A stretch of 64,000 nt of DNA from Sminthopsis crassicaudata (GCF_048593235.1 NC_133619.1:313920454-313984453); one strand, 5' to 3'; shown: positions 1-64,000, counted from the first letter of the stretch. The notes: generated from the letters alone by a model not told the origin. Translations and numbers: made by a program.

Positions 1-59
1 GTTAGATTTGTACTTAATGGAAATTACTTTGTTATCAGTCTGTATTGTAGCCTAAAATT

Positions 60-545
60 AGTCAAAGACTTGAGGCAAGGATGCCATTAGGTGGTTGTTG
101 TAATAATCCAGGGGAGAAGTGATGAGGTTTTGAACAAAATGATAGCTCAGCCAGTCTATAGAAGGGGGTGGGTATAAGAAAGGATGTGAAGATTTTGTTG
201 CATTACCTCTGTGGAATGGGAGAAAGCAAGGGATCCAGAACAATGCTAAGATTATGAATCCAGCATATTGTAGCAATAGTGCTGCCTTTGATAATGTGGG
301 GGCAGCATGGATTTATTAGTTGATTTTCAAATATGTTGAGCTTAAGGTATCTTTGGGACCCTTTGAAATACTCAATAGGCAATGAATAACTAAGGCTTGG
401 GGGTAACTAAGGTGGGACTGGTTATACAGCTCTCTGAATCCTCTTCATAGAGATAGTTTAGTCCATGGAAATCAATACTTCACTGAGAGAGTACAGAGAG
501 AGAAGTGATGAGATCACAGAACAAAATTTGGGGAACACCCACAGT
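60..545 (-). mobile_element. Old L2 LINE fragment
   Basis: G/A-rich decayed L2-type text (gtaataatccagggg...gatgag...gatgttgag...tttggga). Confidence 0.55.
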
Positions 546-554
546 TATATTCAG

Positions 555-792
555 TATTTTTTCAGTCATGTCTGCTCTTTATGACCCCATTTGGGTTTTT
601 CTTGGCAAAGATTCATTTGCCAATTCCTTCTCCAGCCCATTTTACACATAAGAATACTGAGGCAAACAAGGTTAAGTGACTTGTCTGGCATTGCACTTCT
701 TTAATAAGTGTTTGAGGTTATATTTGAACTTAAGAAGATGAATCTTCCTGACTCTAACCTAGCATTCTATCTACTAAGCAACTTGGTTATCC
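555..792 (-). mobile_element. MAR1-type CORE-SINE
   Basis: ttcagtcatgtc...gaccccatttgggttttcttggcaaag (RTE-like tail) plus CORE (gaggcaaac...ggttaagtgacttg) in reverse orientation. Confidence 0.7.
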
Positions 793-1221
793 TCATTCAC
801 AGTTAGGATATGTGATATGGATGATGAACTAGTAAAAGGGATTGAGAAGATGTGATCAGACAGGTTATGATGAATCAGGAGAAAGTTAATATCGTGAAAG
901 AAAAGAAGAGTAAAGAGTATTTAGGAGGAGATGGTCAGATCATCAGACTACATAGGAGGAAAAAACTATTAATCTTTCTCAGAACAATATTTTCTCTAAT
1001 CTGATGTTAATCTGCTGCATCCTCTACAGTGTACATTTAACATTTGTTTAATGGCAACAAATTTGCAAGTAATACAGCATATCTTTCCTGGTAAAAGGCT
1101 TCAAATTTTTCAGTCATTTGGATATAATGCAGTAGTTTTTCTCTAGATTAATTAAAAAAGTCAGAGACTAGATATCTGAAACTACAGAATTCTTATAAGC
1201 ATTTAAAAATAGTGTAAACCA

Positions 1222-1389
1222 GGGCAGCTAGGTGGCTCAGTGAGTGGATAGAGCACCAGCCCTGACGTCAGGAGGACCTGAGTCCAAATCTGGCCTGAGA
1301 CACTTAACACTTCCTGGCTGTGTGACCCCGGGCAAGTCACTTAACCCCAACTGCCTAAGCAAAAAACAAAAACAAAACAAAACAAAAAG
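1222..1389 (+). mobile_element. WSINE1-type tRNA/CORE SINE
   Basis: gggcagctaggtggctcagtg (box A) ... gagtccaaatc (box B-like) ... gtgtgaccccgggcaagtcacttaacccc, then a (CAAAA)n tail. Confidence 0.85.
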
Positions 1390-2151
1390 AATATTTAGTG
1401 TCATAGTACAATTCAGTGAGAGAAGCAGATATCTCAAGTTCTAGTCTATTTCAACACTTTATCCAATGCAAAACAAAGAGACTTCAAAGACTGGCTAGAT
1501 AACATTTGAAAAGGATTTTGAAAAGCAATAGGGCAAAGTGGAAAGAACTGGATTTGAAGTTAGAAGATCTGATTTCATTGTGCCTCAGTTTTTCCACCTC
1601 TCAAATGGATACAATATCACAGAATTGTGAAGAAATTTCTTTGTAAAATTCTATGTACCTACAAATTGCTATTTAGAACGGTGCATAATGACATAATAAC
1701 CATAATATATTGCTCCTGGAATGGATTAAGTTTACGCTCCTTGCTAGGAAAGCTTTTAAACTGTCCCCTTCCCCCAAAAAAGATGCTAATCTGTCTGAAA
1801 TAGTTTAAATGAAGCATCTCACCTGGAATGCATTTGGAGGTCATAGCCAGTTCTATATCTCAAGAATTTAGTGAGTCTTTAAGACCCAGAATGTTGGCAG
1901 GTGTATGGCTCCTATGTCCTCATTTTCAAGAATTCCATCAAATTTATTCTATAGAAAAATACTCTATCACGAAAGTAACTTTAAAAAAAAGGATTCTTTG
2001 TAACCCATGATGTGAAATTTATTAATCTTAGACTTGGAATGCAAATTTGCCTTCCTTCAAAACTAACATTCAACACTGTATATTATTTCGTTTTCCCTTT
2101 CAGAAACAGAGCTCCTTTAGAATTTAGATGACTCCATGAAAAAGGACTTAC

Positions 2152-2205
2152 CTGATCACAACACATTTGCAGTTTTTTGTTTAGCTTCTCAGGGCAATTC
2201 TCCAG
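2152..2205 (-). CDS. MORC1: MORC1 exon LENCPEKLNKKLQMCCDQ
   Basis: Acceptor atggaaacag, donor CAG|gtaagt; 54 nt, phase 0 to 0; resembles LEQCPEQMNKKLKMCFNQ. Confidence 0.93.
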
Positions 2206-2717
2206 CTGTTTCCATAAATGACAATAGAACAGAATATTAGCTCTCAGGGAATGAGTTGTCTACAATACAATAATGTATCTCATATCAGAAAAGCATCACC
2301 TAAAGCATGTCAGCATTAGCACTGTGGTTCTTCAGATTCTGGCCTAATTTTATGCAGACTGGGACTGATTATGTCTTCTATCTCTCCATAGATTTTGCTA
2401 AGGGTAGAGGGCAATCTTTCTTCCAGCTCATGATCTTGTGCTTTATTCATAACATCTTTCATTTTGTAAGTAAACTTACATTTACTCATAACATCACCAG
2501 AATAAATTGATCAGGTAACATTTGCTTCATTCTTGGAAGACATGATCTGGAATGTAAAAACTCCAAATCTAAAAATGTAGTAATAATTTGCAGCACTGGG
2601 CCTAAGATCATTAACTCTAAACACTTAAGCAATCCAGAGATAATTCTTAAAGTCTTGTCTTCACAGGGCAACACAATGATCACCTCAGTGGTCTATGTAC
2701 ACGAAGGATTATGTTAC

Positions 2718-2805
2718 CTCAAAAAATGCCATAAGTTCCTCCAGAGACTTGTAGTCAAGGTCCTTGGAGAGCTTAGTGTGAGGATGGAAATAAAGAAGAA
2801 TCTCT
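2718..2805 (-). CDS. MORC1: MORC1 exon (R)EILLYFHPHTKLSKDLDYKSLEELMAFFE
   Basis: Acceptor tttctttctttttag, donor GAG|gtaaca; 88 nt, phase 2 to 0; REILLYF matches recalled human/mouse MORC1. Confidence 0.94.
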
Positions 2806-3094
2806 CTAAAAAGAAAGAAAGGTAGACATCAATATGGCAGAATTGCCATTCATTTAGTAGAGGTGATGCTACTGCAGATTTACATAGGCCTCTCAACAGC
2901 ACAGAAAATGAACACTCCCCAACTCTTAGTTGCATCTGACCATTCACCATAAAGCTTTTCAGAAACCAGCTATATAAAGCATCAGATTTATATATGGGAG
3001 AGAACTCTGAGGTCCCCGATGTAACCTTTCATTTTACTGTTGTGAAGAATAAGAACCAGAGGTAACATTATGGAATCAGAGATAAAGAACAATG

Positions 3095-3371
3095 TATTGC
3101 TCCTATATCCCCACTTTCAAGAACTCCATCAATTTTATTTCACAGAAAAGCACTGTCCTATGAAAGTAACTTTTAAAAAAAGGATTCTATTTTTGTAACC
3201 TATGATGTAAAATTTATTAATCTTATACTTGGAATGCAAATTTGTCTTCCTTCAAAAATTAACATTCAACACTGTATATTATTTTGTTTTCCCTTTCAGA
3301 AACAGAGATCCTTTAGAATTTAGATGACTCCATGAAACAAAGACTTACCTGGTTTAGGTGCTCAGGGCAAT
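3095..3371 (+). repeat. Diverged direct duplicate of 1904-2200 (intron segment, splice donor and deleted exon remnant)
   Basis: Shared colinear blocks such as ttggaatgcaaatttg, aacattcaacactgtatattatt, ttttccctttcagaaacagag, tttagaatttagatgactccatgaaa, gacttacctg and ctcagggcaat. Confidence 0.92.
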
Positions 3372-3599
3372 GAGCAATATATTGAGATTAATATTAATAA
3401 TTAATATTAAATAAAAGATTGCTTGCTATCTTGGGGAAGGGAGAGTTGAGAGCAGGGAGAAAATTTTGGAAAGCAAAATCTTACAAAAATGAATTTTGAA
3501 AACTATCTTTATACATATTTGAAAAATTGAGAAAAAACACAGAAAAACAACATAAAAAGCTTTCATGTTGCAGTTATTTAGCTTTTTAAATAATGATTT

Positions 3600-4290
3600 A
3601 AATAAAGTACTTTCTTTCCTCTCCCAAAAAGTACTACTATCACCCTAGTATTGATCTTCATCACCTCAAGTTTGGAGTATTGAAATAGTCGGATGTTTAT
3701 TCTCCCTGTCTTGTCTTTCTTCATTCTGGTCTATTTTCCAGTCAGCTAAGTAATTTTCCTAAAGCTGTGGGTCTGACCATGTCACTCTTCTACTCAGTAA
3801 ATTCCAGCGAGTCTCTACTATCTCTGGAAACAAATATAAATTCTTCTGTTTGGCATTCAAAGCCTTTATAGCCTGCCCTCTCCCTCACTGTTCCAAGTCT
3901 CTTTATATCTCACTCTCTCCTCCTCTTCTCTCCACCCTCCCCACCAATCCTCACCTATTCTGTGACCCAGCAATACTGGGATTCTTGCTGTTTCTTGACA
4001 AGACACTTCATCTTCAAGCATTTTCTCTGGCTGTCTCCCATGTCTGGATGTTCTCCCTTTTTCTTTGTCTCCTGGCTTCTTTCAAGTCTCAATTAAAATC
4101 TCTTCCTTCTGCAGGAAGCCTTTCCAACCTCACTGCTTATTTAATACCAAAGCCTTCCCTTTGTTGTTTATTTCCAACTTATCCCATCTATAGTTTCTGT
4201 GCATATGTGAGCTCTTTGAAAACAGAGACTGGCTTTTGCCTTTCTTGTATTCTGGAGCTTAATATTTGTCATTAGTAAATATATATTGAC
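3600..4290 (+). mobile_element. L2 LINE 3' fragment
   Basis: C/T-rich L2 text: tcagtaaattccag...ggcattcaaagccttt...caattaaaatctc...ggaagcctttcc. Confidence 0.7.
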
Positions 4291-4699
4291 TGATTTGACT
4301 TTCAAACCATGATCAATTCATGGTCACACATTTATTAAATTCCCAGTATGTGCCAGGTACAGTGTTAGAGGCTGGGGTTGTAAGAGTAAAGAATGAAAAC
4401 ATTCTTTGAGAATGGCACCATCCTATTTAGCTGCTCTTTAAATTGTTTTGCCAAAGCAGATAAGGAAATTCAGTACAGTTAGGCTATAGTATAAGAAATA
4501 GAACAGTTGTGGCTAAAAGCCAGAAATAAAAGCTGAAAAAAATTAGGCCTTCACTATTGTGAATTCAAACTGACTTACCTGCTTTTCCTTGCAAAGTGTC
4601 AAGATGGCAGGATTCAGGCAAGAGATATAGGAAGAGTAGTGTAGTGAGTCTATGGCAGTATGGGGCCCCTAAGTATTCTCTTTAATGTATGCTCAAGAC

Positions 4700-5910
4700 A
4701 ACAGGGCAGAAGAAAAACAGACTTTTGAAGAGAAACAGGATAAAAAGAGAAGAAGAAATAGAAGAAAACAATGGAGGGAAATACACAGTAACCATAACTG
4801 TGAATGTGAATTGGATGAGCCAACCCATAAAATAGCAGCATACATCAGAATCAATTAGAAACTAAGACCCCAAAATATATTGTGTCCAAGAGACCCACTT
4901 GTAATAAAAAGATATACAGAGTTAAAATAAAGGGCTAGAACAAAATATATTATGCTTCAGCTGAAGTAAAAAAAAAAAAGGCAGGGGTAGCAAATAAAGA
5001 AAGCAAAAGCAAAAATATACCAAATTGAAAGAGAGAATCAGGGAAACTCATTTTGCTAAAAGGTACCAAAGACAATGAAGGATATCAAAAAAAAATTTAT
5101 GTCAAATGTCTCTGATCAAGGCCTCATTTCTCAAATATATAAGGAACTAAGTCAATTTTATAAAAACAAGAGCCATTCACCAATGATAAATGGTCAAAAG
5201 ATATATACAAGTAGTTTGCAGAAGATATCAAAGCTATCCACAGTCACATAAAAAAGTTCTCTAAATCATTACAGATTAAAGAAATGCAAATTAAAATAAC
5301 TCTGAGGCATCACTTCATACCCACCAGAAATGACAATTGCTGGAGGGGATGGAGAAAGATTAGTATATTAATGAACTTTTAGTGGAGTAGTGAACTCATC
5401 TAATTGTTGTGAAAAACCTGAATTATACCCCAAAGGCTAAAAACTGCATAATTTTTGATCCAGTCATACCACTGCTAGGTCTGTACCCCAAAGAGTTCAA
5501 AGAAAAAGGGAAAGGACTTTAAAAAATATTTGCAATGACTTTTATGGTGGCAAAAAAAATGGAAATTGAAGGAATGCTCATCAATTGAGGAAGGGCTGAA
5601 CAAGTTGTGGTATATGGTGGTGATGGAGTATTACTGAATAGAAGAATGATGAGACTGGTTTCAGAAAAACATGAGAAGATCTATATGAATTGATACAAAA
5701 TAAGATAATTGTGTAGAGTAACATCAATGTTGTAATGATGATCAACTATGAAAGACTTGATTAATACAATTCCTTGATTAATATAAATAATCCATACTGT
5801 TTGCCTGCTTAGGGGGTATAGGAAGAATGAAAGGGAGGCAAAGAATTTGGAATTCAAAATTTAAAACTAAAAGAATGTTAAAAATAAATAATATGTAATT
5901 AAAAAGAAAA
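4700..5910 (+). mobile_element. Internally deleted marsupial L1 (ORF2 endonuclease remnant joined to 3' ORF2/UTR)
   Basis: actgtgaatgtgaat...ccaagagacccacttg (NVN...QETHL-like), then a jump near 5100 to tctctgatcaaggcctcatttc...gatccagtcataccactgctaggtctgtacccc; A-rich end. Confidence 0.8.
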
Positions 5911-6188
5911 AGAACCAGACCCATATTAAAAACCCACAACAACTCACAGAATACAATTAATTTCTAATTTATTCTTCTGATAGGCTGCTAATTGGGATCC
6001 TTTAAGGGTTATCTTCTTATTCAAGGCAAGATCTGATTTATGTAATGATAGTGCATGCTGCTAAGTACTTTAATAGGATAATCTGACCAGTGACAGAATT
6101 CAGTGGAAAGAAAAATCAGCAAAATAGAAAGTCTTATAAATTCTTAATGTGAAAAATTGGAATGTGTGCTAATAAGAGATGCCTTTAC

Positions 6189-6332
6189 CTTAACTGAGTC
6201 ATCAGTTTTTCTATTGTTTTCTTGTAACAGGTGCTTTGAGAAGGCTTTAAAAAAGGAACAGCAACATCACACTCAGGCTTCACAAACCGTTCTTTATGGC
6301 CTGGGCGTGGACTTAAATCATCTGCTGATAGA
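6189..6332 (-). CDS. MORC1: MORC1 exon (S)LSADDLSPRPGHKERFVKPECDVAVPFLKPSQSTCYKKTIEKLMTQL(R)
   Basis: Acceptor ttttgtttttgttcag, donor AAG|gtaaag; 144 nt; only the phase-2 frame is open; DDLSPRPGHK resembles recalled mouse EDLSPRSGHK. Confidence 0.92.
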
Positions 6333-8059
6333 CTGAACAAAAACAAAACATAGTTTATTATTTCAAATGTAGGGTCAATTCAGGGACACGTATGAAGTTT
6401 CTTTGGTGAAATTCTACCTTAAAAAAGCAAGGTGAGGTGAAGACTTGAACTGTAATTTCACCAGTAGGGAATTCCCTCTACTAATGCAGTCAGTATATTA
6501 TCTGGAAAGATTAGTCCAGAGCAGTGAGGGGTTAAGTGATTTTCTAAGGTCACACAGCCAGTTTGATGTCAGAAGGATAACTTAAATCCAGGGCTTTACA
6601 GCTTTGAGGCCAACTATGCTTCATGAACTCTCAAAAATTATTAGGACGAAAGAAATCAAAGTAGTGTAATAATGAAAACCTCTTTTTGGGTGGTTATGCT
6701 AATTGACTTTAGATTAGGTTAAATTCTAAAAATCCCTGGCAAATCTTGCTTTCAATTTTTTCCTGACAAAATTTGTGCCAAATGTGTGGAAAATTGCCTT
6801 TGTTAATAGTATGCCACTGCTTCTTACTTTTTTATTGCTTTGCAAAGAAGGCTTTTCAACTAAAGCATTTCCCCAGTTCAGATATGTTGGGGCTGCTCTG
6901 CTTAGGGCACATCAGTCTGCAAGGGGACATTATCTATATGCGGAAGCCAGGAGAGCCAGGGAATGGATACAGGATTCTAAAATTTAGCTCATCTTGAGTC
7001 AAGCTTTCACAAGCTGTTATTTTGTTAGAAAATGTTCCAATATTCCAAGGGATAACTAAAGGTATTGTTTTCTCCCCACAATGCAAAGCAAACTACCTGC
7101 TCATGTGGTGCAGTTATCATCTATGTCCTCCTGCAAGCTTGGTAATGGGAGATCCCATTTACTGTGCTTTTCTGAGCATGTGAATATCAATGGAGGATAC
7201 TAATTGAAGACTCATTAGTCTTCACTCTCAATATATAATCAGCCCATCTTCATTACATTTCTGTGAGGATATCCTTCACACATGATTTCCTGTGTTATTC
7301 CTTCTTGGAAACATGTAGCAGTACTGTACTGACCATGTGCCTCTCCATTGTGCTTTGGGTGATCTTCAACTTCAGCCTTTCTAAGTATTCTGAAATATAC
7401 TATGAATTACAGTCTTGCATCAGCAGAGCAAATATAAAGCTATGTTTAAAACTAAGGACTTTTGTTTCATAAAAACGCTTGAGATCATTAAAATAGTTAT
7501 ATTATTTATCAATGGTAACCCATGGATTTTCCTTCCTCTAGTTCTTGGATTTAAATTCTGTCTTAGGTATTTTCTAATTGTGTGACCCTGGCAAGCTTGT
7601 TTGCTTCAGTTTTACAGTTTAGCTGTAAAATGAGGATAATAGTAATACACCTACCAAGAGTTTTGTGTGGATCAAATGAGATCATATTTGTAATGAATTT
7701 ATAGCATTGTCTGGCACACAATAAACATAAAAATGCTTTTCCCTTCCCTCATTTAATTTTAGTTTCATTGCCAACTTTTTTGGCTTCAACAAAAAGAAGA
7801 TGGGGCAGTGTAGAAAAGTGGATAGAAAAACATCTTTAGAGTCTGGAGACCTTGTGTTAAAGTCCCATCTCTAAGACAAAATGACTGTGTGATCCTGAGC
7901 AAATTACAGACTTCTCAGTGTTTGAGAAAACTCTCTAAGATGATAAAATTTAGGGAAGGCACTTACCTTTAATGATAGAGGGAGTTTCTACATCTGGGCA
8001 TGGGGAATTCTTATACCAATAAACTCAAAGATCTAGGCCCTACAGACACACACGTGTGT

Positions 8060-8061
<2 letters not shown>

Positions 8062-8093
<32 letters not shown>
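8062..8093. repeat. (AC)n microsatellite
   Basis: Direct reading. Confidence 0.95.
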
Positions 8094-8096
<3 letters not shown>

Positions 8097-8461
8097 TATG
8101 TACCCTAGATTTTTTATTTGGGTTTTTCATATGTAGAACTCTAGACTGATGCAATGTTCAGAGCTCAATGAAATCTGCATGAAGAGATCTACCAACTTTT
8201 AAATAAGTTATTAGTAAGCAAACTGTTAATCCCAGACCCACTTTGAGTCAAGTATCAGGATGTGTTTGTAAGAAAGTTTATGCATATAAAGAACACATCT
8301 ATAACATAAACAATAAACACATTTAAACATTAAGTATATTTTTTTAGATTGTTGGAGGATTACCTAGACTACTTCAATATAGCATCATTTGCTAAAAATG
8401 ATGTACTTCTTATTGTAAAAAGCTGATTTTTCTTCTTGGATACATTTGTAGATTGAGTTAA

Positions 8462-8636
8462 GCCAGGAGTCAGCAAAATATAGACCAAAGTCAGCTGTCT
8501 GCTTTTATATGGATTGAGAGCTAACAATATTTATTTTCCCTTTTCAAATAAAAGGTAACAGCTATTCTTAACTTATGGTCAGTATAAAAATAAGTGGCTA
8601 GATTTGGTTCTTGAGCAGCAATTTGCCAATCCTGAT
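8462..8636 (+). mobile_element. Probable hAT-type non-autonomous DNA transposon remnant
   Basis: Ends caggagtcagcaaa ... tttgccaatcctg form imperfect terminal inverted repeats. Confidence 0.5.
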
Positions 8637-9350
8637 CTAAGCAATCAATCAACTACCATATACTGTTTACTCAACTCTGATCATTGGTTTTATCATATCT
8701 TCCAACTATACAGATGGCAGATCAATTATGCCTTTCTCATTTTGTGCAACTCTTGCCCATGACCTCCAATGTTCTTCACAGAAGGGCCTCCCAACATGCT
8801 AGAGGCTTTCCTCTACATGTGTTGACAAAGTATGAGTACCAGTGGAACACATGGGCTATCCAATTCTCTGATTACACAGGGTCACTGAATCTTAGACCTA
8901 CATGGTCCTTAGAGGCCACTGAGTCCTTCATTTTACAGACAAGGAAAGTGAAGCATTTTTGTTCTGACATTTCAGTGATACCCAACTCTTCTTAGCTCTA
9001 TTTTGATTTTTTTTTGACAAAGATCATGGAGTAATTTGCCATTTACTTTTTTTAGATCATTTTTTATGAAGAACTAAGGAAAGCAAGGTTAAGTGACATG
9101 CCCAGTATCATACAACTATAAAGTGTCTGAACTCATAAAGATGAATCTCCCTAAATCCAAGTGTAGTACTTCATCCACTGTGCCATGTAGCTGCCTTAAT
9201 AGAGGCCCAGAGAGAAGTAATGCCCAAAGTCACAGAGCAGTCTAAAAATATTACCAGAAGAATTTGCAATTTTGTTACTAGTTGACAAAATACATATTTT
9301 GATATTTTAACCTGGCACACTTCCTAAACAATGGTGGTACTTATACATTT

Positions 9351-9372
9351 ATACATACATACATACATACAT

Positions 9373-9429
<57 letters not shown>
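9351..9429. repeat. (TACA)n-(CA)n-(TA)n compound microsatellite
   Basis: Direct reading. Confidence 0.95.
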
Positions 9430-9432
<3 letters not shown>

Positions 9433-10404
9433 AAGTGGTCTCCTTACACCATCATGAATTCATTAATGACAAATCTATATATCATGTTAATGTCCATGTG
9501 AACAGCTATAGTGTAGTTTATACTTTCAGTTTATTCTTGAAATTGAAATTGGAGACTTAATATCAAATGAAAAGTTCTTTTATCAACATAACTCATTGGC
9601 ATTAATTACCCTGTCTGAATTCAGTTGAAGCTGTGTAGATTAAGAACACTATATATTCTAATGCTTAATTGTCTGTTAAGAACATTGAACAATGTGTCTG
9701 AATGCTCATTAATTATCCTCTTTTATATCAGAAACTTTATTTAGAAAGATGTTTTGCCTTTTTAGTGATGTGAGTAATGTCTAAGTTACTTATTAAAATA
9801 TTTTGCACAGAAGCACATGGATTTGGGGTCCTCTTGCTACCAGCTTCTGTGTTCCCTTGGTCACATGGGGAGTGAATTTCTGGATCAGGGATGAATCATT
9901 TTTTTTTTTTTAACAAAGTCTCATTAAATCTTGAAGATATCATTTTAGATGAGCAATCTCTCAAAAACAAAAGAAATCTATACCCCACAGCTGCCATATT
10001 TGTTGTGTAAGTTATTTTTCCTGGAGAATTTTTAAAAAATTGCTAAAAATTTCATGAACAGCTTTAGGCTCCCAGAAGCTTTGTCCAGGACAAGACTTAC
10101 CAACAAGATGGGCTTTTAAAAAATCATCTTACATCTGCAGCAAAAGCTCTTTCCTACCAGTGTTATTACAATATATTCAAGTATAAGTATCCAAGATATT
10201 CACATGAATTTACATAAACACAATTATGTTTATTTCATGCATTCCCAGCATGCACATCTCCATTGTGCAGGTGCAATCGAATAAAAGCTTTTGTCTCTTG
10301 CCACTTTTTTTTTTTTTTTTTTTTTTTTGTTAGATGGAGAGAACGACTGAACTTGGGATTTGACTGGTAGAGTAAATCCAATGGTGAGGAAATCCTCTCT
10401 CTTA

Positions 10405-10870
10405 GTCAATGTCAGTCAATCAATAAACACTTATTAAGCAACTACTTTTGCCAGGCAGTGTGTTAAGTGCTGAGATATAAAAGGAAACAAAAGACAGTCC
10501 AGTCCTTGCCTTCAAGAAGCTCGCAATCTAATGGAGGAGACAACAGGCAAGAAATTATGTACAAACAAGCCATGTGCAAGATGAATTGTAGATAATTAAC
10601 CAAAGAAAGTACTAGAATTAAGGGGAGTTGGGAATTTTTTTTTTTTTTTTGTATAAGGTGGGATTTTTTAGCTGGATTTTGAAAAAAAACAAGAAGAGAG
10701 GCAGAGTTGAGGATGGGGAACATCTAGACATGAGGGACAGTCAGAGAAAGTTCCTAGAATCTGGAGTGAGTCTTGTGGGAGGAATAGCCAGGAAGCCACT
10801 GGCACTGGATCTCTTAGCAGGGAAAAGGGGCTTTATAAGCTGTACGCAGACTGGAAAGGTAAGGGGGCAT
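10405..10870 (-). mobile_element. L2 3' end
   Basis: cagtcaatcaataaacacttattaagcaactac...ccaggcagtgtgttaagtgctgagatataaa..., the reverse complement of the L2 terminus. Confidence 0.75.
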
Positions 10871-11378
10871 GTTATAAAGATCGATATCTACTCTGTTATT
10901 TAGTTTTGCAAAAATACTGAGAAAAATAAGGGCTTAAATTTCTTGCCCAAAGTTATGTAACCAGTAAATTCGAGAAGAAGGATTGCAACCAAATCTGGGC
11001 TGGCCCTCTATCCTTTATATAAAGATGCCTCTCTTATACATTTTGCCTTTTTCTCATTTTTGTATTTCTTGTTCTTTTTTTGTGCCTTCTCAATGGGTAG
11101 AAAACTGGGTGGGAGAAGGGAAAGAATTTGAAATTAAAAATTAAAAGATAGGAAAAAACCCTTTGTCTTTTTAACACAAGATATTAAAAATAGCAAAACT
11201 TAAAAAATATGTTGATTATATATAATCAATTAAAATGATCTACCACAGTTGAATTATTTTCCACATTCCGTAGGATATCTTTCCTAATGTCTTCCCATAT
11301 ACTCTCTCTACTTCTACTCCCATGCCTTCTCACTGAGTTAACCTTCCATTTATGAAAGGGATTTTTATTTTTAACCCT

Positions 11379-11379
<1 letters not shown>

Positions 11380-11446
<67 letters not shown>
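11380..11446. repeat. (TG)n(TA)n microsatellite
   Basis: Direct reading. Confidence 0.95.
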
Positions 11447-11447
<1 letters not shown>

Positions 11448-11563
11448 TCAAATTTATGTATATATGTATACAAGTACACTTACATATTGTCTCACCCCTT
11501 AGAATATGGGTTTCCTGAGATCAAGGACTGAGTTTCTGCCATTTTTTTGTAAGCTCAGCACAC

Positions 11564-11655
11564 AACCCACCTGTCCCAGCCCCTGCCTCTCCGCGCCCCC
11601 TCGATGCTCTTAGCCGAGTGTCCTTTGGGGCCCGAAGCGTTTACTTTGAAAAAAA
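11564..11655 (+). pseudogene. ~92-nt fragment of 18S rRNA (V4/expansion segment 6 region)
   Basis: gcctctccgcgccccctcgatgctcttagccgagtgtcctttggggcccgaagcgtttactttgaaaaaa aligns with recalled vertebrate 18S GCCTCTCGGCGCCCCCTCGATGCTCTTAGCTGAGTGTCCCGCGGGGCCCGAAGCGTTTACTTTGAAAAAA. Confidence 0.9.
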
Positions 11656-12589
11656 CTTTGGGACAGTGCCTGGCACAAAGTAAGTGCTTAATTAATGATA
11701 CCTGACAATTCTTCCAAGCATCTGAAAAATCTCTGCAGACTTGATTTCATTTCTTCAATGTAAACATAACCAGCAGCAGGAAATAATAGGGGGTGGGAGT
11801 GGGAGCAGGGATAGGGGATGAATGTGGAGACTGCTCATTTTAGAAAGCAATAGGGCTGCTTAAGAGTTGGAAGGAATACTAACAGGTCCCCTTATTTTAT
11901 GGTTGAGCAAACTGAGAAATACCTTGAACTTCACTTGTGAAGGTGAGCGCTAAATACTTCTCACAAGACCACAAAGCAAGTATACAAGAGGAGAAAAAGG
12001 CAGCTCTGCTTGTGCAGTGATGATTTTCTATATAGCTGGACTAAATTTGCCTCCCCTTTTGTCAAATACAAGATCTTTTATTTTCTAGGTATGCATACTC
12101 ATTTTTTCCCTTCAGGACATTTTTTTATCCTTGATAATATATTTGGCATTTTTCTGGGAAAAAAAAATCAAAGATTCAATTTGATTCTGTTAGTCATATG
12201 CCTTGTAAGATTAAAGATCTGAAAATTTAAGATTTTTTTTTAATTTTTAAAAAAGTTTCATGAGTTTCAAGTCAGAAAAATGCTGGTATCTTAAGAAGCT
12301 GGCTACAATTACGAAGATGAGAGGTGATGGCAAAGTAATGAGACTGATTCCAAAAGCCATGTTGGAAAATCAGTTTCATTCCTTTATAAGCATACCTCAG
12401 ATAGGTCCCATTTTCTATTCTGTGACAGCTTTACAATAATTTGAATTAGTTACTCCTTGTGAGAACCACATATAATATGCTTTGTTAAAGTATCATATGA
12501 GTAATGAAGAATATGAAGAGTGGAGAATATTCTGGATTCCAATCCCCCGAGGGAAATATGAAATGAAAAAACAAAAAGGATTGAGAATA

Positions 12590-12815
12590 GTTCTTCTTAA
12601 CTTTTTTGTGTTGTAGACTTTGTTGGCAGGCTGGTGAAGATTACTGACACTCTACCCTTCCTCAGAATAAGGTTTTAAAATGCATATAATAAAGTACATA
12701 GTATTACCCCCCCAAAAAAAACCCCACAATTATACTGAAGTAGAGATGCTATTTTTCCCATCCAGATTTATAGACTCCCTGAAATCTTTAAACCCCAAGT
12801 TAAGAACCCCTGATT
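12590..12815 (+). mobile_element. MER5-like hAT-Charlie MITE remnant
   Basis: ttcttaacttttttgtg ... gttaagaacccctg termini. Confidence 0.6.
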
Positions 12816-13172
12816 TAGAAAAAGTCAAGAAGAAAATACCTTATAGTGTTAAGAACATTAACTATGAAATCAAATATTTTATACCTCCTTTCTGATTCTC
12901 ACTAGCCTAGTGATGATGAGTCTGTCACTTAATCTCTGTGGCCAAGGTTTCCTTATCTGTAAAAGGGGAGGAGGTTGGCCTGAGGTATGATCTAGATTTA
13001 GATCTATGAGATTTATCTTCACAGTGTTTCTTTCCTCCACATAATTTGGTCTCCACTTATCATTTCTTGTTTGTTACCATAATTTGGCTCTTCTTGTACT
13101 TCAACACTGATAATTGCATTTCAACAGTATAATTAAAATTATTTTGATTCTCTGTAATTGCCGTATTCTCAC

Positions 13173-13251
13173 CTTTCTGAGTTAAGTGGTGAAGAGTTCT
13201 GTTTTGTTTCTGGAGTATCAGCAAGCAGTTTTGGTTTATCATCCACCGAGA
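13173..13251 (-). CDS. MORC1: MORC1 exon (V)SVDDKPKLLADTPETKQNSSPLNSE(S)
   Basis: Acceptor tttttacaacctttag, donor AAAG|gtgaga; 79 nt, phase 1 to 2, compatible with both neighbours. Confidence 0.87.
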
Positions 13252-13574
13252 CTAAAGGTTGTAAAAAGGAAAGCAATCACATTTTGATAATGAGACAATA
13301 ATCCAAAAGACATGTCAATAAAAACATAAAATAAGAAACCATAAACATTTTGTCTTTATATTAAAATATCAATATGTAAAACAGTACCAAGGTATTCTTA
13401 GGGTAATTAAAAACCATCTTTCTGCAAAGTATTTATGATGAGGATCCAAGAGAGACTGGATGTAATTGGTTTTCATTACATGCTATTCATGGTACACATG
13501 TTAACTACTCGGAAGTGAGTCAGATTCCTCATTCCCAGTCTCCCATAAGCCTCTTCTCACCCTCTGTCCCCTTT

Positions 13575-16500
13575 TTTATTATTGATTTTAAAAAATTTTT
13601 CCCGATTAGATGTAAAGACGATTTTCAACATTTTTTATAAAATTTTGAATTCCAATTTTTTCTCCACCTCCTTCTGAACCTCCTTCCCCTAAATGGCAAG
13701 CAATCTGATATATACATGTGCAATCATGTAAACATATTTCCACATTAATCATGTTATGAAAAAAGAAAGAGAAACAAAGGGAAAAGCCAAGCAAAAGGAA
13801 AAACAACAACAACAAAAGTGTAGTAAGTACACTTCAATAAATATTCACACTCCCTATTTTCTTTCTCTCAAGGATCAGTATTTTCCATCATGAGTCCCTT
13901 GGATCTTGAATTACTGAATTGATGAGAAGAGGTAATTCTAGCATAGTTGATTATCATGCAATGTTATGTTACCATGTACACTGTTCTCCAGATTCTTCTT
14001 ACTTTTCTCAATATCAGTTCATGTAAATCTTTCCAGGTTTTTCTACAATGTTCTTGCTTTTCATTTCTCCATTACATTCTCACAGTTCTCCATTACATTC
14101 ACATAATAATTTGTTCAGCTATTCCCCAATTTATGGGCAATTCTTCAATTTCCAATTCATCGCCAATACATAAAGAGCTGCTAAAAACATTTTTGTACAT
14201 ATAAGTCCTTTTCCCTTTTATTATCTGTGGAACAGAGAGACCTAACAGTGGTATTGCTGGATCAAGGGGTATGCATAGTTTGATTGTCATTTGGGCATCA
14301 TTCCAAATTGCTCTCAATTGAATGGCTAGATCAGTTCACAACTCTCCAACAATACATTCGTGCTACAATTTTTCTGATATCTTCTCCAACATTTACTATT
14401 TTCCTTTTCTGTCATGTTAACCAATTTGATGTGTAAGATAGTACCAAAGAGTTGTTTTCATTTTCATTTCTCTAATTAATAGTGATTTAGAACATTTTTT
14501 CATATGACTATAGATAGCTTTATTTTTTTCATCTGAAAATTTCCTGTTCATATCCTTTGAGCATTTATCAACTGGGGAATGATCTGTATTCTTATAAATT
14601 TGATTCTGTTCTCTGTGAATTTGAGGAGGTCCTTATTAGAAACACTTGATGCAAAAATTGTTTCTCCATTTTCTGCTTTCCTTCAAAACTTGTTTGCATT
14701 GATTTTGCTTCTGCAAAACCTTTATAATGTAATCAAAATTATTCACTTTCCATTTCATAATGTTCTCTATTGTTTGATCATAAATTCTTTCCTTTTCTAT
14801 AGATCTGACAGGTAAACTTCCTTGCTCTTCTAATTTGCTTATGGTATCACATAGATAGATTCATATACCCATTTTTTGCCTTATCTTGGTATATGGTATA
14901 AGATATTTGTACATACCTAGTTTCCACCACACTATTTTTAGTTTGCTTAGAAGCTTTTGTGAAATAATGATTTCTTATTCTAGAAACTGAAGTCTTTGGG
15001 TTTATCAAACAGAAGATTAATACAATTATTGACTACAGTGTTTTGAGTAGTGTTTTGTGTATTTAATCTGTTCCACTGATCTACCATTAAATTTCTTAGC
15101 CAATATCAAACATTGTTGTTGACTGGTACTTTAAAATAGTTTTAGATCTGGTAAGACCAAGTTACCTTTCTTTGCATTTTTTTTCAATATTTCCTTTGAT
15201 ATACTTGATTTTTGGTTTTTCCAGATGAATTTTGTTATTATTTTCTAGCTCTATAAAATCATTTTTGATAGTGTGATTGGTATGGCCTAGGATAAGTAAA
15301 TGAATTTAGGAAGAATTATCATTTTTATTATATTAGCTTGGCTTACTCACAAGAAATTGATATTTTTCTAGTTGCTTTGATCTGACTTTATGTGAAAAGT
15401 GTTTTATAATTGTGTCTATATAGTTCTTGGGTTTGTGTTGGCAAGTAGACTTCCAAATATTTTATATTGTCTACAGTTATTTTAAATGGAGTTTCTCTTT
15501 CTATTTATTGCAACTAAGCTTTGTAGGTAATATAGAAAGAAGTGCTAATGATTTTTGTGGGTTTACTTTATATCCTGAAACTTGCTACAGCTGTTGTTTC
15601 AAATAGTTTTTTTTTTTTTTAATTTCTTGATGGCTCTGTAAGAATACCATCATATCATTTCCCTCGTTGTCCATCCCAATTTCTTCTCTTATTGCGAAAG
15701 CTAACAGTACTAGTTATATATAAATATTTATTTATATTATATAATAATTATGTAATAAATAAATAATAGCAGTGATAACTAGCATATTTCTTTCATATTT
15801 AATCTTATTGGGAAAACTTCCAGCTTATCCTTATTATAGATAATGCTTGGTGGTTTTTTGGATCTTCTTATTCTACTTATCAATCAAGCTTAATAAAAGC
15901 TCCAGTTTCCTATGATCTCTAGTGTTTTTAATAGGAATAGTATTTTGTCAAAAGCTTTTTTATGGATCTATTGAGATAATCATATAATTTCTGTTCGTTT
16001 TGTTATTATTATGGTCAATTATGCTGATATCTCATGCTTTAGATGGGGAAAAAAGCAGAGGAGATCAATTCTAATCACAGACAAAGCAAAAAAAAAAAAA
16101 AAAACTAGATCTTTAAAAAGACAAAGAAGGAATCTACCTTTTGCTGAAAAGTATTGAATACTGAACCAGCCCTACATTCCTGCAATAAATCCCACCTGAT
16201 CATAGAGTATTGCACTGGTGATAAATTGCTGCAGACTCTTTGCTAATATTTTATTTTCATCAATACTCAATTGGGAAATTGATTTATAACTTTCTCTTTT
16301 TTTTGGCTCTTCCAGATTTAGACATCAGCTGTGTCATAAAAAAGTATTTAGTAGGATTCCACCTATTTTTTCCAAATAGTTTATACAATGGGATTAATTG
16401 TTCACTAAATGTTTGATAGAATTTATTTTTAAATCAATCTGGTCCTGGAAATTTTTTCTTAGGGAGTTCATTGTTGGCTTGTTCACTTTCTTTTTCTAAA

Positions 16501-17770
16501 ATAGATTAAGTATTTTATTTTCTCTTCTATTAATTTGGAAATGTATATTTTGTAAGTATTCATCTATTGTACTTAGATTGTCAGATTTATTGGCATACAG
16601 TTGGACAAACTAGGTCCTAATTATTGTTTTAATTTCTACTTCATTGCTGGTAAATTCAACAATTTCATTTTTGATACTGGAAATTTGGTTTTCTTTCTTT
16701 TTTCTAATCAAATTAACCAAAGGTTTATCTATTTAGTTGGTTTGTTTTTTTTTCCCTAAAACCAATTCATAGTTTTCTTTACTAGATAATTTCAATATTA
16801 TTAATTTTCCTTTGATTTTCAGAATTTTTAATTTGATATTTAATTGGTAGTTTTTAATTAATTCTTTTTCTAGCTTTTTTAGTTGTCTTCCCTATTCATT
16901 GATCTTTTTTTCTCCATTTTATTCATGTAATAAACCTCTACGGGTACATTTCCCTTAAGAAATGCTTTGACTGCATCCCATCAATTTTACTACACTGTCA
17001 CAAAATTGTCATTCTCTTTGATGAAATTATTGATGATTTTTATGATTTTCTGACCCATTCATTCAAGATTATTTAGTTTCCAATTAATTTTTGTTTCATT
17101 TTCCCAATTTTTTTTCTACCTTGCTTATTTGATTTTTCAAAATCAGTTTTAGACTTAAAAAAAAAAAGGAAAGCTTTTTGGGCTCAAGACCAATTCATAT
17201 TCCTCTTTGAGGATTTATATGTCGACATTTTGACATTTTTGTCTTTTTCTAAGTTTGTATTTGAATCTTTCCTGTCACCACAGTAGCTTTTTATAGTCTG
17301 GACTCTTTGTTTTTTTCTCATTTTTTAAAGTTGAATTCTGCTCCTGAGATACAAGGGCGACCGTCCCAAGTTTCTTACACTGAGGGCTAAGGACCCAGTT
17401 TCTGGTTTCTGTGACAGGATCTCTGGAGCTGAGAGCTTACTTACTCTTTGTGCTGGAGTGGTCCAATCTACTTGCACCTGCATTCTGGGGCTGGCAGTTT
17501 CCCTTCTGTGTTGAGGCTACAAGGCCTCCTAGCTGGCCTGCTGATCCAAGACTGCTGAGTCTTGGGTGCTGACTTGTGGCTAAAAGCCTCCTCTTGTCTT
17601 GCCCAGACACTGCCTATGCTGTGCTCTGTTCCCTTTTACCCAAGTGAGATCTTCCCTGAAGACCTTTTAACTTAAGCTAAAAAATTGATTCACTCTGTCT
17701 TTTTTGTGAGTTCTTTTAGAGGCCTGATTTAATGTTGTTTCTGAGGGAAACTGGGGAGAGTTTGATGAAC
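13575..17770 (-). mobile_element. Long decayed marsupial L1 (3' UTR at low coordinates, ORF2 remnants, probable 5' UTR near 17.3-17.7 kb)
   Basis: Reverse L1 3' end (tttttattattg...tttccacattaatcatg), ORF2 remnants (ORF 14099-14317 AIWNDAQMTIKLCIPLDPAIPLLGL) and a T-rich body. Confidence 0.88.
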
Positions 17771-19633
17771 TTTCTGGCTTCTCTCTGCCATTCGTCTTAA
17801 CAGTCACTTTTGCTGTACTAATTTGAGAATACAACAGAAAGAAACTTTTAGTCATAAGCAAGCATTACAGTCTTTTGCCAATAGATGTGGGTCAGGGACC
17901 AAGATCAAATGATGCAATTTGCCTTGGATGCCCTTACCCAACCATAGCCCAAACTGCCAGGTATCCAGGGTCTTCATGATTTTCCCTTTGTCCCCAGTAT
18001 CTTCTTAATGGAGTCCTCTCTGGCTGCTGCCCTCTTCTTTGGACCTTGCCTCTAGCATCCTCAATTGAAATTTAACCTGTACTACATGCTATTCTCTCAG
18101 AACCCTGCTTTCTAAATATTTTATTTAAAATCATTGTAAATAGAGTTGACAGATGTGGGGTGTAGGCCATACCCCAATTCTATTCAGTGTGTGCTGTTAT
18201 TTCACTCCTGTGATCTTCAGGTTCCCCCTGTTAGGTTGTAAGCTTCTTGAAGGCAGTGAGTTTTTTACTTCTTTATTGTATTCCCAGTACTTGGTACAGT
18301 ATCTGACACATAGTAGGTGTTAAATAATTGTTATTATAGGATTATTATTATTTAATCCATCTTTTCTCTATTAGCTATGACCTCCTCTTTTTCTAAAATA
18401 ACTCATGCTAATGAATTAATTGAATATAACAATTGTAATAAATACAATAAGCAATTAGACAGAGGTAACATGGTGGACAAAATGAAGGGCCTCTATTCAA
18501 AAAGATGAGAATTCAAATCCTGGCTCATGTATATGATCAGGAGACATCAATTAACTTTCTTTGGTCTTAATCCAACCCTTGGACAAATGAAGGTATTGAA
18601 TTGTAAAAATGGACAACTGTGAAAGACTTAAGGTCTCTGATCAATGCAGGGAACGACCAAGGTTCCATAGGTAGATGCTACCCATCTTCTGACAAAGAGG
18701 CGATATGTGTACAATAAGACATATATATTTTTGGACATGACCAATGTGATTTTTTTTGTTACAAAAGGCTTCTCCCCTCTCTTAGACAGTTTAGGAAGGA
18801 AGCAGATGGGAGAGAAATGTTTGTAATTTTTTTAAAAATTAAACTTAATTTTTAAAAAAGCAAAAAATAATGGGTGAAGGAAATTGAACTAAGTGATCAC
18901 TCAAGTTCCTTACACCTGAAAATCAATTAATCCGTTCTAAGGGTAAATCCAATCCCAATCAACAAGCATTTATTAAATGACTACTATATGAAATGTTAAA
19001 ACAGCAGGGCAGAGTAGGAAGAACATTGTCCTTGGACAAAATTACAGATTCCCTAAGTCCAGCATTTTGGCATATGTTGGCTATGAGGTCATGGTGATTT
19101 GGTTTCTCAGAACTTTAGTCCACTAAGACTATAAAGCTATCAAGGAATTTCTTCATAGTTAACTAAACTAAATCAATAAAGTCATAGGTCATGTAAAATG
19201 CTGTGTTAACATTGCCTACAAAAAGACTAAATAAAAAATCACCCCTGACCTCAAGATGTTTGGAACTGCTGGAGTTAACTTCATTCTTCCATATTAAGAT
19301 ATACGCACTTGGAAGCAATACACTAAATCAAAGATAAAAAAAATGGGGAGAGTTTCAGGTGGCCTGGTCATTTAAAGTCTATGGGACCCTTTCTGGCAAT
19401 TTGAATCACAACATTCAAGATACAAGGCAGCATCATTATCTGTCTACAAATAGTGTTGGCCCTCTAGCCTTTAATCCACTCTTATTGGTAGAGCCATAAA
19501 TTTCATATTAAAAATCCAAGAGATTAACATAAAAATGAGGCTCCTGTTTCTTTATCTCATGATGAAGTCACAAAGATCTATGTATTCAATTTTGCTACTG
19601 GCCATATTTTTGTCCATAAGTTCTCTTTTTTAC

Positions 19634-19700
19634 CTTTGTTCATCAAAGTCTCCTCCTTTTCATGTTTCAGGGTCATGACAGCATCGTTTTCATCTGTAAA
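19634..19700 (-). CDS. MORC1: MORC1 exon FTDENDAVMTLKHEKEETLMNK(V); alternative acceptor at 19693
   Basis: Pyrimidine tract ttttctttttccaatttttaag|TTTACAG| with tandem AG acceptors; donor AAAG|gtaaaa; ends in phase 1; TLKHEKEE resembles SLKQEKKE. Confidence 0.85.
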
Positions 19701-21309
19701 CTTAAAAATTGGAAAAAGAAAAGCTCTGAAGGATTTGTTTTTAAAGCCAGCCCCCAAGAGCACATTAAATCATGGGCATCAGACTCTTAGCAACAGAGTC
19801 TGAGCTGAAAGCTTAGTAGGCAGCAATCACAAAAACTGAACTCACTCCAAGAAAATGACATCAATGCAGACTGCCACACAAATGAGATCAGGGCTTACGT
19901 ATGTCTTGAGGATAAGTCTCATGATTCTTTTTTCAAATTTATTTCTGATACTGATTTAAATGACACAAATATTTTCTTTGATATATGTAGATGAGAAAAA
20001 TCATCATCACACTTTGTGGGGATGTTACCAAATCTATAAAAATGAAATTACACACATAGTGAATCATATCCCACTCCCCCAGTGAGTGGGAAATAAAGGA
20101 TGTAAGAAATTTTTTCTTACTCGGTTTGAAGGAGGTTTTCTACTTGTATTTTACCATCCAGCACTGCTCATACTCCATAAACTAAGTTTCTTAGGTCCTT
20201 CTTGAAATTTCCATAGGACACCAAAATATATGTTTCTCTCTGAAGATCCAGCTATCTCTAGTTTAGCCCTCAGGATATCCAAGGGCAAGTGTTAAATCCC
20301 AGTAACTCATACCTCTATTGGTTCTAATTTTTTTCTTCTTGTACAAGTATCTAAGATGGCCTTAGGACATTATCTTTTGGATTTCCTGAGCTAACTAAAA
20401 TGTGAAGCAAATGCCTGAGAAAGTTGTAGGTTACACAAAGTTGTCTTGATGTGTGATGACAGGACATCTATATCAGAAGATATCTGACGTCAGGAAGATT
20501 TAGTTAAAACTACCAGAATACACTCTTAATTTCAATGCCTGGGAGGTGAGGAAGAGAAATAAACTAGCATTTATTAAGTGCCTGCTTTGTGTTGGGCACT
20601 ATCCTAAGCTTATACACACACATATATATACACACACACATACCCTAAAATAAAATATGTAAAAATGTGGAATAGATGATCTCAAGCTGTATGAACGATT
20701 TTGAACACATATTATACAAATACTATAATATATATATATATTCTAAAATAAAAAATGTAAAATTTGGAACAGATGATTTCTAAAGTATCTTTTAGCTGTA
20801 TGATCCTATGGAATTCTATGTTTGAAGGATAATGATAGTAGAAGAAATACATTAATGAATGGAAAAGTGCAGATAGGGCTACACAGGCTTTAAGTAAAAT
20901 GGTGATGCACTGAAGGATTGACTTTAGAACATTCTTATTTTTCCTCTTTATATCCTTTCCCCTTTCTTATTTAAGAACAATAATAGTATAAAAGACATTT
21001 GTGTTCCACTCCATACACTGCATTCCATGTTCTATCTATGTACTAATCCTTCTTTTCCTCTCCATCATCTTTATCATAAACTATCATTTATAAAATACTT
21101 TAAGATATAAAATTTTTGCTATTATTATTTTATTTTTAATGATTTTTTCAAGTAGATAATTTTAATCCCCATTTTATGATTGAGAAAACTGAGGCAGACC
21201 AAGTTCATATATCTTGCCCATTCCTAAAATACTCTTGCTTCCCCTCACCACCCATTGGAAGCCTTAGTTACTTTCAAAGTCAGAAGCAGTGCTTCTAGAT
21301 GGACTGGAT

Positions 21310-22090
21310 TAGGAATAATGCACCTAGGTTGTCTAATAAATTTGGAAAGAGAGATTAGCTGAGGCTACAAAATAAAGAAGGATGAGGGAGACTCAAATAA
21401 GAGGCTGTTGCAATGGTCCAGATAAGAAATGAAAACCTGAGCTATGATGGTAGCTATGAGTAGAAAAAAGGAAATAGATGAAAAAAGTATGTGGTAAAGA
21501 TATGTAGCAAAGGCTTGGATTGTGATAAGAGAGAAAGGTGAAGATGCTGAGCTTATAAACCTTGGGGACTGGTAGGATGATTGTGTTCTTGATCTTGAGA
21601 GGGGAATTAGTTTGAGGGGGTGAGTTGTTTTTGGAAAAGATAGTGAATTCTATTTTGAAAAAGCTGAGTTTGAGATTTCTATGAGTATCTAATGGGATTA
21701 TCCAATAAAGTGTAGAATATATAGATTTGGGAGTCATGCCCACAGATGTAATTGAGTCCATGGGATAGGATGAATCATCAAGAGGGAAAGTGTAAAAATT
21801 GAAGAAGTCCTTGGGGCACATCCTCAAATAGAGGCCAAAATAGTAATGAAGATCCAGTAAAGGGGGATCAGGAATTGCCAGACATATGGAAAGGAATCTA
21901 TAAGGAAAAAGTATTACAAGGGTAGGATGCTCAATCATGTTGAATCCTGGAGAGAATTCAAGAATAATGAAAACAGAGAAAAAGGCATTAGACTGCTCAA
22001 TTAAAAGATCAGGAGTAACTTTGGAGAAAATAAATTTTAAGTGAGTAATGAGGTAAGGAGCAAGAATGTAAGAGGTTTAGGAGAGAAAGA
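21310..22090 (-). mobile_element. L2 LINE fragment
   Basis: G/A-rich L2 text (gaggctgttgcaatggtccagataaga...gatgagttcagttttg-like motifs); explains ORF 21393-21938. Confidence 0.75.
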
Positions 22091-25000
22091 AGAGAAAGTT
22101 TATCTTGACTTCAGGAAGAACATCCCAGCTTGATTGTGCTTCTGCAGCCTGAGGACCAACAAACAGTGCTGAAAGGCTCAGTACCAAGAAAGCAGCACAG
22201 GAGGCAGTGAATTATTTTTACCACAATGATCACAGCAGCTCATGAAAACATTCCATTAAGGTCAAGAGTGGATTGAAAAAATTCTTACAAAGAGTCCTTA
22301 TACTGATTAAGTAATGGATCTTTTGAAGGATTGATGTAAATAACTTACTACAAATATACAACCTTTTCTTATTAGGATATAGGCTCTTTGAAAGAAGAGA
22401 CTAGGTTTTTCAAAATTGTATACCTAGCATCTAGCAAAGATTTTTGCCACAGTAAGAACTTAATACGAATCTTTTTCATTCAGTTGTTCATCCATCTATC
22501 CATCTAAGAGGGATGGAAGGTAGAATGGAGATGTAGATTTAAAGATATAGAGGCCTAGAGAGATATATAGGATGGAAAATGACAGCCAAATAATGTAGGA
22601 TGGGCATGTCCATCTTTAATGTAAACAACTCTATTGCTTAGTTTGATGAATACTTATTTCTGTGATTTAAGAAAAAAGGTGGCATTCTTTGAATGGATTG
22701 GTTCATAATGAAGGTTAGTGGGAGGGCAGAAAGACTTTCTCAACAGTCTCAAAGTGGTTGTAAATCCTCCATGTCTAGTGTGCAAATCTAAAGAGTGAAA
22801 AAGAGAGAATAAAAGATCATTAATTTAGAATTGAACAGGGCCTTAGAGTTATCTTAGTTTAATCTCTTCATTTTATAAAGAAGGAAACTGGATCTCAGAG
22901 AAGTTAAGTGCCTGTGGTTGGATTTGAATCCAAGTTTTTGGAACTCTAATTGTGATGGTCTATTCACCATACTACACTATCTCACTGAGATAAATAAGAA
23001 AGACAGGTAGAGACAAGTTGAGAGTAAAGCAAAAACTCTTACTCTATTCTTAGATCTTGCAAGTTGCTCAAGGTTCAGACAGTACCCTTCTTCATCTAGC
23101 TGTTAGATAGTTCAGCTCTTGATCTTTCATTCTACTTATCATAAGCTGTTTTTTTTTAATAATAAACTGGCTTGGTATTTCCTTTATTTCCCATTTAAAA
23201 TGTGTATTTTAATAGCAATATCTGGAGATAATACTTTGGCAGGAAGTGGGTTAGCTGGATGAAACGGTGTCTAAAGCACTAACTAGCTTGCTGTCAGTGG
23301 TAGTTGTTTTCAGAACAACTGATATAAGAAAATGAAGAGTTGTGGTTGGAATAATAGACGTTGGAACTGTTTCTGATCTGTCATTTAAAATACATGTGTT
23401 TTCTCTGTACTGTGAACTTTCAGCTAAATAATTTTTTAATTCAATATTTAAGCAACATGGATTACAACCAAGTACATTATGTAAGACTATGAAGTTTTAA
23501 GCCTTTAAAAGAATTATTTAATACTCTCAGTTATAAATCATTTTGTTATAATCCACGAGGATCCTAATCAGGATGTTTAGCTTTAGTAAGATTCCCTACT
23601 GAAGAAAATGGACTAGCACTAAAGTATCTAAGATTAAAGAGAATGACACCCAGCAAGGAGAGTTTGTGATTTGTGCTGTTAACATAATCTCACGGGATTG
23701 TTGTTGTTATTATTTTTTGCATGTCTGTATCTAATTCATGGCTCAGATTTCTGCTTATTATAGGCGTTTTTCTATCAGAATCTGATATGCTTCTTATATA
23801 AAACTTTGCTTTGTCTACTGAATGTGGGAAGTTGCTTTCTTTATATTAAAAGAATCATAAAAACCTTTGAAATAGTCTGGATGAGGAATCTGCAACCTTC
23901 AGATATCTTTTTTTTTTCTAATAAAATGATATAAACATCTGACTTAATCCTTTGCTGCCCTCTGATACAATCAAGTTATCACTCTGTGAGTCTGAACAGT
24001 TTTCAAAGAGAAAGCAACATGATATATAAGTATTCTTTGAGATAGATTTTATTTTCTTCAGCCTTACACTCAAAATTCAGTTGTTTCTTTTTTCCATGCC
24101 ACTTTAGCTCTGTCTTTCCTGGGATTTAACTCAACGGCATCCAAAGGATAAAACCTCACCCTCAATGAATGAGATTATGGCTAAATTTCAACAAGCAGTT
24201 CATGACTCCTTAATTAAAATTATGTTAATAATAAGCAGGGCTGGATTTGCCAGATCCCCAAGGAAGTCAATGGATCAGTGAAATATTGTTTGCTTAATTT
24301 TGTAAGGTATACATTTAAGAGGATAAATAATTCATAAACAAACCAGAGAAAGAGAAAATAGAAAACCATAAACATGCATAATTCCTAGTTATTTTGACTG
24401 CTCTTAAAGTAAATTTAAAACCTACAGAATAAGACTCTATACTTTGGAGTCTAAACCCAAATTTGGCAAATTACTAACTATGTAATAACTTCGAAAAGTC
24501 ATTTAACTTCTCTGAACCTCACTTTCCACATTTGTAAAAATGAAGAGATTTCTTTAGATGTCCTCTTAAGATTCCTTTTTGGCTCCAAATGTACAGTCTT
24601 ATATTGATAAAGTATGGATATATCCCTTGAGAAATTGGGGACTTTGGGGCAAATCAAAAGCAGGGGAACAGAGTTTTCCTCAATAAAAATCAGAAATTTC
24701 AGTACTTTGTGCTAGGAAGGGAAGAGTAATACCATAATCCTTCTCAACTTCTAATTTTTGTTACAATCTTCTTGCCAGAAAAGCTCTCCTTGCTTCCTAT
24801 AACTAATCTAAATAATAACTACTCTTCCAGGCCAATGTTTGTCTAAATGTTTCTGTGATTCTTTTCCTCTAGCTACTTTAGTCCAAAGTGATTTATCCCT
24901 TGTATAAGAGAAGTAATACAGATTTCTTTATAATCTGTATAATATTATAACTTAGGAAAACACTAAGAAACATCAGAGGGAAAACAAGTTTATAGAGCAC

Positions 25001-25622
25001 TTGGTAGGAGACCCAATTAAGCCAGATTGACACTAGGACATGTACAGATGAAATGAGAAAGACAATGAATGGAAGAGAAAGAGAAATGATATATAAATAA
25101 TCCATCTGAAATGGAGGCTTAACAATCTGTTTTTCTCTGATCACCAATAGCAGTGGTGCCACATTTGGATTCTAATATCACAGTCCTGGATGTGCCACAG
25201 GAGGAAACAGAAATAGTACCACACCCCAAAAAAACACAAAACAAATCAAAACAAAACAAAACAAAAAATCAAAAACAAACAAACAAAAAAACAACAAAGA
25301 TGGGAAGATGAACAAGACTTTACATGGAGAAGGAAATGGGGTAAAATAATTTTTGAAACACTGAGATATTGATTTTCAAAGAATGTAAAAGAAGGGAGCA
25401 TAGTAAAGACAAAAAATCTCAGACTAAAAAATAAAAATATCCAAAAGAATATCACTAACAATGACCTATTTGCTTACTTTCATATTTCCACAAAATTTTT
25501 CCAAGAATAATCTACATATCCATCCTCAATGAAAGTATGCGAGATCAGAAAGGTTTTAAAAATAATATGCAGGCAGTTCATATCTTTATATAATCAAATA
25601 AGAGAATGAAAAGTATAGTGAA

Positions 25623-25773
25623 GGGGCTTCTAGGTGGCGCAGTGAATAGAGCACTTGAATTCAAGAGGACCCGAGTTCAAATCAGATCTCAGACACTTAA
25701 CACTTCCTAGCTGTGTGACCCTGGGCAAGTCACTTAACCCCAGACTCAGGGGGAAAAATAAGAAAGAAAGAAA
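25623..25773 (+). mobile_element. WSINE1-type SINE with 15-bp target-site duplication
   Basis: ggggcttctaggtggcgcagtg...gagttcaaatc...gtgtgaccctgggcaagtcacttaacccc; TSD gaaaagtata(g/c)tgaa at 25608-25622 and 25774-25788. Confidence 0.88.
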
Positions 25774-26159
25774 GAAAAGTATACTGAAAATTCACTGTGA
25801 TTGCTTGCTAACTATAAAAAAGGACTGTACTTAGTAGAAAAAAAACACTAACAATGTGTCTTTTGTGCATATACCTAAGTCTTACAAGATTCCATGAATA
25901 TATAATGATAAATACATCTTTGAGAATCCTTTGATCATTAATATGAAGCTATTAGATTGGTGATATGCTAGATAGAACTGAGTCTGAATTCTGCCTTCTG
26001 GGGCCAAGTCATTTAACCTCTTAGTAATAATAACACTTGCCTCATAGAATTGTAGTAAAGATCAACTGAGTTAATATGCATAAAGTACTTTACTAAATTT
26101 TTATGTGGCATATAAATGTTGGCTATTACAATTACCAAGTGAGGCACAAAGCTAAGGAT

Positions 26160-27170
26160 ATATATGATCAGTAAACATGTTTTCCACCATTAGGAGAATA
26201 TTCATTGGAGAGTTTAAATGGAAAAAAGATTCCCTATAAATGATGAAGTCTTCCAGATGCTCTTGTTTGCAAATGACATTGCATTGATTGCATCAAGTCT
26301 CATATCTTGCAAATCCTTTTAAATTATATTCATAATCTCTCAAGGGAATCTGATGTAACCACTCACATAAAGTAAACCCATTAGATCAAAAAATCCTATT
26401 ATCCAGGTAATGAAATGTAGCTAGGTGAATAGGTTCATCCATCAGTATGTGCATTCACATACATATATATTTACATATGAACATTTATGTATACACACAT
26501 ATGTATGCAAATACACACACACCAGGCACTGTGAAGGAACAATGAGCTGGTACCAGAACTGAAAAGGACTAGATTACTTCATATGTCAAATGGAGTAGAA
26601 ATGGAGTCCATTAAACCATTCATTCATAGAAATCCCTATGGGCCTCACATTGACTCAGAAAACCACATAATCTATGTTTTATTGTATTTTTAATATATCT
26701 CAATTACATTTTAATCTGCTTTGGGCCATATTTGAGTATGTTGCTGACTACAATGTGGCCCATGGGGCCAAAGTCTGAAATTTCTGGGTTAGCCTGCATT
26801 TGGGAAATCATACAGTGTTTTTAATGACACATCTAAGTTTCTCTCAGAAACAAAGGTACACATTTTAAAAATATTAATAATCATCCAATAATGCTTATAG
26901 ATATCAATCATGGAATACCAATCTTTAAAGAATTGAAGCTGTAAGTCAAAGGATAATAGAAAAGTGTGTAGTAAATAGAGAGAGATTGCAACATGTTATT
27001 AATGAGAATTTGCAGAGAAGAAGTGGTATAAAGAAGATACATCAGAAAGATGTATGGAAGAAAAGATAAGCTAGTTCCATCGTGAGAGTGAGAGGTAACA
27101 GATAGGCAGTCTTAATATTTCAATGATATTCATGCAATGTCAATCGATCTAGAAGGCATCCAGTGCATGT
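26160..27170 (+). mobile_element. Decayed RTE-clade LINE, probably interrupted by a DNA-transposon fragment (~26570-26790)
   Basis: 26257 onward reads MLLFANDIALIAS, a degenerate RT LFADD motif; downstream text resembles RTE 3' regions. Confidence 0.65.
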
Positions 27171-28640
27171 ATAAGATAATGTAAACAAGTGGAATAGGTT
27201 GAGAAGCACAGTGATGGGTACCTGGTACTGTGGGCATTCAATAAACATTTGTGGACTGATTACTTATAATCTACACAATGATACTCAATTTTATACATTC
27301 TCTAGTTTCAATAGCTGGCTATGTCTTTTTTTCATTTTCTAAACAATCCATTAAGTGTCTCCCATGTGAAGTCAGTGGATTAGATGCTGCATTTACAAAG
27401 ATGAATGCAATCCCTGACAAAAGACTGGTGGTGGAGCTGACTCAAAGATATCCAGCATAGTGGAGAGAATTAGAATGAGAGGACCTGGATTCAAATTTTC
27501 ACTCTGCCTCTTACTACTTTGGGACCCCAGTCACAGGGTAATTGATTTCGAACCAGATCCTAGATTTAAAGCCATTCTATCCAACCCCTCACATTTACAA
27601 TAGAACTGAGGTCCAGAGATTATGAATGATTTGATCTGTCACAGAGCTAATAAATATTAGATCTAGGAATAAGACCTGGGTCTTCTGGACTACAAGTCAA
27701 ATAATTTATTTTGCCATGCTCCAATAAATAATTTAATCTAAGACTTAGCTTCCTCATGTGTAAGATGATGGGGTCAGAGTAAATTATTAAAATCAAAAGT
27801 TCCTTCCATCTCTTGATCTTTGACCAATACCAATCAATAGCTTGCTGACATAACCAGTGAAAGCTGCCAGATGTGCTACAAGAGTACTTAGTTCAATTCT
27901 GGCTAACATTGTAGCACTGGGCCTATTTCTCCCCCTTTAGTCTATAGAGAGTGGTGATTGTTTTAGCAGGGTTTTTTTTTTTTTGGCCTTCATATTCTAA
28001 GCACTTAGCACAGTGCCTGGAACACAGTAGGTACTTCATAAATGTTTACTGACTAATCATGAAATAAATAATCATTGCCTACTGGGAAATCCAGGTGCTG
28101 ATGGGGTGAGTCTAGAAGTAGCCTCCAGCACAGTGATGCCCATCAGTGGGGGAAACTAAGTGTGAAATTGCCTGCTTTTAAAATCAAAGCAATTTTAAAA
28201 ACCTGAAATTATGTTTCAGAAATATCAATTTAGCTCTTTCCATATGTTGAATCTTATTAGCCACCCCAAGTCAAGTACATATTATAGTTAATACTTGAGG
28301 AATTAAGAGTACAATTATTTTGTTGAAAATCAAAGCCTCTTTGTTTTTGGGATTCTGGCCAATGTATATTGAGATGGAAAAAGACAATAAAGGGGATAAA
28401 ATTAAGAGTAGAAGGGAGAAGAAACAGAGAGAAAGAAAAAGAGAAAGAAAAGAAGTAAAGGGAGATAGAGATCATAAAATACATTTTGGGTTTTTTGGTT
28501 TGTTTTCTGGCATTCATTTAATGCTCAAACTTAAAAACATGTTTTACGATCATCATGTGAAACTTTTGAAAAATTATGACTAATACTGACTAGAATGTTA
28601 GAGCCTTGATAGTGTATTTGTCATATTATGTACATACAAC

Positions 28641-28822
28641 CTTAGTTCTATTGCAGAAAGCAAACTGCTTTCATCTCTATCATCTTTAACTGACTTCTGC
28701 ATAAACTCCATCAAGACCTCAAATCCTACTTTCTGGTCCATATCCAAACTCTTCAGACTTCCTTCTGTCTTTGAATAATTACTGACAATATCATCAGTGG
28801 CCCAATGGAGATCATGAAGAAG
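28641..28822 (-). CDS. MORC1: MORC1 linker exon LLHDLHWATDDIVSNYSKTEGSLK...DDRDESSLLSAIEL (3' boundary uncertain: 28641, 28638 or 28634)
   Basis: Acceptor aaattatag, phase 0; at least 60 open codons; TEGSLK resembles recalled human TEGCLK, and DESSLLSAIEL resembles DENTSDSDIIL. The donor choice is ambiguous (see findings). Confidence 0.75.
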
Positions 28823-29507
28823 CTATAATTTTTAGCAATATTATTCTTATGACCTTCATCATTCCCATAGCATTGGCTGAGTCCAATGAATTCACAAAAG
28901 AGCTAATGAAAAAAAAATGGCTTCAAGATGGTGCTATGGGTTGTTAGGTTTACTTTTATCATGCCTTAAAGTTTACAAAATATTTCCTTCATAGCAACCT
29001 TGTGAGTTTGGTAGCAAGCCCCCAAATGCATCTGTCTGTAGTAATTTGCCCATTTTTTGGAAGTCTTGTCATGAGGCTTTTGAAAAATGTGTGTGTAAAA
29101 ATTTCTGCAGGCAAGGAAAATAAAATCAATTCAATTCACTTCAACAAGCATTTATAACACATCTGCTAGATGCCAGGTATTGGAATAAATAGGCACTAGG
29201 GAAAAAACAAAAACAAAAAAATACTTTCTTCCCTCAAGGAGAGGAGTAGTTGGGGATACAGAAAAAATAAAGTAAAAAGCAATTATGGGCAAGGGTTATA
29301 AAATTAAGAGGAACATCACAAAGTGGCATCTGAATGAAATTGGGAATTGCAAAAAAAAATGAATGAATGAATGAAAAAAAAAAAGCATTTACCAAGTATT
29401 CACCACTATGCTAAGCACTGTAAATACAACTACAAATTCCCATAGTCTGGGCCTTCAAAAGGCTTACATTCTTATAGTAAGATATAACACATATTTCATT
29501 CATCTAT

Positions 29508-29651
29508 TTTTTTTTGCTGAGGCAATTGAGGTTATGTGACTTGCCCAGGATCACAAAGCTACAAAGTGTTGAGTGTCTGAGGCCACATTTGAACTCAAGT
29601 CTTCCTGACTTCAGGGCTGGTGCTCTATCCAATGTACCATCTAGCTGCCCC
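29508..29651 (-). mobile_element. WSINE1-type SINE
   Basis: tttttgctgaggcaattgaggttatgtgacttgcccaggatcac...tttgaactcaagtcttcctgact...ctagctgcccc. Confidence 0.85.
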
Positions 29652-31899
29652 AACATATTTCAAAAGGTGGAAGTGAGGAGTAAAACAGCCATAGCATAGG
29701 AGAAAGTTTGTTCAAAAGCACAGAAATTGAAGAAATGATGTGCATGAGGACCAGCAAGCATACCACAAATTGGCTAGAATGTAGTATGTGAGAGGGAGCA
29801 ATGTGAGATAAAGATTGAAAGATGAAATCCAGAGCAAAAAGCATTTTAAATGCCAAACAGAAGTGTTTATAATTTTATCCTAGAGGCAAACTTCTTGAAC
29901 AAAGGAATGATATGGTCATCCCTAAAGGTTGAGTTTGTGTCCATCTGCCCTGAACAAATAAAGGTACCATAAAACAGAGGTCTAAATCCAAATCAATTAA
30001 AAACAAAAACATAAACATTGGATTATCACTTGTTTATAAGTCAAGAGCCCTGTCTTGAGAACATCAATGGACATATTGTAGGAATTCATTCAGTGCCAGA
30101 GCAATCTGATCTACCACCCAATAAGTTCAGTAACTCACAGGGTTTTTTATATATACACACACACACCAAAGAAATATCAGTTAGCTAGGGGAGATGGCAA
30201 GGGCTGCTCCATCAGAAAGATGTTGAAAATTCCAATTTTAAAAATCCCTTCCACCAAGATGAATGAATGCATGTGCAATGAAAAATAGTACATTTATCAC
30301 TCTGACTTGGATCTTCTTGTGCGTGACATATGAGGCAACCATTCTTGCCAACTTTTCTAATTTATTGTCGGGCTGGTGATTTCATCCCCTTAGTCTTCCT
30401 GAGCTGTGAAGTTCTTTTCTTCAAGTTAATCATTCACTTTCACCACCATCTGTTGCTGTTTGACTACCAAATTTTTAGGGACAGCCAGATTTCTGGACAG
30501 TTTTCTCTCCCTAAATAACCCTAGGCTAATGGCTGTTCTCTGCTCCTTCTCTGGCATATCTCTCAATGCTTGAAAGGATTTTTCTTAATCAAATTCTGTA
30601 GTTTCCTTTTCATGGTTCCCATGAGGTGTGGTGTGGTAAGTAACCAGGTTGCATCATCTTTTGGGGGTACTCATTGCACCCAACCCATCTCTGATTTTAG
30701 AAAAGATAGTGCTCAAAAACTAAATTGTTAGCTAAGGCAAGGTTTAACAGCCACATTATTAAATGCCAATAAACAGGGGGTTTGTAATCCAAAGGGTGAC
30801 AGACCCTTAATTACAGGAGCACTATTAGGCACAGCTCTGATAGGAGCAGAAGTTGTAAAACAGAAATATAATGGCCTTTACCTGTCAGTAGCAAGAATGC
30901 TTACTAAAGCATTGTGAAAGGAAGAAAGCATAAGGCTTATGGTCAGTGGATTAAACATTTAGAGCCAGAAGGGACCTTAGAAGCTATTGAGTCTAACTTA
31001 TTTTTGAGAAGTGAAAACAAAGGATCATGTATCTGCTTCCTGTCTCTAAGTATAGTGTTGCATTCCAAATGGTGGTGATAAAAATTTAAAAGTGAGCTTA
31101 GAAATGCTATAGACTTAAAAGGAAGCTTCAAACTTCTTAAGGGCAGATGGTGGCTCAGTGTAGAGAGTGGTAGGTCTGGAATCAGGATGATCTGAGTTAA
31201 AATCTGAACTCAGATACTTAACTGGCTTTGAGATCCTAAGAAAGCCACTAAACATATTTCTGCCTCAGTTTCTTTAATTTTAAATGGGGATAACAATAAC
31301 CCCTACTTCACAGGATTGGGTGAAAAGCAAATGACTTAATATTTCTAAAGCATGTGGCACAGTGCCTAGTACAGTAAATACTTAATAAATGAATATTCTT
31401 TTCCTCCTTTCCCTTGAGGACAGAGTCCTTTCCCCAATTCATCATTAATATTGATCATGACACTTATTAGGTCCTCAGTATTCATTCAATTAAGTCAGAG
31501 AAAGGACTGAGCAGTGATTTTTTTTTTTTTTTTTTTTTTGGTATTAGGAAAACCCAGAAATGGAAACTCTTTTTACTAAAGTAAATCATTGTTATTTTTT
31601 TTTTTTGCAGTTTATAGTCAGTATATTGCCTAGGGCACTGAGAAATCAAATGATAAGCCCAGGATCATACAGCTAGTATGCTATAAATGGGCCTTGAGCT
31701 TAAGTCCTCCTAGTTTTGGGGCTAGCTCTCTGTTTTATACCATGTCATATTTCCTCAGGACTAACACAAGTTAAACATACATGTTAAACCCGTATTATGT
31801 GCTAGGCTTTGGTATACAAAGACAAAAAAAGTAATAGTTTCTGCCCTCAAATAGGTCACCATTTACTAGGAGAGACCTAACAACTACATTCATAGAGAT

Positions 31900-32125
31900 A
31901 CAGTGCCAGGCCTGGAGTTAGGAAGATTCCTCTTCCTAAGTTCAAATCTGGTCTCAGACATTTAGTAGCTATGTGATAATGGGCAAGACATTTAACCCTG
32001 CTTGTCTCAATTTTACTCATATGTAAAATAATCTGAGAAGGAAATGGCAAATCAATATCTCTGCCAAAAAAAACAAACAAAAAAACACCAATGGGGTCAT
32101 GGAGAGTCAGCTACAAACAAAACAA
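31900..32125 (+). mobile_element. MAR1-type CORE-SINE
   Basis: ggagttaggaagattcctcttcctaagttcaaatctgg...gagaaggaaatggcaaa...ggggtcatggagagtcag. Confidence 0.75.
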
Positions 32126-32279
32126 AATAAAATTTATACAAATAATATAGCTTAAAATATTGCTGGGTGAAAGAAAGATCCAAAATCTTCTAAGATTTGT
32201 AAGAGAATATTTATTTTTACAAGAACAAGTCCCTTAGGGAAGGTTAATTACAAATAATGCTTCCATTTTTTTCTTTTCA

Positions 32280-32905
32280 CTCTCTTAACTGTCTTGTCAC
32301 CTGACTTCTGACCTTATCATTCTACTAAAATTGCTCTTTCCATAGTTATCAATGATCTCTTAACTGCTAAATTCAATGCTCTTTTATCAACCCTCATCCT
32401 TCCTGAATTTTCTCCACCTGCTGACAGTATTGAATAATCTTTTCCCTTTCTCCAAACCCTCTCTTCTCTCCTCTTCATAATGGGACTTTCTCTTAGCTCT
32501 TTCCCACCTCTCTGGCCACTGCTAAATTCCCTTTGCTGCATCCAGGTTACATATGTAAGCATCAGTGTCCCCATGTCTTCTTCTTTTTTACCTTTATGAT
32601 GTTTTGTTGGGCTATTTCCTATGTATATTCAGTTATTATCTTTGTGCAGACAATTTTCAGAATTATTTTATAGCTCTAACCTCTCTTTTAATAGTTCCAG
32701 ATTCATATTTTAACTACCTACTAGGCACAGGAAGTCTTGTAGACATCTTAAATTCAACATGTTATATACTGAACTCAACATCTTTCCCACAGTATCCTCC
32801 TTTCTAACTTTCTTATTTTTGCTGAAAGAACCATCACCTTTTCAGTTACCTATGCTCACAGCCTAGGGGTGTGTGTGTATGAATGTATGTTCTCTCTCTC
32901 TCTGC

Positions 32906-32947
<42 letters not shown>

Positions 32948-33320
32948 ATTTATATTTCTATCTATGCTTGCCTGCCCGTCCATCTATTTATTTATCTATA
33001 TTTGTACATAGTTTACTTATCTATCTATATCTGTACATAGTTGTTTACTTATCCATTTCTCTATCTCTCTATATTTATACATAGTTGTTTACTTATCTAT
33101 CTATATCTGTACACAGTTGATTAATTATCCATCCATCTATTTATCTAAATTGTACATAGGTGTTTACTATCTATATCTGTACATAGGTGTTTACTATCTA
33201 TATCTGTTCATAGCTGTTTAATCATCCATCTATCTTTGTACATAATTGTTTACCTATCTATCTATATCTGTACATAGTTGTTTATATGTTGTCTTTCCCA
33301 TTAGACCATGATATCCTTGA
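32280..33320 (+). mobile_element. L2 LINE fragment containing microsatellite and minisatellite expansions
   Basis: ctaaaattgctctttccatagttatcaatgatctcttaactgctaaatt...; ends tacatagttgtttatatgttgtctttcccattaga. Confidence 0.7.
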
Positions 33321-33519
33321 GGGTAGGGTTCCCCCCTTTTTGTCTCAAACCAGACTGTCATGTTATTTCTTTGCCATTTCTAAACTACTCTATCTTGTGT
33401 ATACTATCCCCACTTCTAGCTCCCTTTTATCTATAATCTTCCCCTAACAGAATGTAAGTTCTTGAGCTTACTTGGTCTTTTATTTAGTACTTAATTTAAT
33501 GCCTGACACCTGGTAAGCA

Positions 33520-34125
33520 CTTAAATGCCTCTGAATTGGACCTTAGAAGAAGAAATGGCTCTCAACTAGCAGAGATAAGTAGAAATATTATTTCAGGTAA
33601 CTTGCAAGAATATTCAAAGGAAGAAGAGTTCAGAATGCAAGGTAGTCAACAACTGTCCAAGGGAAAGAAGAGATCTACAAACACTTGTAATGATAGATAC
33701 AGTTGGAGTAATAAATCTGAGCCAAATGGAATATGGACAGTTAGAATTACTGCTTCAGATTCAGGTGACTAAAATCAGAAGGAAACAGAACCAAAGTTTT
33801 CAGATTTGTACCCAGAGAGGACTGTGAGGACTGAGTGTGGATCACAACATAATATTTTCACTTAGTTGTTGTTGTTTTGATTGCTTTTTGTTTTCTTTTT
33901 CATTTTTTTTCCTTTTTGATCTGATTTTTCTTGTACAGAATAAGTGTCAAAATATGTATAGAAGAACTGAATATGTTTAACATATATTGGATTACTTGCT
34001 GTCTAGGAGAGGGGGTAAGAGAAGGAAAGGAGAAAAACTTGGAGCGCAAGGTTTTGTAAGGGTGAATGCTGAAAACTATCTTTACATGTATTTTGAAAAC
34101 AAAAAGCTATTATTTAAAAAAAGAA
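33520..34125 (+). mobile_element. L1 3' fragment
   Basis: cccagagaggactgtgaggactgagtgtggatcacaac...gcaaggttttgtaagggtgaatgctgaaaactatc, a typical marsupial L1 3' UTR. Confidence 0.75.
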
Positions 34126-37100
34126 GACCAGCTAGGTTTTATCTTTTTATATGAGAACTTTTCCGAATAGCTCTCTAGCTGGTAGTTCTCTCCATCTCAA
34201 ATTATCTTGTAATTAGTTAGTTTGCACTTATTATTTTGCATTTAATCTGTACAAAGTTTTGTAGTACACTGTATATGTATGACTTGTCTTTTCCATTTGA
34301 ATGTTAGTTTCTTGCATATAAAGATCATTTTATTCTACATTTAGGCTCCCCAGAATCTAACACGATGCCTGGATCCTAGTAGGAGCTTAATAGATGCTTC
34401 TTGATTGACTGACATACAAATGGGAATTATTACCAGAAAGTTAGAAAAAAAGCAGTCAGGTTAAGTGGTCACTTTGTTCATATGTATAATTCAAGAACAA
34501 GTGTTGACGTGCAAAATGGGAATCTGGCCAATAGGAGTAAGAAAAATGATGAAAAGACATTCTGAGGAAAAAGAAGTCATGCATGGTCAAGTTGTGGATA
34601 AGGAAAGATAGCCACAGACTTGGTGCCAAATGGAGTAATGAGGGCATAGTGGATCAGACTACATTGAAAGGGATTAAAAAATCCTTTTAAAAACTTTGTT
34701 TCCCTGACAATTCTTTAATCTCTTCGATGCATCTGAAATGGAAGCTGAGTTCCTAGGAGGAAGCTTACATGAGGCCAAAAACCATAGTTGGAGCACTTGG
34801 GTACCATTTGTGATGAAGCTTTGAAAATGATGGCTTGTGTGAGACAAAAAAAACCACACACAAAATAACACCAAAAATTCAGCTTCATCAAACAGGATCT
34901 GGGAGAAAGAGGAGTTGGCTAATAAGAGGAAAAAAAAAAACCTAGCATCAGTGATTGCTAGAAGCAAATGGAAGCTTAAAGCTAGAATATGGACCTCAGT
35001 CCTTGAGGCATGAATGATAAGAGTAAGAATGAAGGAAGCATCAGAAAATAATTGGGAAAAAATTCACTTCAATACAAAGTCAGAGCCAAGAAGCACAGGT
35101 AGATTGTTCAATCAAGAAGAAAAGAAATAAGCATTTCTTTTTGGTCCAATTTGTATAAAATTGGCATACTTATAAAACACTCTATGTATGTATGTACTTG
35201 TCTTTGTCATTTGACTCTTAGCTGCTTGTAAGGACTGTTTCATTCTTTTTATGTATAGCCCTATTATTTTTTAAGAAAAAACTGACCAGGTGGCTGATAT
35301 AATTTTAAGTATTCATGCAAATATGAAAAGAAATCCATGTCATAATTATTTTTCTTCATATAGTGCTTATTCAGAATTTTTTAAAAATTTAACTTTCATA
35401 AAATGTTGCAAGACTTTTCAATAAGAGGTATAGTGGGTAAGAGGAAATATAAGAGGTAAATAATGTTAAGTTACAAAAAATTAAAAATGATAAAATAGCA
35501 ATTATTTCTGGCTGGAATTTCTTGCAGTGAAAGCCAAGAGTCAAAGTGTGACTTTAGATACACAGTGTCTTTCCAAATTAATTAGACACCATTAAACTAA
35601 AAAATAGACTGAATGGTAGGATTGCAGAGACATATATAAACTGCATTATAATGAAAAAAATGGCAAGTACTTAAAAATAGAAGCAATTTTAATACAATAA
35701 GCTGGGTGAATGAATCCAGCATCTGAGATCCACTGAGTGTACAAGGCTAAGAGAGGTGTCAAAGCTACATTTATCTTAAAAATCAAAGAAATATTTGGAA
35801 TCCTCTAAATGGCAGGGGATAGTTAAAAATAAGTTCTCTGCTCTAAAAAGATATCAAAGAGGAGAAATAGTCTAGAGGCGCTGTTTGTAACTTTATGCCT
35901 TGTATCCCTTTTGACAGAAAGAGTGATACAATGGAGAGAAAGTTTGTCTGGGAGCTAGAAAGATCAAATCTCCACCTCTGGGATATATTTTCTGACATAC
36001 ACCAAATATTTTAGGTGTACTTAATCAAATTCTCAGAGCTCTAATAATTCTCTAAATAGAAGATGCAATTCTATATGGGCTGAGGGAGTTTTCTCATGAG
36101 AACTTCCTATACCAATGAAGTCACAGGTTCAAACACTATATGCATCCTCTTTCTTTTGACACTAGAATAAATGGAGTTCCTTTCAAATATGGGTGTTTCT
36201 AGGCTTCTACATGGTTCAGCTTGATTTTCTTTTTTTTTAGTGTGAAGATGTTTTAATGGATGAATTTCTTCTTTTCTCTTTCTCCAAATTACAAATAATT
36301 TTCTCATATGTCTGCCTTTATGACAGAATTTTCTCCAGGTCTCTAATCCCTAAAATATGACTCCAAATCATGAGTCTTATGACAATTATTTCTTTCTGGG
36401 ATACACGCATTAGTCTCAAATTGTAAGACAATAAAAAGCATATGGATTCTGCAATTTATAAAAGGCTAAAATCCCTTTTCTCTAATATTTTCTTATGAAG
36501 TCAGCATTCATTATCTTTAAGATTGTACATTGAATCATGTAATTATTTAAAGAAACATTCATCACAACTTACCAAGATTTTCAACGAAATGTTATTTTCA
36601 TGGTACTCATTTGGAAGCAGGGTTTAATTCAGCAACCAAAAGAATGGATAGGTATTAATAGAAATAGATTAAGATTACCCAAGTACACTGGGAACCCATT
36701 ATTCAGTACTCTGTTTCAAGTTACATGCCCCTTTTATCACTGTCATCTTAAGCTCTATAATGGAATAACTGGATTGAATAAGGACAACTGGATCCCGACT
36801 TCATAGTTGTATCTCTTCCACTGAATTGGTGAATCCACTTTCCTTAGATATAAAAAAAATGGATAATACCATAGATTGCCTTAGGAGATAATGGGTTCCC
36901 TCTCATGGAAAATATTCAAGCAGAGTAAAATGGTCTCTTGTAGGGTGTTTGCAGTTATGGTTCAGTTATATCACCAACTCTCTGTGAGCACATTTGAGGT
37001 ATTCTTGACAAATATACTGAAATGTATTCTTTACAGATCTTATCCAGCTCATTTTATAGATAACTGAGACAAATAGAGTGAAGTTATTTGCCCAAAGTCA

Positions 37101-38299
37101 CACAGCCAGGGAAATGTCTGGGGCGGGATTTGAACTCAGAAAGAAGAAACTTCCTGACTTCAGCCATGGAGCTTGGTAAATTGTACCACCTAGATATTTC
37201 CGTATTGCAATAGGATCCTCATTCCCTATATGAATGGCTGATAAGATCCCTTTTAGATAAAAAGTTCCATGGCTTTTGCTAACTTCTAAGAAACTTTCTA
37301 ACTCTAGGATTTTATGTTATCCTGAAACTAAAATAAAATAGTTTTAACATTTCACTTACTATAATTAAATCTGGGCCACTGTTATCTTCATCTTCAATTA
37401 TACCTTTAGAATCCTTACCAACCCCTTCAGGAGACTTTCTTTTCACTTTCCAAGAAGATACCTACAAAATGCATTAAAACAAATATAAAAGAATTTTTCA
37501 CTTTTATGCTTTTTTCCTATGGCGCAGATGCCAATTACACAGCTGTCATTTGAGTCATTTATTTCTTTTTTCAGCAAATAGGCACTGTGTGCCTCTTAGG
37601 TGTATGATATTCAAGATACTCTATTAGATGTAAAGAAGGGTAATCTAGTCCTTACCCCTTAAGGAGTTCAAAATCTTGTTGAGAAGACAATACTTAACCA
37701 CAAAAAAGCCAAGTAACAATAAAAGATGATACTATCTTAACTGTTGCATGGCAGCGCACACTAAATTATAAATGAATAGTGTGAAAAGTATTAAGAATTC
37801 AGATGAAGGAGATGACCAATAAAACACCTTTCAACTTTAGCATCTAATGGGAAAAGTGTGAGACATGAAGCCAGGAGAGATTTGTGTTTGAATTTCATTT
37901 TGAAAACTTAGTAGCTTTGTGAATATAGGTAAGACATTTTCTTTTCTCAGATTCAGGCTCCTCCTATATAAAATGGGTGCAATAATATTTTGCAACACCT
38001 GCATCATAGATGTTGTTAGGATAAAATGAGATTTTTTTAAAAGCATGTAAAGCAGTTTGAAAGCTTTAAAGTGTAATTTAATATCATTGGTGATGATGAT
38101 GAAGAAAAAGAGGAAAAGTTTCATGATGAAAGTATAATTTGAGCAAAGCCATGAAGGGGATAAGATGAAAAGAAGCAGAACAGAAGAGGGAATTTCAGGC
38201 AGTAAGAATAATTAAGCAAAGATTTGGAAATGGGAACTAACTCAAGACACTGAGAGGATGGTAAATAGGTAGTAACTACAACTAGGTCTTTGGATGTCA

Positions 38300-38825
38300 T
38301 GGAATAGAGAGAAATGGAGGAGGATGAAGAAAGGGAAGAAAACAGAAGATAAAGGAAGAGAATAAAAATAAGTAGAAAAGGAAAAGGAAAGGTAGAGGAA
38401 GAGAAGGAAAAAGGAAGAAAAAAGGAGAAAATGAGGGAAGAAAGAAGAGAAAAGAAAAAGAGAAAAAAGATGAAGAAAAGGAAGTAGAAGAGGAGGAGGA
38501 AGAGGAGAAGAAAAAAGAAGAAAAATAAGAGGTATAGAAGGACAAGGAGAAAAAAGAAGAAAAGGAAGGGAGGGAAAGGAGGAATGAGAAGAAAGGAGGA
38601 AAAAGAGGAGAGAGAAGGAGAGGGAAAAAAGAAGTAAAAGGAAGAAGATAAGGAAAAAGAGGAAGGGGAAGAGAGGAGGAAAAAAGGAGATAGAGAAGGA
38701 GGAGATAAAGGAGAAATAGTAGAAGAAGAGAGGAGAAAGAAGAGAGGAGGAAGAGGAAGAAAAAGGAGGAAGAAGGAAGAGAGAAAGAGGAAGCGGAAAA
38801 GGAAGTAGGAGAGAAGAGGAGGAGG
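38300..38825. repeat. ~520-bp polypurine (GA-rich) low-complexity tract
   Basis: Almost only A and G on the + strand; explains ORF 38297-38830. Confidence 0.95.
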
Positions 38826-39946
38826 CTCACAGTAATAAAGTACTTTAAGATTTATAATATCTCACTTGACTCTTTTAACAACTTTATGAGGATAGTGCCA
38901 TTATTATCCCTGTTTTACAGATAAGGAAACTGAGCCTGGGAAAGGTTTAGGATCATACAAATAGTGTTTAAAACTGGATTTCAGTTTAGGTGTTCTTGAC
39001 CCCAGGCCCAGCCCACACCTAAAGAGCATGAACTTGATCTTCCTCTATACTGGGGAAGCTTTCTGACCAGAATGACATGATGAAATATTGTTTCAGGAAA
39101 GATTAGCTGATTAATTAAGTTAATTTCCTAAAGTGCATAATTCAGGATTTATATTAGATTTTTAAATTCATTGCACAATTTTCTTGTAGCATATATGCCT
39201 TTCTATTACAATAATCACTCACTTTAATGTCACATTTTGAAGTTTACAAATCACATTCTTTATAATAATCTTGTGACATAAGTCATGCAAATATTATCAT
39301 CATCTGACAGATGAGAAAATTGAGATTCAGAGCAGTGGGATCATTTGCCTATGGTCACACAGCTAGTAAATATTAGAGCATGTATGCAAACCATTCCTTG
39401 ACATCCTACTAATCCTAATTTTACTTTGCTTAGATTAATGTCACAATTAATTTTAATTTCTCTATCACACTGTGGTAGTGAAGAAGGTGCCTGGAGTTAT
39501 AGTCACTGACTAGGAAAGTAAAAAAAAATCACCAGATACTTCATAAATCAGATATTCTGCACAAAAGTCATTAAGAATTGGCACTACTTCAATTAAGATC
39601 TGAGTAAAATTAAGTTAATTTGTCAAATGATATTAAATAGTCTAACTATCACAAGTTATACCTCATTTCCATATTTTCAACAGTAAAAGATCTGTTTTTA
39701 GAAGAAATAGGCTGATAAATGTTTCAATGAGTATTTATTGATTTTTAAAATTCAATTTTATTTTATTTTCAGCTCTGCATTCTTTTTACCTCCATCTCTG
39801 CTACTCCTTCTCTAGCCTCCTCCCATTGCAATTGAGAAAGAAAGAAAAATCACGTATAGTCCAACAAAACAAATTTCCACACTGGCTATATCCAAATAAT
39901 ATAAATATTTATGTACATGTGCTGATTGAACTAAGTTCACTCACTG

Positions 39947-40385
39947 CATTTTTGAAAATAATTTTTTTCAATTAATGAAAATGTGATTTCTTTCCCTCTC
40001 AATTCCTTCTCTTTAAAAATAAAAAAAAAATCTTTATTAAAAATTATAAATAATCAAGCAAAAAAATTCTCATAATGCCCATGTCTAAAAAATATGTTTT
40101 CATCTATCCTCTGAGGTGAGAAGCATGTTTCAATGAGTCCTCTGAATTTATGGTGAGTCATATTTATCAGATTTCTTGAGGCTTTTAAAAATATTTACCT
40201 TTACACTATTATTTCAATAAGTATTTATTAAGTACTTACAATGTTCCAAATACACCGGAAAGTGCTAGAAACACAAAGATTAAAAAAAAGAAAACAGGTC
40301 TTGTTCTTTACTAAGTTAAATTTGCTTCTATGGCATATACTATCTAAGCCTATGTATTTGAAGTATAGGATAAATTGATCAGAAG
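39947..40385 (+). repeat. Arm 1 of a near-identical inverted duplication (partner 42143-42579)
   Basis: e.g. gcctatgtatttgaagtatagga at ~40348 versus tcctatacttcaaatacataggc at ~42157; colinear over ~440 bp. Confidence 0.95.
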
Positions 40386-40467
40386 ATTTGTGTTTCAGTT
40401 CCACCTCTGACACTTAGTAGCAGTGTGAAACTGAACAAAGCATCTACTTTCTTTGAACATGTGTTAA

Positions 40468-40770
40468 CTGATTTGTCCCTTCCACATCTAGGGGATTAGG
40501 GCTGTGGTACTCCTACTTTCCAGGATCTGGAAAATCTCTAAAAATTTTTGTCCCTCCCTTTGTAACAGAGAAGAAATCTGAATCTTTTTTTTTCCCCCCA
40601 CTTGATTGTGAAATTTGGTTATAGGCCAAATTGTTGCCTTCTGGCTTTTACATGTCATTTGCAGCTTCTGTAAAAATTCTCCAAAAATTCCAATGTAATT
40701 TCTTATGCTAACTTATGATATATCAAAACTACAATGAGGAAAGTTGGAATGGAAGAGATAACTGTACTTA
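40468..40770. mobile_element. Probable Tigger/mariner-type MITE
   Basis: Left end ttgtcccttccacatc and right end gaatggaagagataactgta form degenerate terminal inverted repeats ending in TA. Confidence 0.55.
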
Positions 40771-42142
40771 CACTATTTACTTCATCATCTTATCAGTGTT
40801 CTTATTCAAGAATCTTATCAGTGGTTTTTGTTCATTTTTGTTTTTAGAAAAAAGATTCATGAAACTTAAAGTGCTAGATAGAGATGAACTGTCTTTAGAA
40901 GACATGTACACAAATAGCTCTCACAAAATAGAAAATTAAAAATAAAATTAAAAAACTGAGGTATTCTGCTCGAGGAATTACAATATTCAAAAAAAGCTTT
41001 AAAAAACATTATGAGTAATAGTATCATTGCAGGGGAAATGTTTAACCAATCAATTAAAAAGCATTATTAAAATAAATTGAAAGCACACTCACTATGTGCC
41101 AAGCATTGTAACTGGCAAGTATAATTACACTAACCCAAGGTAATTATTTTAAAAGACAACTTTCATTTGAAGGTCTTTCCTAGAAAGTTGTTTCTTCCTA
41201 CCAACCTGTTTTTCCCCAGAGGATCTCAATTATCACAGTATTTAAGAGTTGTGAGGGATCTCACTAAAATTCCCTCTACAGTGGTTTCCAATAAGTGGTT
41301 ACTTTGCCTTTGCTTAAAGATCACTAATAAAAGAGAATTTACTACTTTCCCAGAAAGTCAATTGTATTTTAAAAATTTTGTTTTTCAGGTAAAAAAAAAT
41401 ATCAAATTTCTTTTCCTCTCACTCCTTTTCTTAAAAAAAGGAAATAGAAACTAAACCCTTATGGCAAATATATGTGGTCAAATAGTGTAAATACTTTTAT
41501 TGGCTACGTCCTAAAAATAAGTATATGTCTCAATCTATAGACTGAAATTTCATTATCTTTCTGTCAGGAGGGTAACATGTTTCATCATGAAGAATTGTGA
41601 TTGAACTTTGCACTGATCAGAATTCTTAAGTCTTTGAAAAGTTGTTGGTCTTTACAGTCTTGTTATTGTATTAATTAATCCTCTGGTCCAACTTACTTTA
41701 TTCTCTAACAGTTCATATAACACTTTCCAGGCTTCTCTGAAACTACCCTGTTCATAATTTCTTAGGTCACAAAATAATTTGCTCTCATTATGTCAGAGAC
41801 CATAAACTCACTGCATTTTTAGATAGCTCCAATCTTTTAGATATTTTTTCATACAATATCATTTTCTCCTTCATATGTTCTGCCCAACTATTCCTATTTC
41901 TTCCCTCCGAAATGAAGCAGAATAAATTTCTCTTCCAGGTGCACTAACAATTAGCAAAATTCTGTGTGCTTTTTTCTGAAAATTATCTGATCACTATTAT
42001 TAAAAACACAACTAATTTTCATATGAAGTCATGGATTGTTGAAGTAATGGTTTTTGTTGTTTTTTTTTCCCCCTTAATTACGTCATGAGATAGAATGAAT
42101 GAAACTACTAAAAAAATGCATCTTTCAAGATAACAATTAAAA

Positions 42143-42668
42143 ATCTGGCCAATTAATCCTATACTTCAAATACATAGGCTTAGATAAGTATATGCCATAG
42201 AAGCAAATTTAACTTAGTAAAGAACAAGACCTGTTTTCTTTTTTTTAATCTTTGTGTTTCTAGCACTTTCCGGTATATTTGGAACATTGTAAGTACTTAA
42301 TAAATACTTATTGAAATAATAGTGTAAAGGTAAATATTTTAAAAGCCTCAAGAAATCTGATAAATATGACTCACCATAAATTCAGAGGACTCATTGAAAC
42401 ATGCTTCTCACCTCAGAGGATAGATGAAAACATATTTTTTTAGACATGGCCATTATGAGAATTTTTTTTGCTTGACTATTTATAATTTTAATACAGGTTT
42501 TTTTTATTTTTAAAGAGAAGGAATTGAGAGGGAAAGAAATCACATTTTCATTAATTGAAAAAAATTATTTTCAAAAATGGCTATGTCCAAATAATATAAA
42601 TATTTATGTACATGGCTGACTGAACTAAGTTCACTCACTGCATTTTTGAAAATAATTTTTTTCAATTA
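42143..42668 (-). repeat. Arm 2 of the inverted duplication (42143-42579) followed by a direct copy of 39884-39974 (42579-42668)
   Basis: Reverse complement of 39947-40385, then ggctatgtccaaataatataaatatttatgtacatg...cactgcatttttgaaaataattttt. Confidence 0.95.
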
Positions 42669-42711
42669 TGATTTCCTTGTGTGTCTAGTAAACTGGCACT
42701 GAAGGGAATTC

Positions 42712-42829
42712 CTAAAGATTTCTTTTTTTTAAGCTTTTTTATTATAGGTTTTTATTTACAAGATATATGCATGGGTCATTTTACAGCATTGACAATTGCC
42801 AAACCTTTTGTTCCAATCTAAAGATTTCT
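42712..42829 (-). mobile_element. Severely 5'-truncated L1 (~94 bp of 3' end) with 12-bp TSD
   Basis: TSD ctaaagatttct at 42712-42723 and 42818-42829 flanks ttttttattatagg...atatgcatgggtcatttt...aaaccttttgttccaa. Confidence 0.85.
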
Positions 42830-43449
42830 AAAGAAAGAAAAAAGCAGAGGCAGCACTGTTGCAATAGGTATACATTCTCTCACAGTAATTACTTTAAAAG
42901 GAACCACATTCATTTGAATGTACAAATTCTAGTAACAAAAAAATCAATTTCATCACTTTACAGTCCTACCACATTATCAATAATATAATCTACTTCCACC
43001 TATAATTTTTAATTTTGAGTAAATGGAAATTGTGTAAGATTTGGCCCAGAATCTCTCCCCGAATAAAGCATTCAATACAACACTCCAGAATATGTGATGC
43101 CCCAAGTTTGTCACCTATACTTTTCTTCTTTATATAAATTATCTCTAAAAATACATGGTCTTTTCAAGAGGAGATCTTTCAAATAGTGTGAACTCACCAC
43201 ATAATCTACTGAAAATAACAATCAGAATAATTTTTTTGTTTGTTTTTTGAGAGTTTTCTGTGAGAATTCAGGAAAAAAAGAAATCAAGACCTTTTGCTAG
43301 ACATTATAAATTGTAATTTGTATTCCATGGCTAAAAATCTTGGAGAAAAAGAAAAAAGTTAAAATGAAATACAACTTTTGCTCAAATGCTACTTCAGAAA
43401 GTAATACATCTTGTACAAATTTTAAGAATGAAAAAATAAAATACCACAC

Positions 43450-43686
43450 CTGGGAATGCTCATTAATTTTGGTATTTTCCAAATGTCTTCTTGGTTCTTT
43501 CACTTTCACTTTCTTCCTAACATTTGTCTGTGGAATTTTATCTTCTGAAACATAACTTGGAGTTGAGACTGATTTTGATCTTCTCCTTTTGTGGCTCAAA
43601 TGTCTGGCCCAAACCACTGAGGAGGAGTTGGCATCTCGTTCCGAAGCATCTCTTTGAGGCACAAATGTCCTGGACTTGGCATATTC
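43450..43686 (-). CDS. MORC1: MORC1 linker exon EYAKSRTFVPQ...HKRRRSKSVSTPSYVSEDKIP...NTKINEHSQ
   Basis: Branch-like ttctaat plus acceptor tgttatttaag, donor CAG|gtgtgg; 237 nt, open, phase 0 to 0; basic KRRR stretch; ends in SQ like the recalled human counterpart. Confidence 0.85.
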
Positions 43687-43824
43687 CTTAAATAACAATT
43701 AGAACAACTTTTTCTCAAATGTGAAAAGTTGGACTGGCTAAAAAGAAATCCATTGGAAATCATTAATTCAGGATTCAGGGACAAGATTCTTTTCTTTTTA
43801 TGCTGACAGGTCATTGAGAATAGA

Positions 43825-44205
43825 TTAAAGAAAATGAAAGTTTGGAGAAGAGAAGACTTGAGGAGAGAGTTCCATATAATAGCTGGTTTCAAATATTTGG
43901 TATTTCAAATATGTCATGCTGTCATGCTGAAAGGGGGACTAGCTTTGCTCTATTTGAACTCAATGTTAGAACTGGGAGCAAATAGTGGAAAATATAGAGA
44001 CAAATTTAGGTGTGATGGAATGAAGGTCTTACAATTAAGACTGTTAAAGAAGGATGAGAAAGGAAAAATGTGTTCCTGTTCCCTGAAGACTGGATGATAG
44101 CTTGAACCTCATATCACCTCTCCAGGGCTTTAAAGAGGAGATCATTGCTCATAAAAGTGTTGGCAAAGATGTTTCTGAGCTCCCTTCACACTCTGGGATC
44201 CTGAG
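43825..44205 (+). mobile_element. CR1/L3 LINE 3' end
   Basis: ttggagaagagaagacttgagg (LEKRRLR-like) ... gctggtttcaaatattt ... gagctcccttc. Confidence 0.7.
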
Positions 44206-44798
44206 ATGTGTGTCCCTGACATCTTCCATATAAGTATTCTCCATAAAAGAATGTTTATTAAATAAATGGATTAGGCCATTCCAATTTTGCTCTCCATCTT
44301 ATGGACTGAATCTGCACTCCTTTTTTTAAAAGAAGAATTAGATATATTAAAGAGAGATCTCAAAGGCAGATTAACAATGAAGTTGTCAGAAGAAGTAGAA
44401 AAACACTGCAAAAAGTTGAGGGGAATGAAGAGAAGAAAGATAGTTAGCAATTTGTGCTTTTGGAATTCCCCATTCACAGAGATCTCTAGAAGGTACCTGT
44501 TTGGAATGGGATGGATATTTTGGACTATGGAAAATTTCATATAAGCTTGCTAATTTATTTAGGAGAATAGGTCAATACAGGAATTTTCAAGTTTATTTCA
44601 GAAAAGCAGTAAATTAGGAAATAGGAATATCTGTTGTTTCTATTTCTGACTCCTGTGATGATCTCCAGTGAGTCAATGAAATCTACTGATGTTGCTAAAT
44701 CTCATAAAAAAGGATCAAGTTTAATGCTAAATAATGTTTATCATCCCTTATTTATAAAACATGATACAAATACAAGCAATATAATTGAATTTGCTTAC

Positions 44799-44867
44799 CT
44801 TTGGAGCTGAAGCTTGGGAGCTGGGAAGGAATTCTGTGGTTTTATTTGCTGGCACCAAGTAAGAGTT
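44799..44867 (-). CDS. MORC1: MORC1 linker exon NSYLVPANKTTEFLPSSQASAPK
   Basis: Acceptor ttggctttcttatag, donor AAG|gtaagc; 69 nt, phase 0 to 0; size and position fit the short linker exon recalled for human (PQFIPVDEITVTSTCLTSAHK). Confidence 0.85.
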
Positions 44868-45249
44868 CTATAAGAAAGCCAACAGCTGGATAAGTATGAA
44901 AATAAAAAACCTTTTTTCTTTGGCTCTTGTCTGTTTTCCATTGTTAAAATATGGGGATCATTAAGACAATGCAGAGCCATAAACCACTGCTTTAATCCTA
45001 AATCTACCAACTTGGTTTTGTGTTTATGGATGAAACCAATAATTATTGGTTTCATCACACCAGGCAAAATGTCAGGAGAGAGTGTGGTGCCATTAAAAGA
45101 GGCATCAGATTTTGAGTCAGAAGAACTGAAATCCAGTCTCAATTTTGTCACTTACTATGTGTGTGATTACAAACAAGACATTTAATCTCACTGAACTTCA
45201 GGTTTTTCCCATGTAAAAAGAGGGAATTGGACTAAATGACTTGTTATGT

Positions 45250-45760
45250 CTGAATAGGAATCTCAAAGCTAGCATTTCCAAAACAGAATTCATTATCTTT
45301 TTACCTCTTCCCAATTTCCTTTACTGTTGGGAATAGTAAGGTTTTCTTCAGTCAGCTTGGTTTACAACCTCATAGTCATAATGAATTCTTCACTCTCTCT
45401 CACTCTTCTTTCCCACCCTCCCTCCCCAATCTAATCATATTGATTGTACTTTTCCACCATCTACTTATGTTTATTCTCTTTTCTCAACTAGAGTCCACCA
45501 TACAAGTTCAGGCTCTTATTAATTCTCACTTGACATATGTACTCTAATAACTTCCTAATTGGTTATCCTGACTCAAATCTTTCCTCCCCTCAATCCATGC
45601 TCCACATAGCTGCTAAAATGATATTCCTGAAGTAGAAGCTGACAGTGTCACCCTTCTATTTAACATTTAAAGACCTTCCTAATTTATTATACATTCTGTC
45701 CCTTTACTCACTCCAAAATCTGGCCAAACCATCCTACTTGCAGTCTCTTGCACATAATAT
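45250..45760 (+). mobile_element. L2 LINE fragment
   Basis: aacagaattcattatcttt...ttcactctctcactc...caatccatgctccacatagctgctaaaatgatattcctga. Confidence 0.7.
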
Positions 45761-45844
45761 TCCATTTATCCCTTCATGCATGAGAGGTATTTCTTTTCGA
45801 CATCTACCATAAGAATCTGAATCTTACTTCAAAGGAATGTAAGA

Positions 45845-46445
45845 TGGATATAAAGAAATGGATATCACCCTATCACTTGTGGGGAATGATTGAATAAGTT
45901 CTGGTATATGAGTGTTCTAGAATATATTGTTCTGTAAGAAAGGTCCAGCAGGATGATTTCAGAGAGGCCTGGAGACACTTACATGAATTGATACTAAGTG
46001 AAGTGAGCAGAATCAGGATATCATTGTACACAGCAGTTACAAGATTATAGGATGATCAGTTCTGATGGACATGGGTCTTTTCAATGTCTAGGTGATTGAG
46101 GTCAGTTCCAATAGTCTTGTGATGGAGAGAGCCATCTGCACCCAGAGAGAGGACTGTAGGGAACTGAGTGTGGATCATAACACAGCATTTTCCCTCTTTG
46201 TTGTTTGCTTTTTGTTTTCTTTCTCATTTTCTTCCTTTTGATCTAATTTTTCTTATGCAGCATGATTATTGTGGGGATATGTATACAAAAACTGTATATG
46301 TTTAATATATTTTGGATTACTTGCCATCTAGAGGAGGGGATGGGGGAAAGAGAGGGGGGAAAATTGCAATACAAGATTTTGCAATGGTTAATGTTAAAAA
46401 TTATCCATGTATATGTTTTGAAAATAAAAGGTTTATTTTTTTTTA
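45845..46445 (+). mobile_element. L1 3' end
   Basis: ccagcaggatgatttcagagaggcctggagacacttacatgaattgatactaagtgaagtgagcagaatcagg...aataaaagg. Confidence 0.85.
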
Positions 46446-47624
46446 AAGAGCTAATAAATTCAAATGAATAAATAAATAAAGAAAATGAACATCAGAAGTA
46501 GAGATGACTTCAGGACTTGGCAATGCAAGGAAGGAGAGAGAGAGGATAATGAAAGAATTTTGGAGTCAAGTAGTGACGTGTTTAAGTAGGTAATTTTTTT
46601 TCTTGAAGAATGGGTGAGATGAGACCATATTTGCTAATTTTGAAGGAGTGAGTAAACAGACAATTTGTTCCTTTCTCCCTTAAATTTTAGCAGTTACTCT
46701 CACAGAAAATTGTTTTGAGGTATCCTTTAAAAAAATCAGTGTATTTACCAAAAAGATAAATTTTTAAATCTTTCTTATATTAACAAAATCCCTCAATTAG
46801 CCAAGTACCTCTCTGAAAATATGGCATTTTCTAACACCATACACTGACATGATTGACAGACATGGCAAAACATTAAGAAAATAAGATTAGACAATTAAGG
46901 AAAGAAACCTTTATATAGATACCAGAGCCACGCTACTATAAAATCTTGCACTTAGAAGAGGTCTTTAAAGTCATGTAGCCCAGCCTCCCATGTTACATAA
47001 AGATGGTTTGTACTATATTCTTTCTATCATTCTTTGTGACAGAGGGGTAATTCATAATTTCAAAAATAATAGCTGGCACTTATATAGCACTTGATGATTT
47101 TAAATGCACTTTACAAATATGATCTCATTATTTCAGAAAACAGATGGAGTATAAAAGATACTGGTCACAGCAATTAAGAAACGCAATTCTGAATCTGCAC
47201 TTTAGCACTAACTAGTACAAATTATCTGAGTCTCAGTTTTTTCATCTGTAGAACAAGGGAGATTGATTAGAGAAGAAATTTAGAGCTAGAAGGCACTTTA
47301 GAGTTCATTTAGTTGATTCCCCTCCCCCATTTTTTCAGATGAGGAAATGCAGCTCAAGTAATTAAATCAATCAAGGTCATAGAGCTAGAAAGAGTTAAGG
47401 GTAAGATTTTAACCTGAGGCTGGTGATTACAGTCAAGTCCTTTACATTGTTCTAGCCTAGGATTTCTTAAACTTTTTCTACAAACAATCCCTTTTTGTCC
47501 AAAAAATTTATATGTCATCCCAAAAGGTATACAAATCAAACATTTACTGATAATTAATTATAATTTTGAGACCCCCCACATTCAGAAGTCACAATCCAAA
47601 CTTTGTCCTATATTATGTCTGTGG

Positions 47625-47860
47625 CAGCAAGATGGTGCCATAGTGCAAATAAGGCCAGGCCTGGCATCTACCTAAGTTCAAATTTAGCCTCAGCCTCTTA
47701 TAGGCTGTGTGACTCTGGGTAAGTCACTTAACCCTCTTTACCTCAGTTTTCTCATCTGTATAATGAGGTGAGAAAGAAATAGCAAACCACTCTAGTATCT
47801 CTGAAAAAGAAACCCCCAAATAAGATAATGGAGTCAGATAAGACTGAAATAACTGAACAA
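47625..47860 (+). mobile_element. MAR1-type CORE-SINE
   Basis: gttcaaatttagcctcag...ggtaagtcacttaaccct...gagaaagaaatagcaaaccactctagtatctctg...gactgaaataactgaacaa. Confidence 0.75.
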
Positions 47861-48939
47861 AAAAGATCATATTTATTAAGGATTTTTTTAGCCCTAACAA
47901 TCCATATAAACTCATTCCATGCATATTGCACAGTGACTATTTTGGGTACATATAATTAAATCACTTTATGTACAAACCATTTTGCACATATCTAAGGTAA
48001 ATGAGGTTGTCCTATGTTAAAAACTTACTCATTCACAAAAAATGATTTGTCTTTCCTCAGCTACACACAAATAGGAAAATAAAGAACCACTGGGCTAGAT
48101 TTACTACAGACATACGTTGTTATAGCCCCCAAGCAATTAATCTAGAAGGCTGCAGCCACATTTTATCTCAATTACTCTTGGTCATAAAGGCAAACAAAAT
48201 TCCCTAGTCTGAGCAACCCAATTTAAAAACAAAAGCAAAAACAAAAACAAAAAACAGCACATCAGAATAGAGATGACTTTTTTCTGCCTAGAATGTAGTT
48301 CCTAAGAAATCTCTTTTCCTCTTACAAAAACATGTTTATAAAAATGTATGTTATAGGGATGCAAATTTTTGCTAACATAAACATAAAGTGAGTCAGAAGT
48401 CCCTATGCAGATTGCTTTTTTGCATAGCTTTGGAGGGCCTTTCTGGTCAACACATTTTTACTTTTATTTTTAGCAGTTAATTTATGGCAATTCACACTGA
48501 GCTATTTATTTATTTGAGTTCCCTGTGTATAATTTTACTTTGAAAACCCAGAAAAATCTGTACCTGCAAGCCCTCCCCTTTCTGCCCCATCCCACAAGTC
48601 CCTTACCCCAGGGCTTAAATTCAATTCTCATTTCTGATACTACCTGATCTGATTTTGTGGAAATTATTTAATCTCAATGGGCCTGTTTCCTCTTCTATAA
48701 AATGAGAGGCTTGGACTAGATAGTTTCTGAGATCTCTTACAATTCTAGGATCCTGTGCCTTATATGAAAAGTAGATTTAGTCATTGTGATTATTCTACAA
48801 TCTAGTTACTGCTTTTCTTCAAATCCTGTCTTTATTTCCATCTCAGCTATTCAAATAACAACTTTCTTCTTCTTAAAGTCTCCATTGTGTCTATGAACAT
48901 CAGAATTACAATTGTGCCCAAGAGCTATTCCACTGGATA

Positions 48940-49190
48940 ATTAGGTGGCACCATAATTCATAGTGTTAAGCCTGAAGTCAAGAAGACTCAACTTTCCAAG
49001 TTTCTGGCCCCAGATACTTACTAGCTATGTGACCCTTGGCAAGAAACTTTACTTTGTCTGCCTCAGTTCCTCAACTGTGAAATGAGCTGGAGAAGTAAGT
49101 AGGAAACCCCTCCAATGTCTTTGCTGAGAAGATCCCAAATGGGGTCACAAAGATTGGTTGGATACAATTTAAAGTGATTGAACAACAAAA
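48940..49190 (+). mobile_element. MAR1-type CORE-SINE
   Basis: ctagctatgtgacccttggc...atgagctggagaag...ccaaatggggtcacaaag...tgaacaacaaaa. Confidence 0.75.
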
Positions 49191-49299
49191 ACTTTCCTAC
49201 TAGATGATGTTAATACCCAATTTGCTGCTTATTCTTTTTATTTTATCTTTAAATTAATTAACTAATTAATCAATTGCTACTTATTCTTTTTTCCACTTA

Positions 49300-50050
49300 T
49301 TTTATTTATTTTTTAATACACATTGCTTTATGAGTCATGTTGGAAGAGAAAAATCAGAGCAAAAGGGAAAAACCATGGGAGAGAAAAAAAAAAAACAATA
49401 GAAAAACAAAGTGAACATAGCATGTATTGATTCATATTCAGTCTCCTTAACTCTTTTTCTGGATGCAGATGGCAGTTTCTGTCCAAAGTCTATTGGGACT
49501 GCTTTGAATCACTGAACCACTGAGAAGAACCAAGTCTTTCATAGTTGATCATCGTACATTCTTGTTGTTATTGTATACAATGTTTTCCTGGGTTTGCTTG
49601 TTTCACTCGGCATGTAAAACTTTCCAAGCCTATCTAAAGCTGCTGCAAACATTTTACATGTGGGTCCTTTTTTTCTTTTTATGATTTCTTTGGGATACAG
49701 ATCTAGTAGAGATACTGCTGGACCAAAGTGTATGCACAGTTTGATAGCCCTTTGGGTATAGTCCATATTGCTCTCCAGAATAATGAACCATCTTACAACT
49801 CTGTCAACAATGTATTAGTGTTCCAGCTTTCCCACATCCCTCCAACATTTATCATTATCTTCTTCTGTCATCTTGACCAGTCTGAGAGGTATGAAGTGGT
49901 ACCTCAGGATTGTTTTAATTTACATTTTTCTAATCAATAGTGATTTAGAGCATGTTTTCATATGACACCAGATAGCTTTAATTTTATCAGCTGAAAATTG
50001 TCTGTTCATAATCTTTGACCATTTATCAATTGGAGAATGACTTGTATTCT
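49300..50050 (-). mobile_element. L1 3' fragment
   Basis: ORF 49539-49766 (AIKLCIHFGPAVSLLDLYPKEII) is an L1 ORF2 C-terminal remnant. Confidence 0.85.
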
Positions 50051-53000
50051 TTTTAATGTAATTTTATGTAATTATTAAGTTATTTTATAATAATATTATT
50101 TTATATTTATGTTAAATCATTTAATTGATACTTCTGATCACCCTTTTGAGGATCCTGCCCATTCACTCTTTTACAATTCCCTTCCATCTTGAGGAAACTC
50201 TAAATCATAGGCTAGATTCTCATTTTATAGTGAAATAAGCACAAGCTGGGTATCAAAAGATGTTTTAAATACCAAATCTGTCACGAGCTACCTATAGAAA
50301 CTGAAACACATTTCTTAACCTTTGAGACCCTTGAGACAAATGGACTAGACTCAGATATCCTGTAATTATTTGAGTTACAAAAGATATCCCGAAGAAATGA
50401 AGCAGGCTGATCTCCTGTTTCAAACATTTACTAGGTAGGTGATTAACTCTGGACAAATCATTTAATTTGCTTCTGCCTCAGTTTCCTCATCTATAGCATA
50501 GGGATAATAATAATGTCTACCTTATAAGAGTGTGGGGAGGATAACATATGTAAAATATTTTGTAAATCTTAAAATGCTATATAAATGTGACCTATTATCA
50601 GGGGTGGATTGGGAAATGTGACTTATTGGGACAAAAATGCATCCATCTGCTCACTTTCAATCTGTGTTACTAGCAACTGAGATACAAGATTCACACCAAC
50701 AATCTAACAATTGCGTTTGGTCTTTAATTATTATTAAAATTATCAAGCCTATGAACATATAGCTTAAGCTCAGAAACATAGTATATCTCTGCTCTTCCCA
50801 TCCTGAACTCCAAGTAGTTTCATTTACTTTGCAGCCATTTTTCAGTGCTCTTAAAGATCAGGAGGTTTTATTATTTGCTTCAATTGTCCAATTCACAGAG
50901 AATAAAAGAGTTTAGACCTTAATGATTTCTTGATTTTTTTTTTTTAAGACAAGGAAATTAAGTGTTCAAGATCAGTGTCAGGGTAAAGGTTTGAACTTGT
51001 AAACTCCTTGACTTGAGGACCAATAGTTCAGAACTTCCCAGAAGAAACTTTTTTATATAGAAGAGAAAATAATTTAGGCAGACTAGTCAAGCGGTATTTA
51101 TTAAACACCTACTATGTGCTCAGCCCTGTACTTGGTATTGTGAAGAGTAAAGAATGCAGAAATAAAAGACAAGGCATCCATCTTAGATCATAGATTTTGA
51201 GCTGGCAGAGATCATAGAGGTCATAGAACACAGACATATAACTGAAAGGAAATTCAGGAAGCTTAAGTGACTTGCCCAAATTCAAACAAATGTAATTATC
51301 AGAAACGACATGAATACAGATCTTTTGACCCTGGAGCCAAGGATCTTTCCATTGTTATCATGCTGCTTCTTCAAGGCGTCTATTATATGTTCATATAAGT
51401 ACTTCCTTCTCTACTATTCTTTCTCTGATATGCTATGAGCATAAGACCCACAAGTGTGAATCTATTATGTATAATTCCTTCTGAAGAAGCAATGCATCAT
51501 TATAAGGAAAGAGGGACCTCTGTAGCAGAAGTAATAAAGCAAGATATTTCAACCACACTGTGCATAATAGCCTCTTCTTAGACACAGCCCTTGAGGTGTC
51601 ATAAATTCTGGACCATGGCAGCATATGCAAGAAGGTTGTGGAATGCATTCAATACAGAAATACATCATTTTTGCCATCTTATACATCTAAAGTCTCAAAA
51701 TCATATACAATGGCTACATATTAAAAATATTAAATCCCAAATGAGAAAAATATATACACTTTCCTTATCACTAAACAGGTCTCAGATATGCCATTCCAAT
51801 TTGGGAAATACTATTAAAATTTCAGCAAGCCTTCATTTTATTCTACCCTTTGCAGCCAAACAATCTACTTGGGAATTATTGGATTATACTGTTTCATTTT
51901 GTATGTCTACATCAGCATTAGAAAAAATGGTCATTTGACATTTCAGCTGGGAAAAATTCTAGAGCCTTTATAAGGATTTTTGCTCATTGTCCAGACTATG
52001 AAAAAGATAAATGAGATTAACATATACACTATGCTCCTGTCCAAGTTCCACACTTCATTTCTATCAAATAATAGAATATATTATATCTTAAAAATTTGTC
52101 CAGAATTTGGACACTGAATAGAGTTCCACATACCAATTTTACCAGACACTGATGCAAATAGATCCATAATTCTAAGATATATACACCAAAAAGTACTCCT
52201 TTTCTGAAGTTACTTTTCATTTATATATTATATACTCATTTATCTAGATGTTAAATGTACACTATAGCAGAAAACAGGCTCCTAAGGTCACAAACTAATT
52301 CAGCTAATGTAGATGAATACCTAGTTGATCCTTAATAATTCTTGATAAAAAGTAGATAGTTATCTTTTGGTAAAGGGCAAATGATTGAACAGCAGCAATA
52401 AATCTTTTGGTGAATGAAAAAAACAAATTGTGGTAGATGAATAAAATGGAATATGACTTCACTGTCAGAAAAAGATAAAGATAAAAAAATTCAGAGAAGA
52501 ATGGCATTGGAGGGGCAATGTCTAGGACAGGTACTGATGATGTTCAATTATAGTCATGGCCAACTCTTTGTGATGCAATGGACCATAACATCCTAATGCT
52601 GTCCGAGGGGTTTCCCTGATAAAGATACTGGTGTGGTTTGCCATTTCATTCTCTAATAGATTAAGGCAAACAGGATTAAGTGCCTTAACCAGGAGGACAT
52701 GATAGTAAGTGTCTGAAACTAGATTGAACTCAGATCTTCCTTCCATATCCTTGCTCAGTTGAATGTAAATGCCCAGTGCACAAGAAATCTCAGTTAATGA
52801 GTGTCCCTGTGCCCTGTGTGTTAACAGATACATCTTAGCTAAATCTCCTTTTCACACTATTGATAAATAAATTCCTTTTGTTAAATGTTATGGGGTCTAC
52901 AAATGTCTCTTTTGTTCCAATATGAAGACTGAACCACTAGGCTGATCTCAGTCAAGCTTGATAGAAACTAAGGAAAGACTGATAAGGAGAAAGTAGAACC

Positions 53001-64000: not shown

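What the first reader, a model, noticed from the sequence alone, without database searches (positions are those of the whole stretch)
39884..42668. Young complex inverted duplication predicted to form a ~440-bp dsRNA stem in MORC1 pre-mRNA
Seen: 42143-42579 is the near-identical reverse complement of 39947-40385 with only scattered differences, separated by ~1.75 kb. It is followed at once by a direct copy of 39884-39974. The arms span the same junction between old L1-like and L2-like fragments, so this is local copying, not two independent insertions. Established: inverted-plus-direct mosaics are typical of replication template switching (FoSTeS/MMBIR), and long intronic inverted repeats are ADAR substrates and can affect splicing or circularisation. 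Inference: a transposon-silencing germline gene may produce a long hairpin made of TE-derived sequence, a possible source of edited RNA or endo-siRNA.
Basis: partly seen in the sequence, partly recalled or inferred. Interest (0 to 1): 0.7.

Follow-up and report, generated by a model that had tools for sequence, protein, structure and literature searches.

The report
Inverted duplication scar in MORC1 intron
A 6-kb intron of a marsupial MORC1 gene carries a real, fairly recent DNA copying accident: about 440 bases copied backwards plus 90 bases copied forwards, which could fold into a long RNA duplex, though nothing found here shows it does anything.

Summary
Bases 39947-40383 and 42144-42579 are inverted copies (425 of 440 columns identical, 96.6%) around a 1,760-nt spacer. 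The right arm runs straight into a direct copy of 39884-39974 at 42580-42668.

The arms have no other copy in the window. Each carries the same junction of two old, unrelated interspersed repeats, so this is local copying. The left copy is the source and the 526-nt right block is the derived mosaic. There is no target-site duplication and no poly(A). One junction shows 2 nt of microhomology. This fits fold-back or template-switch repair.

The gene is MORC1-like and lies on the minus strand. The whole structure sits in one 5,988-nt phase-0 GT-AG intron and brackets no exon.

Folding the pre-mRNA sense predicts 428 inter-arm pairs, with perfect helices up to 150 bp. That puts it in the known rare class of long, highly paired intronic dsRNA.

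Editing, small RNAs and read-level support for the assembly could not be tested. Earlier notes of this scan report similar inverted duplications elsewhere in this genome, all judged ordinary scars.

Verdict: real, most likely neutral, low interest.

The parts
39884..39946 (.). Segment A, the source of the direct copy. Old-repeat homology runs across its left edge (39883|39884).
39947..39974 (.). Segment b, 28 nt present three times: here, inverted at 42552-42579 and direct at 42641-42668.
39947..40383 (.). Left arm, the source copy. It is an old L1-like piece followed by an old SINE/MIR-like piece.
40384..42143 (.). 1,760-nt spacer, the loop of the predicted hairpin. It has no MORC1 exon and no Rfam family.
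42144..42579 (.). Right arm, the inverted copy of 39947-40383 at 96.6% identity.
42580..42668 (.). Direct copy of 39884-39974. It is joined to the inverted arm with a 2-nt (TG) microhomology. With 42552-42579 it forms a perfect 28-nt hairpin with a 61-nt loop.
43450..43685 (-). Upstream MORC1 exon, 236 nt, with an AG acceptor and a CAG|gt donor. Its donor lies about 780 nt from the right block.
37462..43449 (-). The 5,988-nt phase-0 GT-AG intron that holds the whole structure.
37359..37461 (-). Downstream MORC1 exon, 103 nt, matched by four MORC1-like proteins.
61837..61956 (-). zf-CW exon, which fixes the gene family and the strand.

Best explanation
This is a one-off, lineage-specific complex duplication made by a DNA repair or replication error, with no function of its own. 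A break or stalled fork at the old boundary between the spacer and the downstream sequence (now 42143|42669) let the 3' end fold back about 1.76 kb onto its own strand. It copied 40383 down to 39947 in reverse, making the inverted arm. It then switched template at a 2-nt microhomology to a point 63 nt further left, copied 39884-39974 forwards, and rejoined the downstream sequence. The left copy is the source.

Because both arms lie in one MORC1 intron, the pre-mRNA can in principle form a ~430-bp, ~98% paired nuclear duplex. That duplex would be a passive ADAR substrate and would be removed with the intron.

Shown: the anatomy, the direction of copying, the intronic position and the predicted pairing. 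Inferred: the order of switches, an age of roughly 1-10 My, neutrality, and editing as a by-product.
For: The arms and the direct piece are equally diverged (10 substitutions in 525 nt, 1.9%), which points to a single event. There is no other copy in the window.

Both arms carry the same junction of two old repeat families. Old-repeat homology (39856-39902 against 40050-40095, score 20 against shuffles 10.7 +/- 2.0) crosses the left edge of A only in the left copy, so the left copy is ancestral.

The junction 42579|42580 shares TG with both templates. There is no target-site duplication and no poly(A) at the ends of the block or the arms.

The exon chain places everything in one GT-AG intron. 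The minimum free energy is -1066.5 kcal/mol, with 428 inter-arm pairs and helices of 150, 98 and 82 bp.

The arms differ by real substitutions and enclose a unique spacer, which argues against a technical fold-back read. 31-mers of the stretch occur in DNA runs of two samples from two studies (0.83 and 0.76 of the words).

The mechanism class is established (PMC2621351, PMC3907307, PMC5453318).
Against: No outgroup or pre-duplication allele was seen, so the ancestral spacer|downstream join and two of the three junction microhomologies are inferred. No reads or contigs were laid across the junctions, so the assembly is not independently confirmed. The word shares cannot tell whether the second sample has the right block. 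Neutrality is assumed from the lack of evidence, not demonstrated. Substitutions lie somewhat closer to junctions than chance predicts (P about 0.05), which could also reflect gene conversion of an older repeat.
Confidence: 0.78

Rival explanations
1. Assembly artefact: a chimeric or fold-back read, or a mis-join, created the right block, and the animal has only the left copy.
For: No read-level check was possible. 7 of the 15 arm differences are homopolymer-length indels, which could be sequencing noise. The second DNA sample holds slightly fewer words (0.76 against 0.83).
Against: Eight clean substitutions separate the arms. A 1.76-kb unique spacer lies between them. The block is a three-junction mosaic, not a simple palindrome. 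There are no N gaps within 12 kb. Technical fold-backs give near-perfect, spacer-less palindromes.
Confidence: 0.07
2. Functional hairpin: the MORC1 pre-mRNA stem is processed in germ cells into edited RNA or endo-siRNAs, or it tunes MORC1 splicing or expression, and it is kept by selection.
For: The predicted stem is long and almost perfect. It lies 780 nt from a 5' splice site in a germline transposon-silencing gene (PMC4268658). In humans such long, highly paired dsRNAs are depleted from genes (PMC11838218), so one inside a gene is unusual.
Against: No RNA run was found that holds the stretch. It brackets no exon. The arms are old repeat fragments only about 68-73% like the other copies seen, so small RNAs would lack targets. 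Mammalian Dicer is poor on long dsRNA outside rodent oocytes (PMC6391682). The stem decays by ordinary substitutions and indels, and there is no Rfam match.
Confidence: 0.05
3. Mobile element: a fold-back or long-TIR DNA transposon, or an L1 twin-priming insertion, delivered the inverted copy.
For: Two long terminal inverted arms around a 1.8-kb core resemble a TIR element. Twin priming produces inverted-plus-direct L1 insertions.
Against: The flanks of the arms (the 10 nt ending at 39946 and the 10 nt starting at 42580) share no target-site duplication, and neither do the flanks of the 526-nt block. There is no poly(A) or poly(T) at either end. The arms are composites of two other old repeats. 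There is no second copy in 64 kb. The direct piece lies upstream of the inverted piece in the source, which is the wrong order for twin priming on either strand.
Confidence: 0.03
4. Older inverted duplication kept similar by gene conversion between the arms, so its youth is only apparent.
For: The differences are uneven. Nine of 15 lie in 40021-40086 and three in the last 12 nt, while 253 nt of the core hold one substitution.
Against: The 91-nt direct piece, a poor conversion partner, shows the same divergence (about 2%) as the arms. The clustering is only marginal (P about 0.05 for substitutions, 0.11 for all differences), and the dense patch is an A-rich slippage-prone tract.
Confidence: 0.07

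Closest known systems
Fold-back / FoSTeS-MMBIR template-switch inverted duplications (PMC3907307, PMC2621351; short-range versions PMC5453318, PMC7954356)
   Same: An inverted copy sits next to its source with a kb-scale disomic spacer. The added inverted and direct local pieces form a mosaic. There is 2-nt microhomology at the readable junction, and no target-site duplication or poly(A).
   Different: The scale is intermediate (0.5 kb copied, 1.8-kb spacer), lying between clinical kb-Mb events and the <100-nt template switches described in great apes. It is fixed, or at least assembled, in a marsupial intron. The ancestral allele was not seen here.
Long, highly paired intramolecular dsRNAs (>300 bp, >96% paired) catalogued by dsRNAscan in human (PMC11838218)
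   Same: The predicted stem has 428 pairs and about 98% of arm nucleotides paired, with a loop of about 1.8 kb. It is intronic and so would be removed by splicing. Of the 2,018 such human structures, 88% are intergenic.
   Different: Most human examples are pairs of separately inserted inverted LINEs or Alus. This one is a local duplication of old repeat fragments. Transcription and editing were not shown.
Hairpin endo-siRNA loci of mouse oocytes and ADAR-edited inverted Alu pairs (PMC7668262, PMC6391682)
   Same: A long inverted repeat lies within one transcript.
   Different: There is no small-RNA or editing evidence. The setting is not an oocyte, and no truncated Dicer isoform is known outside rodents (from general knowledge). 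The arms are too diverged from other repeat copies to guide silencing in trans.
Other inverted duplications noted by this scan in the same genome (s1-189972, s1-153394, s1-173097)
   Same: They are 200-315-nt local inverted copies of old repeat or unique sequence, some in introns, and were judged template-switch scars without function.
   Different: This one is longer (437 nt) and carries an extra direct piece, which gives a readable three-junction history. Those notes are unchecked by me.

Membership tests
Template-switch / fold-back inverted duplication | Inverted copy close to its source, single locus | tested here: met
   arms 1,760 nt apart, with no other copy in the window.
Template-switch / fold-back inverted duplication | Junctions with zero to a few nt of microhomology, not long homology | tested here: inconclusive
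   Junction 42579|42580 shows 2 nt (TG) shared by both templates. The two outer junctions cannot be scored without the ancestral sequence.
Template-switch / fold-back inverted duplication | No hallmarks of transposition (target-site duplication, poly(A), terminal motifs) | tested here: met
   the flanks of the arms and of the 526-nt block share no direct repeat, and there is no A or T tail.
Template-switch / fold-back inverted duplication | Outgroup or other allele with the un-duplicated layout | not testable with these tools
Long highly paired intramolecular dsRNA (ADAR/MDA5-type substrate) | >300 bp and >96% of nucleotides paired (criterion of PMC11838218) | tested here: met
   428 inter-arm pairs over arms of 437 and 436 nt, with helices up to 150 bp (prediction only).
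Long highly paired intramolecular dsRNA (ADAR/MDA5-type substrate) | Both arms on one transcript | tested here: met
   both arms lie inside one GT-AG intron of the MORC1-like gene. Transcription itself was not shown.
Long highly paired intramolecular dsRNA (ADAR/MDA5-type substrate) | Clustered A-to-G mismatches in RNA | not testable with these tools
Hairpin endo-siRNA locus | 21-22-nt Dicer-type small RNAs from both arms | not testable with these tools
   No small-RNA data were reachable.
circRNA / exon-skipping inverted repeat pair | Arms in different introns flanking one or more exons | tested here: not met
   no MORC1-like exon lies between 43450 and 37461, and the spacer gives only noise hits containing stop codons.
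Long-TIR / fold-back DNA transposon | Target-site duplication and multiple copies | tested here: not met
   no target-site duplication and no second copy in 64 kb. A genome-wide count was not possible.
L1 twin-priming insertion | Inverted 5' part plus direct 3' part ending in poly(A), flanked by a target-site duplication | tested here: not met
   no poly(A) and no target-site duplication. The direct piece lies upstream of the inverted piece in the source.
MORC1 (host gene) | zf-CW exon and downstream exons matching MORC1 best | tested here: met
   Pfam zf-CW, E=5e-8. The named full-length and partial hits are MORC1 of Dipodomys and Nannospalax. Colinear exon chain. The N-terminal ATPase lies outside the window.

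The most novel reading that the evidence does not exclude
In male germ cells the MORC1 pre-mRNA hairpin is heavily edited or diced. Either this lowers MORC1 output (a self-limiting loop in a transposon-silencing gene) or it yields repeat-derived small RNAs that join transposon control in this marsupial lineage.
Probability: 0.04. Interest if true: 0.6.

Novelty: new member of a known kind. Interest (0 to 1): 0.22.

Why it matters
It is a clean, readable example of a mid-sized fold-back and template-switch event. It has three junctions, and the direction of copying is shown by the continuity of an old repeat. That makes it useful for mutation-mechanism catalogues in marsupial genomes.

It also puts a dsRNA of more than 300 bp and more than 96% paired inside a gene, a class reported as rare and depleted from genes in human. 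It could therefore serve as a natural probe of nuclear dsRNA handling (ADAR editing, intron turnover) in marsupial germ cells. No effect on MORC1 or on transposon control is indicated.

Tried and rejected
- **Reads.** Only local scripts used them, and the Rfam scan was limited to 40044-42480.
- **Independent contigs.** So there were no independent contigs and no related species.
- **Weak similarity at 39830-39883.** This stretch resembles 42522-42579. I considered it as evidence of an older palindrome and rejected it as purine-rich low complexity.
- **Repeat continuity at the inner edge.** I tested whether the SINE-like repeat continues past the inner arm edge (40383|40384) using two other copies. 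There was no signal above shuffles, so the direction of copying rests on the left edge of A.
- **Substitutions near junctions.** The clustering is only marginal.
- **Rfam.** No family matched.
- **Spliced protein model.** A joined model was not built. Exons were mapped one by one.

Full report
**Observation**

The repeat finder on 39000-43500 returns a chain of inverted pairs that together cover 39947-40383 and 42144-42579. It also returns two direct families covering 39863-39974 and 42558-42668. A gapped local alignment joins the inverted pieces into one 440-column alignment with 425 identities (96.6%). There are 8 substitutions and 7 indel columns, mostly length changes in A-runs. The spacer is 1,760 nt.

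The direct copy is solid from 39884 to 39974 (42580-42668), with 2 substitutions and 1 indel. The 28 nt at 39947-39974 therefore occur three times, and 42552-42579 and 42641-42668 form a perfect small hairpin. blastn of 39500-43000 against the whole window finds no other copy at E<=1e-4.

**What the copied DNA is**

The arm is a composite of two old interspersed repeats.
- 40062-40213 is colinear with another copy in the spacer, 41513-41664 (score 33 against shuffles 15.2 +/- 2.5).
- 40201-40300 is about 68% identical to 27971-28064 and 56506-56596.

Both arms contain this same junction. The family names were not verifiable here.

**Direction and mechanism**

In the left copy, A, b and the rest of the arm are contiguous. 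In the right block the inverted arm is followed by A+b in direct orientation.

An old-repeat homology (39856-39902 against 40050-40095, score 20 against shuffles 10.7 +/- 2.0) crosses the left edge of A at 39883|39884. So the left A sits in its ancestral context, and the 526-nt right block (42144-42668) is derived.

At 42579|42580 both templates share TG. Neither the arms nor the block have a target-site duplication or an A/T tail. The order of the pieces is wrong for L1 twin priming on either strand.

The simplest history has four steps:
1. A break or stalled fork occurred at the old spacer|downstream boundary.
2. The 3' end folded back about 1.76 kb onto its own strand and copied 40383 down to 39947.
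3. It switched template 63 nt further left and copied 39884-39974 forwards.
4. It rejoined the downstream sequence.

This is the fold-back and FoSTeS/MMBIR class (PMC3907307, PMC2621351), intermediate in size between clinical events and short template switches (PMC5453318, PMC7954356). The order of switches is inferred.

**Age**

There are ten substitutions in 525 nt (1.9%), and the level is the same in the inverted and direct pieces. This points to one event. With a mammalian neutral rate of about 1-2.5e-9 per site per year (general knowledge), it would be a few million years old.

Differences are uneven: 9 of 15 lie in an A-rich tract and 3 in the last 12 nt. Closeness of substitutions to junctions is only marginal (P about 0.05). 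Error-prone synthesis at birth and later gene conversion both remain possible, so I give a range of 1-10 My.

**Host gene**

A motif scan found a zf-CW exon on the minus strand at 61837-61956. Pfam confirms zf-CW at E=5e-8, and the best solved relatives are MORC2 and MORC3. A full-library phmmer search returned ten hits. The named ones are MORC1 of Dipodomys ordii and Nannospalax galili.

Local tblastn with these proteins gives a colinear minus-strand exon chain:
- 61956-61837
- 58043-57903
- 44858-44793
- 43596-43447
- 37461-37357
- 19709-19623
- 13258-13175
- 6334-6146
- 2810-2715
- 2208-2116

The exon around 43.5 kb runs 43685-43450, with an AG acceptor and a CAG|gt donor. The next exon is 37461-37359, with an AG acceptor and a gtaag donor. 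The two are consecutive in the protein alignments and in phase 0. The whole structure (39884-42668) therefore lies in one 5,988-nt intron. It starts about 780 nt from the 5' splice site, and the source segment A lies about 2.4 kb from the 3' splice site. No exon lies between the arms, so it cannot act as a circRNA-type flanking repeat pair.

**Predicted RNA**

ViennaRNA on the 2,785-nt minus-sense stretch gives -1066.5 kcal/mol and 428 pairs between the arms, three of them G-U. Uninterrupted helices reach 150, 98 and 82 bp.

By the criterion of Andrews and Bass (>300 bp and >96% paired), human has 2,018 such structures, 88% of them intergenic and most unedited (PMC11838218). This one belongs to that known rare class. 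It is intronic, so it would be removed by splicing. If MORC1 is transcribed where ADAR is present, promiscuous editing is the expected by-product, but that is inference. No Rfam family matches the spacer or the adjoining arm parts.

**Function**

Nothing supports a function. No run on record as RNA holds the stretch. The one run guessed as RNA that holds 35% of the words has 1.6 billion letters of contigs and is probably DNA. The arms are only about 68-73% like the other repeat copies seen, so small RNAs from them would have few targets. Long dsRNA is a poor Dicer substrate in mammalian cells (PMC6391682). The MORC1 link to transposon silencing (PMC4268658) is a coincidence of location until shown otherwise.

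**Reality of the assembly**

In favour:
- Real substitutions separate the arms.
- A unique spacer lies between them.
- The block is a three-junction mosaic.
- There are no gaps nearby.
- 31-mers of the stretch occur in DNA runs of two samples from two studies, at shares of 0.83 and 0.76.

**Earlier notes**

The scan holds 23 notes of inverted duplications in this genome. Follow-ups on other loci judged them ordinary scars. One note names the fat-tailed dunnart. These are unchecked leads. None concerns this locus.

**Verdict**

The structure is real and is a nicely readable template-switch scar. The predicted dsRNA is a member of a known class, and function is unproven and unlikely.

Noticed in passing
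window 37359-37461 (-) and 28598-28747 (-): A 103-nt exon at 37461-37359 is matched by four MORC1-like proteins and follows the 43.5-kb exon in phase 0. The 28.6-kb 'exon' named in another note on this window (s1-179225) got no tblastn hit at E<=30 with five MORC1-like proteins.
   Followed up: partly
window 42552-42668: There is a perfect 28-nt inverted repeat with a 61-nt loop inside the derived block, created by the second template switch. It forms a small hairpin on its own.
   Followed up: partly
window 54749-55172 and 57155-57384: Two N runs (424 and 230 nt) sit inside simple-repeat-rich sequence. Both lie between the 58.0-kb and 44.8-kb exons. They were left untouched.
   Followed up: no
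proteins P0001, P0002, P0010: The top phmmer hits to the CW exon include long proteins (1,292-1,583 aa) with 5-7 CW-like stretches each, of unknown origin.
   Followed up: no
run X7: A run guessed to be RNA holds 35% of the sampled words of this intronic stretch. Its 1.6 billion letters of contigs suggest low-coverage DNA rather than RNA.
   Followed up: no
window 40021-40086: Nine of the 15 arm differences fall in this 66-nt A-rich tract, including four substitutions. This is either a local mutation hot spot or a patch that escaped gene conversion.
   Followed up: partly
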